DNA of 64,000 nt from assembly GCA_023412665.1 (NCBI GenBank), contig JAEZCA010000059.1, positions 5,163 to 69,162 of the forward strand. The letters are read 5' to 3'. The translations under genes were made by a program, and so were the position numbers. The stretch comes from Bacillota bacterium. Lineage in GTDB: Bacteria; Bacillota; Clostridia; Acetivibrionales; DTU013. The notes beneath the pieces are model-generated. The model did not search any database. It was not told the DNA's origin and was given only the letters and a program-made list of their open reading frames with translations. Below, piece after piece: positions 1 through 64,000 of the stretch (the first letter of the stretch is position 1; every line of letters begins with the position of its first letter).

Positions 1-859
1 GAGGTCCCTGCTTTTCTAATATATCCAGCGGAATAGACAGCTTTCCAAGGTCATGGAGCAAGCCTGCGATCTTCATCCTTTTCTGATCGTTCTTGGAAAA
101 TGACATTTTAGCCGCAAGCTGTACCGCACATTCAGCTACTCCCACCGAATGGGTGGCCGTGAAGCTGCTTCTGAAATCTATAATACCGGTAAATACTTCT
201 GCAATGGCTATCATTTTATTTAAGTCTGCAAATGCTTTTACATTCCTTAACAGATCGATAAGGATTCCATCTATGTAAGGGCTTATAAGGTCAAACCAGA
301 AATATTCTCTGTCAGATATGGCCAAAAAAGCATCCACAGCGTCAGGCATAAACATTGTGCCCCTTCCGCCGTGTATCGTTTCAATTATATTTCCGCGTTG
401 CTGCAATACTTCGTTCGTTCTGTCCATCAGGACATCTATCCTGTCAGCAAGATGCAGTATATAGCTTCCCAGAGGTATTTCGGCCCCTTCACTTCTCTGT
501 TTGTCTGTCTCATTCCAATATAGATGGTGGTATCTTATGATTTCAGCAGGAATCCTGAGTTCCTCTATCTTACAAAGGATCTGCCAGCCCTTTATACCAT
601 GCTGGAGCCTTTCATCCCTTGTGTCGCCAAAGTCAAACCTGAAAGATCTCAGCTTTTCATCATCATGTATTGCACCGCAGTCATGCAGAAGTCCGGCAAT
701 AAGAATCAAGAGCCTGTCCCTTTCAGGAAGTTCAATTTCGCAGGATATTGAATACGCAATATATGCGACACGCTTATGATGATCTGCCATTTGAGGAGAA
801 ACAAGATCTATTGCACTGGATAAGCCTATTGCTACGTCTGTTAATGGTATTCCCGGCAT
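1..859 (-). CDS. HD-GYP / HD-domain phosphohydrolase, partial (C-terminus lies left of the window)
   Basis: Absent from the ORF track because its stop is off-window. My minus-strand translation from ATG 859-857 (SD AAAGGGG upstream) reads MPGIPLTDVAIGLSSAIDLVSPQMADHHKRVAYIAYSI..LIAGLLHDCGAI..IIRYHHLYWNE. A second module follows: ..FTATHSVGVAECAVQLA..KIAGLLHDLGKLSIP. These are tandem HD modules. The frame is open to position 1. Confidence 0.7.
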   Translation of the reverse strand, partial: MPGIPLTDVAIGLSSAIDLVSPQMADHHKRVAYIAYSISCEIELPERDRLLILIAGLLHDCGAIHDDEKLRSFRFDFGDTRDERLQHGIKGWQILCKIEELRIPAEIIRYHHLYWNETDKQRSEGAEIPLGSYILHLADRIDVLMDRTNEVLQQRGNIIETIHGGRGTMFMPDAVDAFLAISDREYFWFDLISPYIDGILIDLLRNVKAFADLNKMIAIAEVFTGIIDFRSSFTATHSVGVAECAVQLAAKMSFSKNDQKRMKIAGLLHDLGKLSIPLDILEKQGP

Positions 860-937
860 GTATGAGACCCCTTTGTTGTGTTTGTTGCAGTGATTATTAA
901 CATAATGATACCATACCACCAGTTATGAAAACAACAG

Positions 938-1681
938 TCACTCTCCATCAAAATAAGAAATGATTATATCTCTTTTCTTGTAATACTTGGCCAGATATTT
1001 ATTGTTTAACCCTAATCTGTCATAACCGCCGGTTCCCCGCTGATATATCGAAAGGGCCGTATCCCTCTTGGCCTTACCCTCTTTGTCCTTTACGCGTTCA
1101 TCCTGAAGTATCCAGCTGTAGAAGGCAGTTCCCCATTTGATGTTTACGGCTCCATCGAGAGGCTTGTTTTCAGTGCCCAGGGTTTTAGAAAGATTAGGCC
1201 CGTAATCGGCGGATATTTGAAAGTATCCCTTGTATTTTCCGCTGGAGCATTTTTCATCAAAATTACTTTCAAGTGATATAAGCGCCAGCATGTCTATGTA
1301 ATTCAGCCCTCTCTCATCACAGCATTCCCATAGCAGCTTCTGGTGCTCCTTTTTCATTGGAATATCGGGACAATACCATTGGCTTTCATCCTCCTTCGGC
1401 TTGCCAAAGCCGGCTGCTGCTTTTATCTCTTCCGAAGCATTTCCCTCTATGTCCGCGGCATGGGCTGTGATCAGCTCCGTGCCGGATAAGAACTTCGCAG
1501 CTTCAAGAACAGCCAGTGTCTCCAGAGAGACATCATATTCTTCAGCTATAGCAGCAACCTCTTCCAAGGGCATCGCTTTTACAGCCTCACTCATGACCGG
1601 TATGGAAGATGGTTCCGCCAGGCCTGTTGATGTAAGCATCAGCGCTGTCAGTATACTGATCAAATCCTTTACCAGCTCCAC
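938..1681 (-). CDS. secreted lytic transglycosylase (SLT domain) protein
   Basis: N-terminal hydrophobic signal-like segment. SLT-type catalytic region LALISLESNFD..GKYKGYFQIS..YSW. Confidence 0.65.
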   Translation of the reverse strand: MELVKDLISILTALMLTSTGLAEPSSIPVMSEAVKAMPLEEVAAIAEEYDVSLETLAVLEAAKFLSGTELITAHAADIEGNASEEIKAAAGFGKPKEDESQWYCPDIPMKKEHQKLLWECCDERGLNYIDMLALISLESNFDEKCSSGKYKGYFQISADYGPNLSKTLGTENKPLDGAVNIKWGTAFYSWILQDERVKDKEGKAKRDTALSIYQRGTGGYDRLGLNNKYLAKYYKKRDIIISYFDGE

Positions 1682-1722
1682 TTTTTCTCCTCCTGCTGCC
1701 GAATGCCCTGTAAATCAGGCAA

Positions 1723-2433
1723 TCAGCTGATCGTATGGTGAAGTATCACTTGTACTTCATTTCTGATATGCATATGGTCTGTCCCAACACTGCAGTCAAA
1801 TGCAAGCACCTGTACACCTTTTTTGCTGACATGGGACAGAGTATCCGCAAATTCCTTGTGGGTAAGGACATTTGGTGTGAAATACTTTATGCCCCCCATT
1901 TGTATTATAAAAATCACCACTGCCGAAAAGCCATCGCCAAGACTATTGCATAATTCCTTAAGGTGCCTGACTCCCCTTTCGGTCGGTGCATCAGGAAACA
2001 TCGCAATGCCATCATTCTCAAGGGTAACGCCTTTTACCTCTATCAGTATCCTTTGGGTCCCTGCAGTGACTAAAAAATCTATCCGAGAGCCGCCATAAAT
2101 AAATTCTGGCTTTATATCAGTGATATCAAACGGCAGTCCACCATTTGAGAGCCACTCAAATACGGCTTTGTTGGGAGCCTGTGAGTCGATGTTTACGATC
2201 CGTGCTCCCTTCACGACAGAGATCAGAGACCATTTTGTCTTTCGTTTGGCAGGGTCATGACGCTGTAGATATACGACTGCCCCGGGTACAAGCAATTCTT
2301 CACAGCGGCCTGTATTTTTTACATGTGCGGTTTCAAGTTTGCCGTCAATGATCACATTTGCAATAAAACGGTTTGGACGTGAAACGAACTCCCCTTTATA
2401 TATCTCCTCGTACTTCAAGCATCCACCCCTCAA
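1723..2433 (-). CDS. sfsA: sugar fermentation stimulation protein SfsA
   Basis: 236 aa. N-terminus FVSRPNRFIANVIIDGKLETAHVKNTGRCEELLVPGAVVYL is typical of the SfsA family. Confidence 0.8.
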   Translation of the reverse strand: MRGGCLKYEEIYKGEFVSRPNRFIANVIIDGKLETAHVKNTGRCEELLVPGAVVYLQRHDPAKRKTKWSLISVVKGARIVNIDSQAPNKAVFEWLSNGGLPFDITDIKPEFIYGGSRIDFLVTAGTQRILIEVKGVTLENDGIAMFPDAPTERGVRHLKELCNSLGDGFSAVVIFIIQMGGIKYFTPNVLTHKEFADTLSHVSKKGVQVLAFDCSVGTDHMHIRNEVQVILHHTIS

Positions 2434-2513
2434 TATTATAACACATCAATCTAAAGGTTTCAAAAGCTGCTTCATTTCAGACACTCTGTTCACAGCCTCG
2501 TATCGGGCAGGAG

Positions 2514-4190
2514 TCATTTCCTTTTTCTCTTGTTGATACGTCTGACAACAGGCTTCTTGTTAGACTTTTCTATGTTTACCTTTCTTCCCTTCAGCGTGTA
2601 GTCCTTCATGGAATCCAGGACCTTTCTGGCATACTCCCTCGGAACCTCCACAAAGGTATAGCTCTCATATATATCGATAGCTCCGATTAGCTTTCCGGGC
2701 AGGCCGGACGTGGAAGCAATGCTCTGAACTATATTTCCCGGCTCGATTCTGTCCTTTCTTCCTACATTGATAAACAATCTTACATAACCGGCCTCTGCTC
2801 CCATATCCTCATTGTCCGCATCAGCGCCGGGGTCCTCCTCTGCTAAAGCCGCGCTGCCTGCTTCTTTTGATTCTGCAGCGCCCGCCGGTCCGGATATCAT
2901 TTTCAGCATGGCTGATGCAAAGTCAAGCGGGCTGACAAAGCTGTCTCCTTCAGAGGTAGAGTTGATTTCTTCTATTAACCTCTCGATATAGCCGGCATAC
3001 TTGGCCAGGTCTGCCTCAAAGATACTCTTTCTGGCTGTGTTCAGTATTTTGCTCATCCTTGTCTCTTCCACATCCATGATGGACGGAGGTGTCATACGGT
3101 TGATGACTGCTTTTGTGAAACGCTGGATATCCTTGAGCTTGTTGATTTCCCGTCCGACGATAAACGAGTAAGCTTTGCCTGCCCTTCCTGCCCTACCGGT
3201 CCTGCCTATTCTATGGACATAGTATTCGTCATCACTTGGCAGGTCATAGTTGAATACGGCCTCCACATCATCCACATCTATTCCGCGGGCAGCAACATCC
3301 GTAGCAATCAATATATCAAAGCTGCCGTTCCTGAATTTTGACATGACCCTGTCTCTCTGATCCTGCTTCATATCTCCATGGAGCGCTTCTGCCGCATAGC
3401 CTCTGGACTGGAGATCAGAGGCAAGCTCATCCACCCGTTTCTTTGTGTTGCAGAAGACAAGTGCAAGCTTTATATCGTTTGTATCTATTATTCTGGACAA
3501 GACCTCGCTCTTTGTAGCATTGTTCACCATGAGATAGTACTGCTCAATACTTGGCACAGTGAGCTCCTTGTGGGATATTTTAACATGAGTCGGATCCTTC
3601 AGATATTTGTTGGTCAGTTCCAATATTTCCTTTGGCATCGTTGCTGAAAACAGTATTGTCTGCCTTTCCTCCGGAACCTCCTTCAGGATAGTGTCGATAT
3701 CCTCCCGAAAGCCCATATTCAGCATCTCGTCGGCTTCATCGAGTATTATCATTCTCAGGTTGGCCAGTTTCAGTGTGCGTCTGCGCATATGATCCATGAC
3801 CCTGCCCGGAGTCCCGATAATGATCTGGGGACGGTTCTTCAGCGCCCTTATCTGTCTATCAATGGGCTGGCCGCCGTAGACCGGAAGTATCCTGATGCCG
3901 CTTTTATATTTTGAGATGCTCTTGAGTTCTTCCGATGACTGGATGGCAAGTTCCCTCGTCGGACACAGGACCAGCACCTGGATGCTTTCGCTGTCCGTAT
4001 CCAGCATTTCCACAGCAGGTATGCCAAAAGCACAGGTCTTTCCGGTACCGGTCTGAGCCTGCCCGATAACATCGCGGCCGCTGAATATATTAGGGATCGC
4101 CTGGGCCTGTATGGGTGTTGCTTCTTCAAAGCCCATGTCGTCGATCCCTCTTTGCATTTCGTCTGATAAATTCAATTCTCTGAATTTCAT
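2514..4190 (-). CDS. DEAD-box ATP-dependent RNA helicase with DbpA-like C-terminal RNA-binding domain
   Basis: Q-motif GFEEATPIQ, Walker A AQTGTGKT, DEAD box, SAT, and HRIGRTGRAG. The C-terminal YVRLFINVGRKDRIEPGNIV segment resembles the DbpA RBD. Confidence 0.9.
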   Translation of the reverse strand: MKFRELNLSDEMQRGIDDMGFEEATPIQAQAIPNIFSGRDVIGQAQTGTGKTCAFGIPAVEMLDTDSESIQVLVLCPTRELAIQSSEELKSISKYKSGIRILPVYGGQPIDRQIRALKNRPQIIIGTPGRVMDHMRRRTLKLANLRMIILDEADEMLNMGFREDIDTILKEVPEERQTILFSATMPKEILELTNKYLKDPTHVKISHKELTVPSIEQYYLMVNNATKSEVLSRIIDTNDIKLALVFCNTKKRVDELASDLQSRGYAAEALHGDMKQDQRDRVMSKFRNGSFDILIATDVAARGIDVDDVEAVFNYDLPSDDEYYVHRIGRTGRAGRAGKAYSFIVGREINKLKDIQRFTKAVINRMTPPSIMDVEETRMSKILNTARKSIFEADLAKYAGYIERLIEEINSTSEGDSFVSPLDFASAMLKMISGPAGAAESKEAGSAALAEEDPGADADNEDMGAEAGYVRLFINVGRKDRIEPGNIVQSIASTSGLPGKLIGAIDIYESYTFVEVPREYARKVLDSMKDYTLKGRKVNIEKSNKKPVVRRINKRKRK

Positions 4191-4348
4191 AATAATATAT
4201 TGGCTCCTTCTTGTTTAAATAGTGTATTTATTTTCAGCAATAAAGCACCAATATATGATTAGTGTTCAGAAATCATACGAAAGTGCGGTTATGCATAAAA
4301 GTATCCTGATTATAACACAATGAACGGAATTCTGCCATCCGCGGTCCA

Positions 4349-4933
4349 TCAGACCGCGCTGTTGACCCTGTTTCCTGTCGGTGGGATTTTGCTGTTCTTA
4401 TATTGGGTCACTGCGCTGTTCTTATTGCCGCCCGAGGCCGTGACAGTCCTTGTCACACCTCCGGAGGCGTAGGCCCGTCCACATTCCGGGCATACAGACA
4501 TGAATATACTGACGCTTTGAGAAATGACACGCTTTCCCTCGGATCTGGCCTTTGCCTGCTCATTGACCACATGCTCCTGCTCATGGGATCTGACCACGGC
4601 AGCTGAACTTCCGGGATCTATATGCCCCGGAGCCTTGAAGGACACACCGGGATCGTTGGAGCCATCCTGATATGTACGGTCCTTGCAGGTCTGGCATTCC
4701 ACTTTCCCCATCTGCTTGAGCGTCTGCAGTTCTGCCGCTTTATGAGGCATTCCGACTGCCGGCTCGATGCCGTTAGTTCCGACGGCATTTGAACCTCCCA
4801 CGGCTGCAGCATTTGCCGCTCTGGCTTCACCGGCCCCCGCCGGCACGGCATGAGATGTCTGTGTATTGCTTTTTGCCGGCCAATCATAGTATCCATTATA
4901 CGTTATAGACTGACCGATACCATAAATACTCAT
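4349..4933 (-). CDS. SprA-related / putative metalloprotease (CJM1_0395-like) family protein
   Basis: Conserved core YQDGSNDPGVSFKAPGHIDPGSSAAVVRSHEQEHV plus a Cys pair CPECG. Family assignment is from memory of the motif. Confidence 0.5.
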   Translation of the reverse strand: MSIYGIGQSITYNGYYDWPAKSNTQTSHAVPAGAGEARAANAAAVGGSNAVGTNGIEPAVGMPHKAAELQTLKQMGKVECQTCKDRTYQDGSNDPGVSFKAPGHIDPGSSAAVVRSHEQEHVVNEQAKARSEGKRVISQSVSIFMSVCPECGRAYASGGVTRTVTASGGNKNSAVTQYKNSKIPPTGNRVNSAV

Positions 4934-5020
4934 CTCACACCTCCCGGCAGATCATTTGTCAATATATTATACTATATATTCCGGTCAACATAAATAAGCC
5001 TATGTGACCATTTTATCATA

Positions 5021-6175
5021 TCAGGACAAGCGGTGCTTGAAATCTTCGTATCCGAAGCTTCGGATTATCCTGATGCCCTTTTTTTCGCTGTACAGGGCAA
5101 TAGATGGCAGGTTGACCCCGTTGAAGGTATTGTTCTTCACCATGGTATAGTGGGCCATATCGCTGAAAATCAGCCGATCGCCAGGCTTCAGCGGTTTTTT
5201 GAAGGAATAGTTCCCTATGACATCGCCGGCAAGGCAGGTATTGCCTCCGAGCCTGTATGTGAACTCAAATTCACCAGGTTCCCCCGCGCCAATGATCTGC
5301 GGTCTGTATGGCATCTCAAGCACGTCAGGCATATGGCAGGCAGCTGATGTGTCAAGTATGGCTATCTCCATATTATTTTTAACGATATCCAGCACAGAGC
5401 CGACAAGATAACCGGTATTGAGTGCAACGGCCTCGCCCGGTTCAAGATAGACCCGCACCCCATACTTGTCCTTGAAGTACAATATAGATCGTATGAGAGT
5501 CTCTATATCATAATCTTTTCTGGTGATATGGTGACCGCCGCCAAAATTGACCCATTTCATGCCACGTATGTATTTGCCGAACCTTTCATCCACCACCTTT
5601 ACAGTCCTCTCAAGGGTGTCGGAATTCTGCTCGCACATGGTATGGAAGTGCAGACCGTCAATGCCATCCAGCTCATCCGGCCTGAAATTTTCTAAAGTAA
5701 CGCCAAAACGGGAATTAATGCCGCATGGGTTATATATGTCGGTTGTAATCTCAGAGTATTCCGGGTTGATCCTGATACCGCATTCTATCCTTTTAGATGC
5801 TCCGTCAGCTTCATTATAAGCCCTAACTCTGTCCTTGAATTTGTTCCACTGGCCAAAGGAGTTGAATACAATGTGGTCGCTGTATTCCATTATTTCGTCG
5901 AACTCCTCATCCAGGTATGCGGGAGCATATATATGGACTTCCTTCTTCATTTCCTCGAAGCCCAGCCTTGCCTCAAACAAGGAGCTTGATGTGACGCCTG
6001 CCAGGTAATCCGCTATCAACGGATAGACAGAGAACATCGAGAAAGCCTTTTGCGCCAGCAGAATGGAGCAGCCGGTCCTTTGCCGGACCAGCTGCAATAT
6101 TTCAAGGTTTTTTATCAACAGCTCCTCATCCACGATATAGCATGGTGATGGAAGCTTGCTAACATCGATTTTCAT
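5021..6175 (-). CDS. nspC: carboxynorspermidine/carboxyspermidine decarboxylase
   Basis: 384 aa PLP fold-III decarboxylase-like protein. It sits directly downstream of a saccharopine-dehydrogenase-family gene, the classic CANSDH-CANSDC pair. Confidence 0.8.
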   Translation of the reverse strand: MKIDVSKLPSPCYIVDEELLIKNLEILQLVRQRTGCSILLAQKAFSMFSVYPLIADYLAGVTSSSLFEARLGFEEMKKEVHIYAPAYLDEEFDEIMEYSDHIVFNSFGQWNKFKDRVRAYNEADGASKRIECGIRINPEYSEITTDIYNPCGINSRFGVTLENFRPDELDGIDGLHFHTMCEQNSDTLERTVKVVDERFGKYIRGMKWVNFGGGHHITRKDYDIETLIRSILYFKDKYGVRVYLEPGEAVALNTGYLVGSVLDIVKNNMEIAILDTSAACHMPDVLEMPYRPQIIGAGEPGEFEFTYRLGGNTCLAGDVIGNYSFKKPLKPGDRLIFSDMAHYTMVKNNTFNGVNLPSIALYSEKKGIRIIRSFGYEDFKHRLS

Positions 6176-6230
6176 TCAGTTCACTCCAATCGATTTCCCG
6201 ACCGCCCCTCCGATACAGTTGAACACCGTA

Positions 6231-7442
6231 TCAGTCCACAAGGCTGGGAGAAAAGTCCTCCTTCCATGGCAGGCCCCACTTGTTCAGCGCCTCCATGAAC
6301 GGATCGGGATCAAATTCTTCTATATTGTACACGCCATGCTTTTTCCAAAGGCCCTTCATGATCATCATGGCGCCGATCATGGCCGGTACGCCGGTGGTAT
6401 AGGAAATCGCCTGTGAACCGACCTCGGTATAGCATTCCTGATGGTCGCAGACATTATATACATAATATGTCCGGGGCTTTCCGTCCTTGATGCCCTGGAA
6501 AATGCAGCCTATGTTTGTCTTGCCCTTTGTCCGTGGCCCAAGCGATGCCGGATCCGGCAGCAGGGTCTTGAGGAACTGCAGCGGTATGATCTGCTTTCCT
6601 TCAAACTCCACTGGCTCGATGGATGTCATCCCAACATTCTCAAGCACTCTGAGGTGGTTGAGATAGTTATCCGAGAAGGTCATCCAGAAACGTATCCTCT
6701 TGATTCCTTTTATGTTCAGCGCCAGCGATTCCAGCTCTTCATGGTGGAGTAGGTATATATTCTTCGGGCCGATCTCAGGGAAATCGTATACTCTCTTGAC
6801 CTCCAGCGGTTCGGTCTCAACAAACCCTCCATTTTCAAAGTAGCTGCCATTGGCTGTGATCTCACGTATATTTATTTCCGGGTTGAAATTGGTCGCAAAC
6901 GGGTAACCGTGATCGCCGGCATTTGCGTCAAGAATATCGATTGAATGTATCTCATCGAAGTAATGCTTCTGAGCATATGCGCTGAACACACCGGTAACTC
7001 CCGGATCAAAGCCGCTTCCAAGCAGGGCTGTGATATGGGCCTTTTCAAACCTCTCCCTGTATGCCCACTGCCATTTGTACTCAAATTTCGCAACCTCGGG
7101 AGGTTCGTAATTGGCAGTGTCCACGTAGTGCACGCCGGTTTCAAGGCAAGCATCCATTATGGCCAGATCCTGATATGGCAAAGCAACATTTATGACTATC
7201 TCCGGCTTGAAGCTGCGGATCAGGTCCACGACCTGCTCCGTCCTGTCGGCATCCACCCCGGCCGTATGTATTTTAGTTTTGCTGCCGGGTATCCTGGCGG
7301 CTATTGATTCCTTTATAGCTTCGCATTTTGAAATTGTCCTGCTGGCAATACATATTTCCTCAAAAACCTCGGAGTTTTGCGCACATTTATGAGCAACAAC
7401 ACTGGCGACTCCGCCCGCACCGATTATCAAAGCCTTTCCCAT
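6231..7442 (-). CDS. saccharopine dehydrogenase family protein (carboxynorspermidine synthase/dehydrogenase)
   Basis: N-terminal Rossmann motif IIGAGGVASVVAHK. 403 aa. Paired with nspC. Confidence 0.8.
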   Translation of the reverse strand: MGKALIIGAGGVASVVAHKCAQNSEVFEEICIASRTISKCEAIKESIAARIPGSKTKIHTAGVDADRTEQVVDLIRSFKPEIVINVALPYQDLAIMDACLETGVHYVDTANYEPPEVAKFEYKWQWAYRERFEKAHITALLGSGFDPGVTGVFSAYAQKHYFDEIHSIDILDANAGDHGYPFATNFNPEINIREITANGSYFENGGFVETEPLEVKRVYDFPEIGPKNIYLLHHEELESLALNIKGIKRIRFWMTFSDNYLNHLRVLENVGMTSIEPVEFEGKQIIPLQFLKTLLPDPASLGPRTKGKTNIGCIFQGIKDGKPRTYYVYNVCDHQECYTEVGSQAISYTTGVPAMIGAMMIMKGLWKKHGVYNIEEFDPDPFMEALNKWGLPWKEDFSPSLVD

Positions 7443-7634
7443 CTGCTTCCTCCAATCCTTGTCCTTTTTTTGTCAGTGAAATGATTATAACATATAATTA
7501 AAAGAAAATTTTTTATTTGTAGAAAAATTTTCTTGTATCAGCATACTGATTTATTAATATTCACCGGCTTATTTTTATCCGCCGCAACACATTATCACCG
7601 GTCAAGCCAGGCCCTTCCCAAGCATCTCCGCCAT

Positions 7635-8519
7635 TTATGCCTTCTCCACCAGCTCTACAAGCTTTCTGGCGGCCGGCGACAGTGAAACACTCTTAAGATA
7701 GCAGAACCCGATGCCCCTGGGGGGGATGTTTTCAGAAAGCTCAAGCTTATACAGCCTGGATGATTTGAGATATTCTTTTGAAAACTCCTCTACGACACAG
7801 GCAATGCCGAAATTGAACCTGGCAAACTCAAGCAGAAGATCGTGTGAGCCCAGTTCTATTTCAGGTGTGACCTTGAACCCTTTTGACGACATATACCTTT
7901 CTACATACAGTCTGGAATTTGATTTTCGCTCCAACAATATCATCGGCAGTCTGACGATCTCCTCAAGGCTTACAGGGCCATTGCACATTTCCCTGTATTT
8001 TTCACCGCATACAAAAATATCGTGTATATCTGTGCACTTTCTTGTTTCGAGCGCCGGATCCTTCACCGGAAAGTTGCATACGGCTATGTCCGTCTCTCCG
8101 GATTTCAGGAGAGCGCAAAGCTCAGTCGTAGTACGGTTGATAATCTTTAAATTAATATTGGGGAACCTGTTTCGGAATATTTCAAGATATGGCAGCAAGA
8201 AATATTTGGATATGGTATCGCCCACTCCGATCTTCATCTCCCCTACCTTCAGGTTGCGTGATTCAAGCAGCTTGTTTTCTCCTACATGAATGAGATTGAT
8301 AGCCGAATTGACATGTTCGAATAATAGCTGCCCGTCATTTGTAAGCATGACGCCCTTCGAGGTCCTGGTAAATAAACGTATCCCAAGCTCCTTCTCCAGG
8401 TTCATGACAGCCTGGCTTACCGCAGGCTGAGTCATATAAAGCTCCTTTGCCGCCTTTGAGAAGCTCTTGCACCTTGCCACCTCACAAAATATCTTATACA
8501 GGTCCAATCTCGTTACCAT
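7635..8519 (-). CDS. LysR-family transcriptional regulator
   Basis: HTH region FCEVARCKSFSKAAKELYMTQPAVSQAVMNLEKELG. I place the start at ATG 8519 (SD GGGAG). The longer track ORF to 8618 runs into a repeat element. Confidence 0.85.
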   Translation of the reverse strand: MVTRLDLYKIFCEVARCKSFSKAAKELYMTQPAVSQAVMNLEKELGIRLFTRTSKGVMLTNDGQLLFEHVNSAINLIHVGENKLLESRNLKVGEMKIGVGDTISKYFLLPYLEIFRNRFPNINLKIINRTTTELCALLKSGETDIAVCNFPVKDPALETRKCTDIHDIFVCGEKYREMCNGPVSLEEIVRLPMILLERKSNSRLYVERYMSSKGFKVTPEIELGSHDLLLEFARFNFGIACVVEEFSKEYLKSSRLYKLELSENIPPRGIGFCYLKSVSLSPAARKLVELVEKA

Positions 8520-8531
8520 ATAACTCCCGTT

Positions 8532-8634
8532 TATAACGCATCTGAAAGGCAAATCGGTACCAGCAACCAAGCGTTTTTCAGCCTGAAGGGCTGAAAATAC
8601 GCATAGATGTGGGGACATATAACGCCTCGTTATA
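8532..8634 (+). repeat. dispersed structured intergenic repeat, family A, copy 1 (TATAACG...CGTTATA termini)
   Basis: Roughly 85% identical by eye to 52194-52311. Core: CTGAAAGGCAAATCGG..CCAAGCGTTTTTCAGCC-loop-GGCTGAAAATACG..GTGGGG..CGCCTCGTTATA. It contains a 13-bp hairpin and ends in the perfect palindrome TATAACGCCTCGTTATA (8618-8634). Confidence 0.8.
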
Positions 8635-8724
8635 CAATCTATTAAAGGTATTTATTTTACTTATAGCACAGTATCACATATAATACAAGTGTTATATTAA
8701 AACTATCAGCAAGGAGTGGTATAG

Positions 8725-9915
8725 ATGGAAAGAATCACAGGAACAGTTGTCAGAGGTATAAGGGCGCCCATAATAAACAGCGGGGACGATATAGCTAAGA
8801 TAGTTGCAGACAGTGTCATGAAGGCATCTGAGATAGAAGGCTTTGCCGTCAGAGACAGAGACATAGCTGCAATTACAGAATCTGTCGTAGCCCGTTCCCA
8901 GGGCAACTACGCAAGCATTGATGCTATCGCCCAAGACATACGTTCAAAATTCGGCAATGATACCATCGGAGTCATTTTCCCCATACTAAGCCGAAACCGT
9001 TTTGCCATCTGCCTTCGCGGAATAGCAAAGGGTGCGTCGAAAATAGTGCTTATGCTGAGCTATCCTTCCGATGAAGTGGGCAACCACCTTGTAGATATTG
9101 ACCTTCTTGATGAAAAAGGAGTAAATCCGTGGACCGATGTACTGACCCTAAAGCAGTACCGTGACCTTTTCGGCTACATCAAGCATACCTTTACAGGAAT
9201 GGATTACATTGATTACTATAAATCTCTGATAGAAGAATACGGTGTTGAATGTGAAGTAATATTCTCAAACAACCCCAGGACAATATTGGAATATACAAAA
9301 AGTGTGCTTGCCTGCGACATACATACAAGGATGAGGACAAAAAGGATCCTGAAAGCAAACGGCGGCCAAAAGATATTCAGTCTTGATGAAATATTGTCTG
9401 CGCCTGTGAATGGCAGCGGATATAATGAAGAATACGGACTCCTTGGTTCAAACAAATCAACTGAGGATACCGTTAAGCTGTTCCCCCGCGACTGCAGCCA
9501 GCTGGTCGAAAAGATACAGGCAGATCTCAGGCAGCGCACCGGTAAAACCATCGAGGTAATGGTATACGGGGATGGGGCATTCAAGGATCCGGTGGGCAAG
9601 ATATGGGAGCTCGCCGACCCGGTGGTGTCTCCCGGCTATACACCCGGTCTTGAAGGCACTCCAAATGAGGTCAAGCTCAAATATCTTGCAGACAACAATT
9701 TCAGGGACCTGCGGGGAGACGAGCTCAAAAAGGCAATATCCGAATATATAAAGAACAAGGAAAGCGATCTTGTGGGCGAAATGGTTTCACAGGGGACGAC
9801 TCCCAGAAGACTGACAGATCTGATCGGTTCACTTTGCGACCTGACAAGCGGAAGCGGAGACAAGGGTACTCCGATAGTCTACATACAGGGCTATTTTGAC
9901 AATTACGCAAAATAA
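8725..9915 (+). CDS. CofE-like (F420-0:gamma-glutamyl ligase family) protein of unknown role
   Basis: 396 aa. The N-terminus RITGTVVRGIRAPIINSGDDIAKIV..AITESVVARSQG resembles the CofE/FbiB ligase fold. Divergent from the LysR gene. Confidence 0.5.
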   Translation: MERITGTVVRGIRAPIINSGDDIAKIVADSVMKASEIEGFAVRDRDIAAITESVVARSQGNYASIDAIAQDIRSKFGNDTIGVIFPILSRNRFAICLRGIAKGASKIVLMLSYPSDEVGNHLVDIDLLDEKGVNPWTDVLTLKQYRDLFGYIKHTFTGMDYIDYYKSLIEEYGVECEVIFSNNPRTILEYTKSVLACDIHTRMRTKRILKANGGQKIFSLDEILSAPVNGSGYNEEYGLLGSNKSTEDTVKLFPRDCSQLVEKIQADLRQRTGKTIEVMVYGDGAFKDPVGKIWELADPVVSPGYTPGLEGTPNEVKLKYLADNNFRDLRGDELKKAISEYIKNKESDLVGEMVSQGTTPRRLTDLIGSLCDLTSGSGDKGTPIVYIQGYFDNYAK

Positions 9916-9933
9916 CAACCGGCACTAATAGTA

Positions 9934-9966
9934 CAGCAGGGATTTATCAAATCCCTGCTGTTTTTG
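9934..9966. terminator. bidirectional intrinsic terminator between convergent genes
   Basis: CAGCAGGGATTT-ATCA-AATCCCTGCTG followed by TTTTTG. Confidence 0.8.
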
Positions 9967-9972
9967 TATCTT

Positions 9973-11889
9973 TCAGAAAATGGAGTATATATCTGAGAAC
10001 TCTATATTGATTCTTTCGACATGGCTTCTGTTAATGTAAACAGACTGGCTTTTCGCTTCCTCCCCGTCTATTTCCCTGCATGGCAGCTCAATAATGAATT
10101 CCGAGCCGTTTCCGACCTTGCTGACCACCCTGATACTTCCCCCAAGCAGTTCCACGAGGTTTTGAGTAAGTGACAGGCCTATACCGCTGCCCTCATGGTC
10201 ACGGGTAAGGGAGCTGTTTACCTGTCTGAATCTCTCAAAAATGATAGCCTGTTTATCTTCAGGGATACCTATACCGGTATCCTTTACCGATATTTCGACA
10301 CTTTGACCCATGTCATGGATGTTCACAGTAATCACGCCATTCTGCTTTGTGAATTTCACGGCATTCGACAAGAGATTGAGCATGATCCTTTCGATCTTGT
10401 CCGCGTCTACAGCAATTATCTTTTCTTCCACGTCGGTATCAAATATGAGCTCTATCCCCTTGTTTTCAGTAAAATCCGCAACAGATAATGTTATATCCTC
10501 CACTATCTCCACAATATTGTAATATTGCAGATTAATCTCATAGAATCCGGTATCAAGCCTCGTCATATCGATAAGGTTGTTGGTAAGTCTCAACAATCTG
10601 AAGCAATTCTGTTTCATGCTGCCAAGATATTTTTTTATTCTGCCGCTAATCTCACCTTCATGTTTTTCCATCTTCAAAAGATCCAACAGTTGTAAGGTAC
10701 CCAGAATGACATTCAAAGGTGTGCGGAATTCATGGGATATATTTGCGAAGAACTCATTTTTCAGTTCATCATATTTCTGAGTTTCCAAAAGTAGTCTCTC
10801 ATTCAGCTCAGACCCAAGCCTGAGAGCCTCCAGCATTTTCTCCTTTTCCGTTATATCGCGTATGTACCAGACCCTTCCATATTCCTCGCTGAAGTACAGT
10901 ATCGGCACTGTGTATATATCCAGTATGGTTCCGTTTTTCAGCCTGATTTTTTCGAAGCAGGCATTTTCGGCATTTAAAAAGGTATCGACCATCTTCTCCC
11001 TTAATTCCGTTTCATCGCTTACAGTATTGATAAAGTACTGAAATATACGCATTCCATCCCTGAACTTAATAATATCGGCTGTCAGTCCCAGCATTTCGAT
11101 GGATTTTTGATTATAGCACAATATCCTGTTATTCTTGTCAATTACAATTATACCATCGATGGATGTCTCCAGCTGAGCCCTCAAAACAGCGTTGCTTCTG
11201 ATCAACAATGTGGAAAGGCTGTTCAGTTCCAAATTCTTTTCAAGTATGAGCTTCCTGTCCATAAAGCTTATTTTGTAGCTTGTAACAATTACTGCAGAAT
11301 AAATTACCGCCAGAATCAGCAGTGTGGTAAGAAAGGACAAATAGGCGCTAAGCCTTTGCGTATCCATACTAGAGTTTATAATGACAACCGCGTAGATTAC
11401 AGAAGATAAAATATAGATTATATAGTCTGCAAAGCTGTCCATGATTATCAGAGATGCTATACCAAACATCGATATAATAAAGGAAAAAGGCGGTAAGACT
11501 GTACTTCTGGCGGAGGCAACTGCACTCAGGCTCATGGTGGCCGTCAGCATAATGATGTGCACTGCCTTGTACAGCTTCACATTACCGGCATTAATAATTC
11601 TCTTGCCTGAACTGGTAAATGCCAGAAAAAGAACGGGAATGATAAAAAATGTGTAATGAAAAAAATCAAACTTCTCGAATATATTTACATTTCTCGTCCA
11701 AAACCGTGACTCAGCCACATTAAATAAAAACAGAACAAGATTAATAATTATCAGTATCAGCGCAAGTATCCTGTCACGTTCTATATTGGCAGATACCACA
11801 TCCAATTTGAATTCTGCAAGATACTCCTCCGGGATCTTTGCCTTGCTTGGCATCATAACCCGTACAATACTGTTTTTCAGGTTTTTCAT
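9973..11889 (-). CDS. membrane sensor histidine kinase (multi-TM, PAS, HisKA, HATPase_c), with no cognate regulator adjacent
   Basis: About 6 hydrophobic helices at the N-terminus. H-box FFANISHEFRTPLN, N-box LLSNAVKFT, and G-boxes DTGIGI / GSGIGLSL. Confidence 0.85.
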   Translation of the reverse strand: MKNLKNSIVRVMMPSKAKIPEEYLAEFKLDVVSANIERDRILALILIIINLVLFLFNVAESRFWTRNVNIFEKFDFFHYTFFIIPVLFLAFTSSGKRIINAGNVKLYKAVHIIMLTATMSLSAVASARSTVLPPFSFIISMFGIASLIIMDSFADYIIYILSSVIYAVVIINSSMDTQRLSAYLSFLTTLLILAVIYSAVIVTSYKISFMDRKLILEKNLELNSLSTLLIRSNAVLRAQLETSIDGIIVIDKNNRILCYNQKSIEMLGLTADIIKFRDGMRIFQYFINTVSDETELREKMVDTFLNAENACFEKIRLKNGTILDIYTVPILYFSEEYGRVWYIRDITEKEKMLEALRLGSELNERLLLETQKYDELKNEFFANISHEFRTPLNVILGTLQLLDLLKMEKHEGEISGRIKKYLGSMKQNCFRLLRLTNNLIDMTRLDTGFYEINLQYYNIVEIVEDITLSVADFTENKGIELIFDTDVEEKIIAVDADKIERIMLNLLSNAVKFTKQNGVITVNIHDMGQSVEISVKDTGIGIPEDKQAIIFERFRQVNSSLTRDHEGSGIGLSLTQNLVELLGGSIRVVSKVGNGSEFIIELPCREIDGEEAKSQSVYINRSHVERINIEFSDIYSIF

Positions 11890-11937
11890 ATTATCACCAG
11901 TCAGCGGTCGTCATATTTTCATGTTCTTTTACATATT

Positions 11938-12747
11938 TTACACCCACTTTAATCTGCTGGCAATACTGGCTTTCTTACCCTTAAGTAAGCATATTATTTC
12001 ACAGGCTGCATCAATAGCAGAGTGAAGAGAGGTCAGCAGAGTATCTGTGAAGCACAGATAACCCCTTTCCTCATCTGTCTCAGGAGAATCCAGTATTTCC
12101 TTCAGGCCGTCTGTCGAACCTGATTCCAGCTTTTGAACTGCTCTGAGTATAGCCATGTTGCTATAATTTGATCGTCTTAGTGCACGGATGACCCTGAGTT
12201 TGTTTATCTCATCCGTGCCATAAATCCTGTAACCATTCCGGGGATCGCGGGGTATGTCTATGAGTCCGTTCCTTTCCCAGTCTCTCAATATGTCTGCAGT
12301 AACATTCAGCAGCTTTGCCACTTCCTTTCTTGATAATACAACAGCAGAGGCAGCATTTGTCTTTGGAATGGGCTGAAAATCGACGCTATTGAAAGCATCG
12401 CGGCTGCCCCATTCCTCAAGAAAGCGCTCCGCTTCCTCCGCCTGGCGGCATTCATTCTGAAGCAGCACCTTTAATCTTTCGGCGCTGTCCAATGCTTCAG
12501 AATAACTGCCGCGGGCAGACAATGTAATGACCTCATACGCCGTATGCTTGATTTCTCTACTGAACACAGTACACTTTAACACAAGCCGTATAAGCTTCAC
12601 CTGGTCCATATGGTCCTGGGTAAAAAGTCTATAGCCCGAAGGACTGCGCGGCACTTCGGGAAGAAGGCCCCACTCTTCATAAAGCCTTATGGTATTAGGG
12701 TGAAGATCCACTGCTTTTGCAATTTCGGACGTTTTATAATACTTCAT
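11938..12747 (-). CDS. MerR-family regulator with two tandem MerR-type HTH domains
   Basis: Two copies of the MerR N-terminal pattern: YKTSEIAKAVDLHPNTIRLYEEWGLL..SGYRLFTQDHMDQVKLIR and LSRKEVAKLLNVTADILRDWERNGLI..NGYRIYGTDEINKLRVIRALR. Confidence 0.75.
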   Translation of the reverse strand: MKYYKTSEIAKAVDLHPNTIRLYEEWGLLPEVPRSPSGYRLFTQDHMDQVKLIRLVLKCTVFSREIKHTAYEVITLSARGSYSEALDSAERLKVLLQNECRQAEEAERFLEEWGSRDAFNSVDFQPIPKTNAASAVVLSRKEVAKLLNVTADILRDWERNGLIDIPRDPRNGYRIYGTDEINKLRVIRALRRSNYSNMAILRAVQKLESGSTDGLKEILDSPETDEERGYLCFTDTLLTSLHSAIDAACEIICLLKGKKASIASRLKWV

Positions 12748-12838
12748 ACAGACCTCTATAACCTACTTTGTATGCACATTTTATCAAACGAAGCTTCAAC
12801 GGGCAAGCTTCTCTAATACTGCTTGTATAGGTGTTGTT

Positions 12839-15478
12839 TTACCCAATGAGCCTCTTCAAATACGAGCCGGTATGAGAACGTTCAGCGCAAGCCACCTGTT
12901 CCGGCGTGCCGCAGGCCATTATCTGCCCGCCGTTTGTGCCTCCCTCGGGTCCGAAATCTATGACCCAGTCCGAGGATTTTATAACATCAAGATTATGTTC
13001 TATTACAACGACTGTATTCCCTGCCTCTACAAGGCACTGCAGCACAGCGATAAGCTTTTTGACATCATGGGGATGGAGTCCTGATGTCGGTTCATCAAGC
13101 ATGTAAAGCGTATGGCCCTTGCTTTTTCTGGATAACTCCTTAGCGAGCTTTATCCTCTGCGCTTCTCCTCCCGAGAGGGTCGTGGCAGCCTGGCCCAGTT
13201 TCAGATAACCAAGACCCACTTCAATAAGCAAACCGAGCTTATCCGAGACCTGCGCTTCTGCCCTGAATAAATCAAAGGCCTCACGGATCGACATGTTTAA
13301 AACATCAGAAATGCTGCAGCCGTTATATTTAACATCAATCACCTCACGTTTGAATCTTGCTCCCCTGCACACGGGACAGACTACCTGGACCTCCGGTAAA
13401 AAATGCATCTTTATCGACAGAATACCCGCACCCTGGCACTTTTCGCATCTGCCGCCGGGCACATTGAATGAAAAATCCCTGGGCTGCAGCCTGTGCTTCT
13501 TTGCATCAGGCAGTCCGGCGTATACAGCTCTGATCGCAGTGAATATATCGGTATACGTTGCGGCATTTGATCTGGGAATCCTTCCGATAGGAGTCTGATC
13601 GATGGTGATCACCTTGTCAATGTTCTCCCAGCCGGTTATGCGCTCATGTCTGCCCGGCATGTCTCCGGCGCCGTAATACCGCTGTGATGCAGCTTTATCC
13701 ACTATATCGAAAAGCAGTGTGGATTTTCCGGAACCTGATACACCAGTCAGCGCTACCATCATTCCAAGAGGTATCTCGACCCTCAGATCCTTGAGATTGT
13801 GCTCTTTGGCACCTGCTATGACAAGGGCGGCGCCAGCTGGCATTCTTCTTTCCGCCGGTATCGGTATACTGTCAGTTCCTGCGAGGAATTTTCCCGTTAT
13901 CGAACCGGTACAGTCGGCCACTTCAGCCGGAGTACCGTCTGCCACCAGACAGCCCCCATCCTTTCCCGCTCCGGGTCCTATGTCAATGATGTGATCCGCA
14001 GCTCTCATCATCTCAATGTCATGTTCTATTACAAGTACGGTATTCCCCATGTCTCTGAGCTGCTTCAGTACGCCGATCAATCTGTCGGTATCACGGGGAT
14101 GCAGACCTGTAGTCGGTTCATCCAGTACGTAAAGCACCCCTGTAAGCCCTGAACCAAGAAGCGACGCTAGCCTGAGTCTCTGAGCCTCTCCTCCCGAAAG
14201 CGATACTGCGGACCTTTCCATGGAGAGGTAACCAAGTCCCACATCCAAAAGCCTCCTTATCCTGCCGGCCAGATCATCCAATACAGGCTGAAGTATGAGC
14301 AGTCCGGCTTCCGATGTATTGAGAGGAAGCATATACATCCAATTGTCAAGCTCCTCCAGCGACTTTTTCGACAGTTCAGTGATTGTTTCGCCAGCGACGG
14401 TTATGCTCCTGCTTTCCGCCTTCAGCCTTGCTCCGCCGCATTCCGGGCAGGTATGCCTGATAAAAAATTTCTCCAGCTTCTCTCTGGTTGCATCCTCCAT
14501 ATCATGGTCGGCATACTTTCTGAGCATATTAGTGATAATGCCTTCGAACTTGCCCTTGTAAGCATTTGTCGGAGGCTGTTTATCCGGGTAATGCCTCCTG
14601 AATTCCTGGCTGTTGACGCCATGGAGCAGCAGATCCCTCTGGATCTGATCATAATCGGATATCCTTCTGTCGGGATCAAAGTCAAATCCATAGTATTCAC
14701 CTGCGGTTTTCAGTGCAGTTGTATAAAATGAGACAAGGGACTTGTCCCAACTCGATACCGCACCTTCGCTTATGCTTTTGCTTTCGTCAAGTATCGCTGA
14801 AATATCAGGCTTGCTGACTACTCCAAGGCCGGTGCAGGCAGGGCAGGCTCCATTGGGCTTATTGAAGGAGAAGTCGGCCATTGTGAGCTCAGGCAGCACA
14901 TTACCGCATTTTGCACACTTTGCGGTGCCGGCCTGATCAGCGGTATCATCAGGACTGCTTATGAACTGCTGGTCTTCGTCACCATCCCACAAGTCGATAT
15001 CCGACCGGTGATCATCCTCAAACAACGGCCTGATGATTTCACCACAGTACGGGCATGGTCTTTCCCCCAGCTTTGCGTATATGAGCCGCAGGTATGTGAA
15101 CACTTCGGTAACCGTTCCGACAGTTGAACGGGGATTCCTGTTGGTCAGATGCTGATCGACACTGATAGAAGGCGACAGTCCAACAATGCTGTCGACTTTT
15201 GGCTTGCTGACAAAGTCGGTCACCATGCCGAGGGATGCCATATACTGGCGCTGGCATTCCTTCTGCAATGTATCGAAGGCCAGTGTCGATTTGCCGGACC
15301 CTGATATGCCGGTCAATACCACAAGCTTGTTTTTGGGGATCTTCAGTGATATGTTTTTAAGATTGTTTTCCCTCGCACCCCTGATTTCAATAAAACGAGG
15401 CGAGTTATATTCCCCGTCTCGTTGAAACGCGTGGAGGTAAGAAAAATCTTCTTTTGACGATGCGCTATAATTATCCAT
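12839..15478 (-). CDS. UvrA paralogue (class II, UvrA2-like) lacking the UvrB-binding domain
   Basis: Two ABC modules (GISGSGKST and GVSGSGKST; LSGGEAQR twice). Zn modules CPYC..CAKC, CPAC and CEKC..CPVC. The first two CxxC pairs are only about 45 aa apart and joined by an acidic linker. In canonical UvrA a domain of about 130 aa sits there. Confidence 0.8.
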   Translation of the reverse strand: MDNYSASSKEDFSYLHAFQRDGEYNSPRFIEIRGARENNLKNISLKIPKNKLVVLTGISGSGKSTLAFDTLQKECQRQYMASLGMVTDFVSKPKVDSIVGLSPSISVDQHLTNRNPRSTVGTVTEVFTYLRLIYAKLGERPCPYCGEIIRPLFEDDHRSDIDLWDGDEDQQFISSPDDTADQAGTAKCAKCGNVLPELTMADFSFNKPNGACPACTGLGVVSKPDISAILDESKSISEGAVSSWDKSLVSFYTTALKTAGEYYGFDFDPDRRISDYDQIQRDLLLHGVNSQEFRRHYPDKQPPTNAYKGKFEGIITNMLRKYADHDMEDATREKLEKFFIRHTCPECGGARLKAESRSITVAGETITELSKKSLEELDNWMYMLPLNTSEAGLLILQPVLDDLAGRIRRLLDVGLGYLSMERSAVSLSGGEAQRLRLASLLGSGLTGVLYVLDEPTTGLHPRDTDRLIGVLKQLRDMGNTVLVIEHDIEMMRAADHIIDIGPGAGKDGGCLVADGTPAEVADCTGSITGKFLAGTDSIPIPAERRMPAGAALVIAGAKEHNLKDLRVEIPLGMMVALTGVSGSGKSTLLFDIVDKAASQRYYGAGDMPGRHERITGWENIDKVITIDQTPIGRIPRSNAATYTDIFTAIRAVYAGLPDAKKHRLQPRDFSFNVPGGRCEKCQGAGILSIKMHFLPEVQVVCPVCRGARFKREVIDVKYNGCSISDVLNMSIREAFDLFRAEAQVSDKLGLLIEVGLGYLKLGQAATTLSGGEAQRIKLAKELSRKSKGHTLYMLDEPTSGLHPHDVKKLIAVLQCLVEAGNTVVVIEHNLDVIKSSDWVIDFGPEGGTNGGQIMACGTPEQVACAERSHTGSYLKRLIG

Positions 15479-15686
15479 ATTGCCTCCTTACAGCTTCATG
15501 CTCTGATTTTTGTCCTATTAAAAAATATTTACGAACCGAATAGCTCAAAGACATTTTACTACAGCCGGATAACCCTGGAGTAATGATGGAGGGTTTGCAA
15601 CATGAAAATTAGTCCTAGGCCTCGGCATGGAGGGAGTTCGCATACTTCTGAGACAGACAGATTGATGGATTTTTAACTATGGGCAG

Positions 15687-15724
15687 AAAGGGACTGCCGC
15701 TTTACTATCTGCAGCAGTCCCTTT
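15687..15724 (-). terminator. hairpin after the vWA gene (weak U-tail)
   Basis: AAAGGGACTGC-16 nt-GCAGTCCCTTT. The tail on the minus strand is only UUUC. Confidence 0.4.
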
Positions 15725-15769
15725 ATTAAGCCATTCCATTTCTAACATAAATTTTGTAATAGCGCATCG

Positions 15770-16432
15770 TTATTTCATATTCTTTCCCCTGCGGATGAAG
15801 TCCTTGTCTATCTCTTCCTTCCAGTCATCGGATATACTGCACGCACGGAACGCACTTACAGCTTCACTGACCACCTTGTAGTTAAGGTTTGTGCCCTCGC
15901 TGTCGCTGACGAAGTTGGCAGCCCTGTCAGCACCGATACCGAAGCTGGCAGCTGTTGAAATGGCATCGATGTTGGCACCGAGGAATATGAACTCCCACCC
16001 ATACATCTTCTTTTGATTTTCGACCATGCCTCTTATCTTTTCAAAGGTATACTCCCGACTGGCATTTTCCATCCCGTCAGTCGTGATGACAAACATGACC
16101 TTGTCAGCTCTGTGCTCCTCGCTGGTCTGCTTTTGCACATTGGCGATCTTGCTGATAGTGTTGCCGATGGCATCTAAAAGAGCAGTACTGCCGCGTACGA
16201 AATACTCTTTTTCAGTAATTGGCCTGATACCCTTGATATCGATCCTGTCATGCAGCAGTTCGTATTTGTCATCAAACAAAACAGTAGTCACCACAGCTTC
16301 TCCCGGCTCATCCTTCTGCTTTTTCAGCATTGAGTTGAAGCCGCCTATAGTGTCACTTTCAAGGCCCGCCATTGAACCGCTCCTGTCAAGTATGAACACC
16401 AATTCAGTAAGGTTTGTTTTCATATCTGTCAT
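15770..16432 (-). CDS. von Willebrand factor A (vWA) domain protein
   Basis: MIDAS motif LDRSGSM, followed by later T and D residues (VITTDGMEN). 220 aa with no signal peptide. Confidence 0.8.
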   Translation of the reverse strand: MTDMKTNLTELVFILDRSGSMAGLESDTIGGFNSMLKKQKDEPGEAVVTTVLFDDKYELLHDRIDIKGIRPITEKEYFVRGSTALLDAIGNTISKIANVQKQTSEEHRADKVMFVITTDGMENASREYTFEKIRGMVENQKKMYGWEFIFLGANIDAISTAASFGIGADRAANFVSDSEGTNLNYKVVSEAVSAFRACSISDDWKEEIDKDFIRRGKNMK

Positions 16433-16500
16433 CCTCCATTCATTTTATGAATTAAGGATAACACCACAGCCTGCTCTGATGGTCGCTTCAGAAGCGACAA

Positions 16501-17649
16501 TCACGCACCCAGCAGATCCTGGTCAAAAGCAAATAGCGCTTCATTTATTTCAAATATGTTATAGTTGCCATCCTGGATGAAATACTCAATAATGACGTCG
16601 AACTTGCTGCTATGTGAAAGAGTATAGCCTGCTCTACCCAACAGATCAAGGGTTTCATCCAGACTGAGCCTGAGCGCTATAGCAAGGGCAATAGCTGTTG
16701 TCTTGCTGGGATTGTAGTCGTTATTGCTGCGTATTTTTGAAAAAAGCCTCCGGTCAATATTTGCCCTTTTATATGTATCTACATCAGTCATTCCCTTTTC
16801 AACAATCAATCTCAGCAGCATCTGAGAAAAAGTCTCATCCAGCTTGTTTACGATATCCTCAAGGCTGCGCCCGCGCTTTTGCATCCCAGGCGCAATCGAA
16901 GAGGGAGCATATATTTTTGCATCTTCATATGACTCTTCAACCGCATATTTCCTATCTGCAGCAAACAGCTTGTCCTCCTCACATGCCTCCTCCTTACATG
17001 GTATGTCCACCTCGTATGACCCAGCATCGTCCACGCTGTATTTTCTCTGGTGTCCGGGCTCGGCTGCCGGAGAAGGCAGGTTTCTGAAGCGTTCTGCCTT
17101 CAAATGCTCTTGGGCATAATTATCGTCGATATATCTCTCTATGGCAGAGAAAAGCTTTTCGCTCAAGGCATAGGCCTTTCTGTCAAAAACCACAAGATAG
17201 ACCTCCATATCATGCTTCAGCAGAAAATCGCCTATTGCAGAAATAGCGATCTGAAGCGCCTGATCCTTTGGATATCCATAAATCCCGGATGAGATGAGCG
17301 GAAATGCAATGGAATTGCAGTCATGCTTCAGTGCAAGCTCCAGTGAGCCGGTATAGCTGTTATAAAGCTTGCGGGCCTCATCATGACCGCCCCCATGCCA
17401 TACCGGACCAACGGCATGTATGATATATTTGGCAGAAAGGCTGTATCCTCCTGTGATTACCGCCTCTCCCGTGTTACAGTGTCCAATTCTGCGGCATTCC
17501 TCCTGCAGCTGTTCTGCTCCTGCCGCCGCAAATATAGCACCGCAAACTCCCCCGCCCATTCTCAGCTCCGAATTGGCGGCATTTACTATCGCATCGGTCT
17601 GCATTTTAGTTATATCATTTCGAACGATCCTCAACGGCATATTGAACAC
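16501..17649 (-). CDS. macro-domain (ADP-ribose binding/hydrolase) protein with C-terminal HTH-like domain
   Basis: N-terminal macro motifs DAIVNAANSELRMGGGVCGAIF and IAFPLISSGIYGYP. An acidic linker follows. The C-terminal roughly 100 aa (TDVDTYKRANIDRRLFSKIRSN..SKTTAIALAIALRLSLDETLDLL) look like an XRE-type HTH. Confidence 0.8.
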   Translation of the reverse strand: MFNMPLRIVRNDITKMQTDAIVNAANSELRMGGGVCGAIFAAAGAEQLQEECRRIGHCNTGEAVITGGYSLSAKYIIHAVGPVWHGGGHDEARKLYNSYTGSLELALKHDCNSIAFPLISSGIYGYPKDQALQIAISAIGDFLLKHDMEVYLVVFDRKAYALSEKLFSAIERYIDDNYAQEHLKAERFRNLPSPAAEPGHQRKYSVDDAGSYEVDIPCKEEACEEDKLFAADRKYAVEESYEDAKIYAPSSIAPGMQKRGRSLEDIVNKLDETFSQMLLRLIVEKGMTDVDTYKRANIDRRLFSKIRSNNDYNPSKTTAIALAIALRLSLDETLDLLGRAGYTLSHSSKFDVIIEYFIQDGNYNIFEINEALFAFDQDLLGA

Positions 17650-17683
17650 TCCCTGATTAGTTTTTACAAATGATACAGTAAAA

Positions 17684-18274
17684 TTACTGTTTGGAATATT
17701 CCATGACTATTCTCTCTTTATAGCCCATCACCATGGCTAACTTTTCCCTGACCCTATGGATCTCTTTGAAGCCGAATTTTTTATAGCATTCCTGAGCACT
17801 CAGGTTTATTTCTGTTACTTCTAGAATATAGTTGGAATAATCAGTCTGCTCGGCAACACCTTTGAGCATGGCTGAAGCAACACCTCTCCTGCGGGCATCC
17901 TCAGCCACAGCAACAAATTCAATGTATCCTGTTGTTTCAGGATATTTTAGCGGAGCTGTAAACTCCGGTTTAAGCACAAAAAAACCAAGCAGCCCTCTAA
18001 TAAGGCCAAGCTTGCTAGTGTATTCCCTGGCGGACACAGAAGCCGCTCGGCCATTGCAATCCGAACATGCAATAACGCCAAGGATTTTTCCGTCTTCTTC
18101 GGCAACAAAGAAACGGTTGATCTCATAACCACTCATCAGCGCATTGGAGACCCTCTCCAGATTGTTAGTAAGGTGGCAGAAATCCTCCCTGAAACCATAC
18201 GCGATTATTCTTGAGATAGCTGCCCTGTCCTTCTCGGAAGCTCTTCTGATCATCACCTTTTCCATTTGCTTCAA
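17684..18274 (-). CDS. GNAT-family N-acetyltransferase
   Basis: Acetyl-CoA motif A: IEFVAVAEDARRRGVASAML. 196 aa. Confidence 0.8.
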   Translation of the reverse strand: MKQMEKVMIRRASEKDRAAISRIIAYGFREDFCHLTNNLERVSNALMSGYEINRFFVAEEDGKILGVIACSDCNGRAASVSAREYTSKLGLIRGLLGFFVLKPEFTAPLKYPETTGYIEFVAVAEDARRRGVASAMLKGVAEQTDYSNYILEVTEINLSAQECYKKFGFKEIHRVREKLAMVMGYKERIVMEYSKQ

Positions 18275-18695
18275 CCCCTCTTGAACTTTAATGGGATCGG
18301 CCTAGCAGTGTCAGTTTCTGAATCAGGCTCCATATACCATATGTGGCTGCATCTGCATTATATCACAAGCTATACCATATTGCATCCGCAAGGGCAGCAT
18401 ACCTATACCAGCATGGATGATTATCTATCTAAGTACAGTAGTTTTGATTTTCCCGGACTGCAGTGTGCAAAAATCAACTCTTCTGGGCGCAAAATACTAT
18501 TCATGAGTCTACATAACTCAATAATAACCGGATTAAATGTCCTAATCATTGAATTTTATCAATAAAATCACTAGAATTTTGCCCATATGACACGTTTTTT
18601 GCACACCCACTGTATATTGACCAATAGTATAGCCCAAGTTTGCCGCCTGGTCTTTAACCCTTCCGCATTGCGTTTTGCGTCCGTAATACGCGTAC

Positions 18696-19595
18696 TTACA
18701 GCCTGGTTGAGATCAGATTGCCAGACTCGTATTTTTCCAGTCCTTTTCTGAAGAAGAGGTATGCCGCCGCAATATAAAGAGCATCTACGGCCAGAAGGAT
18801 CAGCAGGCCGTACCAGCTGAACGAAGATAAAAGCCTTATAGGCATGAAGACTATGAAGCCGGCAGGAATGATGGTATACATGATCAGCTTGATTTCCTTC
18901 CTGTAAATGCTGTCCGGATAAAGTGAAAAATTCAATAGAAACTCCATGACCATCCTCGATATTGTTGAAGAATTTCCAATGAAAAAGGTCAGAGTCCCTG
19001 CGCTGGTCAAAACAGCCCCCATAAGCAGTCCGCCGGCGGCCGTGAATAATATGAACAGCAGCAGCCTCAAGGGGTCAGGACCAAACATGGCAAAAAACAA
19101 AACAAATCCGAATATCAGATCACCCCAGGCAGACAGATCCATCCTCGAGCACTGAACATTCACATAAACATTTTTAGGCTGCAGCAGAAACGTGTCCAGC
19201 TCACCGTTCATTATGACCTCGGGAAGCCTCCTTACATTGCCGAAAACAATGTGGACGGCCCCGAATGTGGACGCAGCCAGCGCCCAAATCAGCATGACCT
19301 CCCTGAAACCATAACCTCCTATGGATGAAACCTTTTGAAATATCACCCACCAGAAGAATATAAAGAAGGCATTGTTCAAAAACATCCCCAGAGCCTGTGT
19401 TATAAAGCTCGCCCTGTATTCCATGGCCGACTGCAGATTGTATTTGAAATACAGTCCGATGAGCTTCAGATGCTTTAATGCAGATGAACCGGAATCAGAT
19501 GATCCCCCTGTCCTAACCGGCTCCTGAGCATTAGCTGCTCCCTGACCTGCTGAACTGTCAGTTTTCAGATCTCTTTTCATGTCATTAACCTCCAT
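18696..19595 (-). CDS. ABC-2 family transporter permease
   Basis: Multi-TM protein. Overlaps the upstream permease by 11 nt. Third gene of the ATPase-permease-permease operon. Confidence 0.7.
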   Translation of the reverse strand: MEVNDMKRDLKTDSSAGQGAANAQEPVRTGGSSDSGSSALKHLKLIGLYFKYNLQSAMEYRASFITQALGMFLNNAFFIFFWWVIFQKVSSIGGYGFREVMLIWALAASTFGAVHIVFGNVRRLPEVIMNGELDTFLLQPKNVYVNVQCSRMDLSAWGDLIFGFVLFFAMFGPDPLRLLLFILFTAAGGLLMGAVLTSAGTLTFFIGNSSTISRMVMEFLLNFSLYPDSIYRKEIKLIMYTIIPAGFIVFMPIRLLSSFSWYGLLILLAVDALYIAAAYLFFRKGLEKYESGNLISTRL

Positions 19596-20376
19596 TTACA
19601 TTCAGCTTATTTACTCCCCTCAAATAGACCAACTGTGAAAGGACAGCGAAAAACACTGTATAAAAAAGCTGTACCGGCAGGATATCAAGCATGGCTTCAA
19701 TTGAAAAAGCGGTCAGAAGCCTTGCCGGAGCATATGCAATATATGAAAACGGCAAAAGGACAGCGATTTTCCTTATGGCATCGGGCAGGAATTCAAGCGG
19801 CAGAAACAATCCCAGCATGAATGACAGCTTTTGAGCGATCCAGAAAAATGCCGAATTGTCTTCGGTCCAAAAAGCAGTCATTCCTATAAATGCATCCATA
19901 AAGAAATTGAGAAGTATCCCAATGACAACCGAAAGCAATACTGCCGGAAGCGACTCCCATCTGAAGCCTTCCAGTCCTCCGACATATAAAAATCCAAGCA
20001 GCAGCCCGACAGGGAGATTAACAATAAGCCTTGTAATTATCTGGCCGATCCCGTCCGAGAGCTGATAGCGTATGAAGCTGTAGGGCTTATTGAGTTTATA
20101 TGCTATTCCGCCGCCCTTTATTTCTTCATTCATGCTGCGGAAGACTTCACTTTTTGAAAGCATGACCATTTCTGCCGCAATATAATACCATACCAGCCTG
20201 TTTACAGTGTATCCTTCCGTAGATCCATCACTGATCGATATTGCCTGCCAAAGTTGCATGAAAATGAATATTATCAGTGCAAAGAAAAACGCTCCTGCAA
20301 AGAAGTTTGCAGTATATACAAGATTATTACGGATGCTTGTTTTTGTGACGAGCAGATATTTGATCAATCTTTTCAA
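19585..20376 (-). CDS. ABC-2 family transporter permease
   Basis: 263 aa with about 6 TM helices, directly downstream of the ABC ATPase. Confidence 0.7.
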   Translation of the reverse strand: MKRLIKYLLVTKTSIRNNLVYTANFFAGAFFFALIIFIFMQLWQAISISDGSTEGYTVNRLVWYYIAAEMVMLSKSEVFRSMNEEIKGGGIAYKLNKPYSFIRYQLSDGIGQIITRLIVNLPVGLLLGFLYVGGLEGFRWESLPAVLLSVVIGILLNFFMDAFIGMTAFWTEDNSAFFWIAQKLSFMLGLFLPLEFLPDAIRKIAVLLPFSYIAYAPARLLTAFSIEAMLDILPVQLFYTVFFAVLSQLVYLRGVNKLNVNGG

Positions 20377-20400
20377 TCCAGCCCCTCCTTCCTGTTCAGA

Positions 20401-21432
20401 CTACTCCGGACTATTACCGGTGGCCGGTTCTTCAAGCCCCTTATCCCTGTATATGTCCCCAATGATCTTCTCCATAGGGATGTCGGAAATAGTCACGTCC
20501 AGAATACTTCCCGCCTGCATCAGACGCACCATGATTTCCTGGATGCTCTCCTTCTTTTCATTGACTTCTATCTTCATGGAAGTATCCTTGCTTTTAACGA
20601 TGCTGAGCCCTTCAAGCCTGCTCACATCCGTAAGGGTACCATATTTCACATCAATTATTTTCCTGTTCAGATAACCGTATTTCAGTTCTTTAATGCTGCT
20701 GTCCATTACGATCCTGCCATGGTTGATGATGACAGCCCTGCTGCATAGCTGCTCAACATCTCCTATATCGTGGCTGGTCAGGAATATTGTTGTTTTTTCT
20801 TCCTTGTTGAGACGTGATATCAATTCTCTTATGTTCTGCTTTACTATCACATCAAGACCTATCGTAGGCTCATCAAGGAATATGATCTCCGGCTTGTGGA
20901 GTATGGAGGCAGCAAATTCACACCTCATTCGCTGACCAAGAGAAAGCTTCCTGACAGGTGTATCAATGAGGTCTTTGATTTCGATCAGTTCTATGACCTC
21001 AGAGATCCTTTTGTCAAGCACCCCCTTATCCAGTTCATAAATGGCTCCCAGCAGCCTGAAGCTGTCGATGGCCGGCAGATGGAACCATAGCTGGGATTTT
21101 TGGCCGAAAACGCTCCCTATCCTGAATGAAAGAGCTTTACGCTGCTTACGGGGATCCAGTCCAAGCACGGACATATTCCCTGATGTGGGGTGCAAGATCC
21201 CTGTCAGCATTTTGATAGTCGTGGACTTCCCGGCGCCATTAGGACCAAGGAATGCCGTCAATTCACCCTTCCCTACCTCAAGATCAATGCCGTGCACAGC
21301 CTCTATCTCTCTGAACTCGGGTTTCACAAGAGCTCTGACGCTTCCCTTAAAGCCTTCCTTCTTTACTTTGGTCCTGAATACCTTTCTCAGTCCTTCGGTC
21401 CTTATTGCCGTTTCAGTTGCACAGCCTGTCAT
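20401..21432 (-). CDS. ABC transporter ATP-binding protein
   Basis: Walker A GPNGAGKST, signature LSLGQRMR, Walker B IIFLDEPT. I place the start at ATG 21432 (SD GGAGGTG). The track ORF to 21561 reads through a terminator hairpin. Confidence 0.85.
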   Translation of the reverse strand: MTGCATETAIRTEGLRKVFRTKVKKEGFKGSVRALVKPEFREIEAVHGIDLEVGKGELTAFLGPNGAGKSTTIKMLTGILHPTSGNMSVLGLDPRKQRKALSFRIGSVFGQKSQLWFHLPAIDSFRLLGAIYELDKGVLDKRISEVIELIEIKDLIDTPVRKLSLGQRMRCEFAASILHKPEIIFLDEPTIGLDVIVKQNIRELISRLNKEEKTTIFLTSHDIGDVEQLCSRAVIINHGRIVMDSSIKELKYGYLNRKIIDVKYGTLTDVSRLEGLSIVKSKDTSMKIEVNEKKESIQEIMVRLMQAGSILDVTISDIPMEKIIGDIYRDKGLEEPATGNSPE

Positions 21433-21624
21433 ACACCCACCTCCAACAGCTTTGTCAAACAACCGCCCACCACGCAAAAAACCCCGCAAAGTCACATTTA
21501 AAAGTGACTCCGCAGGGCTCAGATCCCAGCGTGTAGGGCTGTTGGCCCCTATGCCGCTCAAGCTCCACGCTTTTAGGCATACTCTCTTTTGAGATATTTT
21601 GCCACGTTCTCATAGTTTTGTCAA
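21433..21624 (-). promoter_or_regulatory. promoter plus roughly 160-nt leader with intrinsic terminator (attenuator or unassigned riboswitch candidate) upstream of the ABC-2 operon
   Basis: TTGACA (21624-21619), 17-nt spacer, TGgCAAAAT. The leader contains nested stems AGCGUG..CACGCU and UAGGG..CCCUA, followed by the terminator listed next. Confidence 0.55.
21475..21518 (-). terminator. leader terminator
   Basis: RNA CCCUGCGGAGUCAC-UUUUAAAU-GUGACUUUGCGGGG followed by UUUUUU. It lies about 40 nt upstream of the ATPase start codon. Confidence 0.75.
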
Positions 21625-21651
21625 TACCTATGATTACATCTGAATAACTGT

Positions 21652-22278
21652 CTAACTGTCGTGTCTGGCACTATATTTCTTTACCTTTTTAAGGCGGAAG
21701 AAATCTTCCCGCTCCTTCTCTTCCAGCACTTCCTGGATATACTTGACCTGCTCCTTGTATTTTGGTATCTGGATATGCTGCAGGGCATTTGTCCTCTTGT
21801 TGGTCTTTTCTATTTCCTTTGCCAGCTTGAAAATGGAATTTTCGATCTGCGCCAGCTCATATATGCTGTAACGAACCTCGTTGAATTTCTGCCGCGCGAT
21901 ATCCAGTGATATGTTTGAATTATAAAAGCCATATACCGGCTTGAACTCCTGCTTTTTGTACCTTACCGTCGGGATATCCACTCCCATTACGCTCTTGAGC
22001 AGGACTTCAAAGTTCTCATCGGCGGGTATGCTGTTGGTTATGTCGTCTACATCACGAAGGCCCATTGTTATGTTAGCTTCCTGAAGAGCCAGGTATGCAT
22101 CAGCTATTGTTGAATACATCTTCTCCTGTATATCCTTGGACTTGTCGACCAGATTCATCATCTCCCTGATCAGCACGTTCCTTTTTTTATCAAGCAGCTC
22201 AAAGCCCTTCTTTGAAAGCGCCAATGAGGATTTTGCCTTCATGAGGCTGGATTTGGTAGGGGCAATCATCTGTGCCAT
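21652..22278 (-). CDS. ntpD: V-type ATP synthase subunit D
   Basis: 208 aa coiled-coil protein. Last gene of the V-ATPase operon, following subunit B. Confidence 0.85.
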   Translation of the reverse strand: MAQMIAPTKSSLMKAKSSLALSKKGFELLDKKRNVLIREMMNLVDKSKDIQEKMYSTIADAYLALQEANITMGLRDVDDITNSIPADENFEVLLKSVMGVDIPTVRYKKQEFKPVYGFYNSNISLDIARQKFNEVRYSIYELAQIENSIFKLAKEIEKTNKRTNALQHIQIPKYKEQVKYIQEVLEEKEREDFFRLKKVKKYSARHDS

Positions 22279-22280
22279 TG

Positions 22281-23663
22281 TCAGATATCCTTGCCTTTCC
22301 TGTAATACTTGTTCAGTATGTCAATATCTACACGATCCAACTCACCCTCGGGAAGCAGCGACAATATATCCCACCCAAGGTCCAGTGTCTCCCTGATGCT
22401 CCGGTTTTCGCCGCCCTGTGAAATGAACCTGCTTTCCAGTTCACGCCCGAAATTCAGATACATCTTGTCTATATCGTTCAGATCCTCCTCGCCAATTATC
22501 TGGGAAAGGGATCTTACCTCCTGCACCCGGGAATAGGCTGCAAATATCTGGCTCGACAGATCCGCATGGTCTTCCCTGGTATAGTCCGCGCCGATACCAT
22601 CCTTCATCAGCCTTGAAAGCGAGGGCAGTATGTCCACCGGAGGGTATATGCCCTTCTGGTTGAACTCACGATTAAGAACGATCTGCCCTTCTGTAATAAA
22701 GCCGGTAAGGTCAGGTATGGGGTGAGTTATATCATCATTTGGCATAGTAAGTATAGGAATGAGGGTTATGGAGCCTTCCTTGCCCTTTAGCATCCCGGCC
22801 CTTTCGTAAATCGTTGAAAGATCGCTGTATAAATAACCCGGGTAACCTTTTCGCGAAGGGACCTCCTCCTTTGCGGACGATATTTCACGAAGGGCCTCCG
22901 CATAGCTCGTCATATCAGTAAGAATGACCAGCACATGCATATCCAGCTTGAAGGCAAGATACTCGGCTGCCGTAAGAGCACATCTGGGAGTTGATATCCT
23001 CTCCACTATAGGCGCATCTGCGGTGTTGAGATACATTACTACATGGTCCAGTACGCCGGTGGATTGAAAGCTTTTAATAAAAAAGTCTGCATCATCATGC
23101 CTGATACCCATTGCTCCGAATACGACGGCAAAGTTATCGCTTTTAGCCCCTTCGATCCTGGCCTGCTTCACGATCTGCGCAGCCAGTTCATTATGGGAAA
23201 TGCCGCTCCCTGAAAAAATGGGAAGCTTCTGTCCCCTTATCAGCGTCATAAGAGCATCTATGGAGGAAATGCCTGTCTGTATGAAGTTCCTCGGATACTT
23301 TCTTGCCACAGGGTTTATAGGGCGCCCGTTTATATTCTGCCTGAAGGGCGATACGATCTGATACAGGTCATCGATGGGCTCGCCTGCTCCGTTGAAGGTT
23401 CTGCCAAGTATCTCCCTGGACAGCGGTATCGACATTGGCTCGCCCTTGAATTCTACGGACGCATTTCTGGTCGAAATCCCTGCCGTCCCTTCAAACACTT
23501 GTATTATTGCACTCGTACCGTCTATTTTGATTATCTTTCCCTTTTTGACAACATCATTGTCCAATCTGATGGATACCATTTCGCCATATGCGGCATCCCT
23601 GACATTGGAAAGCACGATAAGCGGGCCTTCCACCTTATCCAGCTTTTTATATTCTATCCTCAT
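22281..23663 (-). CDS. ntpB: V-type ATP synthase subunit B
   Basis: 460 aa non-catalytic alpha/beta-type subunit with typical B-subunit conservation (e.g. PSLSRLM). Confidence 0.9.
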
Positions 23664-23698
23664 AGCTTAACCTCGAACATTAAAGATTGTTCCCGACC

Positions 23699-25486
23699 CT
23701 ACTCGTATTTCTGACTCAGTTCCTTATACACCTGTACGATTCTGTCACTCAATTCATCAAGCAGCTCAAGCCTGTCATTGGGTACGCTGTCCTTCATCCT
23801 CAGCACCTCCTGTACAATGTCCTGGCTTCTGATCGATGAGATCGGTATGCCTATCTTTACACAATGCAAGGCACTTTCGTACAGCGTTTCTATAACCTTC
23901 AGCATTTTATACTGCTTGACCGGCACTGTATAGGTGTCTTCCTTGTGCAGTGCATTCTGCTGCAGGAAACCTTTCTTGATTATCCTTGCTATTTCCAGTA
24001 CCAGCGCCTGGTCATTGGGGAGCACATCCTCACCGACAAGCTGCACTATTTCATTCAGCTTCTCTTCCTCCTGCAGGAGCCTTATCATCTTTCCCCTGAG
24101 CTGCAGCATGTCAGCCGCCACATTCTCGGAATACCAGTCCTGAAGCATTGTTATATACCCGCTGTAGCTGGTCAGATAATTTATGGCCGGATAATGCCTG
24201 GCATAGGCGAGCTTTTTATCTAGCGCCAGGAAGGTGGTGACAAACCTTTTTGTATTTTCGGTGACAGGCTCGGAAAAGTCTCCTCCCGGAGGCGAGACAG
24301 CGCCGATGATCGTGACTGATGCTTCCTGTCCTCCGAGTGTCTGGACGCAGCCCGCTCTTTCATAAAACTCTGCCAGCCTAGAAGGAAGGTAAGCAGGATA
24401 TCCCTCCTCGGCAGGCATTTCCTCAAGGCGGCCAGATATCTCTCTGAGCGCCTCTGCCCATCTGGATGTCGAGTCGGCCATCAATGCCACATCATAGCCC
24501 ATATCCCTGTAATACTCCGCCATGGTGATGCCGGTATAAATACTGGCCTCACGCGCTGCAACAGGCATATTGGAGGTGTTTGCTATAAGTATTGTCCTTT
24601 CCATGAGCGGCCTTCCGGTCCTGGGATCCATAAGCGCCGGAAATTCCTCAAGTACATCCGTCATCTCGTTTCCGCGTTCACCGCAGCCAACATATATGAT
24701 TATGTCCGCATCGCTCCATTTGGCAAGCTGATGCTGGGTAACAGTCTTGCCGGTCCCGAATCCTCCGGGCACTCCGACGGTCCCACCCTTTGCAACCGGA
24801 TAGAAGCTGTCGATTACCCGCTGTCCTGTAACCAACGGCTTGTAAATAGGCACTCTTCTGGCAATCGGCCTGGGCTGTCTCACCGGCCATTTACTGGAGA
24901 GCTTAAGTTCAACCCTGCTCCTGTTTGCCTTTTCGAGCACAACAACAGTATCATTTATTGTATAATCTCCGTCCGGCACAGCCTCGATTACTTTTCCTCT
25001 GATATTTGCAGGCACCATCAGCCTGTGAACTATGCTCAGGGTCTCCTGTACAGTGGTATATACCATACCGGGCTTCAATTCATCCCCCGGCTTTACAGTT
25101 ATGCGGGCGGGCCATTTCTTTTCTTCATCCAGCGACAGAAGTCCTATTCCTTCGGGGATAAAATCGCTGGACATGTTGTTGATCCTCTCCAGCGGTCTTT
25201 GTATGCCGTCAAAAATATTGCCGAGCATGCCCGGTCCCAGAGTAACGGACAGGGGGTTCCCTGTGTAGAGTATCCTTTCTCCGGCCTTCAGGCCTTCGGT
25301 TTCCTCATACACCTGCACAGTGGCAACATCACCGTCTATTGAAACGACCTCCCCGATCAGCCTGTTGTTTCCGACCGTGACCATTTCATTGAGCTTGAAG
25401 GCTCCCATATTAATGCCCTTTACGACAGGACCGTTGATAAGTTGTACAATACCCTCTTTATTTTCCATTTTAATCACCCGTTTCAA
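23699..25486 (-). CDS. ntpA: V-type ATP synthase catalytic subunit A
   Basis: Walker A GGFGTGKT, and the non-homologous insert typical of A subunits. The true start is probably the MENKEG Met at 25468. Confidence 0.9.
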   Translation of the reverse strand: MKRVIKMENKEGIVQLINGPVVKGINMGAFKLNEMVTVGNNRLIGEVVSIDGDVATVQVYEETEGLKAGERILYTGNPLSVTLGPGMLGNIFDGIQRPLERINNMSSDFIPEGIGLLSLDEEKKWPARITVKPGDELKPGMVYTTVQETLSIVHRLMVPANIRGKVIEAVPDGDYTINDTVVVLEKANRSRVELKLSSKWPVRQPRPIARRVPIYKPLVTGQRVIDSFYPVAKGGTVGVPGGFGTGKTVTQHQLAKWSDADIIIYVGCGERGNEMTDVLEEFPALMDPRTGRPLMERTILIANTSNMPVAAREASIYTGITMAEYYRDMGYDVALMADSTSRWAEALREISGRLEEMPAEEGYPAYLPSRLAEFYERAGCVQTLGGQEASVTIIGAVSPPGGDFSEPVTENTKRFVTTFLALDKKLAYARHYPAINYLTSYSGYITMLQDWYSENVAADMLQLRGKMIRLLQEEEKLNEIVQLVGEDVLPNDQALVLEIARIIKKGFLQQNALHKEDTYTVPVKQYKMLKVIETLYESALHCVKIGIPISSIRSQDIVQEVLRMKDSVPNDRLELLDELSDRIVQVYKELSQKYE

Positions 25487-26093
25487 TAGCCTGGAACAAT
25501 GTCTGCATAATATATGATCTGTTGTCCTCCAGCAATGATTTTAAGGACATATCGATACGTATATTGTTTTCTGGATCCTCCACTATAAAACCGCCTGTTA
25601 TATCGTCTTCAGCCGGTTTGAACACAAGCTCCTCCCACTTTGCATCAGAAAGGACCTGTCTTAGAAGAACTGAATATTTATCGCAGTCCCTGCCGGCGAG
25701 AGAAATCTCAAGTCTTTTTGATGCGGGAACCAATGTCTCGAGCTTGCCGGCGAGCTTCTTCATATACGCTGTATAACCTTCGGAGTCTGCAAACGTATCA
25801 AGTTCTTTTTTTATACGGTCCATCAGGACAGAAAAATACTTCTCCTTCAGGAACATATACTCTTTTTTGAGCTCTACCCTGTTCCTGCTTATCTGTTCAG
25901 TCCTTTCGGCCTCTGACCTTTTTCTTGCCGAATTGATGATATTCTCTGCCTCTTTATCGACCGCTTCCTTGTCCTTTTGCATTTTGACCTCATATTCCTT
26001 CCTGAGCTTTTCCATCTCAAGCTTGAAGGCTTCATCCATTGTCCTGTGCAAAAGGTTTGAGAACAGTGATAATTTTTGTTCTATCGTTACCAT
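25470..26093 (-). CDS. ntpE: V-type ATP synthase subunit E
   Basis: 207 aa with a charged coiled-coil N-terminus and globular C-terminus. Operon position supports the call. Confidence 0.75.
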   Translation of the reverse strand: MVTIEQKLSLFSNLLHRTMDEAFKLEMEKLRKEYEVKMQKDKEAVDKEAENIINSARKRSEAERTEQISRNRVELKKEYMFLKEKYFSVLMDRIKKELDTFADSEGYTAYMKKLAGKLETLVPASKRLEISLAGRDCDKYSVLLRQVLSDAKWEELVFKPAEDDITGGFIVEDPENNIRIDMSLKSLLEDNRSYIMQTLFQAIETGD

Positions 26094-26102
26094 ATGACCA
26101 CC

Positions 26103-26429
26103 TCAAATATGAATGCCAACCGAATCTCTTATATAGTTCGTGATCTTGTCAGCGGAGCGTGTACTGCCGTGTCTGCCAGGTATTTCCACTATCAATGGCT
26201 TTTTAGCCTTCAGCTTAAGCTTGAGTATCTCATCTTCGACCATATCGACCAGATTCTCTGTCAGGATCAATATGCCGATATCCTCATTTTTCATAGCTGT
26301 TTTAACGGCATCAAGCACTTCCTCACGCGTAAGGGCCAGTACTCCGTCTATTCCGGCCAGTCTCATGCCGACCAGCGCATCTCTTTTATCACTTATCAAA
26401 AACGATTTCATAAGATCTCCCCGCGGCAA
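26103..26429 (-). CDS. ntpF: V-type ATP synthase subunit F
   Basis: About 100 aa. LAGIDGV..GILILTE pattern typical of subunit F. The start may be the MKSF Met at 26411. Confidence 0.75.
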   Translation of the reverse strand: MPRGDLMKSFLISDKRDALVGMRLAGIDGVLALTREEVLDAVKTAMKNEDIGILILTENLVDMVEDEILKLKLKAKKPLIVEIPGRHGSTRSADKITNYIRDSVGIHI

Positions 26430-26440
26430 ATCCTCATAAA

Positions 26441-26881
26441 TTAAACAAACAGTATCAGGATCGATATGATCATACCGTAAATAGCGATACCTTCAGCCAT
26501 ACCGACAAATATCAGCGTCTTTCCAAGTATTGACGAGTCCTCTGCAACCGCTCCTATGGCAGATGATCCGACGGATCCGACTGCAAGTCCTGTACCTATA
26601 GTAGCCAGACCTGTACTTATTGCTGCTGCGAGGTACTTAAAGCCCTCTCCCATCGACATCCCGGCTGCGGTAGCTGCTTGCACTGCTTCACCTGCTGCAT
26701 ATACCGGATGACCTGATACCATGAGCACTATCATAGTGATCATCACTGTTCCAAATGCCGAAACAGAAGTAAGTATGGCTTTTTTTACGCTGCCTTTCTT
26801 GTTCCTTCTCATAGCTCTGCGTCCATATATAACGGTGCCTGCTGCTATTCCCACTGCCAATGCTAATAATACCAACTGCAT
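26441..26881 (-). CDS. ntpK: V-type ATP synthase proteolipid subunit K
   Basis: 146 aa with four hydrophobic helices. The last hairpin carries GMAEGIAIYG with the essential Glu. Confidence 0.8.
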   Translation of the reverse strand: MQLVLLALAVGIAAGTVIYGRRAMRRNKKGSVKKAILTSVSAFGTVMITMIVLMVSGHPVYAAGEAVQAATAAGMSMGEGFKYLAAAISTGLATIGTGLAVGSVGSSAIGAVAEDSSILGKTLIFVGMAEGIAIYGMIISILILFV

Positions 26882-26923
26882 AATGATTCTCCCCTTCTCT
26901 TTTAATATATTTGAAATAATATC

Positions 26924-28909
26924 TTAATTGCCTATTTTTGCGGGTCTGAAAGCTACACCTTCTCCCTGGAAATATTTGCTGAACATTTCATAATACTCGA
27001 GACGCAGCCCCTGTATGAATACAACAAGGCCTTCCAGCGTAAGTATCAGTACGTTGCCCATCACCAGTATGACTATCTTCAGTAAAATATTCGAAGTCAT
27101 TTCCGACATCACCAGGAAGGCCAGGAACAGTCCGGCGTGGTTCAGCGCGAAGGCTCCGACACGTATGAACGATATTGCGTTGCTAAGCGTTCCCAGTATA
27201 GTCTCGACTCCTTCAAATATGCTTTCCGTCAGATATGAGCCAACACTGCCGTGAATAAGCGGCTTTTTTCCGCATACCAGGTTTGAGAGCGGTTCTTTGA
27301 AAAGCATGACGAAAAAGCTTAAAAGCATTGTAATAAGAGGTACAGCAATGGGCACTCCTATGACCCCGGTAACTGCGACACCCGACATTATCAGGCTCAT
27401 GAAAAATACATATCCGGCAGCCCCGTTTTTCCCAAAAATCCCGTTTTCAATACTTCCCTTTCTCAGTGAATTGACAATGCCGAATATGAAGGATATGGTC
27501 AGTACGGCCACGCCAAACACTACGCCTGCTATAAGTATCATCGGTATGTTCTTCGGATCCAGAGGCTTGCCTATCAGGCTCGGCAGCCATGGCAGCTCAG
27601 AGTGCTCCAGGCCGAAGAAGCTGCCGTAAACAAAACCAAACAGTATGGAACTCCCTCCAAGTCTGGTCAGTAGCTGCCCGGCTACGGGCATTTTTTTCAT
27701 TTTCAGCATCAGTAAACCAGCAAGAAAATATACCAGGCCCTGTCCGATATCTCCAAACATTATACCGAACATCAGGCAGAATGCTATTGCAACAAAGGGT
27801 GTTGGATCGATCTCATAATAGGATGGCAATCCATAAAGCCTTATAATTGTCTCAAAAGGTTTGAAAAAACGGTTGTTTCTAAACAGAGTAGGGGGCATCA
27901 CCTGCCTTTCCATTTCGCACACTTTTTTTTCTTCTATAACGATCTTTCTGGTCTCTTTTTTCAGGAGGTCCTTTACTTTCCCCAGATCCTTCTCCCGGAT
28001 CCAGGCATTGAGCACAAAAGTACTTTCTCCGTAAATCACCTGGTGTTCCAATCCTATAATCTTTCTTTCCAACAGGACAAAGGTATGTATCCTGTTCAGC
28101 ATGGCCTCCGCATCGGCCTTTTGGGCTTCGAGCATACTGGCCAGGGTATTGATTTCCTTTTGAAGACTTTCGATTTTTGAATCCAGCTGTTCAATGATTT
28201 CATAAACTGTCCCGATCAAGTCCCCGGGAATATCAAACCTGACCCAGTTAAGTGATTTAAGCAGTTTCTGCGTTTCATCCCTGTATTTTCTCGGAAATAT
28301 TATTATATAAAGGTCTTCGACCGAATCCTTAATATCTCCGATATTGAGTACCACTGCACTTATATTTTCATAATTGCTTCTGATCCTCGCTTTATTGATG
28401 CTGGTCAATGCTCCTATTTCATAGTCAAAATAGTTCAGATTGGCGATACTTCTGAAATCTATATCCTTATATTTGATATTTTTCATTTTTTTCTTTAGTA
28501 ATTCATACTGGAGAATAGCAGCCTTTTTGCGATTGATTTCGTCAATATGCTCACCCATAGCTCCTTTTAATCTTTCAATATCTGCCATGGCATCGTTAAT
28601 GCAGTACTGAGAATCCATAATGCTCTTTTTGTCAACCGTGAGAGAAATATCCAGCCCTTTGCTCAAATGTTCCAATGACTTTTCCATACTGCTGCAACGG
28701 GCTTCAATTTCTCCATAATCCTCTCTGGTATATGCCGATGCCCCTGCCAGATATGTCTCATATTCATGAATTATGAAATTGTTGTCATATGCCTCCGTAT
28801 TTTCAAGATCAAAGTGCAGTCTCTCACTCAGGACAAGCTTTTTCAATGTATCGTGCATGTCCTGGATAGAACCTACTATTTTGAGAAAAAGCATCTTTTC
28901 AATAGCCAT
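26924..28909 (-). CDS. ntpI: V-type ATP synthase subunit I
   Basis: 661 aa with a soluble coiled-coil N-terminal half and a multi-TM C-terminal half. Confidence 0.85.
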   Translation of the reverse strand: MAIEKMLFLKIVGSIQDMHDTLKKLVLSERLHFDLENTEAYDNNFIIHEYETYLAGASAYTREDYGEIEARCSSMEKSLEHLSKGLDISLTVDKKSIMDSQYCINDAMADIERLKGAMGEHIDEINRKKAAILQYELLKKKMKNIKYKDIDFRSIANLNYFDYEIGALTSINKARIRSNYENISAVVLNIGDIKDSVEDLYIIIFPRKYRDETQKLLKSLNWVRFDIPGDLIGTVYEIIEQLDSKIESLQKEINTLASMLEAQKADAEAMLNRIHTFVLLERKIIGLEHQVIYGESTFVLNAWIREKDLGKVKDLLKKETRKIVIEEKKVCEMERQVMPPTLFRNNRFFKPFETIIRLYGLPSYYEIDPTPFVAIAFCLMFGIMFGDIGQGLVYFLAGLLMLKMKKMPVAGQLLTRLGGSSILFGFVYGSFFGLEHSELPWLPSLIGKPLDPKNIPMILIAGVVFGVAVLTISFIFGIVNSLRKGSIENGIFGKNGAAGYVFFMSLIMSGVAVTGVIGVPIAVPLITMLLSFFVMLFKEPLSNLVCGKKPLIHGSVGSYLTESIFEGVETILGTLSNAISFIRVGAFALNHAGLFLAFLVMSEMTSNILLKIVILVMGNVLILTLEGLVVFIQGLRLEYYEMFSKYFQGEGVAFRPAKIGN

Positions 28910-29961
28910 TAATGCATCACCTCTGTCTTCTTCGCTTTATGTATCAAATACTTCTCCATTTGCTCCCTTGGAAGCTTATACCTTATGCTTTCCGTTACTG
29001 TTACCAGATTCTTTAATACCTTATCCAGCATATAAAGATACCATAAGACCTTCCCTATGGATGCATCATTCTTTCTGCTGTCCAGATATGTATAAAAGCC
29101 GTCGTCGAGGTTTTTCTTAATATCGGCTTCACTACCGAATATCTTGAATTTCATGTACTTGTTTGACATTTGTGCCAACTCATCCATAGTCTTTGAATAT
29201 ACCAGTTTTTTCAGAGTGCTCAATTTGAGCCTGTTACCTCCCTGAAGGCAATAAATAAGTATCTCCTCCGGAGATATGTCATAATATGCCTTGGCTCTGT
29301 ATATCCACTGGACATTGAGAAAATCAATTTTGGTACCGATGATCTCCCTTACAGTATGAAAGTCCTTCTTGTCAAGCTTTACAGCCTTTTTCATCAGGGT
29401 CTTGTAAAACAGGAGCTGCAGCTTCATTTCCAAATGAAACTCCCTTTTTACTTCATCATTGTCTGTAACAGTTTTTAGTGATGTGTAATAATGGGTACCC
29501 TTAAGGTTATCTATAAATTGCTCAGGATTTTTTGAACCGGCCAGTTTATCAAACGGCAGCCTTGAGAAATTCACAGAGTGGACAAAATGCTCGCTGACGC
29601 CTGTCGCTTCTTCATTTCTGACTACTTTCCTGCGTATCATTACAAGATCGGTAATTTCGAATTTCATCAGAAATACCTTGAGGAAATCTTTATAGGGACC
29701 GGAAAAGTAATACAGTATCTCCTCTGTCTCATGCACCATGTACCTGGTCAGGAGCAGCTCCAGATCATCCCTGAAAAGTCTGGCATTGCTTCCTGCTTCA
29801 TTGATAAATCCGGCCAGGCCGTATTTGTTTTTAATAAAATCCGTCACCTGATCTACAGAATCACACTCCATCATACTGCGGAGCTTGATTTCGCCAAAAA
29901 TATTGCTCTTTTTTGCTGATATCTTGGTATCAACAGCATTGTAAGCCATATAAGGATTCAT
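28909..29961 (-). CDS. ntpC: V-type ATP synthase subunit C (d-type)
   Basis: 350 aa helical protein. Start and stop overlap the neighbouring genes of the operon. Confidence 0.75.
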   Translation of the reverse strand: MNPYMAYNAVDTKISAKKSNIFGEIKLRSMMECDSVDQVTDFIKNKYGLAGFINEAGSNARLFRDDLELLLTRYMVHETEEILYYFSGPYKDFLKVFLMKFEITDLVMIRRKVVRNEEATGVSEHFVHSVNFSRLPFDKLAGSKNPEQFIDNLKGTHYYTSLKTVTDNDEVKREFHLEMKLQLLFYKTLMKKAVKLDKKDFHTVREIIGTKIDFLNVQWIYRAKAYYDISPEEILIYCLQGGNRLKLSTLKKLVYSKTMDELAQMSNKYMKFKIFGSEADIKKNLDDGFYTYLDSRKNDASIGKVLWYLYMLDKVLKNLVTVTESIRYKLPREQMEKYLIHKAKKTEVMH

Positions 29962-30278
29962 TATTGCTCCCTCTCTAACAGCCTGTCTACAATTTCTCTG
30001 ATGATTCCATCCTCAACTACCTGATAGTTGGTTTTCAATTTATACGTAATTTTTTTGATCATATCTTCCTTTTGCAGGCATTCATCGTTAGTCTTGTTTA
30101 TAATTTGTTTATATAGGGCTTTGGATTTTTCTTGTGCATTTGACAATACCTGTTCCCTGTATTTCATCATCTCATTTTCCAGTCTTTTTCTTTCCTTGAC
30201 CAATATTGTCCCTATTTTTTGTTCATTATTATAAGCAATAGCATCAATTTTGGAAATGTGTTCAATTATCTCTTTCAA
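29961..30278 (-). CDS. small coiled-coil V-ATPase stator-like subunit (G/H-type)
   Basis: 105 aa, highly charged and helical. First gene of the operon. TTG start preceded by GGGAGGG. Confidence 0.5.
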   Translation of the reverse strand: MKEIIEHISKIDAIAYNNEQKIGTILVKERKRLENEMMKYREQVLSNAQEKSKALYKQIINKTNDECLQKEDMIKKITYKLKTNYQVVEDGIIREIVDRLLEREQ

Positions 30279-30393
30279 TACCCAACCCTCCCTGAATTAA
30301 AGCAAAAGACCCCCACACAATGGAAGCCTTCGTTGGCAATTCTACTATTGGTAAAAGAATATTCTGTATATAAAAAATGAAAAATCATTACTA

Positions 30394-30422
30394 ATATTAA
30401 TACAAACAAATCAACAAGTCAA
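30394..30422 (-). promoter_or_regulatory. sigma-A-type promoter of the V-ATPase operon
   Basis: TTGACT, 17-nt spacer, TAATAT on the minus strand. It lies about 115 nt upstream of the first gene. Confidence 0.55.
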
Positions 30423-30564
30423 CACCTGCATATCACTGATTTTACCTTTATTTAAAGCATGGGGGGCTGCCAGAACCAACCATGCCCCATTTACTGATAG
30501 CAGTTAAGTGACACTCCTTGGCAGGGGGTATTCCTTTATGAATGAGAAATGTCAATGATGGGTG

Positions 30565-31119
30565 TCACAATAATTTCTCCAACAAAATCTTCAAGCCTAT
30601 GCCTATTAGTATTATACCGCCCGCCAGCTCTGCCTTTGACTTGTACCTTGTGCCGAAAATATTGCCTATTTTGACCCCTGCGGCTGATAAAACAAAGGTT
30701 ATTATCCCGATAAACGAGACAGCCGGCACGATTTCCACCTGAAGGAATGCAAATGTAACTCCGACAGCCAGGGCATCAATGCTGGTAGCTACAGCAAGCA
30801 CTGCCAGGCTTTTCAGATTGAATGTATTACCGACATTCTCACAATGCTCGTTCCTGGATTCCCTTATCATATTGATTCCGATGAACAAAAGCAATCCAAA
30901 CGCTATCCAGTGACCTATAGTATCTATGTAATCCTTGAACTGGGTACCCAGCAAATATCCTGCAAGGGGCATCAATGCCTGGAACCCTCCAAAAAACAAA
31001 CCGACTACAGCCATATGCCGTATTCTCAAATCCTTTGTAGACAATCCCTTGCATATTGCCACAGCAAATGCATCCATCGACAGTCCCAATGCTATAAGTA
31101 AAAGTTCAATTATATCCAT
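30565..31119 (-). CDS. mntP: manganese efflux pump MntP
   Basis: 184 aa with 6 TM helices and duplicated DAFAV / DALAV motifs characteristic of MntP (DUF204). Confidence 0.85.
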
Positions 31120-31232
31120 CAGTGATATTCCCCCGGGCTGCTGACATTTTCCGCTGATTGGCTTTGTACGGCGGGTGCTGCAGCGAAATCAATAATAACA
31201 TATATCTGATCAATCTTCAATATTCCAGATAT

Positions 31233-31262
31233 ACAAAATGATTGCAGGCTAACGCCTGCAAT
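31233..31262 (-). terminator. intrinsic terminator after the lipoprotein gene
   Basis: ATTGCAGGC-GTTA-GCCTGCAAT followed by CATTTTGTAT on the minus strand. Confidence 0.6.
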
Positions 31263-31294
31263 CATCCCAGTCATCAATACAGCCCTTTTCACAA

Positions 31295-32080
31295 CTACCT
31301 GCCCGTATTGCCCAAGCTGTTTATCATATTACTGAATTCCTGCATGAAATTGTTTGTCATTCCATTGTTATTGCCCGTAGTTCCGAGTCTGCCCATACGT
31401 GTCAGCATGTCAGGTGAATCGGTCACTCTGACGTTTTTTATCGTATTGTCCATCTGCTTGACCCTTCTCTCAATGCTGGTCCTCAGTCCTGACATATTCC
31501 TTGTGTTGGTTCCCTTTGTTTTCAGACCGACAAGCGCCGTATCCCCGGACACAATTACTGAACAGTCGTTTATTCCATTGACATTTTCTAGCTGCCTTTC
31601 GATCATGGAAGCTCTTGCTCTGTCATTGCCGTTCATTGTATTTGTTGTGTTGTTGCCGGTCAGCATGCCGGTATTCCCATTGTTACCATTATTGACCAGC
31701 CCTGTGCCGGTATTCCCCATACGTCCGAATCTGTTGTTGTACTCGATCGTATTGACGCCATTATACCCAAGGAAATTTGAAGGATCATTGCCGGTATTGC
31801 CATATCCCCCGGTCAGATTCCTTCCGGTATTGCCGGTATTGCCGGTATTGCCATATCCCCCGGTCAGATTCCTGCCGGTATTGTTGGTATTGCCATACCT
31901 GCCTCCTACAAGGCTGTTCCTGTTGTAGCCCTGGTTTTGAGCGCCGTTGTTCAGGCCGTTATTGGTGCGATTGGGGTCCATCGCCCTCTGATCTCCTGCC
32001 TGGGCACATCCTGTAAGGACAGCCGCTATAATGCAGACGCCCAAAATAGTACATAAAGCTGTTTTGAATGACTTTCTCAT
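31295..32080 (-). CDS. YhcN/YlaJ-family sporulation lipoprotein with Asn/Gly-rich repeat region
   Basis: Lipobox LTGC after a signal peptide. The C-terminal block IERQLENVNGINDCSVIVSGDTALVGLK..IERRVKQMDNTIKNVRVTDSPDM is typical of YhcN/YlaJ. Confidence 0.75.
   Translation of the reverse strand: MRKSFKTALCTILGVCIIAAVLTGCAQAGDQRAMDPNRTNNGLNNGAQNQGYNRNSLVGGRYGNTNNTGRNLTGGYGNTGNTGNTGRNLTGGYGNTGNDPSNFLGYNGVNTIEYNNRFGRMGNTGTGLVNNGNNGNTGMLTGNNTTNTMNGNDRARASMIERQLENVNGINDCSVIVSGDTALVGLKTKGTNTRNMSGLRTSIERRVKQMDNTIKNVRVTDSPDMLTRMGRLGTTGNNNGMTNNFMQEFSNMINSLGNTGR
31791..31905. repeat. tandem 51-bp (17-aa) coding repeat, about 2.2 units
   Basis: CCGGTATTGCCATATCCCCCGGTCAGATTCC(T/G)..CCGGTATTG.. repeats with a 51-nt period. 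It encodes NTGRNLTGGYGNTGNTG units. Confidence 0.85.
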
Positions 32081-32182
32081 TTTTCAACACCTCCCGTACT
32101 ATTCTGTGTACATAATCTTTAATTATTTACGTTAAATATTTATAGAGTTGCAAAATCATTTTTAAAATAGCAATAATTAATT

Positions 32183-32215
32183 AAAAAAGCCGGCATGGAT
32201 CAAATCCATACCAGC
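32183..32215 (-). terminator. intrinsic terminator after speA
   Basis: Minus strand GCUGGUAUGGAU-UUG-AUCCAUGCCGGC followed by UUUUUU. Confidence 0.85.
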
Positions 32216-32232
32216 CCTGTTATTTTTATCAG

Positions 32233-34152
32233 TTACCGTTCATAATATGTGTATCCGCGCAGGCCGTTGTCATAAGCTTTCATTATCTCCGGCCGTTCGC
32301 TTGCGCTGATCCTTCCTTCATGAATAGCCTCTTCGGCTTTTTCCCTGAAGCTGACCAGCATATCCTTTGGATCAAATTCCACATAAGAGAGCACATCTGC
32401 CACACTGTCCCCATGTATTTCCTTTACCAGATCATAATGTCCGTCAGGACTGATCCTTACACTGACTACATTAGTATCTCCAAAAAGATTGTGCAGATCG
32501 CCAAGCGTTTCCTGGTAAGCTCCAACAAGGAAAACACCAAGATAGTAGTCGTCACCATTATGCATTTCATGCAGCGGAAGCGTCGTCCTTACATCATGCA
32601 GATCGATGAAGCGGTCGATTTTTCCGTCGCAGTCACAGGTAATGTCTGCTATCACAGCGTTTCTTTTCGGCAGCTCCAGAAGCCTGTGAACAGGCATTAT
32701 CGGAAACAGCTGATCGATAGCCCAGCTGTCGGGCAGCGACTGGAACAGTGAAAAGTTGCAATAATATATATCGGCTATAGCACTCTCAATGTCTTCCAGT
32801 TCAGGCGGTGCATGCTTGAGCTTCTCCTTTTCCCTTGCGATCTGGCTGATGGTATTCCAGAATATCTTCTCGGACAGAGAGCGTTCACGAAGGCTTATCT
32901 TTCCATGCTTGAACATATCTCTGATCTCGTCTCTGTAATACAGCGCGTCATTATAACACTCCTGTATATTTTTCAAGTGAAGGTTCCTGCTTACATCAAA
33001 AAGGTTTTTTATCTGCTCAGATACATTCTCATCTATTTTGTCAGGAACGTCATATTCCTCAAACCTCTCAACATCAAGTACGTTGAACAGAAGCACCGAA
33101 TAGTATGCAACAGTCGTACGCCCCGACTCCGTGATGATCACAGGATGCTCCACATGGCTCGAATCCAGCGTCGTCATCACAGCTTCAACTACGTCAGTGC
33201 AATACTCCTCAACAGTATAGTTCCTGCTGTTGGTGTAATTGGTGTTCGAACCGTCATAGTCTACCGCCAGACCGCCGCCAAGATCCAGATAGCCCATGGG
33301 TGCGCCTTCCTTCACCAGCTCGGCATATACTCTTGCGGCTTCGATGACTGCGGAACGGATATCTCTGATGTTTGGTATCTGGGAGCCGAGATGGTAATGC
33401 ATCAGCTTCAGTGAACTCAGCATGTCCTTTTCCCGGAGGTAGTCCACCATGGTAATCAGCTGAGAAACGTTCAGCCCGAATATGCTGCGGTCTCCTCCCG
33501 ATTCTGTCCAATGCCCGCCTGCCTTTGCAGAAAGCTTGATGCGGATGCCGATATTCGGCTGTACGCCAAGGGCCTGAGACCTCTCCAGTATTATATTCAC
33601 CTCGTCCGGTATCTCTATTACAAAGAAGCATTTGAAACCCATTTTGACCGCATAGAGTCCAAGATCGATAAATTCCTCATCCTTATATCCATTGCAGATC
33701 AGGCAGGCCTCCTTGTCCTTCATAACAGAAAGCGCGGCAATCAATTCCGCCTTGCTGCCAACCTCCAGCCCATGGTGATAGCGCTGGCCGAACCTTGTCA
33801 CTTCCTCAACGACCTGCTGCTGCTGATTTACTTTTATAGGATATACGCCCCTGTATTCACCCCTGTAGTTAAGATCCTTCATTGCCTTCCTGAACGAGTT
33901 GTTCAGGTAGGATATCTGTGAGTCAAGCAAATTTTCAAATCGCAAAAGCACAGGCATATCAAGACCGCGTTCACGCACACCCGATATTATATCCATCAGG
34001 CTTATTGCCGCAGACTTGTCATTGTATGGATTCACGAGCACCTCGCCCTTGTCGGAAATCGAAAAATAGCCTGCGCCCCAGTTCTTGATACTATATAGCT
34101 CCTCGGACTTCTCTCTGGTCCATCTACCCAGCAGTTCCGTTCTTCTGTTCAT
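32233..34152 (-). CDS. speA: biosynthetic arginine decarboxylase
   Basis: 639 aa. The N-terminus ..YSIKNWGAGYFSI..GEV.V.P is typical of SpeA, within a PLP fold-III decarboxylase layout. Confidence 0.9.
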   Translation of the reverse strand: MNRRTELLGRWTREKSEELYSIKNWGAGYFSISDKGEVLVNPYNDKSAAISLMDIISGVRERGLDMPVLLRFENLLDSQISYLNNSFRKAMKDLNYRGEYRGVYPIKVNQQQQVVEEVTRFGQRYHHGLEVGSKAELIAALSVMKDKEACLICNGYKDEEFIDLGLYAVKMGFKCFFVIEIPDEVNIILERSQALGVQPNIGIRIKLSAKAGGHWTESGGDRSIFGLNVSQLITMVDYLREKDMLSSLKLMHYHLGSQIPNIRDIRSAVIEAARVYAELVKEGAPMGYLDLGGGLAVDYDGSNTNYTNSRNYTVEEYCTDVVEAVMTTLDSSHVEHPVIITESGRTTVAYYSVLLFNVLDVERFEEYDVPDKIDENVSEQIKNLFDVSRNLHLKNIQECYNDALYYRDEIRDMFKHGKISLRERSLSEKIFWNTISQIAREKEKLKHAPPELEDIESAIADIYYCNFSLFQSLPDSWAIDQLFPIMPVHRLLELPKRNAVIADITCDCDGKIDRFIDLHDVRTTLPLHEMHNGDDYYLGVFLVGAYQETLGDLHNLFGDTNVVSVRISPDGHYDLVKEIHGDSVADVLSYVEFDPKDMLVSFREKAEEAIHEGRISASERPEIMKAYDNGLRGYTYYER

Positions 34153-34229
34153 CGTTCTGCCCTTCTCTTTCTAATCCAAACCTTTTAGTGAGGCGGCATA
34201 TAACAGCTCTTTGTTACTGGCACCCCGTA

Positions 34230-34266
34230 TAATAAAATCGGGTGGAGGTTGGAGCTCCTGCCCGAT
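34230..34266 (-). terminator. intrinsic terminator after the HMA gene
   Basis: ATCGGGCAGGAG-loop-CTCCACCCGAT (one bulge) followed by TTTTATTAT on the minus strand. Confidence 0.6.
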
Positions 34267-34357
34267 CTCTTTTGACACTTTCTTCTCAATTTAACTGAAT
34301 ACAGCAAACAATAACATAACATACAATAATCACTGCTGTCAATAAATTGATTTGCTA

Positions 34358-34576
34358 TCAGTTCCTGTCCTCTTTGATTGAGACGACCTCATAACCTGCA
34401 TCTATTACCGCATTGCCCAGTTCATGATCATCCACCTCTTTACTGAGGCTGACTATGGCAATATTGTTTTTGACATCTACCTTTGCTTCAACACCGTCAA
34501 TTGCATCCAGAGCCTTTTTTACGCCTTCACCGCAGTGATTGCAGGTCATCCCCTTTATCTCGATCACCTTTTGCAT
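34358..34576 (-). CDS. heavy-metal-associated (HMA, CopZ-like) domain protein
   Basis: GMTCNHCGEGV metal-binding motif. I place the start at ATG 34576 (SD AAGGAGG) rather than 34654, which would overlap the CDF gene. Confidence 0.8.
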   Translation of the reverse strand: MQKVIEIKGMTCNHCGEGVKKALDAIDGVEAKVDVKNNIAIVSLSKEVDDHELGNAVIDAGYEVVSIKEDRN

Positions 34577-34640
34577 TATCTGCCTCCTTTGTTTTGCTGT
34601 CACAACTGCTGCAGATAATAGTTTATCTATCTGTACGTAT

Positions 34641-35825
34641 TTATTCTGCTGCAAAATCTGGAATGTAGTTGTGATCTACTGTTATCACCGTACGGTAATT
34701 GCTGTCAATCTCCTGTGTTTTTTTTGAAATGATCTCTATCAGTTCATCATCATCGTACTTGAAATCAAATGGAACAACTACGTCAAATATGAGATTGGAA
34801 TGTGTCACCCCGTTAACTACTCGGAAATCGTGGATATTGATCTGCGGTGAAACCTGCCTGACCAGTATGTGAACAGCCTGCTTGAGTTCATTTATCCTTT
34901 CATTGTCTGTGATAACGGGATCAAGATGTATTACGAGATGTATTCCCATATCCTTGAGGAAATCGCGTTCAATATTATCGATAATATCATGGCTAATCAT
35001 TATATCTTGATCTGCGGGCACTTCACAGTGTACTGATGCAAAATATCTGGAAAAGCCATAGTTGTGGACGGTAAGATCGTGCAGGCCTGAAATCCCCTCA
35101 TAGCTCAGTATTTTTTTATAAATGCTGTCGACCATTTCATTCGAAGGCGCGGTACCGAGCAGGGGGCTCACTGTATCAAATATCAGCTTTATACCGGATA
35201 CTATTATGAACAGTGCTACCGCAGTCCCCATATATCCGTCAAGGTCAAAGCCTGTGAGCCTTGAAACGATTGCCGCAGCAAGGACGGATGAGGTTGCCAG
35301 GATATCATTGCGGCTGTCGGCAGAAGCTGCAATGATGGCATCCGATCCGATCATCCTGCCGAGCTTCCTGTAAAACATGCTTTGCCATAGCTTCAGCAAT
35401 ATGGAAACAATAAGTACAGCCACGGCGATCCAAGAGAATTGACTCGCCTGCGGTTTGAATATCTTTGCGACCGAGTCCTGTATAAGCTGCAGACCAAGGA
35501 ACATGACTATTATCGATACGATGAGCCCTGATACATATTCCATTCTGGCATGGCCGTATGGATGCTTGGCATCTGCGGGCTTGCCCGATATTTTAAAGCC
35601 GATGAGCGTCACGATCGATGAACCCGAATCCGACAGGTTGTTTACAGCGTCCGCTGTTATTGAAATACTGTTAAATAGCGTTCCAACGATTATTTTTATT
35701 ATGAACAGCAGCAAATTGGTAACTATGCCGGCTGCACCGGACAGCTTTCCGTATGCCTCTCTTACACGGGCACTGGTAGTATTTCCGTAATCCTTCACAA
35801 AAAGTTTCAGCAGCAGCTCCGTCAA
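34641..35825 (-). CDS. cation diffusion facilitator (CDF) family transporter
   Basis: 6 TM helices with AVNNLSDSGSS and HPYGHARME motifs, plus a C-terminal cytoplasmic domain. TTG start with SD GGGGGTG. Confidence 0.8.
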   Translation of the reverse strand: MTELLLKLFVKDYGNTTSARVREAYGKLSGAAGIVTNLLLFIIKIIVGTLFNSISITADAVNNLSDSGSSIVTLIGFKISGKPADAKHPYGHARMEYVSGLIVSIIVMFLGLQLIQDSVAKIFKPQASQFSWIAVAVLIVSILLKLWQSMFYRKLGRMIGSDAIIAASADSRNDILATSSVLAAAIVSRLTGFDLDGYMGTAVALFIIVSGIKLIFDTVSPLLGTAPSNEMVDSIYKKILSYEGISGLHDLTVHNYGFSRYFASVHCEVPADQDIMISHDIIDNIERDFLKDMGIHLVIHLDPVITDNERINELKQAVHILVRQVSPQINIHDFRVVNGVTHSNLIFDVVVPFDFKYDDDELIEIISKKTQEIDSNYRTVITVDHNYIPDFAAE

Positions 35826-35882
35826 AATTACATCACCCCCGATTTTGCATTAATCCAGTATGACACCGGCTTCCCCCTGCGT

Positions 35883-36275
35883 TTATGTTTTTGCTTTGAA
35901 CTCATGCCTGCATTTCGGACAGGTTATCACTATACTGCCCTTTCCCTTGGGAAGCCTAAGCTCTGCCCTGCAGGAGGGGCATTTGAAAAATCTGTGGGTT
36001 TTGGATTCCGCCAGACGCCTGCGTATTTTACTGAACCATGCATAGACCGGGCTTACAAGCATATGGAATTTATAGTTTTCCATTCTCCTCCTGTTAATGT
36101 TTTTAGAAAACATCCTGAAAAAGCATAGTCCAAGGGGGATATATGAAATTATTCCAAGCAGCGGCACTCCCGTAAATCTAATTATAACCGATAAAATAAT
36201 GGAAAGTATGAGCAGTGCCATAGAAAGCTGGTCTGCCCCATATCTTCCGTCCATGAATCTTTTCAGCCAGTTCAT
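35883..36275 (-). CDS. membrane protein with C-terminal zinc-ribbon
   Basis: Two TM helices followed by CPSC..17 aa..CPKC. Confidence 0.55.
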   Translation of the reverse strand: MNWLKRFMDGRYGADQLSMALLILSIILSVIIRFTGVPLLGIISYIPLGLCFFRMFSKNINRRRMENYKFHMLVSPVYAWFSKIRRRLAESKTHRFFKCPSCRAELRLPKGKGSIVITCPKCRHEFKAKT

Positions 36276-36301
36276 CTGTCAACCCCATTTCCTTAAGACC
36301 A

Positions 36302-38893
36302 TCATCTTTTTATCGCCGAAACAACAAGCTTGACAATTTCGACCACAGGAATAACTACCAGCGCCAGGCCTGTACCTATCAGCAGATTTGTCAGCGATAA
36401 AGCTTCCAGGTTGAATATTACATTTATTCCAGGTATGTATATCACTGCAAGCGTCAGCACCAGCGACAGGATCATCGCGCCAAACAGCACTCTGTTGTGG
36501 GTTTTCAGCCTGAATATGGATTTGGTCCTCGATCTCATATTTATGGAATGAAAAATCTCACAAAGCGACAGCGTTAAAAATGCCATCGTCATACCGGTTA
36601 TCTGTGACTGTCCAAAGCCTATATAGAAGGATAAAAGCGTCAGCACAGCAACCACTATGCCCTGGTAGACCACACCGGCCGCCATGCCGCCTGCAAAGAT
36701 GCCTTCATTGGACTTGCGGGGGGGTTTGCTCATTATATCGGGCTCCGCCTCCTCCATACCCAGCGCGATCGCAGGAAATGTATCCGTCACAAGGTTGATC
36801 CACAATATATGAATCGGTGTAAACAGCCTGAATTTCAATAATGTTGCCACAAACAGCGCCAGTACCTCGCTCAGATTCGCAGAGAGCAGGAACTGTATAG
36901 CCTTTCTTATGTTGTCGTATATCCTGCGTCCCTCTTCAACAGCTTTAACGATACTTGCGAAATTGTCATCAGAAAGTACCATATCTGAAACATTCTTAGA
37001 TACATCCGTTCCCGTTATTCCCATACCTACACCAATATCAGCCGTTTTGAGGGCAGGAGCATCATTGACGCCGTCACCGGTCATGGCGGTGATCATATTG
37101 TTCTTTTTCCACGCGCTCACTATACGCACCTTGTGCTCAGGCTGGACACGCGCATAAACAGCATAATTGCCGACGCTCTTTTCAAACTCCTCATCCGATA
37201 TCTGATCGAGCTCCGTGCCTGTCAACGCCTGGCTCTCATTATCTATGATTCTCAGCTCCTTTGCTATGGCAATAGCTGTATCACGGTGGTCTCCCGTTAT
37301 CATCACAGGCTTGATCCCGGCAGCACGGCATTCTTCGATAGCTGACTTCACTTCTGGACGCACAGGATCGATCATGCCGGCAAGTCCTACAAACGTCATT
37401 TCTCTCTCAAGTGTTTCGGGTGAAATATTTTCCGGCAGCGCGTCAAGCTCCTTCATGGCTGCTCCCAGCACCCTCAGCGCCTTTCCTGCCATTTTTCTGT
37501 TTTCATCCAGCACTTTTTGACGCAGCTCGTCTGTCAAAGGTACTATATCCTTCTCAAGCAGCATCCGGCTGCATATTTTCAGCAGTTCGTCCGGGGCTCC
37601 CTTTGTATATTGCACCAGTTTGCCCGACTGGTCCTTATGGACAGTAGACATCATCTTTCTCATGGAATCGAAAGGAGCTTCGGCTATCCTTGGCGTTTTG
37701 CTCTCGAGTTCACCTTTATCATAGCCCAGTTCATAAGCGTATCGGACCAAAGCGCTTTCGGTTGGCTCACCGATGACCTCGCTCTTGTCCTCCGAAAGCT
37801 CCGCATCATTGCAAAGCACCATCGAAACGGCAAGCCCGGCGGTATCGCCGAACGCATCGACGACAGTCATTTTGTTCTGTGTCAGGGTCCCGGTCTTATC
37901 GGAGCAGATGACCTGGGTACAGCCCAAGGTCTCCACTGCCGTAAGCCTTCTTATTATAGCATTGCGCTTTGACATCCTTGTAACACCGATGGACAGCACC
38001 ACGGTCACAACAGCAACAAGACCTTCCGGTATGGCTGCCACTGCAAGGCTGATAGCCAGAAGGAACATTTCAAGTACATGTCCCCCTGTAAAGCCACCGC
38101 TCTGAAACACACTGAATATGAATATGAAAACACTTATGCCAAGGACACCTATGCTTAGTATCCGGCTAAGACCGGACAGTGTCTTCTGAAGAGGTGTCTT
38201 CTCATCCACGGTTTTTGATATGATCTCAGCTATCTTTCCCATTTGGGTACTCATGCCGGTTTCAACAACAACACCCTCGCCCCGGCCGTATACGACACTG
38301 GTACCCATGTAAGCCATATTGTGCCTGTCACCCAGCGGAATATCATTTTCCTTTTCGGATATGGTACGGCTGTTCTTTTCAGATGGAACAGACTCTCCCG
38401 TCAGTGAGGCTTCCTCTATTTTGAGGCTTGAGGCTTCAATGAGCCTCATGTCCGCCGGCACCGCATCGCCTGCCTCCAGCAGAACAATATCTCCGGGTAC
38501 GATTTCCTCCGACTTTATCTGAACTACATGACCGCTTCTTCTTACCTTTGAAAAAGGAGAGGACATTCTTGCCAAAGCTTCTATCGCTTTTTCAGCCTTT
38601 CCCTCCTGTACGACTCCAAGGACTGAATTGAGGACAACGACCATAAGTATTATGACAGCATCTGCAATCTCAGCGGCAATTCCTGATACGACGGCAGCTG
38701 CGATCAATACTATGACCATTGGATCCTTCATTTGTTCAAAAAATTTCTGGATCACAGTCTTCTTTTTTCCTTCGTCCAGCTTATTGCCGCCGAATCTTTC
38801 AAGCCTGACTGCAGCCTCATCAGCGCCTATTCCATTTTTGGATGTCTCCTGTGATTTTAGTACAACTTCTGCTTCCTCAAGATAATACTTCAT
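36302..38893 (-). CDS. cation-translocating P-type ATPase (Ca2+-ATPase-like, P2 type)
   Basis: TGES, phosphorylation site CSDKTGTLT, and hinge TGDGVNDAPAL. 863 aa with 10 TM helices, and the N-terminal pattern typical of PMCA/SERCA-like bacterial pumps. Confidence 0.85.
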   Translation of the reverse strand: MKYYLEEAEVVLKSQETSKNGIGADEAAVRLERFGGNKLDEGKKKTVIQKFFEQMKDPMVIVLIAAAVVSGIAAEIADAVIILMVVVLNSVLGVVQEGKAEKAIEALARMSSPFSKVRRSGHVVQIKSEEIVPGDIVLLEAGDAVPADMRLIEASSLKIEEASLTGESVPSEKNSRTISEKENDIPLGDRHNMAYMGTSVVYGRGEGVVVETGMSTQMGKIAEIISKTVDEKTPLQKTLSGLSRILSIGVLGISVFIFIFSVFQSGGFTGGHVLEMFLLAISLAVAAIPEGLVAVVTVVLSIGVTRMSKRNAIIRRLTAVETLGCTQVICSDKTGTLTQNKMTVVDAFGDTAGLAVSMVLCNDAELSEDKSEVIGEPTESALVRYAYELGYDKGELESKTPRIAEAPFDSMRKMMSTVHKDQSGKLVQYTKGAPDELLKICSRMLLEKDIVPLTDELRQKVLDENRKMAGKALRVLGAAMKELDALPENISPETLEREMTFVGLAGMIDPVRPEVKSAIEECRAAGIKPVMITGDHRDTAIAIAKELRIIDNESQALTGTELDQISDEEFEKSVGNYAVYARVQPEHKVRIVSAWKKNNMITAMTGDGVNDAPALKTADIGVGMGITGTDVSKNVSDMVLSDDNFASIVKAVEEGRRIYDNIRKAIQFLLSANLSEVLALFVATLLKFRLFTPIHILWINLVTDTFPAIALGMEEAEPDIMSKPPRKSNEGIFAGGMAAGVVYQGIVVAVLTLLSFYIGFGQSQITGMTMAFLTLSLCEIFHSINMRSRTKSIFRLKTHNRVLFGAMILSLVLTLAVIYIPGINVIFNLEALSLTNLLIGTGLALVVIPVVEIVKLVVSAIKR

Positions 38894-39022
38894 CGTGGGT
38901 TCCTTTCAAAAAAGTCAAATTTTTGTATCTATATAATTATATCGCATTAATTTAAGATAAAATACATTATTTATATTGTGTCAAACTATACGAAATGCAA
39001 TCCATAAATGTCTTATGGCTTT

Positions 39023-39056
39023 AAAAAACCGGGATGTCACTAATCATCCCGGTTTT
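39023..39056 (-). terminator. intrinsic terminator after the fusion gene (A-run/T-run flanks, could act in both directions)
   Basis: AAAAAA-CCGGGATG-8 nt-CATCCCGG-TTTT. Confidence 0.8.
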
Positions 39057-39111
39057 CTTCACAATGCTGATCAAATAAAACTACGCTGATTTGTTTAAAA
39101 GCTTGTATAGA

Positions 39112-41643
39112 TCAAGCTGTCACGATCTTGCTCTCTGCCTGAAGCCCAAGCTTTTCGACGGCCCACTCGCGCATTTTGTATTTGAGTATCTTTCCAGCGG
39201 CATTCATGGGGAATTCATTTATAAATTCCACATAGCGCGGCGTTTTATGCTTTGCCATATGCGTACGGCAATACTCCTTTACATCCTCATCCGCCATTTC
39301 CATGCCTTCCTTCAGGATGACACAAGCCATTATTTCTTCACCATACTGCTTGCTGGGCACACCGATGACTTGAACATCCTTTACCTTGGGGTGGGTGTAT
39401 ATGAAATCTTCGATCTCCTTTGGGTATATGTTCTCACCGCCTCGGATGATCATATCCTTTATTCGTCCCGTTATTTTGTAATACCCGTTTTCATCCACCC
39501 TTGCCAGGTCTCCCGTGTGGAGCCAGCCATCCTTGTCTATGGCTGCGGCTGTTGCTTCAGGCATCTTGTAGTAGCCTTTCATAATATTATAGCCACGGGC
39601 TACAAATTCTCCGTCAGTATTGGGAGGCAGCTCCTCATTGGTCTCAGGGTTTACGATTCTGCACTCCACACCCGGAAGAGCGCGGCCTACAGTTTTGACC
39701 CTGAGCTCGACGGAATCATCTACACGGCTCTGGGTACAGCCCGGTGACGACTCAGTCTGTCCGAATACGATGGTTATCTCCTTCATGTTCATCTTTTCAA
39801 CGACATCCTGCATTACCTTTATAGGGCATGGACTTCCTGCCATAATACCGGTCCTCATATATGAGAAGTCAGTCTTTGAAAAATCCTCATGTTCCATCAT
39901 AGCTATAAACATTGTGGGAACACCATGGAATGCTGTAATTTTCTCTTTATTTATGCAATCCAGCGACTGCTTCGGAGAAAAATACGGGATCGGTGACATT
40001 GTAACGCCGTGGGTCATGGAAGCCGTCATTGCAAGCACCATGCCAAAGCAGTGGAACATAGGCACATGTATCATCATCCGGTCGGCAGTTGAAAGATCCA
40101 TACAGTCACCGATACACTTTCCATTGTTCACCACATTGTAGTGGGTGAGCATGACTCCCTTTGGAAAACCGGTAGTGCCCGACGTATACTGCATGTTGCA
40201 GACATCATTCTTATTGATGGACATGGCACGGCGGAAGACCTCCTCAACAGGCGTCTTCTCAGCCAGGGCCATCGCTTCGTCCCATGTGAGGCAGCCTTTT
40301 TGTCTGGAGTCAACGGTGATTATGTTGCGCAGGAACGGCAGCCTCTTCATATGGAGAGGTTTACCTGCTTCTGAATTTTCCAGTTCCGGACACAATTCTT
40401 TTATGATCTCTACATAATTTGAATCCTTAAAGCCATCAATCATGACAAGAGTATGGGTGTCGGACTGGCGGAGCAGGTATTCAGCCTCATATACCTTGTA
40501 TGCGGTATTGACAGTTACGAGAACTGCACCTATTTTCGTAGCCGCCCAGAAGGTGATGAACCACTGAGGCACATTGGTAGCCCAAATGGCCACATGATCA
40601 CCGGGCTTGACCCCCAGCGCTATAAGGGCCCTGGCAAATGTATCTACATCGTCCCTGAATTCGGAATATGTCCTGGTATAGTCCAGTGTAGTATAACGGA
40701 AGGCATACTGGTCCGGAAATTCATCCACCATACGGTCCAATACCTGTGGGAAGGTCAGGTCGATCAGCGTATCCTTTTCCCATACGAACTGACCGGTCTT
40801 TGTATTGTTGTAGAAGAGACGTCCCTTCTGGTATCCCTTTTGCATATATTTTTCCATGTAGTTTATAAAATGAGGGAACACGATACCGGCATCGCTAAGA
40901 TCGCTGGACCATCTTTTTACCCATTCCAGCGAAACATATCCCTCATAATTGATGGAGTTCAATGCCCGCATGAAGTCATCTATGGGCATATCGCCCTCTC
41001 CCATCATCCTGTACGATATCTTGTTGTTTTCAACGATGGAGTCCTTGAAATGTACATACTTGATATATGCGCCAAGATTCTGCACGGTCCTGCCCGGTGT
41101 TTCGCCGGCGAATCGGTATGGATGATGTATGTCCCAGAGAGCTCCTACCGCATCGCTTTCTACGTGGTTCAACAGATCACAGAGGCGCTTTGTGTCTGTA
41201 TATACACCGTTTGTTTCCACCAGTAAAATGACACCCTTTTCTTCTGCAATCGGCGCAAGCCTCTTAAGGGCCGCCAATACTATATTGTCGTCAACCTCAC
41301 CCTCCGCTTGGGGTTCCAGATCTGCAAGTATACGAATATAAGGAGTTTTGAGCTTTACTGCCAGTTCGATATACTCAACTATTTCGGAATGGTTTGCATC
41401 GGCGTTTTCCCCGAACTTCAGACAGCACCCCGAAGAAAGGCAGGGAATCTCGATTCGAAGCTCTGAAAGCTTCCTGATTGTGTTGGGAAGCTCAGCTTGA
41501 GTAAAGGGCTGTGCCCGAACAGCAAATATATCCTTGCCGAGCCCTCTGATCTCTATACCGTCGAACCCTATGTCTTTTGCCATTGAGTAAATATCGGACC
41601 AGTCAAAATCCGGACACCCAAGTGTTGAAAACGCTAGTTTCAT
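39112..41643 (-). CDS. fusion protein: xylose-isomerase-like TIM barrel (sugar phosphate isomerase/epimerase fold) joined to an AMP-dependent synthetase/ligase
   Basis: N-terminal roughly 290 aa carry GFDGIEIRG, LLVETNG, HFKD and SLEW. The C-terminal roughly 550 aa carry adenylation motifs YTSGTTGFPKGV, GQTE, TGDLA and GKILK. The start is ATG 41643 with SD GGAGGAG. The track ORF to 41766 reads through the T-box terminator. Confidence 0.8.
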   Translation of the reverse strand: MKLAFSTLGCPDFDWSDIYSMAKDIGFDGIEIRGLGKDIFAVRAQPFTQAELPNTIRKLSELRIEIPCLSSGCCLKFGENADANHSEIVEYIELAVKLKTPYIRILADLEPQAEGEVDDNIVLAALKRLAPIAEEKGVILLVETNGVYTDTKRLCDLLNHVESDAVGALWDIHHPYRFAGETPGRTVQNLGAYIKYVHFKDSIVENNKISYRMMGEGDMPIDDFMRALNSINYEGYVSLEWVKRWSSDLSDAGIVFPHFINYMEKYMQKGYQKGRLFYNNTKTGQFVWEKDTLIDLTFPQVLDRMVDEFPDQYAFRYTTLDYTRTYSEFRDDVDTFARALIALGVKPGDHVAIWATNVPQWFITFWAATKIGAVLVTVNTAYKVYEAEYLLRQSDTHTLVMIDGFKDSNYVEIIKELCPELENSEAGKPLHMKRLPFLRNIITVDSRQKGCLTWDEAMALAEKTPVEEVFRRAMSINKNDVCNMQYTSGTTGFPKGVMLTHYNVVNNGKCIGDCMDLSTADRMMIHVPMFHCFGMVLAMTASMTHGVTMSPIPYFSPKQSLDCINKEKITAFHGVPTMFIAMMEHEDFSKTDFSYMRTGIMAGSPCPIKVMQDVVEKMNMKEITIVFGQTESSPGCTQSRVDDSVELRVKTVGRALPGVECRIVNPETNEELPPNTDGEFVARGYNIMKGYYKMPEATAAAIDKDGWLHTGDLARVDENGYYKITGRIKDMIIRGGENIYPKEIEDFIYTHPKVKDVQVIGVPSKQYGEEIMACVILKEGMEMADEDVKEYCRTHMAKHKTPRYVEFINEFPMNAAGKILKYKMREWAVEKLGLQAESKIVTA

Positions 41644-42037
41644 TTTAACTCCTCCTCTTCCAATAAATAAATATTTTCTGCCCGGCACCGACCTGCTGAA
41701 ATCAAAAAAGGCCTCCGCCTCACAGCATTTCTGCCGGAGACGAAAGCCTGACTTCCGCGGTACCACTCCAATTGGTATAAATATACCCTCTTCTTAAAGC
41801 ATCGATCAATGGATGATGAATGCCCTCCCTTTGTAACGGCGGGAAACCCGTTCGAACCTACTTGCCAAACAGCCCGATCCCCTCTGAAAATCCCGGGGCC
41901 TCAGCTGCCGCTTTCAGCTGACTGCTCAAGGGTGAGTCCACAATCGCTCCGTGCGCTGTTTCGCAGCAAACAACAGCTCTCTTTGGCACCGGCGGGCGAA
42001 GTGTTTTCCCTATCAACGCATTTATCCGTTTTTTAGT
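41644..42037 (-). promoter_or_regulatory. T-box riboswitch leader, candidate specifier UGG (Trp)
   Basis: Reverse complement shows K-turn UGAUAG, AG bay AAAGAGAG and distal loop GCUGCGAAAC. The specifier region is GAUUG-UGG-ACUC, with UGG at 41940-41938. The T-box sequence AAUUGGAGUGGUACCGCGG lies at 41773-41756. A 12-bp terminator GGCUUUCGUCUC..GAGGCGGAGGCC plus U6 lies at 41748-41704. Confidence 0.85.
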
Positions 42038-42066
42038 ATGCTACCAAAATCCCTCATATTTGTCAA
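42038..42066 (-). promoter_or_regulatory. promoter of the T-box leader
   Basis: TTGACA, 17-nt spacer, TAGCAT on the minus strand. Confidence 0.5.
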
Positions 42067-42256
42067 TATGAAATGTAAATTTTCTCATGTGGCAGACCTC
42101 TAAACCCACAACAGAAGGTCAGACTGACAGCGCTGTTTATTCCGGTTGTGTTTCCAAGCACCTGCATGCAAATGTATGTATTTATGTTTTTGAGGGTAGC
42201 ATAAGGAAATATTGAAATTAATTAACAATTCGCCGGGTTTGAAAGGGGAGATCGGT

Positions 42257-43822
42257 ATGGATAGGAAGCCTTTATTGCTGATAGCCTTTTACAATAAGAA
42301 AGCATTGGGCGTAAGATATCTGGAAAGGTCACTTGTTAAGTCCGGATATGATGTTTATGTCTTGTTCCTTAAGGGCTTCAATAGTGTAAAACCTGATCCT
42401 GTCACCGCCGAAGACATCCTTCTGCTTGAGAAACTTGTCACAAGGCTGAAGCCCGGTCTCATAGGACTTAGTGTCATGTCATCTCTTTATCTTGAATCTG
42501 TTGTTTCAGTAAACAGTTTTCTAAGGAAAGCGTTTGATGTACCTATAGTTTGGGGAGGAGTTTATGCATCAATGTTCTCTGAGGAATGCCTTAAGCATGC
42601 AGACTTCGTTCTGCAGGGAGAGTGCGAGGAGGCTGTTGTCGACCTGGCTGCAGCAGTACTCCGCGGTGAAGACTACAGAAGCATAAAAAATCTGGCATAT
42701 AAGGAACCCCTGCGTGATACAGCTGGAAATACAGTGATCAATAGTTTGAGACCACTGTGTGAAGATCTGGACAAGCTGGGCTACCCCATATCCGGCTTGA
42801 AAAACAAATTCTTTATAGATGGCGGTCGCATTGGATTCGGCGATCCAATGAGCGATTCTGTCAGCTATGAGTTGTCCTCCTCGAGAGGCTGCCCGTTTAT
42901 GTGCTCCTACTGCTGCTCAATCAACCTGAAAAGAATGTACATGGGAAATGGAAGGTACTTGCGCTTCAGAAGCGTGACAAGCGTTATCAGCGAGCTTGAA
43001 GAAGCCTTGGCAAATAACAGATCGATAAGGGTGATACATTTCTGGGATGAAATATTCCCTGATGACAATTCGTGGATAGCAGCTTTTGCAAGCCAGTACA
43101 AGGCGCGGATAGGGCTGCCGTTTGAAATCTGGGCACACCCTCTTCGGATAAACAGCAGCACCATATACAAGCTTGTCGATGCGGGTCTTTATAAGGTAGT
43201 CATGGGAATACAAAGCGGTTCGCAGCATATCCGCAGTGAGATCTTCCATAGGATGGAGACTCAGGAGGATGTGCTTGAAGCTGCAAAAATACTAAGCAGA
43301 AACAAGGTTCCCCAGGTGGTATATGACTTCATACTCCGACATCCGTTCGAAAGTGTGGAAGACATAAAGCAGACATATTTGCTCTGTTCCTGTCTCGAAA
43401 GACCTTTTGAGCTTCAGCTGCATGGACTCAGCTTTTTTCCAGGAACGGACCTGACAGCCGCAGCAAATAAGAAAGGCCTGGATGTCATGAGCACTTTGGA
43501 CTCTGGCCATGATAACAGGATAAAGGATAAATACAAAAGCTACTGGGGGCAGAAAAGCAGCAGCAGAATAATAAATTACTGGTATTCATTAATATACCTC
43601 AGCCAGTTCAGATTCGGCCATCTGCTTTCGGGGCTGTTTAAGGGAAGCGATCCATCACCTCTGGCTGTAAGCACCGTGTTGCTGCTGCACAAGCTATACC
43701 GTCCCGCAGCAAGGATAAGATACCTGTACAAGAAGCTTTCGCTGCTCATCAGAACGGCTGCTGCCAGAAAAAACATCTCAAAGGGCAGACGTCAGACTGT
43801 ACAATATAGTGAGGGAAAGTGA
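42257..43822 (+). CDS. B12-binding-domain radical SAM protein
   Basis: N-terminal Rossmann-like B12-binding segment (LLLIAFYNKKALGVRYL..GYDVYVL). Radical SAM cluster motif CPFMCSYC, and IQSGS. The likely start is ATG 42257 (SD GGGGAG) rather than TTG 42212. Confidence 0.8.
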   Translation: MDRKPLLLIAFYNKKALGVRYLERSLVKSGYDVYVLFLKGFNSVKPDPVTAEDILLLEKLVTRLKPGLIGLSVMSSLYLESVVSVNSFLRKAFDVPIVWGGVYASMFSEECLKHADFVLQGECEEAVVDLAAAVLRGEDYRSIKNLAYKEPLRDTAGNTVINSLRPLCEDLDKLGYPISGLKNKFFIDGGRIGFGDPMSDSVSYELSSSRGCPFMCSYCCSINLKRMYMGNGRYLRFRSVTSVISELEEALANNRSIRVIHFWDEIFPDDNSWIAAFASQYKARIGLPFEIWAHPLRINSSTIYKLVDAGLYKVVMGIQSGSQHIRSEIFHRMETQEDVLEAAKILSRNKVPQVVYDFILRHPFESVEDIKQTYLLCSCLERPFELQLHGLSFFPGTDLTAAANKKGLDVMSTLDSGHDNRIKDKYKSYWGQKSSSRIINYWYSLIYLSQFRFGHLLSGLFKGSDPSPLAVSTVLLLHKLYRPAARIRYLYKKLSLLIRTAAARKNISKGRRQTVQYSEGK

Positions 43823-44679
43823 AAAAACGAGTATTAATAGTATGCATATCATTAACCGCAATAGCAGTCCTGACAGCAGCTATCCTGATGATCTCAATGG
43901 CTGTCATCGAGCTGGAAGCGCATATATATCCGGATTATCCCATGATTGATCTCGAGCATGTGCTGTCAAAAGATACATTTTCAGATGAGGATTACACTGT
44001 TCTCTTTTACCAGACCGGCCTTGGCAGATCTGCAATAGATGAGATCCGCACGAGCAGCAGTAATTGGGCACAGCGTCTGCTGCTGTTCCAGGAGAAATTT
44101 TTTGCCGGAATAAAATATGTATGTGAAAAAAACAGTCCCATTTCAAGGGAAGAATCCATTGTAGATGAAAGCGGCAGCTATATGGCAGGTACGGAATTGG
44201 CACCACTTCATGAGGGGTACATACTAGTGACAAAATCCTCCCATGCCTATGGCTGGAGGAACGGACATTCAGCACTGGTGATCGATGCGGCTAACGGAAG
44301 AACACTTGAATCGGTAGTGCTTGGAACAAACTCCTCCATACAGGATATAAGCAAGTGGACCAACTACCCCAATTTCATTCTGCTCAGGCCAAAGAACTGC
44401 TCATATGAAGAAATGAAGGCAATAGCAGGAACTGCGCAGGAAGTGCTTTTTGATATACCATATGACTTGACTGTAGGTATTTTCAGCCCAAAGCTTGCCG
44501 GCAGGGAAAACGTCACGGGAACACACTGTTCCCATCTGATCTGGCAAGCCTACAGCTATTACGGATATGATCTGGACTCCGACGGGGGCGCTTTGGTGAC
44601 TCCCAATGACATAGCAAACAGCCCGGCCCTTGAGGTTGTTCAGGTTTATGGCGTGGACCCGGGAAATATCTGGCCTTGA
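43819..44679 (+). CDS. membrane-anchored permuted papain-like (NlpC/P60 superfamily, YiiX/YaeF-type) enzyme
   Basis: N-terminal TM helix. The His block (WRNGHSALVID) precedes the Cys block (GTHCSHLIWQAY), which is the circularly permuted order. The GTG start overlaps the rSAM stop (GTGA). Confidence 0.55.
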   Translation: MKKRVLIVCISLTAIAVLTAAILMISMAVIELEAHIYPDYPMIDLEHVLSKDTFSDEDYTVLFYQTGLGRSAIDEIRTSSSNWAQRLLLFQEKFFAGIKYVCEKNSPISREESIVDESGSYMAGTELAPLHEGYILVTKSSHAYGWRNGHSALVIDAANGRTLESVVLGTNSSIQDISKWTNYPNFILLRPKNCSYEEMKAIAGTAQEVLFDIPYDLTVGIFSPKLAGRENVTGTHCSHLIWQAYSYYGYDLDSDGGALVTPNDIANSPALEVVQVYGVDPGNIWP

Positions 44680-44838
44680 CTTTGTTTCCGCCGGAATTGC
44701 CGGCGGTATCTGATACATATTGACTTCATTTTGTATCTGTGATATCTTTTTCTTAAGCAAAAAAGGGGTGTATTATTTAAGTGGAAGAATCACCGGTTCC
44801 CGAGCGAAGTATTATCGAGCAGAATTATATGAATAATA

Positions 44839-44895
44839 AAAACGGCAAAATAAAGGACAGTTGTTTTTCTGTCCTGTTTATTTGCCGTTTAATAT
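44839..44895 (+). terminator. long imperfect hairpin plus U-rich tail in the CNNM leader
   Basis: AAACGGCAAAATAAAGGACAG-8 nt-CTGTCCTGTTTATTTGCCGTTT followed by AATATTTT. It ends about 40 nt upstream of the CNNM start. Confidence 0.55.
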
Positions 44896-44931
44896 TTTAA
44901 GGTGATTTGACACATTTGTTTTGGGAGGTTA

Positions 44932-46272
44932 TTGGATTTGTCTGAAGGTTCTATAATATGGCAGCTGCTTCTGCAGCTTGCTTTGATACTTGTAAATGCG
45001 GTTTTTGCCTGTGCTGAGATAGCAGTTATCTCAATGAATGACGCAAAGCTGGCAAAGCTTTCGGCCGCGGGTGATAAGCGTGCCATCAGGCTTGTGGGCC
45101 TCACAAGTCAGCCGGCAAGGTTTTTGGCTACGATCCAGGTCGGCATCACCTTTGCCGGCTTTCTGGGAAGTGCCTTCGCCGCTGACAATTTCTCAGACAG
45201 GCTTGTAAAATGGTTGCTAAAGCTTGGCGTCGGTATACCTGAGAGAACGCTGGACACTATTTCAGTCATATTGATTACTCTGGTACTGTCATACTTCACT
45301 CTGGTTCTGGGAGAACTGGTGCCAAAGAGAATAGCGATGAAGAACGCTGAAAAGCTGGCCCTTGCAATATCCGGTCTCATCCATTTCATTTCAAAGGCCT
45401 TCGCTCCCTTGGTCTGGCTGCTGACTGTATCCACAAACGGAATGCTTCGAATTATCGGTATCGATCCTCATGCAGCCGACGATGAGATAACGGAGGAAGA
45501 GATACGCATGATGGTGGATGAAGGAAGCGAAAAAGGTGCTATCGACCCTGAAGAGAAGCTGATGATACAGAATGTTTTTGAATTTGACGACAAAACCGCA
45601 CGAGAGATCATGACACACCGGACAGAGGTTTCACTGCTGTGGCTCGATGAGAGCGACGAGCAATGGGACAAGACAATAACCGAAAGCAGGCATACTATTT
45701 ATCCTGTATGTAATGAAACCACGGATGATATAGTTGGAATTTTAAATGCCAAATACTATTTCCGAATCAAGGATAAAACCAGGGAAAACATTCTAAAAAA
45801 GGCAGTCAAGCCGGCATATTTCGTTCCTGAGACCGTACGTGCAGACGTGCTTTTCCGCAATATGAAAAAGAACAGACAGCATTTTGCTGTCGTGCTCGAT
45901 GAATTCGGAGGCATGAACGGCATAATCACTATGAGTGATCTTCTGGAAGAGCTGGTCGGAGATCTTGAGGATGATATGACTATCCCTGCAGAGCCTGTTC
46001 CCATCGAACGTGTTGATTCACATACATGGAAGGTGCTTGGAAGCGCGCCTCTGGACGAGGTTTCGTCGCAGGTCGGCGTTATTCTGCCAGAGGATGAATA
46101 TGACACCTTTGGCGGCTTTGTATTCGGCATGCTCGGATATGTTCCGGAGGACGGAAGCACACCCGAGCTTGAGATCTTTGATTTGAGTATAAGGATACTC
46201 AAAATAAAGGACCACCAGATTGAGAAAGCCGTTGTCTACCGCATGCAAAATCAAGGCACGGAAGAATCCTAG
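44932..46272 (+). CDS. hemolysin-family / CNNM (DUF21)-CBS-CorC_HlyC transporter-associated protein
   Basis: N-terminal 4-TM DUF21 (AEIAVISMN), a CBS pair (REIMTHRTEV..IYPV) and a C-terminal CorC domain. The start is uncertain; TTG 44938 has better spacing from GGGAGG than TTG 44932. Confidence 0.8.
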   Translation: MDLSEGSIIWQLLLQLALILVNAVFACAEIAVISMNDAKLAKLSAAGDKRAIRLVGLTSQPARFLATIQVGITFAGFLGSAFAADNFSDRLVKWLLKLGVGIPERTLDTISVILITLVLSYFTLVLGELVPKRIAMKNAEKLALAISGLIHFISKAFAPLVWLLTVSTNGMLRIIGIDPHAADDEITEEEIRMMVDEGSEKGAIDPEEKLMIQNVFEFDDKTAREIMTHRTEVSLLWLDESDEQWDKTITESRHTIYPVCNETTDDIVGILNAKYYFRIKDKTRENILKKAVKPAYFVPETVRADVLFRNMKKNRQHFAVVLDEFGGMNGIITMSDLLEELVGDLEDDMTIPAEPVPIERVDSHTWKVLGSAPLDEVSSQVGVILPEDEYDTFGGFVFGMLGYVPEDGSTPELEIFDLSIRILKIKDHQIEKAVVYRMQNQGTEES

Positions 46273-46276
46273 TGGA

Positions 46277-46957
46277 TCACAGGAGCATGCATAGACGCAT
46301 CAATTCATCTATTTTTTCCGCATTCTTTTGCCCAGGCCGTTCTTCGACTCCGGTCAACACATCGATTGCATATGGAGAAGTATTCCTTATGATCCCGGCC
46401 ACATTTAACGGGTTTATCCCGCCGGCCAGAATTACAGGGAGGGACGTTCCCGACTGCATGACTCTGAATGTCTCTAGCTTGATCAAAATTCCGGATCCAC
46501 CGGGTCTGGCACTGGTATAGGAATCCGCAAGGATCGCGGCTATGCCGGTATCCTCAAGTTTTTTTACAGCACTTTCCGGGTCCGGTATCTCAAAATCACA
46601 TCTGCCTTCCCCAGTAATGCGCAGAGCCTTGATGGTCCTGATACCCAAAGCTTTCATCTGTCCGGCAATGGCCGCTGTTTCCTCCAGTGTTTCCCTGTGA
46701 TGAAGCTGAATGAGGTCAGGTCTGACCGCCTTGGCGATCTCAATCACCTTGCGGACACTGCCCCCCGTCACCACACATGTGCCGACGAACGGAGGTACAT
46801 TGCCGGCAAGCCTGGCAGCCTGATTTGTCGTAAGGTTCCATGGAACAGGCTCGGGATAATCCGTTACAAAGCCCAGCATATGAACGCCGGCATTGACACA
46901 GGCCTCAATATCCTTATTATTCATCAAACCACATATCTTTACCCTTGTCATACGCAT
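46277..46957 (-). CDS. trpF: phosphoribosylanthranilate isomerase
   Basis: VKICGL start motif in a 226-aa TIM barrel. Last gene of the trp operon. Confidence 0.8.
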   Translation of the reverse strand: MRMTRVKICGLMNNKDIEACVNAGVHMLGFVTDYPEPVPWNLTTNQAARLAGNVPPFVGTCVVTGGSVRKVIEIAKAVRPDLIQLHHRETLEETAAIAGQMKALGIRTIKALRITGEGRCDFEIPDPESAVKKLEDTGIAAILADSYTSARPGGSGILIKLETFRVMQSGTSLPVILAGGINPLNVAGIIRNTSPYAIDVLTGVEERPGQKNAEKIDELMRLCMLL

Positions 46958-46982
46958 ACCCTTCCACGGCGCTTACTGCCGA

Positions 46983-47702
46983 TTACTGCCCGGCATAATA
47001 AGAGGGACAGACAGACAGGCTCCTATACATGCCTGAAGCACTATTGGCCTTCAATATTGCCGTTCCGACCAGAACAGCATGGGCTCCCGCTTTTGCAGCA
47101 AGCAGGACGTCCTCCCGGCACGATATTGAACTTTCACTTAAAATAAGTGCCCCGGATTTTACATGTGGCGCCATACGCCCAGTAACACCAACATTTCCAC
47201 AGTCCGTTTCAAATATGCCTATATCCCTGTTGTTTATGCCTATGAAGCTCAGGCCTTGCCGATCTGCAAACTCAATCTCTTCCATGCTGTGTGTTTCCAC
47301 AAGAGGTTCAAGCTCCAGCTGACGGGCATACTCCGTCAGCTGCAGCAGCTGGGTTTTCTTCAGCATCGAGGATATCAGGAGCACAGCTGATGCTCCATAT
47401 TCAGCGCTTTCCTTCAACATATCACGATTTGAAATGAAATCCTTGCGTATCACCGGAACCTTTACACTTCCTGTTATCCGGCGCAGAAGCTCCATGGAGC
47501 CTCCGAAATGATCAGCCTCTGTGACAACGGAAATCACAGGCGCTCCAGCCTTTTCAAGCTCCGCCGCCAGCAAGGCAGGATCCCTTCCTCTGAGAAGGTC
47601 TCCCTCCCCGGGCGACTTGCACTTTATATCAGGTATAACAGGCATCATACCGCCTCTGTAAATTTTCCACAGTGCCTGGGTGCATTTTGTATATTCAGGC
47701 AT
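46983..47702 (-). CDS. trpC: indole-3-glycerol-phosphate synthase
   Basis: VIPDIKCKSPGEG, VIRKDFI and IGINNRD motifs. I place the start at ATG 47702 (SD GGAGAAGG), just after the trpD stop. Confidence 0.8.
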   Translation of the reverse strand: MPEYTKCTQALWKIYRGGMMPVIPDIKCKSPGEGDLLRGRDPALLAAELEKAGAPVISVVTEADHFGGSMELLRRITGSVKVPVIRKDFISNRDMLKESAEYGASAVLLISSMLKKTQLLQLTEYARQLELEPLVETHSMEEIEFADRQGLSFIGINNRDIGIFETDCGNVGVTGRMAPHVKSGALILSESSISCREDVLLAAKAGAHAVLVGTAILKANSASGMYRSLSVCPSYYAGQ

Positions 47703-47715
47703 ATACCTTCTCCAT

Positions 47716-48756
47716 TCATGCAAATTTTTCAGACGGTGCATAATCATGTGATGCTTCTATAAGCTGTTCAAGCTTTTTGTTTGCCGCTCCGCTGTCAATA
47801 AGCTCGCAGGCAAGCCTGATCCCATCCTTGAAGGAGTCGGCTCTCCTGCCGATCATAAGCGCTCCGGCTGAGTTGAGCACTACGGCATTACGCCGTGGTC
47901 CTCTATCCCGGCCTGAGAACACGCCCCGTATCATTTCAGCATTTTCCTGTGGTGTTCCGGTGGCGATTTCTGAAATCGAGCACCTTTCCAAGCCGAAATC
48001 CTCAGGCTTGATTTCATACCTCGCCACCATTCCGTTATCAAGCTCATTAATTATTGTGCTGCCTATCAGAGAGATTTCATCCAGGCCATCTGCTCCATAC
48101 ACAAAGAGAGCTCTTTTATAGCCTATCGATGCGGCAACCTCAGTCACCGTATCCAGCAACTCCTTCTTATAAACGCCCATCACATGCCTGGAGGCCTTTG
48201 AAGGATTTATCAGCGGTCCGATTATCGTATAGAATATGGTCTTGATGCCAAGATCCTTTTCCGGCGGCAGTACCTTGCACATTACAGGGTGAAACAGCGG
48301 TGCGTAGAGAAATGCAATACCTATGTTTTCAATCAGCTTCTCTACTCCGGCCGGGTCCTGATTGATCTCCACTCCAAGTGTCTCCAGGACATCAGCGCTG
48401 CCTGACAGGCTTGAAATGGAACGGCTTCCGTGTTTTGCCACAGGAATGCCTGCCGCCGCAGCTACAAAAGCAGTGGCTGTTGAAATGTTGAAGGTGCTGA
48501 GCCCTCCCCCTGTGCCGCAGGTATCCATCAGCTCCTCGCCGACCAAAGGATTGATTCTGATACAATTGTCCCTCATTGCCTTGGCAATAGCCGTGATTTC
48601 CGACAATGACGGACCTTTCATCAGCAGCGCTACCTGGAAGCCTGCTATCTGTGCCTCACTCAATTCATCATTCCTTATCGCAGCAATGAGGCCGGATATT
48701 TCCTCTGCTGTAAGGTCCCGTTTGTTTGTCAGCTTTGCTAAAATGTTTCTGATCAT
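47716..48756 (-). CDS. trpD: anthranilate phosphoribosyltransferase
   Basis: GTGGGLSTFNISTA and KHGSRSISSLSGSADVLE motifs. The start is probably ATG 48756 (MIRNIL); the track ORF begins at TTG 48780. Confidence 0.85.
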   Translation of the reverse strand: MIRNILAKLTNKRDLTAEEISGLIAAIRNDELSEAQIAGFQVALLMKGPSLSEITAIAKAMRDNCIRINPLVGEELMDTCGTGGGLSTFNISTATAFVAAAAGIPVAKHGSRSISSLSGSADVLETLGVEINQDPAGVEKLIENIGIAFLYAPLFHPVMCKVLPPEKDLGIKTIFYTIIGPLINPSKASRHVMGVYKKELLDTVTEVAASIGYKRALFVYGADGLDEISLIGSTIINELDNGMVARYEIKPEDFGLERCSISEIATGTPQENAEMIRGVFSGRDRGPRRNAVVLNSAGALMIGRRADSFKDGIRLACELIDSGAANKKLEQLIEASHDYAPSEKFA

Positions 48757-48794
48757 ACTCATCTCTCCTCTTCTCATCAAATTTGTTGCTATTG

Positions 48795-49568
48795 CTATTT
48801 TGAAATTGCTTTCTTTATTGTCCCAATGTACTCATCTACATAGGGTATACACTCTGCTCCATATCTGCCGACTATATCGACGATAGCGCTGCCGATGATG
48901 ATCCCATCAGCATATGCTGCTACCTGTGCCGCCTGCTCTGCAGTTGATATGCCGAAGCCTACCGCGCAAGGTATGTCTTTGACCTTTTTGATCGATTTTA
49001 TCATTACCTCCGCATCGCTGCATATTTTCCGCCGTACTCCCGTTACTCCGGTTGAAGACACACAGTAGACAAAACCCTCTGCCCGGGCTGCGATCATACG
49101 TATCCTGTCACCGGATGTGGGCGCTACCATCGATATCAGCACAACTCCATATTTATCACAGAATGGCAGGAGCTCCTCCCTCTCTTCAAAAGGAAGGTCA
49201 GGGACAATGATTGCATCGACCCCGCAGGTTTTGCAATTTGATATGAATCTGTCAGTACCATATGAAAACACCGGGTTCATGTATGTCATAAACGCGATCG
49301 GTATATCGCAGGTGCTGCGGATACGTCTTAACATTGAAAATATTCCATCCGTTGTCGTTCCCGCTTCAAGAGCCCTCCGGTCGGCCGCCTGTATGACAGG
49401 ACCTTCAGCTACAGGGTCTGAAAACGGAATGCCCAGTTCTATCAGATCCGCTCCCGCCTCAGCCATTTTATTTACCAATTGTTCCGTGATCTCCAGCGAA
49501 GGATCTCCCGCTGTTATGAACGGTATAAACGCCTTACTTCCCGAAAATACCTTATCAAGCCTACTCAT
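48795..49568 (-). CDS. trpA: tryptophan synthase alpha chain
   Basis: [28 protein letters not shown] and GFGIST motifs. The start overlaps the trpB stop. Confidence 0.9.
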
Positions 49569-50754
49569 GTATGTTCACCCCCCTGTACCTGGCAATTGCA
49601 GCCACATCCTTGTCGCCCCTGCCTGAAAGGCATATTACCATTATCTGATCCCTTCCCATGCCAGGCGCCAGCTTCCTGGCGTATGCTACGGCATGAGAGC
49701 TTTCTATGGCAGGAATGATCCCTTCAGTACGTGACAGGTACTCAAAGGCAGCCACAGCCTCATCATCGGTGATCGGCACATATTCCGCCCTTCCGATGTC
49801 ATGAAGGTTGGCATGCTCAGGGCCCACGCCGGGATAATCAAGGCCTGCGGAAATCGAATATACAGGCGCTATCTGTCCGTATGCGTCCTGGCAGAAGTAC
49901 GACTTCATCCCGTGGAATATGCCAGGCTTTCCTACTGTCATTGTTGCCGCTGTCTTGTCCGTATCGGCTCCAAGGCCGGCTGCCTCGCAGCCTATTAGAC
50001 GGACTGCGCTGTCATTTATGAATTCATAGAATAACCCCATAGCGTTGCTGCCTCCGCCTACACAGGCAAGTAATGCGTCGGGGAGCCTTCCCTCAGCAGC
50101 CACTATCTGCTCTTTGACTTCGCGGCCAATGATGCTTTGAAAATCCCTCACGAGCATAGGGAACGGATGAGGACCCATAACAGAGCCCAGAACATAATGG
50201 GTGTCCGTGATTCGTCGTGTCCATTCCCGCATGGTCTCATTGACAGCATCCTTGAGTGTCTGTGTTCCGGTCGTCACCGGGTGCACCTTCGCTCCAAGCA
50301 GTTCCATGCGGTAGACATTGAGTGCCTGACGCTTTGTATCCTCCAGACCCATGAAGATTTCACAATCCATATCCAATAAAGCCGCGGCTGTTGCCGTGGC
50401 CACGCCGTGCTGCCCTGCGCCGGTCTCGGCAATTACACGGAGCTTTCCCATTTTTTTTGCTAGCAGCACCTGCCCCAATACATTATTGATTTTGTGGGAG
50501 CCTGTATGGTTCAGGTCTTCCCTTTTCAGATATATCTTCGCACCGCCAAGATCCTTTGTCATTTTCTCTGCGAAGTAAAGCAAGGAAGGCCTGCCTGCGT
50601 AATTTCCCAACAGCCTGTCAAGCTCACCTGTAAAGCCGGGATCATTTTTATAGTGATCATAGGCCTCTTCCAGTTCAATAACAGCATTCATCAGTGTTTC
50701 AGGAACATACTGCCCCCCATGGGCCCCAAACCTGCCTTTTGACAATTTGCTCAA
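49561..50754 (-). CDS. trpB: tryptophan synthase beta chain
   Basis: [27 protein letters not shown] and GGGSNAMG motifs. The start is one of two in-frame TTG codons (50754 or 50745) after GGAGGAGG. Confidence 0.9.
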
Positions 50755-51087
50755 CCTCCTCCGAATGAAATAAAAAAAGCCCTTATCCCCACGAAAGGGA
50801 CAAAAGCTTCTGCTTCTGCGGTACCACCCAATTTGGCGAATAATCGCCCGCTCAAACTGTATACTGATATATACATCCCACTGATAACGGGCGGGATACC
50901 CGTAAACTCCTACTCTCTGTCGATTTCGGGTTTACCTCGCAAGTCCATTCAGAACGACCGCTGCAACCGCATTCCCACCATTTCCGGCAGCTCCGGGCAT
51001 CATAACCGTTTGCCTGGGGCCGGGCGGCTCTCTTTGTACAGCCTGTCAGACCTACTTCTCTTGCTCATCGGTTTCACTGTTTGCTAA
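50755..51087 (-). promoter_or_regulatory. T-box riboswitch leader, specifier UGG (Trp), controlling trpBADCF
   Basis: Reverse complement shows GAUGAG K-turn, AGUAG, AG bay AAAGAGAG and distal loop GGUGGGAAUGCGG. The specifier loop CUGAA-UGG-ACUU has UGG at 50947-50945. The T-box AAAUUGGGUGGUACCGC lies at 50834-50818. The terminator GCUUUUGUCCC..GGGGAUAAGGGC plus U7 lies at 50808-50772. Confidence 0.9.
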
Positions 51088-51117
51088 ATTTTAACACGTC
51101 ATCGCGGTATATGTCAA
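51088..51117 (-). promoter_or_regulatory. promoter of the trp T-box leader
   Basis: TTGACA, 17-18-nt spacer, TTAAAAT on the minus strand. Confidence 0.6.
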
Positions 51118-51297
51118 TATTAATTTATGCCGCAACCCCATATTTTCTAGAGCTATGGAGGCTCGCAATAGCATTTTGTGCCCAAAAGTTCGTATTTTGC
51201 ACACCACACTCAAGTACGCGCATATAGTATGTCGGTTACCAAATTAGCAAAACTGGGTATAGTAATAATGGATATTTTATTGATAAGGAGCTTAATT

Positions 51298-52203
51298 ATG
51301 CATGATGTCATTATAATCGGCGGGGGGCCCGCCGGCTATACTGCGGCGCTGTATAGCGCCAGAGCCGGGCTGGACACGCTGGTGCTGGAGAAACTGACTG
51401 CGGGAGGACAAATGGCCACAACGGCTGCGATGGAAAATTACCCGGGCTTTGAAGAGCCAATCAATGGCTCCGACCTGGCTCTTAGAATGGAGAGGCAGGC
51501 ACGCAGATTTGGGGCCATAGTCTTGTTCGACACAGTGACAGATCTGACCCTCGATACAGATGTAAAGGTCGTTAAGACAGAAAATAACTCTCATCAATGC
51601 AAATCAGTCATTCTTTGCATGGGTGCATCTCCAAAGACTCTGGGCCTTCCCAAGGAAGACCTGCTCAAAGGCTCTGGAGTCTCATACTGCGCGGTATGCG
51701 ACGGCGCATTATTCAAAGGCCGTACAGTCGCTGTCGTAGGAGGCGGAGATACTGCAGCGGAGGATGCGCTGTATCTCTCAAGATTCTGTCCTAAGGTCTA
51801 TCTTGTGCACCGCAGGGATAAGCTGCGTGCTTCTAAAAGCCTCCAGAGAGAATTGTTCAATAACAATAAAATAGAATTTCTGTGGGATTCGGTCGTCGAT
51901 GAGATCCTGGGACAATTTAGTGTCGATGGCATCAGAGTTCGGGATCTGAATACGAACAGAACAACAGACCTTGAGGCAGAAGGACTGTTTGTGGCCGTCG
52001 GTACTACTCCCAATTCCTCTCTTGTAAAGGGAAAGGTAATTTTTGATGATGCGGGTTATATAATAACAGATAACAAAATGCAGACCAATATCCCCGGAGT
52101 ATATGCTGCCGGCGATATCCGAAGCAAATATCTCCGTCAGGTCATCACGGCCGCAGCCGACGGCGCCATTGCCGCCTACTCTGCCGAACAGTATATTACG
52201 TGA
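51298..52203 (+). CDS. trxB: thioredoxin-disulfide reductase
   Basis: IIIGGGPAGYTAALY, redox-active CAVCDG, and VVGGGDTAAEDA. The start is ATG 51298 with SD AAGGAG. The track ORF from 51178 is an upstream extension. Confidence 0.9.
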   Translation: MHDVIIIGGGPAGYTAALYSARAGLDTLVLEKLTAGGQMATTAAMENYPGFEEPINGSDLALRMERQARRFGAIVLFDTVTDLTLDTDVKVVKTENNSHQCKSVILCMGASPKTLGLPKEDLLKGSGVSYCAVCDGALFKGRTVAVVGGGDTAAEDALYLSRFCPKVYLVHRRDKLRASKSLQRELFNNNKIEFLWDSVVDEILGQFSVDGIRVRDLNTNRTTDLEAEGLFVAVGTTPNSSLVKGKVIFDDAGYIITDNKMQTNIPGVYAAGDIRSKYLRQVITAAADGAIAAYSAEQYIT

Positions 52204-52311
52204 CGCGCCGGCTGAAAGGCAAATCGGCACCCGCCACCAAGCGTTTTTCAGCCCGAGGGCTGAAAATACGTATAGAGGTGGGGCGGGGGGCCCATTATTC
52301 GCCTCGTTATA
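52194..52311 (+). repeat. dispersed structured intergenic repeat, family A, copy 2
   Basis: Same core and hairpin as 8532-8634, in the same orientation. TATTACG..CGTTATA ends. It fills the whole gap between convergent trxB and zwf and contains both stop codons. Confidence 0.8.
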
Positions 52312-53809
52312 TATCCCACCACTGGCGGCCGTCCCGGGCCAGAAGCTCGAAGGCCTTGACCGGCCCCATGGTGCCTGCGGCATAATTAGGAAATTTTTGC
52401 CTCTTCTGTTCCCTGTAGCCTATGATCCTGTCTGCAAACATCCAGGAGGCTTCGACTTCGTCCCATCTGGAAAACAGAGTGGAATCACCGCGAAGTATGT
52501 CGTAGATCAGCCGCTCATACGCCTCCGGTGTGTTGCCCTGGGTAGGGCTTATATGGCTGGAATCCATTTTCGTTGAAACTATATCATTGTGTGAACTGAA
52601 ATTTCTGGTATTAAACTGGAAAAACACGCCCACACTTGGCTGTATCCGTATAACAAGCAGATTGGGCTCCTGTATGTGCCTTTCTTTAAAGTACAGTATG
52701 TTGGGCAGAGACTTGAACTGCACCACTATCTCTGCAGATCTTGATGCAAGCCTCTTTCCCGTCCTGATGTAGAAGGGCGTGCCTGCCCATCTGAAATTGT
52801 TTATGTGGAGCTTTAAAGCGGCAAAGGTCTCCGTAGCCGAGTCCGAAGGCACCTTATCCTCCTCCTTGTAACCTGGAACCTCCACCCCATCTATTATGCC
52901 CTTGCCATATTGACCGAATACAACATTGTCCCTGAGGTGTTCAGGCGAGAACTCCTCAATTGCCTGTATGACCTTCAGCTTTTCAGTACGTATTGCATCC
53001 GTCTCCAGATTGACGGGAGGCTCCATCGCCACAAGTGAAAGTATCTGCAATATGTGGTTCTGCACCATGTCCCGCAATGCGCCAGAGTTTTCGTAATACC
53101 CGCCTCTTGTACCTACTCCGTATTTTTCGGTAAGGGATATCTGCACATTATCAATGAATTTGTTGCTCCATAGCGATTCAAATACAGAATTGCAGAATCT
53201 CAGGACCATTATATTCTGTATCATTTCCTTGCCAAGATAGTGATCTATCCTGTATATACTTTTTTCCGGGAATACCTCCAGCAGCTTGCTGTTAAGCTTT
53301 CTGGCGGTTGAAAGATCCTTGCCGAAGGGTTTTTCAATGACCAGCCTGCTCCATGAGTCCCCCTCGCCTGATGCCAGACCGCTCACCTGAAGTCCATGCA
53401 CAATAGTCTCAAAATACTCGGGCGCCACAGCAAGATAATAAACCCTGTTGCCCAAAGTTCCGGAGCTGCCATCGATAGTCTCCAGATAGCTTTTCAGGCC
53501 ATCATACCCGTTTCGGTCGGTGAAGTCGAATTTATAGTATCTGATCAGTTCCCGCAGCCTGGACCAGTATACTTCATCGATCTTATTCCTCGAATTCTTT
53601 TTCAGGGATTCAAACACTTCATCCCTGTACTCATCCTCCGTTTTGTCCCTTCGCCCGACACAGACCACCGAAAAGCACTGGGGCATTAGATTGTCATATA
53701 TGAGATTGTACAGCGCAGGGATGAGCTTACGGTGGGTCAGATCCCCCGTCCCTCCGAATATTACAAGCATCGCAGACATTCTGCCGCTTTCACATTTTTC
53801 TGTTATCAT
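52307..53809 (-). CDS. zwf: glucose-6-phosphate dehydrogenase
   Basis: NADP motif IFGGTGDLTHRKL and active-site RIDHYLGKE. The exact start among the N-terminal Met codons is uncertain. Confidence 0.9.
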   Translation of the reverse strand: MITEKCESGRMSAMLVIFGGTGDLTHRKLIPALYNLIYDNLMPQCFSVVCVGRRDKTEDEYRDEVFESLKKNSRNKIDEVYWSRLRELIRYYKFDFTDRNGYDGLKSYLETIDGSSGTLGNRVYYLAVAPEYFETIVHGLQVSGLASGEGDSWSRLVIEKPFGKDLSTARKLNSKLLEVFPEKSIYRIDHYLGKEMIQNIMVLRFCNSVFESLWSNKFIDNVQISLTEKYGVGTRGGYYENSGALRDMVQNHILQILSLVAMEPPVNLETDAIRTEKLKVIQAIEEFSPEHLRDNVVFGQYGKGIIDGVEVPGYKEEDKVPSDSATETFAALKLHINNFRWAGTPFYIRTGKRLASRSAEIVVQFKSLPNILYFKERHIQEPNLLVIRIQPSVGVFFQFNTRNFSSHNDIVSTKMDSSHISPTQGNTPEAYERLIYDILRGDSTLFSRWDEVEASWMFADRIIGYREQKRQKFPNYAAGTMGPVKAFELLARDGRQWWDI

Positions 53810-53938
53810 ATAGCGTCAGCATCCTCCCGATACAATAAAAAATTACAGTTACCTTGTTCAAGCTTATTTTTACCCAATAAGCTTATGCGAAAACAAGTAC
53901 TTTATGAATGAGAGTATATATCGGATCATTGTAAGGAG

Positions 53939-54346
53939 TCATTCCCGTTGCTTTTTGAAATGGCATGCAAGTTTTTCGGCAATAGGGATGTCAGCGGGAA
54001 GCAGGCTATACTGCCTGAGCTCATCAGCAGAAGCCCATGCTATTTGGTCGTGTACGGTCAGGCAGATCTCTCCCCGGATAATTTTGGCGAAATATGCAAG
54101 CAGCCGAATGGTGCCCTTTGGGTAACTGTAAATGCTGTCGCAAAAGAAGCCTCCAATTTCGGCAGCTATCCCGAATTCTTCAAAAAGCTCCCTTTTCAGG
54201 CATTCCTCAGCAGTTTCCCTCTCTTCCAGCTTGCCTCCCGGAAACTCCCATCCCCCTGCCATATTCTCGCCGGGCGCTCTTCTGGCAATAAGGATTTTTT
54301 CATTTTTACAGATAATGGCTGCAGTGACTTCTTTAATCTTCTCCAT
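53939..54346 (-). CDS. NUDIX hydrolase (MutT-like)
   Basis: Nudix box GGKLEERETAEECLKRELFEEFGI. 135 aa. Confidence 0.8.
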   Translation of the reverse strand: MEKIKEVTAAIICKNEKILIARRAPGENMAGGWEFPGGKLEERETAEECLKRELFEEFGIAAEIGGFFCDSIYSYPKGTIRLLAYFAKIIRGEICLTVHDQIAWASADELRQYSLLPADIPIAEKLACHFKKQRE

Positions 54347-54349
54347 AGC

Positions 54350-55966
54350 TCACTCATGTTCCAGCGACTGCGCTATATTGATAGCATGATCCGATACCCT
54401 CTCCAGCGTCGTGATCATATTAGTAAAAATTACCCCCGCCTGAGGATCACATGCTTTATCATTGAGCCTGCTGATATGATTGTTGATATATACCTTTTTC
54501 ATATTGTCAACTTCCTGTTCAAGGATTTCCACACCCTTGATTTTCTTGATATCCCGCTTTTTAAATACATCAAGACTGGCATTCAAGGTCTCCATGGTCT
54601 TGTCGGCCATAGCCGTCAATTCCTCTTTCCCCTCAGACGACATGGCTACCTTGTTATCTGCAATAGTCATTGCAAATTCAGCCACGTTCTCAGCATGGTC
54701 ACCAATTCGTTCAAGGTCTATTATGACATGGTGCAGGCTTCCCAGCACCTTCAGATCGTCATCCGACAACTCAAGGCCCCTGAACTCGATCAGATAATTG
54801 GCAATGCTGTCAGTAAGATAATCGATGGTTGTTTCGACCTCCAATACCTTTTTAGCTTTTTGTTCATCGATTTCAAAAAATGCTTCCAGCGACCTCTTCA
54901 TGTTCTCTGCGGCAATTGCCCCCATTCGGTTCAGCTCTTTCAATGTCTGACTTAGAACTATGGCCGGGGTCTGGGCGATTCTTTCATCCAGGTATACGAG
55001 CCTTTTTTCAATATCGCCCTCTGTCCTCTTTTCAGGTATTATCTTTTCTATAAGTTTTACCATGAGCTTTGCAAACGGAAACAGTATTATGGTGACTGAT
55101 ATATTGAACAACGTATGGAAGTTTGCTATTTGCCTGGAAGCATTGTCTGGAGATATGGACTGTACAATATCCACTATACCGGGAAATAATATGATCAATA
55201 TCAGAAATACTATTGTTCCGATGATATTAAACATCAAATGAATCCCTGCGGTTCGTTTGGAATTGGCGTTTGTGCCAATGGCTGAAAGTATTGCCGTAAT
55301 ACACGTTCCTATATTCTGCCCTAATATGACAAACACAGCGGAATCCAGTCCAATAAGACCTGATACTGCGAGTGCTTGCAATATACTGACTGATGCGGAA
55401 GAACTCTGGATGACAGCGGTAAAGACCGCACCTATAAGTACACCAACAATTGGATTCCTGAAATTGACCAGAAAATTCCTGAAGGCTTCGATCTCCTGCA
55501 AAGGCTTCATAGCGTCTGACATCAGTGTCAAACCGACAAAAAGTATTCCAAATCCCAGCACTATTCCACCAATTTTTGATATCTTTCTCTTTTTTACAAA
55601 AACAGTCATCAGCATTCCCGCAAAAAGTATCAACGGAGCTATGTCCGAGAGCTTGAATGCAACAAGCTGAGCTGTAATTGTCGTACCTATATTGGCACCC
55701 ATTATGACACCTGTTGCCTGAAGCAGAGTCATCAATCCCGCATTAACAAAACCTACTATCATGACGGTAGTTGCTGATGAGCTCTGAATGATCGCTGTAA
55801 CACCTGCTCCCACGCCTACAGCAGCAAAACGGTTAGTTGTCAGATCCTCCAGTACCCGCCGCATCCTATCGCCTGCAACGTTTTCAAGCCCATCCGACAT
55901 CATTTTCATTCCATATAGAAACATTCCCAAGCCGCCAAGCAGCAGAAAAACCATAAATATGGACAT
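54350..55966 (-). CDS. Na/Pi cotransporter family protein with PhoU-like C-terminal domain
   Basis: N-terminal multi-TM with a duplicated QSSSA(T/S) motif. The C-terminal helical repeats end with ERVSDHAINIA, which is PhoU-like. Confidence 0.85.
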   Translation of the reverse strand: MSIFMVFLLLGGLGMFLYGMKMMSDGLENVAGDRMRRVLEDLTTNRFAAVGVGAGVTAIIQSSSATTVMIVGFVNAGLMTLLQATGVIMGANIGTTITAQLVAFKLSDIAPLILFAGMLMTVFVKKRKISKIGGIVLGFGILFVGLTLMSDAMKPLQEIEAFRNFLVNFRNPIVGVLIGAVFTAVIQSSSASVSILQALAVSGLIGLDSAVFVILGQNIGTCITAILSAIGTNANSKRTAGIHLMFNIIGTIVFLILIILFPGIVDIVQSISPDNASRQIANFHTLFNISVTIILFPFAKLMVKLIEKIIPEKRTEGDIEKRLVYLDERIAQTPAIVLSQTLKELNRMGAIAAENMKRSLEAFFEIDEQKAKKVLEVETTIDYLTDSIANYLIEFRGLELSDDDLKVLGSLHHVIIDLERIGDHAENVAEFAMTIADNKVAMSSEGKEELTAMADKTMETLNASLDVFKKRDIKKIKGVEILEQEVDNMKKVYINNHISRLNDKACDPQAGVIFTNMITTLERVSDHAINIAQSLEHE

Positions 55967-56112
55967 AACTCCCCCCTGATTGAAGTTTACTTACTTGAAA
56001 TTATAGATTTTCAAAAGATATTATGGCATAAAAGTACACTTAAATATTATAAATGATTATCAATTTGTTGTCACTTCGATTTATGTTAATTCCATGTAAA
56101 TTATAATGCATC

Positions 56113-56225
56113 GTTCAATTTCAAATGGGGGCAAGCCCCCATACCCCCTCGCTACGGGCGAAATGAATTCGCCCTGCGCTACACTCCGTGCGCCACGCCT
56201 AAACGTGGCGTTTGAACAATGCCAT
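56113..56225 (+). repeat. dispersed structured intergenic repeat, family B, copy 1 (longest)
   Basis: GTTCAATTTCAAATGGGGGCAAGCCCCCATACCCCCTCGCTACGGGCGAAATGAATTCGCCC.. It contains hairpins TGGGGGC/GCCCCCA, GGGCGAA/TTCGCCC and CGCCACG/CGTGGCG. Confidence 0.8.
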
Positions 56226-56390
56226 CCCCCCTGTCTTCTTAAGTCTATAGGTTTTTAAACAACGCTGACCCGGTTTCAGAGAAAAACTTCTTATAATGAT
56301 GTGATATCCGGTCTGGATTTTTTGAAATTAAATCAGTACATTGACGAAGAGACTCGTATACTTTAATATATAATTGATTGGAGTATCAGG

Positions 56391-57509
56391 ATGAACATAA
56401 AATTGAGGGGCAATATCAAAAGAATAGCAATTTTCGCTATAGTCGTGGTTTCCGTCATAGTCGGGGTATTTCTAGTATTCAGGCTGGCATTCTTTCTTTT
56501 GCCGTTCCTGATAGCATTCGGGCTCTCTTCGCTGATGGAGCCGCTCATCAAGGTATTGAACAAAAAGCTTCGAATCAGCCGCCGTATCTCTGCGCCAATA
56601 ATACTGCTGCTTTTGCTTGCAGTCATGATTACCCTGGTTGTTTTCGGCGTACTTCGTCTTATTGATGAGGTGCGGGCGCTTATAGTGTCGGCGCCGGCAT
56701 TTTTCACCCATCTGTATGCCCAGATAAATGAACTGATGATTGAAGGTTCAAAATACATTGAATGGCTCCCGACGGAAATCACCGACAACCTTGGAAGCGT
56801 CTTGTCCAACCTGTCCAATACAATTACTAGCTTTGGAAAGACAGTTGTAAAAGGAGCCTTTGTAACAGCCATATCGCTGCCGGAAGCAATAATATTCACT
56901 ATTATAACAATTCTTGCGACATTCTTTATGGCGAAGGATCGGGAAAAGATTTCTTCCGTGTTTATGCAGCAATTACCGGAGAGCTGGATAACGCGAATAT
57001 TGAATATAAAAAAGGACCTTTTCAACGCTATCTTTGGTTATATAAGAGCAGCTCTCATCATTATGGTCATAACCTTTACGGAGTTATTGATCGGACTTAG
57101 CATAATCGGTGTTGAATATGCGCTGCTGCTCGCCTTCCTCATAGCGATCATTGATGCGCTGCCTGTACTGGGTGCCGGAGGCGTACTGATTCCATGGTCT
57201 TTGTACTCCTTCATCACCGGCGATATCCGGATGGGTGTTTCAGTCATAGTGCTTTATGTAGTTGTCTTGGTAATCCGGCAGATGGTTGAGCCAAAGGTGG
57301 TTGGACAGCAGATAGGCGTATATCCTCTGATTACTCTTTTTGCAATGTATATAGGCCTTAAGCTGATAGGATTTGCCGGGCTTATTCTCGGACCGATCAC
57401 CTTCCTGCTTATCCGCAACATACTTACAACCATCTACAAAGGGAAATCCATTAAAGAGATCATCGGCTTAGACAGGAATGATAATCCCAAAGACAATCCA
57501 GTTGAATAA
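56391..57509 (+). CDS. ytvI: AI-2E family transporter / sporulation integral membrane protein YtvI-like
   Basis: 372 aa with about 8 TM helices. The C-terminal EPKVVGQQIGVYPLITLFAMYIGLKL motif is typical of the AI-2E (PerM) family. Confidence 0.7.
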   Translation: MNIKLRGNIKRIAIFAIVVVSVIVGVFLVFRLAFFLLPFLIAFGLSSLMEPLIKVLNKKLRISRRISAPIILLLLLAVMITLVVFGVLRLIDEVRALIVSAPAFFTHLYAQINELMIEGSKYIEWLPTEITDNLGSVLSNLSNTITSFGKTVVKGAFVTAISLPEAIIFTIITILATFFMAKDREKISSVFMQQLPESWITRILNIKKDLFNAIFGYIRAALIIMVITFTELLIGLSIIGVEYALLLAFLIAIIDALPVLGAGGVLIPWSLYSFITGDIRMGVSVIVLYVVVLVIRQMVEPKVVGQQIGVYPLITLFAMYIGLKLIGFAGLILGPITFLLIRNILTTIYKGKSIKEIIGLDRNDNPKDNPVE

Positions 57510-57577
57510 TGGTTGTTGAGTCGCTGCAGAGGACAAGAGCAGAAGCAGGGAGGCAGTCTACACATACATGGAGAGCA

Positions 57578-57656
57578 ATGGCATGTACAACCCAGAGCGA
57601 ATTCATTTCGCCCGTAGCGAGGGGGTATGGGGGCTTGCCCCCATTGTAAATTGAAC
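57578..57656 (-). repeat. dispersed structured intergenic repeat, family B, copy 2 (inverted relative to copy 1)
   Basis: The reverse complement GTTCAATTTACAATGGGGGCAAGCCCCCATACCCCCTCGCTACGGGCGAAATGAATTCGC.. is near-identical to 56113-56175. It lacks an internal segment of roughly 36 nt present in copy 1. Confidence 0.8.
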
Positions 57657-57710
57657 TGAGTGATGAATTTATCAGCACACAAAAAACGAAATAACATTAG
57701 CATTAATCCA

Positions 57711-57746
57711 AAAAATACAACAACCCCTTCTTTACGGAAGGGGTTG
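57711..57746 (-). terminator. intrinsic terminator after the PPase gene (hairpin could also serve ytvI)
   Basis: CAACCCCTTC-6 nt-GAAGGGGTTG. On the minus strand it is followed by TTGTATTTTTT. Confidence 0.8.
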
Positions 57747-57780
57747 CTTCTATATACTATGTTAAGAACCACCGTTATGT

Positions 57781-59856
57781 TTATCCCAGAAGACTGAATG
57801 TAGCGAATAAGCCTGCTGTGATAGACGCAATCAATGATACAACTGTGATCTGGGTATTTATTGACGGGCCTGCAGTATCCTTAAAGGGATCGCCGACAGT
57901 ATCACCGACAACTGCTGACTTATGAGCTTCAGAACCCTTGCCGCCCTCATGTCCGGACTCGACATACTTCTTGGCATTGTCCCATGTACCGCCCGCATTG
58001 CCCATCAGGAGAGCCAGCAGAAGTCCGCTCATGATATTGCCTACAAGGAAGCCGCCTATTGCAGCTACGCCACCCACAAAGCCAACTACGAGAGTTGCCA
58101 GTATTGCAACCAGGCCGGCAGGTACCAGTTCGCGCAGAGCACCCTTGGTAGCTATATCTATACATTTTTCATATTCAGGTATAACGCCTTTTTTGCCTTC
58201 CTTAAGTCCGGGTATTTCATTGAACTGGCGGTGTATTTCAGTAACCATACGCTGTGCATTTCTGTCAACACCCATAATGAGCATTGCGGAGAAAACTGCC
58301 GGTATAGCCACACCGACTATCATACCGAAGAATACGACGGGATTCATTACATCAAAGCCCTTTAACAACTCCAGGCCTTTTTCGCCAAGGGCATCATTGA
58401 CTTCTGACATATATGCACCAAGAAGAGCTATGACTGTAAGGCCTGCTGCACCGACTGCAAAGCCCTTTGTTATAGCTTTTACAGTGTTTCCGGCGCTATC
58501 TAGCTCGTCAGTGATTTCCAATGCTTTTTCACCGAGATTGCCCATTTCAACAAGTCCTCTTGCATTGTCAACGATCGGGCCATAAGCATCGTTGGAAATG
58601 ATCATTCCCACAATCGAAAGCATTCCGATGGCTGCCATTGCTATACCGAACAATGCATCTGTAATACCAGGTCCGATAGTGTCGCAAATCATGTAGGATG
58701 CCAGTGCTGATACACCAATACCGAGCAGTGCCGGGAATGCGCTTATCAAACCATAGCTGAAACCGGAGAGTATCGTAAATGCCGGTCCTGATTTAGAGGC
58801 TCTAGCAACCATCTGAACAGGTTTTTTAGCGTCATTTGTGAAATAGTCGGATGCAAGTCCTACTACCGTACCAACAAGAAGTCCTATGAAGGTAGCTCCC
58901 CAATAACGCCAGTCAAATCCAAAAATAGCTGTTGCGCCTGCTGTAAAGATCGCAAACAGTGCGGTTGTTATATAAGTGCATTTATTTAGTGCAGAGCTGG
59001 GATTTCCGTTTTTACCTATGCGTCCAAAACCAATTCCTATAATGGAAGAAAGCAGTCCAAGCGCAGCATAACAGAATATCATGTTTGTGCTGATTCCGGT
59101 ACCGCCGTCTATTGCCATTGCCAGCACTATTGCAGCTGCCATGGAAGCAACGTTGGAATCGAAAAGGTCGGCGCCCATGCCTGCAACGTCTCCTACGTTA
59201 TCGCCGACGTTGTCTGCTATAACTGCAGGATTACGCGGGTCATCCTCGGGTATGCCGAGCTCTACCTTGCCAACGAGGTCAGCGCTGACGTCTGCAGTCT
59301 TTGTGAATATACCGCCGCCAGCCTTTGCAAAGAGAGCCAGAGAAGAGGCTCCAAAGCTAAATCCGAGCACTGATGTAGCATCGCCTGTAATTAACAGGAC
59401 ACCTGTGACGCCCAGAAGGCTGGTACCGACGACAGCCATACCCATGACTGCACCGCCTCTGAAGCCTGCCATAAAGGAATTATTCATGCTTTTAGTAGCG
59501 GCTTCTGCGCTTTTAACGTTTGCTATTGTTGCAACAAAGATGCCTATCTTGCCTGCCAGAGCCGATAATACAGAACCTACAACATATGATATCGCCATCA
59601 TGATGTTTTTAGCAGGTTCGCCGTTCCAGATCGGCTTGGGAAGGAAGAGTATGATTAATACAGCTACAAATGAGACAAAGATGGCAAGAATTTTGTACTC
59701 TCTGCCAAGAAAGGTATTTGCGCCCTTTCTGATCAGATCGCCGACTCTTGCGACCTCAGCATTTGATGACGGCTGTGACTTCACCCAGGTATAGAGCCAT
59801 GCTGCTACGCCCAGTGCAAGTACTGATACTAGTATTGCTACTACTGGCCAATTCAT
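57781..59856 (-). CDS. hppA: membrane-bound proton-translocating pyrophosphatase
   Basis: 691 aa multi-TM protein with DNVGDNVGD and GDTVGDPFKD. GNTVKAITKGFAVGAA has Lys/Thr at the two positions that, by the established Belogurov-Lahti rule, mark K+-independent H+-PPases. Confidence 0.9.
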   Translation of the reverse strand: MNWPVVAILVSVLALGVAAWLYTWVKSQPSSNAEVARVGDLIRKGANTFLGREYKILAIFVSFVAVLIILFLPKPIWNGEPAKNIMMAISYVVGSVLSALAGKIGIFVATIANVKSAEAATKSMNNSFMAGFRGGAVMGMAVVGTSLLGVTGVLLITGDATSVLGFSFGASSLALFAKAGGGIFTKTADVSADLVGKVELGIPEDDPRNPAVIADNVGDNVGDVAGMGADLFDSNVASMAAAIVLAMAIDGGTGISTNMIFCYAALGLLSSIIGIGFGRIGKNGNPSSALNKCTYITTALFAIFTAGATAIFGFDWRYWGATFIGLLVGTVVGLASDYFTNDAKKPVQMVARASKSGPAFTILSGFSYGLISAFPALLGIGVSALASYMICDTIGPGITDALFGIAMAAIGMLSIVGMIISNDAYGPIVDNARGLVEMGNLGEKALEITDELDSAGNTVKAITKGFAVGAAGLTVIALLGAYMSEVNDALGEKGLELLKGFDVMNPVVFFGMIVGVAIPAVFSAMLIMGVDRNAQRMVTEIHRQFNEIPGLKEGKKGVIPEYEKCIDIATKGALRELVPAGLVAILATLVVGFVGGVAAIGGFLVGNIMSGLLLALLMGNAGGTWDNAKKYVESGHEGGKGSEAHKSAVVGDTVGDPFKDTAGPSINTQITVVSLIASITAGLFATFSLLG

Positions 59857-60104
59857 AAAAAACGCCCCCTAAAATAGTAAAAATGTAGATATTTATTGCA
59901 ATATATATTATTGCCAAAACAAAAAAACATTGGGCAAAAACAACAATTTCCACCGAATACATTATAGTCCCATATTTCGGGCAATGCAATGACTTATTCT
60001 AAATTAATTGCACACGGAAGATATTGTCAATAATGTGCTGGTCTGCAACGCCTTGATGAACTGAGGCTGTGGTCCACCGAGTTTTTACTGCGGTGCAGCT
60101 GTAT

Positions 60105-60121
60105 TATAACGCATCGTTATA
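60105..60121. repeat. perfect palindrome TATAACGCATCGTTATA (family-A terminus motif)
   Basis: Same 7+3+7 palindrome as 8618-8634 (TATAACGCCTCGTTATA). It is followed by sequence weakly resembling the family-A core (GAAAGGC .. TTTTCAG-TGAAAATA). Confidence 0.7.
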
Positions 60122-60203
60122 AGAAAGGCTGTACATAATTATTTTTTCTGCTTTGTCAATATTTTCAGTGAAAATATTATTAAGAAAAGTTAAACTATAT
60201 ATA

Positions 60204-60232
60204 TTGAAAAGCTATTTATCGAATGATATAAT
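60204..60232 (+). promoter_or_regulatory. strong sigma-A promoter of the permease leader
   Basis: TTGAAA, 17-nt spacer, TGaTATAAT (extended -10). Confidence 0.75.
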
Positions 60233-60332
60233 GTCGAAAAAGTGAGATATCTTTAAGTCCGGTACAGTGATGCCGACAAGATGCTATATTATAATATTGG
60301 ATATTTATATCCATCCTTGTAATGATGCGATT

Positions 60333-60370
60333 AGATCTTGCCGTCTGCTGCCGGCAAGATCTTTCAGTTT
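60333..60370 (+). terminator. leader terminator/attenuator upstream of the NCS2 permease
   Basis: AGATCTTGCCG-TCTGCTGC-CGGCAAGATCT followed by TTCAGTTT. An upstream segment CGACAAGAU could pair with the 5' arm as an antiterminator. Confidence 0.6.
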
Positions 60371-60410
60371 GCGCAACAAAAGATCTATTATAAAACAAGG
60401 AGGATTTACC

Positions 60411-61874
60411 ATGCCGAAGAATCAAACTGTGATCGGGTATCTGCCCGATGAAAGGCCCTCGATTTGGAAACTGCTGTTTTACGCACTGCAGCAGGTAATC
60501 GTAATGTTCCCCGCAACAGTAGCCGTCGCACTCATCACCGGCTTTCAAGTATCTACCACGATTTTTGCCAGCGGCCTTGCAACCATATGCTTCATACTCA
60601 TCACTGGCAAAAAGATACCTCTTTATTATGGTTCAAGCTTCTCATACCTCACTGCAATCTCAGGCCTTATGGCAGGCGATGCCATAAGATCCATGGTAAG
60701 TCCTGAGACACTTACACAGCTAGATGCATGGAAAGCAGGCACAACGAGCATACTTCCTGCAGAAGCGATCTCTTATGCTCAGTTCGGAATAATAATGTCA
60801 GGTTTGATATCAATCGCCGCAGGCCTCCTTATAAAGGTTTCCGGCACCAAGGCAGTAGAAAAGATTCTTCCTCCAAGTATAACTGGTCCTATCGCAATGA
60901 TTATAGGCCTTACCCTTGCAGGTACAGCACTTAGCGATGCAGCTCCCAGGGCAGTTGCAGAGGGTGCGGCTGCAACAGTTATGAACAGCAGCTGGGTATG
61001 GGTGGTATCACTTGCCACTCTTCTGTCAACAATATTGTTCTCAAGATACCTTACAGGTTTCCTCGGGCAACTGCCCCTTCTGCTGGGTGCAGCAGTCGGA
61101 TGCGCTACTGCAGCTCTGCTGTATTTTATAGGCGGACCCGAAATGAACCTTTTCAGAGCGATCCCAAAGGAAGCTCTTGAAGCTTCACTGTGGCAGGCAG
61201 GTCCTATAGCGGTACCGGCATTTTCATTCCCTAAGCCTTCATTAGCAGCTGTAATCGCTATAATGCCAATAGCCATCGCAACGATACCTGAATCGACAGC
61301 TCACATGTACCAGTTGGATATCTATATAAACGATCTGGCAAAGAAAAAGAACTCCTCAAAAAAATACAACCTTATAGAAAAGCTTGATAAGAACTTGATA
61401 GGCGACGGTATAGGCGATATGATCTCCGGACTTATCGGAGGCCCTGCCGGAACAAACTATGGAGAAAACATAAGCACAATGGCAATAACCAAGGTGTTCT
61501 CCGTACCGGTACTTATAGTGGCAGCAGTTATTGCTATGATAATGTCCTTCTTCACTCCTCTGGTTCAGGGTATATACTCGATCCCTCAAGCTGTCATAGG
61601 CGGCCTGGAGGTATATCTGTTTGGTGCTATCGCAGCTCAGGGAGCAGCTATCATGATCGAAAAGAAGGTTGACATGTTCAGCTCAAAGAATATTGCAGTA
61701 ATAGCAACGATAATGGTAATAGGTCTCGGCGGCAACTATGCCTTCGGAGGAAATATCCCGTTCTTCGGTATCGAAGTTCCATGTATTGCAGGCGCTGCCA
61801 TATTCGGTATCATCCTGAACATGATCCTCAGTATCGGCGAGAAGAAAAATGCCGAACAGGAAACAGCTGAATAA
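60411..61874 (+). CDS. NCS2-family nucleobase (uracil/xanthine-type) permease
   Basis: About 487 aa with 12-14 TM helices. The QQVIVMFPATVAV start pattern and IPESTAH / GENIS motifs are typical of uracil-xanthine permeases. The start is ATG 60411 with SD AGGAGG. The track ORF from 60267 reads through the leader. Confidence 0.8.
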   Translation: MPKNQTVIGYLPDERPSIWKLLFYALQQVIVMFPATVAVALITGFQVSTTIFASGLATICFILITGKKIPLYYGSSFSYLTAISGLMAGDAIRSMVSPETLTQLDAWKAGTTSILPAEAISYAQFGIIMSGLISIAAGLLIKVSGTKAVEKILPPSITGPIAMIIGLTLAGTALSDAAPRAVAEGAAATVMNSSWVWVVSLATLLSTILFSRYLTGFLGQLPLLLGAAVGCATAALLYFIGGPEMNLFRAIPKEALEASLWQAGPIAVPAFSFPKPSLAAVIAIMPIAIATIPESTAHMYQLDIYINDLAKKKNSSKKYNLIEKLDKNLIGDGIGDMISGLIGGPAGTNYGENISTMAITKVFSVPVLIVAAVIAMIMSFFTPLVQGIYSIPQAVIGGLEVYLFGAIAAQGAAIMIEKKVDMFSSKNIAVIATIMVIGLGGNYAFGGNIPFFGIEVPCIAGAAIFGIILNMILSIGEKKNAEQETAE

Positions 61875-61898
61875 CAGAAAAGAAAAATAGATCAAGAG

Positions 61899-61928
61899 AA
61901 GCAGACCATAAAACGGTCTGCTTTTTTG
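61899..61928 (+). terminator. intrinsic terminator after the permease
   Basis: AAGCAGACC-ATAAAAC-GGTCTGCTT followed by TTTTG. Confidence 0.85.
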
Positions 61929-61997
61929 ATGCGATGCATTATTTTACTAAATGATTATCATAATAATCATTATAGTATTAAGTGGTGGTGATGTTTT

Positions 61998-63026
61998 ATG
62001 AAGCAATACATGCCCGACAGAGTTTTTTTTATTGACAATGCGCTTGAGTATCCTTTAGGCAAAAAGCTTTACAGATATTTCAGTGAACTCTCAATTCCTG
62101 TGACTGAAACTACTATTCAGAATGTATCCCGAAATATCCCGGGCAATAATGAAAAAGAAAAGTATGCAGCTTCAAAAAAATCACTTATCGTCCGTCCAAA
62201 AAAAAGCCTCGCTTTTGACGTATGCAAGCCTTCAGCCGACTATGAGTTCCCGCTGATGACTAACTGCCCGGGAAGCTGTGAATATTGCTACCTTCAGACG
62301 ACACAGGGCAGCAAGCCCTATCTTACAGTTTATGTAAATGTGGATGAGATATTAGAATCAATAATAAAGCATATCGAAAAAAACGACAATAAGCTTACGA
62401 CCTTTGAGGTCGCCAGTACAGGCGATCCTCTCTCCCTCGAACATATAACAGGAAGTCTTGCAAGAACGATAGAGTTTTTCGGCACGCTTGAAAACGGCAG
62501 ACTCAGACTGGTAACTAAATTCGATATGGTCGATACTCTGCTTGACCTTAAGCACAATGGTCATACAAGATTCAGGGTAAGCGTGAATTCCAGATATGTT
62601 ATCAAAAACTTTGAGCATAACACAGGTTCGTTTGATGAGCGTATCGCAGCGGCATCTAAAATCTCCCGGGCAGGCTACCCCACAGGCTTTATCGTAGCTC
62701 CCATCATGGTATATGATGATTGGGAGAAGGAATATCTGGAGCTGTTTGATTATCTGAAGCAGAATGTAGACATCGCCAGGTCCGGCCAGCCTGTTACTTT
62801 TGAACTGATACAGCACAGGTTTACTCCTGTCGCAAAAAAATATATATTACAGCGATATCCCAATACAAAGCTTGACATGGATGAAGCCAGCAGATCCGTC
62901 AAATGGGGAAAATACGGCAGATTCAAGTATGTTTACCCCAAGGAAACAGCCCAGGAGATAAAAGCATACATTTCAGGGCTGATCAATGAAAGATTTCCGA
63001 ATGCGGTGATTGAGTATTTCACATGA
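61998..63026 (+). CDS. splB: spore photoproduct lyase
   Basis: 342 aa with radical SAM motif CPGSCEYC. It resembles B. subtilis SplB as I remember it from end to end (..KPSADYEFP.., LIQHRFT, C-terminal IEYFT). Confidence 0.9.
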   Translation: MKQYMPDRVFFIDNALEYPLGKKLYRYFSELSIPVTETTIQNVSRNIPGNNEKEKYAASKKSLIVRPKKSLAFDVCKPSADYEFPLMTNCPGSCEYCYLQTTQGSKPYLTVYVNVDEILESIIKHIEKNDNKLTTFEVASTGDPLSLEHITGSLARTIEFFGTLENGRLRLVTKFDMVDTLLDLKHNGHTRFRVSVNSRYVIKNFEHNTGSFDERIAAASKISRAGYPTGFIVAPIMVYDDWEKEYLELFDYLKQNVDIARSGQPVTFELIQHRFTPVAKKYILQRYPNTKLDMDEASRSVKWGKYGRFKYVYPKETAQEIKAYISGLINERFPNAVIEYFT

Positions 63027-63078
63027 AATGTATTGATAATAAAGAAATCAATGAATGTTAAGCAACAGAAGGGTATGT

Positions 63079-63130
63079 TAAATTTCCAATGGGGGCAAGC
63101 CCCCATACCCCCTCGCTACGGGCGAAATGT
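63079..63130 (+). repeat. dispersed structured intergenic repeat, family B, copy 3 (truncated)
   Basis: TTAAATTTCCAATGGGGGCAAGCCCCCATACCCCCTCGCTACGGGCGAAATG, lying between convergent splB and the response-regulator gene. Confidence 0.8.
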
Positions 63131-63139
63131 ATTTAATAA

Positions 63140-63835
63140 TCAGGCATGAAATCTATACCCTATACCAACCTGTGTAAGAATAAATCTCGGATTCGCAGTA
63201 TCACGTTCGATTTTTCGCCTCAGGCTCGCCATGAACACTCGCAGGCTGTTTGCATCACCCACCTCGCCATATCCCCATATCTGGTTGAGTATATAATTAT
63301 GAGTAAGCACCTTTCCTTTGTTTATAATCATCAGCCTAAGAAGTTTATACTCTATCGGCGTAAGATGGACTTCTTCACCGTCCACGAAAACCAATCCTTT
63401 TTTAAAATCCACGCTGAGGTAATCCTGCGTGAAGGAATCCGTGGATGCAGGATTTGATTTGCTTTCAAGCTTTCTCTGCGCAACTCTGAGCCGTGCCATT
63501 AACTCACCCGCATGGAAGGGCTTGGTTATATAGTCGTCAGCGCCAAGATCAAGGGCCTTGATTTTTTCATTTTCTTCTTCTCTTGCCGATACGACGATTA
63601 TCGGAGCATTACATTTTTCCCTGATCTGTTCTATTACTGTCATACCATCCATATCCGGAAGTCCAAGATCCAATAAAATAATATCCGGATTGTTGGCAAA
63701 GAAAAGTGCGACCGCCTCTCTGCCCGTCGTTGCTGTAATGAATCTGTAGCCTTCATCCTTAAGGTATAATGTCAGTAATGACATGTTATATTTATCATCT
63801 TCAACAACCAGTACATTGATATTCTCGTGCATCAT
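63140..63835 (-). CDS. OmpR-family response regulator (KdpE-like)
   Basis: Receiver motifs VLVVEDD and [12 protein letters not shown]. Winged-helix [24 protein letters not shown]. Confidence 0.85.
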
Positions 63836-64000
63836 TTCACCTCACCGCTTGGAAGCGTAAATGTAAACAAAGCACCCCCCAGGTGCGATGTTCCGGTAGA
63901 TATCATACCGCCATGGGCCTTGACTACAGCCTTGCATATAGCCAATCCCAGCCCTATTCCTTTTTTACCGTCAGCGCCGGTCTTTCCGCTGGTGATGAAG
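63832..64000 (-). CDS. sensor histidine kinase, C-terminal fragment (N-terminus off window)
   Basis: My translation reads ..[45 protein letters not shown]. This is the G2 box and end of HATPase_c. The stop overlaps the regulator start (ATGA). Confidence 0.75.

Follow-up and report, generated by a model that had tools for sequence, protein, structure and literature searches.

On the minus strand of the window, which is the whole 64,000-nucleotide stretch of DNA analyzed here, we observed a promoter, a T-box leader with its terminator and a single 843-aa open reading frame preceded by the ribosome-binding site GGAGGAG (Table 1). The promoter was the top site of the promoter scan on the minus strand in this region. 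Since the gene is followed by an intrinsic terminator of its own, it is monocistronic; for the next minus-strand gene, which encodes a P-type ATPase (38893-36302), a separate promoter-like site was found at 39014-38985. A Pfam profile search detected three domains in the 843-aa protein, AP_endonuc_2 (aa 22-244), AMP-binding (aa 303-692) and AMP-binding_C (aa 743-818), that is, a TIM barrel fused to an acyl-CoA ligase. A trp operon (trpB-A-D-C-F) under a Trp T-box lies 9 kb away and lacks trpE/G. No tRNA gene was found in the 64-kb window. The promoter, the T-box leader with its AG bay, T-box sequence and terminator, the fusion ORF with its own terminator and the lack of trpE/G in the trp operon had been described in the first-pass annotation and were confirmed.

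Table 1 Features of the T-box leader and the fusion gene, in the order of transcription.
Feature	Position	Strand	Basis
Sigma-70-type promoter TTGACA-17-TAGCAT, extended -10 TG	42038..42066	-	Promoter scan, 10/12 matches
T-box leader: Stem I, Stem II with 45-nt insertion, IIA/B, Stem III, T-box and antiterminator	41733..42025	-	Rfam RF00230
Stem I: K-turn (UGAU...UGAGC), specifier loop, AG bay, distal loop	41924..42019	-	cmscan alignment
AG bay AAAGAGAG	41984-41977	-	Sequence
UGG taken as specifier in the first-pass annotation, outside the specifier position	41938..41940	-	Four nt 5' of the true register
Specifier codon CUC (Leu)	41934..41936	-	cmscan register; next base A41933, then closing helix
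T-box sequence AAUUGGAGUGGUACCGCGG	41755..41773	-	Sequence and cmscan alignment
Leader intrinsic terminator, long G+C-rich hairpin (41748-41710) and U6, alternative to antiterminator	41704..41748	-	Fold and terminator scan
843-aa ORF, TIM-barrel::acyl-CoA ligase fusion	39112..41643	-	ORF list, sequence, Pfam
N-terminal xylose-isomerase-like TIM barrel, about aa 1-270	40834..41643	-	PF01261, AlphaFold2, Foldseek
C-terminal AMP-forming acyl-CoA ligase, aa 291-843	39115..40773	-	PF00501 302.6 bits, PF13193 66.1 bits
Intrinsic terminator of the gene, CCGGGAUG-loop-CAUCCCGG and U6	39023..39052	-	Read from sequence

The leader was a full-length match to RF00230 (model positions 1-219), scoring 101.1 bits (gathering score, 93) with an E value of 3.9e-21. 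Its 3' part folds with -47 kcal/mol (z = -5.84), and 0/200 shuffled sequences were as stable. When 38 related leaders were compared, 87% of the cells of Stem I were paired, compared with 78% in shuffles and 34-51% in slid controls, and compensatory double changes were observed in 18/23 pairs; 0/500 shuffles reached the observed values. The GAGUGGUACC signature of the T-box sequence is common to the orthologous leaders, and the UGGU within it (41765-41762) is predicted to pair with the NCCA 3' end of the tRNA.

The specifier position of a T-box comprises three nucleotides that are followed by one more nucleotide and then by the closing helix of the specifier loop. In the window leader this helix is formed by CCCU (41932-41929) and AGGG (42011-42008); across the 38 leaders it is 100% paired, with compensatory changes in 4/4 pairs. 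The triplet in this position is CUC. One and the same cmscan register reads CUC in the fusion leader and UGG in the neighboring trp-operon T-box, and it gives CUC in four leaders, namely that of the window and those of loci L107, L095 and L129, split operons included. In the 38-sequence alignment (A4) the CUC columns are invariant and both flanking columns vary. Furthermore, CUC was found in 64 of the 66 parsed leaders (orthologous or split-operon), the exceptions being GUC in L036 and UUC in L145, and in 8/8 parsed split-operon T-boxes.

The first-pass annotation had assigned the leader to Trp on the ground that UGG was the only codon of the specifier region followed by A, and had named conservation of another codon in orthologous leaders as the finding that would speak against this. 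CUC, however, also precedes an A, and it is CUC that the orthologous leaders conserve. The UGG triplet lies out of register, the minimum-free-energy fold has its first two bases paired within the helix above the loop, and only 12/66 leaders carry UGG there; the commonest triplet is the stop codon UGA (29/66), and GAA occurs in 13/66. UGG was therefore rejected as the specifier. The discriminator base of tRNA-Leu is A73, which fits the U found at the last position of UGGN in all leaders; because the window Trp T-box also has UGGU, this base has no power to tell Leu from Trp. We conclude with great confidence that the leader is a canonical T-box riboswitch that acts by transcription attenuation and has CUC, a Leu codon, as its specifier. 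It resembles the Leu T-boxes of leuS and ilv-leu of Bacillus subtilis and Clostridia in its RF00230 architecture (K-turn, specifier loop, AG bay, distal loop, T-box with antiterminator, and terminator), in the canonical position of CUC and in the UGGU for the acceptor end. The leaders of the fused clade differ from them in having AAAACAC, not AGUA, on the 5' side of the specifier loop and GAGUGG, not GGGUGG, in the T-box sequence.

The target of the leader is also different, since it is neither an aminoacyl-tRNA synthetase nor a known Leu or branched-chain amino-acid biosynthesis gene nor a transporter. In the accessible part of a T-box compendium (PMC3766115, supplement 2), the Leu T-box targets are only leuS, leuA, ilv/leu operons and brnQ. 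The barrel::CoA-ligase is an unusual T-box target, as had been suspected at first pass for the Trp assignment.

In the ligase domain, PF00501 and PF13193 both scored above their gathering scores, as expected of the ANL superfamily, and all ANL motifs were found. The best NCBIfam match of the fusion was PRK12583, "fatty acid CoA ligase family", which aligned end to end with 711 bits; with a cutoff of 832, neither the fusion nor a split ligase (742 bits) reached membership. PRK12583 is accordingly the closest curated family at a sub-cutoff score. What sets the window ligase apart from PRK12583/FACL-like ligases, whose relatives include B. subtilis YngI and human ACSF2, is its TIM-barrel partner, either fused to it or encoded by an adjacent gene. 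Its relatives in the PDB were fatty-acyl, feruloyl, malonyl and oxalyl-CoA ligases, and the anthranilate-CoA ligase 4wv3 was one among many matches there. MbcS (NF047394, equivalog cutoff 850) was absent from the top 25 NCBIfam matches of the fusion, and no close characterized or crystallized relative of the ligase was found in the NCBIfam and PDB comparisons. As judged from sequence, the ligase is of the fatty/medium-chain acyl-CoA ligase type (PRK12583-like) and not of the anthranilate-CoA ligase type.

The barrel matched PF01261 with 100.3 bits against a gathering score of 31.1, and an AlphaFold2 model of it was obtained with a pLDDT of 77 and a pTM of 0.80. The best Foldseek matches of this model were the Art22 isomerase, ketose 3-epimerases, IolI and YcjR (TM about 0.7, E about 1e-11), and a probability of 1.00 was given for many members of the xylose isomerase-like family. 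Residues E143, D171, H174, H198 and E240 are invariant. The spacing of E143, D171, H198 and E240 resembles that of the residues that bind metal and act in catalysis in ketose 3-epimerases, this comparison being one of sequence positions and not of superposed side chains. The barrel shares its fold, and apparently a conserved Glu-Asp-His-Glu pattern of metal and catalytic residues, with D-psicose/D-tagatose 3-epimerase, IolI, YcjR and Art22, and differs from the ketose 3-epimerases and their relatives in a sequence identity of only 14-21% and in the family-specific invariants Cys10, WD-HH-YR and KRW. The named epimerase and isomerase equivalogs (fructoselysine 3-epimerase, IolO, hydroxypyruvate isomerase and L-ribulose-5-phosphate 3-epimerase) have cutoffs of 200-353, compared with 26-47 bits for the barrel; the best of them was fructoselysine 3-epimerase, with 47 bits against a cutoff of 305. 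In a PDB sequence search, AsbF matched with an E value of only 0.0018. The barrel is ketose-epimerase-like and probably metal-dependent; its catalytic metal site appears to be intact and the domain is presumably active. The invariant residues of its own, together with the obligatory CoA-ligase partner, point to a non-sugar substrate.

The combination of barrel and ligase extends well beyond the window. Among the GTDB species representatives, 581 relatives of the fusion were found, and all of the 120 homologues listed had the same three Pfam domains at 81-94% identity. The fused proteins are 76-94% identical, so that many of their leaders are not independent samples. A split form also occurs, with stand-alone barrels (40-51% identity) and stand-alone ligases (56-66% identity). 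In 45 of the 54 assessable metagenome loci the barrel gene comes directly after the ligase gene, the order being the reverse of that in the fusion; in Anaerotruncus colihominis, both stand-alone genes lie within one gene cluster. Fused or split, the module was observed in Clostridia, Peptococcaceae and Negativicutes. From these findings we regard barrel and ligase as an evolutionarily locked functional pair, with little doubt. A T-box precedes 63 of the 78 assessable fused loci, and among the split operons at least 12 have one; no T-box was found at 15/78 fused loci, at most split operons and at two distant fusions (L166 and L167). The leaders of the split operons are much more distant, having GGAG/CUCC or GGAA/UUCC as the closing helix and a different S-turn, with CUC kept. 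Neither a functional assignment nor a characterized homologue of the module was found in the database and literature comparisons.

Across 80 fused loci, no recurrent neighbor was found in more than 9, and no branched-chain 2-oxoacid oxidoreductase, aminotransferase or carboxylate transporter was consistently linked. A pyruvate:ferredoxin-oxidoreductase-type gene lies 49 nt upstream at L077, an E2-type acyltransferase gene lies directly downstream of the distant fusion at L167, and 7 loci have a separate neighboring gene for an MbcS-like short branched-chain acyl-CoA synthetase. In one lineage (L109) this MbcS-like ligase, with 495 bits against the NF047394 cutoff of 850, is preceded by a T-box with AUC (Ile) as its probable specifier. 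We take these neighbors as hints towards acyl-CoA and 2-oxoacid metabolism. In 11 T-box operons, Amidohydro_2 is the third member, directly after the barrel; the window locus and most others lack it.

On the basis of the established T-box mechanism, uncharged tRNA-Leu (anticodon GAG) would recognize the CUC of the specifier loop of Stem I by base pairing, and its free NCCA end would pair with UGGU in the antiterminator bulge. This pairing would keep the terminator from forming, and transcription would proceed into the ORF. Leucine starvation would then cause the fusion enzyme to be made, and the enzyme may, at low confidence, raise the leucine supply. The ligase might convert a scavenged carboxylic acid into its CoA thioester, the most plausible substrate being a branched acid of short or medium chain length such as isovalerate. 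A 2-oxoacid:ferredoxin oxidoreductase might reductively carboxylate the thioester to 4-methyl-2-oxopentanoate, which could be transaminated to leucine, and the barrel might epimerize or isomerize next to the carbonyl of the acid, thioester or 2-oxoacid. When leucine is plentiful, repression by the T-box would avoid a futile cycle with the fermentation of leucine to isovalerate.

That rumen anaerobes form leucine by carboxylating isovalerate has long been established (Allison et al. 1962-66, as cited in PMC7356843). This route, in which isovalerate must be activated ahead of the ferredoxin-dependent carboxylation, would give a reason for a leucine-starvation-induced ligase in strictly anaerobic Bacillota of digesters and guts. 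However, the route as described needs no isomerase, and no linked oxidoreductase or aminotransferase was found at the loci; we infer the link to the module. MbcS of Staphylococcus aureus (NF047394) is likewise an AMP-forming acyl-CoA synthetase; it scavenges external branched short-chain acids, and its function is tied to a shortage of branched-chain amino acids (PMC10026030). The window ligase differs from it in its subfamily (PRK12583-like), in being always paired with a TIM barrel and in being under a T-box. MbcS acts well on 2-methylbutyrate and isobutyrate and poorly on isovalerate (PMC10026030), a preference beside which a separate enzyme for isovalerate would not be redundant. Taken together, we consider it moderately probable that a Leu T-box and a barrel/ligase pair serve the leucine supply, and we offer the isovalerate-to-leucine assignment only tentatively.

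The simple isovalerate model requires no isomerase, yet no other partner is coupled as tightly as the barrel. The coupling of the barrel and the presence of Amidohydro_2 in 11 loci suggest that the true substrate may be a more functionalized keto- or hydroxy-acid. Under the same Leu T-box, the substrate could be a functionalized leucine-related acid of the keto-, hydroxy- or lactone-type in a pathway not yet described: the barrel would isomerize or epimerize it next to a carbonyl, the amidohydrolase-2 would hydrolyze, hydrate or decarboxylate it in some lineages, and the ligase would then form a CoA ester as an entry into the metabolism of branched-chain amino acids. The very tight coupling of barrel and ligase, as fusions and as neighbors in both orders, the metal site that appears intact in the barrel, and the failure to find a characterized homologue are consistent with this proposal, and the separate MbcS-like neighbor would be better suited to simple branched short-chain acids. 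The data, however, yield no candidate substrate, further pathway genes are not conserved nearby, and Amidohydro_2 is missing from the window locus and most others; we regard it as a real but rather low possibility. Alternatively, the ligase might spare leucine when it is limiting: external acids would be turned into branched acyl-CoAs such as isovaleryl-CoA, which could prime branched-chain fatty acids or be used otherwise, and neither leucine nor its keto acid would be drained for these purposes. The ligase is of the fatty-acyl-CoA ligase type, and genes of reductive carboxylation are not linked. Against this stand the lineages themselves, many of which are not known for iso-branched membranes, and the barrel, which is left unexplained here too. 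MbcS of S. aureus does scavenge branched short-chain acids for FabH priming (PMC10026030, PMC11167679), but the T-box targets described so far increase the supply of the cognate charged tRNA, and a leucine-sparing role is unlikely.

The remaining two explanations concern the leader itself. T-boxes spread by duplication (PMC2494555), and CUC could have been retained by shared ancestry only in a decaying or re-purposed leader, the leucine link being an accident of duplication from, for example, a leuS or ilv leader. The partial non-independence of the leaders of such similar fused proteins and the loss, or original absence, of the leader at 15/78 fused loci would agree with this. However, CUC is kept despite strong divergence (mean column identity 69%, variable flanking loop positions and compensated helices), it is also kept in the far more distant split-operon leaders, and all functional elements of the leader are intact, so that such decay is very unlikely. 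The Trp reading holds that the leader senses uncharged tRNA-Trp and that the fusion supplies or salvages an aromatic Trp precursor through a dehydroshikimate dehydratase-like barrel and an anthranilate-CoA ligase-like domain. It can draw on the UGG followed by A in the 3' strand of Stem I (41940-41937), on the nearby trpE/G-less operon with its Trp T-box, on the weak AsbF match and on the presence of 4wv3 among the ligase matches. These are outweighed by the CUC at the canonical position, by the nearest relatives of the barrel, which are epimerases and isomerases, and by the PRK12583-like ligase; with the Trp specifier refuted, the idea of precursor salvage loses its sole support, and we assign this reading hardly any probability.

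Returning to the leucine-supply reading, the module may, at a rather low probability, be the missing leucine-starvation-induced entry enzyme that leads scavenged branched-chain or related acids to leucine in anaerobic Bacillota, with the obligatory barrel partner isomerizing or epimerizing an acyl-CoA or 2-oxoacid intermediate in a step previously undescribed. If this is true, a new enzyme class would join the T-box regulon. The probable Ile T-box at L109 and the single Val (GUC) and Phe (UUC) leaders hint, in addition, that the module might belong to a family of T-box-gated ligases for the salvage of acids into amino acids.

Scanning the whole window against Rfam gave one match above the curated threshold, a T-box (RF00230) upstream of the gene for the fusion, in which a xylose-isomerase-like TIM barrel is joined to an AMP-forming acyl-CoA ligase. 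The features of the leader and the gene are listed in the table below. The 3' part of the leader gave a fold of -47 kcal/mol (z = -5.8), and 0 of 200 shuffled sequences folded as well. The next gene on the same strand after the fusion, which encodes a P-type ATPase, had its own promoter-like site. These results agree with the first-pass annotation, which had described a leader with promoter, K-turn, AG bay, T-box sequence and terminator and, behind it, a single ORF of the barrel-ligase type with its own terminator. No tRNA genes were found within the window.

Features of the window and of related loci (L-numbers are handles of loci fetched for comparison; all other positions are in the window)
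Feature	Position	Strand	Basis or remark
Promoter TTGACA-17-TAGCAT with extended-10 TG	42066-42038	minus	best site on that strand
T-box leader, full-length match	42025-41733	minus	Rfam RF00230, 101.1 bits vs gathering score 93, E 3.9e-21
Specifier loop 5' side, AAAACAC	42007-42001
K-turn and AG bay AAAGAGAG	AG bay 41984-41977	minus	sequence
UGG of the first-pass annotation	41940-41938	minus
Specifier CUC	41936-41934	minus	followed by A41933
T-box sequence AAUUGGAGUGGUACCGCGG	41773-41755	minus	sequence
Leader terminator, long G+C-rich hairpin then U6	41748-41704	minus	fold
Fusion ORF, 843 aa, GGAGGAG ahead of start	41643-39112	minus	ORF list
AP_endonuc_2 domain of fusion	aa 22-244		Pfam
AMP-binding domain of fusion	aa 303-692		Pfam
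AMP-binding_C domain of fusion	aa 743-818		Pfam
Terminator of fusion gene, hairpin and U6	39052-39023	minus	sequence
B12-binding radical SAM gene (536 aa, TTG start) and overlapping 286-aa ORF	42212-44679	plus	divergent from T-box promoter
trp-operon T-box	51077-50793	minus	Rfam, 88.2 bits
trpB-trpA-trpD-trpC-trpF	46277-50754
PyrR-binding-site match	60246-60368	plus	49.5 bits vs gathering score 54, E 9e-4
535-aa ORF, GTG start as listed	60267-61874
Matches to eukaryotic snoRNA (SNORD10) and Burkholderia sRNA	47426-47535 and 50772-50876		Rfam, sub-threshold
Leader with GUC (Val)	L036:1873-2123
Leader with UUC (Phe)	L145:6594-6857
T-box of gut lineage	L109:1718-1957		92 bits
Pyruvate:ferredoxin-oxidoreductase-type gene	L077:2424-5951
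Stand-alone E2-type acyltransferase domain (PF00198)	L167:2690-3700
Thioredoxin-reductase-like gene, Anaerotruncus	L081:1010-1936
Amidohydro_2 gene after barrel gene	L091, L092, L096, L097, L100, L103, L105, L107, L108
Amidohydro_2 gene before ligase gene	L102, L104

Several other elements were observed in the window. The radical SAM gene is overlapped by a 286-aa ORF with no Pfam match, and the two are syntenic in 6-7 closely related loci. The PyrR-binding-site match overlaps the 5' end of the 535-aa ORF. The SNORD10 and Burkholderia sRNA matches are almost certainly due to chance; the second of the two intervals overlaps the terminator region of the trp T-box.

The specifier of the leader upstream of the fusion gene is CUC (Leu), not UGG (Trp). 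The Trp reading had been based on UGG as the only codon in the specifier region followed by the conserved A; CUC also has an A after it, and the closing strand CCCU that comes next pairs with AGGG just after the K-turn. The trp-operon leader served as a reference for the register. It was detected in a more permissive Rfam scan, its score lying just under the gathering score of 93, and the covariance model puts GAA-UGG-A directly before the specifier-loop closing helix. UGG therefore sits at the canonical position in this leader, as had been annotated, and the operon behind it indeed runs without trpE/G. In the leader of the fusion gene, the model aligns GGA-CUC-A to the corresponding positions. 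The proposed UGG lies four nucleotides 5' of the specifier register, and its first two bases are paired in the helix above the loop in the minimum-free-energy fold. Hence, an A after a codon cannot call the specifier, and the register to the closing helix decides. The variable residue of UGGN was U in all leaders, which fits A73, the discriminator base of tRNA-Leu; because the Trp leader in the window also has UGGU, this residue does not discriminate Leu from Trp.

Subsequently, the leaders of orthologous genes were compared. Eighty fused loci were taken from 581 relatives of the fusion, one genome per GTDB species, and their sources were Clostridia (Acetivibrio, Ruminiclostridium, Thermoclostridium and Oscillospiraceae), Peptococcaceae and relatives (Dehalobacter, Desulforamulus, Pelotomaculum and Formimonas) and Negativicutes (Sporomusa). 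Upstream sequence was long enough in 78 loci, and in 63 of these a T-box with the family signature GAGUGGUACC was located at most 460 nt from the start codon; the T-box sequence of this family has the variant GAGUGG, not GGGUGG. The calls in related loci were mostly made by sequence motif and a structural parsing rule, with Rfam confirmation for the window and six other leaders, and absence was checked at the Rfam gathering threshold for eight of the fused loci and for the split locus L081. The rule required, in every T-box, three nucleotides, one nucleotide, a four-nucleotide strand, one nucleotide and the K-turn GAGC, and the four-nucleotide strand had to complement the four nucleotides after the K-turn GA.

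By this rule, the specifier was CUC in 64 of 66 leaders, those of the fused loci not being fully independent samples because the proteins are 76-94% identical. GUC and UUC occurred once each (L036 and L145, respectively), and the register found by cmscan agreed with the rule for both of these and also for three leaders of split operons. Where the first-pass annotation had read UGG, the homologous triplet was UGA in 29 of the 66 leaders and GAA in 13, with UGG itself in just 12. Conservation of another codon among orthologous leaders had been named beforehand as the outcome that would overturn the Trp call; since these leaders keep CUC, the Trp assignment fails. When Stem I of 38 sequences was aligned, mean column identity was 69%; CUC was invariant in all three of its columns, and the columns on either side were variable. 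The proposed Stem I structure was 87% paired, against 78% for column shuffles and 34-51% with partners slid, and 18 of the 23 pairs showed changes on both sides. Furthermore, the closing helix, whose four pairs set the register, was 100% paired, with compensatory changes in each of them.

The GUC and UUC leaders are otherwise typical and each carries a first-position change. We considered whether they mark diverged enzymes, and this was rejected: the proteins had 11 (L036) and 1 (L145) conserved-site deviations against a median of 6. The two codons look like point changes rather than signs of re-specialised paralogues, and for UUC wobble pairing to a GAG anticodon would still be feasible. Leaders of the fused clade have AAAACAC in place of the canonical S-turn AGUA on the 5' side of their specifier loop. 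Immediately 3' of the specifier codon, purines predominate but pyrimidines also occur (A 35, G 22, C 7 and U 2; n = 66).

The barrel and the ligase are a locked pair. All 120 listed fusion homologues (81-94% identity) had the same three-domain architecture, under generic names only. A barrel-only search of 1.84 billion cluster representatives gave many stand-alone barrels of about 270 aa with 31-46% identity. In Anaerotruncus colihominis, such a barrel shares a gene cluster with a stand-alone ligase whose identity to the C-terminal half of the fusion is 59%. A metagenome scan with stand-alone barrels, based on an alignment of 8 closer sequences, gave 80 loci, 10 of them fusions. A ligase gene (56-66% identity) was immediately upstream on the same strand for 45 of the 54 stand-alone barrels with enough flank. 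The gene order of the split operons, ligase then barrel, is the reverse of the domain order in the fusion; therefore, either the origin or the maintenance of the association was independent of a single fusion event. A T-box precedes at least 12 split operons, with CUC in all eight parseable leaders, three of which scored 114-124 bits by Rfam. Their Stem I differs from that of the fused clade, since it retains the canonical AGUA...GAA S-turn and has GGAG/CUCC or GGAA/UUCC as the closing helix, and these leaders are a more independent confirmation of CUC than those of the fused clade. No T-box was found in two distant fusions (L166 and L167; barrel identity 39-51%).

We also searched for relatives of each half of the fusion. 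The ligase half matched NCBIfam PRK12583 ('fatty acid CoA ligase family') end to end with 711 bits, under the cutoff of 832, followed by other fatty or medium-chain acyl-CoA ligase models, and its PDB search gave only broad ANL relatives (fatty-acyl, feruloyl, malonyl and oxalyl-CoA ligases). For the barrel half, PDB sequence matches were weak (Art22 isomerase, E 6e-6; AsbF, E 0.0018). Its AlphaFold2 model (pLDDT 77, pTM 0.80) matched Art22, ketose 3-epimerases, IolI and YcjR in Foldseek, with TM about 0.7 and 14-21% identity. Both barrel searches gave generic family matches only, a function for Art22 was not found in two papers on aurantinin, and no curated equivalog was approached, the best being fructoselysine 3-epimerase (47 bits, cutoff 305). 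E143, D171, H174, H198 and E240 of the barrel did not vary among the fusions and were almost invariant among stand-alone relatives; they are spaced much like the metal and catalytic residues in ketose 3-epimerases. Judging from these residues, the barrel is probably catalytically active, as a metal-dependent epimerase or isomerase working at a position adjacent to a carbonyl. Current database labels are 'AMP-binding protein', 'fatty-acyl-CoA synthase' or 'sugar phosphate isomerase/epimerase'.

The neighbourhood of the module, fused or split, was then surveyed. ORFs called with a simple script in the 80 fused loci and clustered all against all gave no consistent neighbour family, the maximum being 9 loci. 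The neighbours present in up to 9 loci (P-type ATPase, B12-radical SAM, MCP and cation efflux) were rejected as partners, as they reflect synteny among close relatives. No common operon partner was found in loci without a T-box; the genes beside the module there (PutP-like SSF transporter, MatE, thioredoxin-reductase-like, PFOR, GNAT and DUF4397) were heterogeneous, each in only 1-3 loci. A gene of about 263 aa for an Amidohydro_2 protein (PF04909) was the third member of 11 Leu T-box operons in one digester lineage. When 3' of the barrel gene it stood 10-60 nt away, followed by a housekeeping uppS-cdsA-dxr-rseP-ispG cluster; NCBIfam gave no match for the protein, and its PDB hits were limited to distant decarboxylases or hydrolases.

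In seven loci, a second AMP-forming ligase, with MbcS as its best NCBIfam model (495 bits, cutoff 850), and an HTH-cupin regulator were beside the module. In one gut lineage (L109, L113 and L114), both genes are behind a T-box. The L109 T-box carries the GAGUGGUACC signature, and its specifier is most probably AUC (Ile), with UCA in an alternative register; it is followed by the HTH-cupin regulator, the MbcS-like acyl-CoA synthetase, a 113-aa ORF, the ligase and the barrel. This arrangement hints at gated branched-acid scavenging for isoleucine too. The pyruvate:ferredoxin-oxidoreductase-type gene in L077 is 49 nt upstream of the module, the E2-type domain is encoded just downstream of the distant fusion in L167, and L037 and L039 have a thioredoxin-reductase-like gene directly upstream, with another one nearby in Anaerotruncus. 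These minority partners point loosely to acyl-CoA and 2-oxoacid chemistry, without defining a pathway.

From the anatomy of the leader and established T-box behaviour, uncharged tRNA-Leu(GAG) would bind Stem I, its anticodon pairing with CUC and its elbow resting against the platform of the distal loop and AG bay, and its free 3' end would stabilise the antiterminator via UGGU. Charged tRNA could not do so, and the terminator would form. Because readthrough needs uncharged tRNA-Leu, the fusion would be made when leucyl-tRNA charging falls. We tentatively suggest that the enzyme, induced by leucine starvation, may convert a scavenged acid, isovalerate being the most plausible, to a thioester on the way to leucine, a reading we hold with considerable doubt. 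The thioester would be reductively carboxylated to 4-methyl-2-oxopentanoate, which would be transaminated to leucine. The carriers, which include the cultured species Acetivibrio mesophilus, Ruminiclostridium sufflavum, Thermoclostridium caenicola and Sporomusa aerivorans, are strict anaerobes of digesters and guts, where branched volatile acids are abundant, and the physiology of leucine formation from isovalerate in anaerobes has been known since the 1960s. In rumen anaerobes the carboxylation route is long known physiologically, according to Allison et al. as cited in PMC7356843. Our literature search found no assignment of an isovalerate-activating enzyme in the present lineages. An AMP-forming isovalerate ligase would cause a futile cycle during leucine fermentation, so that shut-off by charged tRNA-Leu would make sense.

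An isomerase has no place in the isovalerate route, and yet no other element is as tightly coupled as the barrel. Because the simple route leaves the barrel without a role, the main rival is that the substrate is a more functionalised leucine-related acid of keto, hydroxy or lactone type in an undescribed pathway, which we regard as rather unlikely. It is improbable that the module has a leucine-sparing role and, like MbcS, supplies branched acyl-CoA for lipids. MbcS, the characterised branched-acid ligase, is poor with isovalerate (PMC10026030), and there is therefore room for a different enzyme in isovalerate activation.

The leader RNA is an ordinary Leu-specifier T-box, and its mechanism is not new; the regulated target, a barrel with a CoA ligase, appears new for T-boxes. 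According to a regulon compendium covering 93 genomes, the targets of Leu T-boxes are limited to leuS, leuA, ilv/leu operons and brnQ (PMC3766115, supplement 2), and an earlier T-box survey is without any mention of CoA ligases (PMC2494555). A full-text literature search gave nothing on the module, a mention in the central T-box reviews being possible. Few sequence features name the amino acid that an uncharacterised gene serves, and the T-box specifier is one of them. In this case it names leucine, for an enzyme pair carried by hundreds of species of anaerobic Bacillota from digesters, sediments and the human gut, and the module is thus a widespread T-box regulon member with a specific leucine label. 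The fusion locus is a concrete candidate for isovalerate activation in anaerobic leucine synthesis; if the substrate is something else, the module would mark an undescribed leucine-related pathway.
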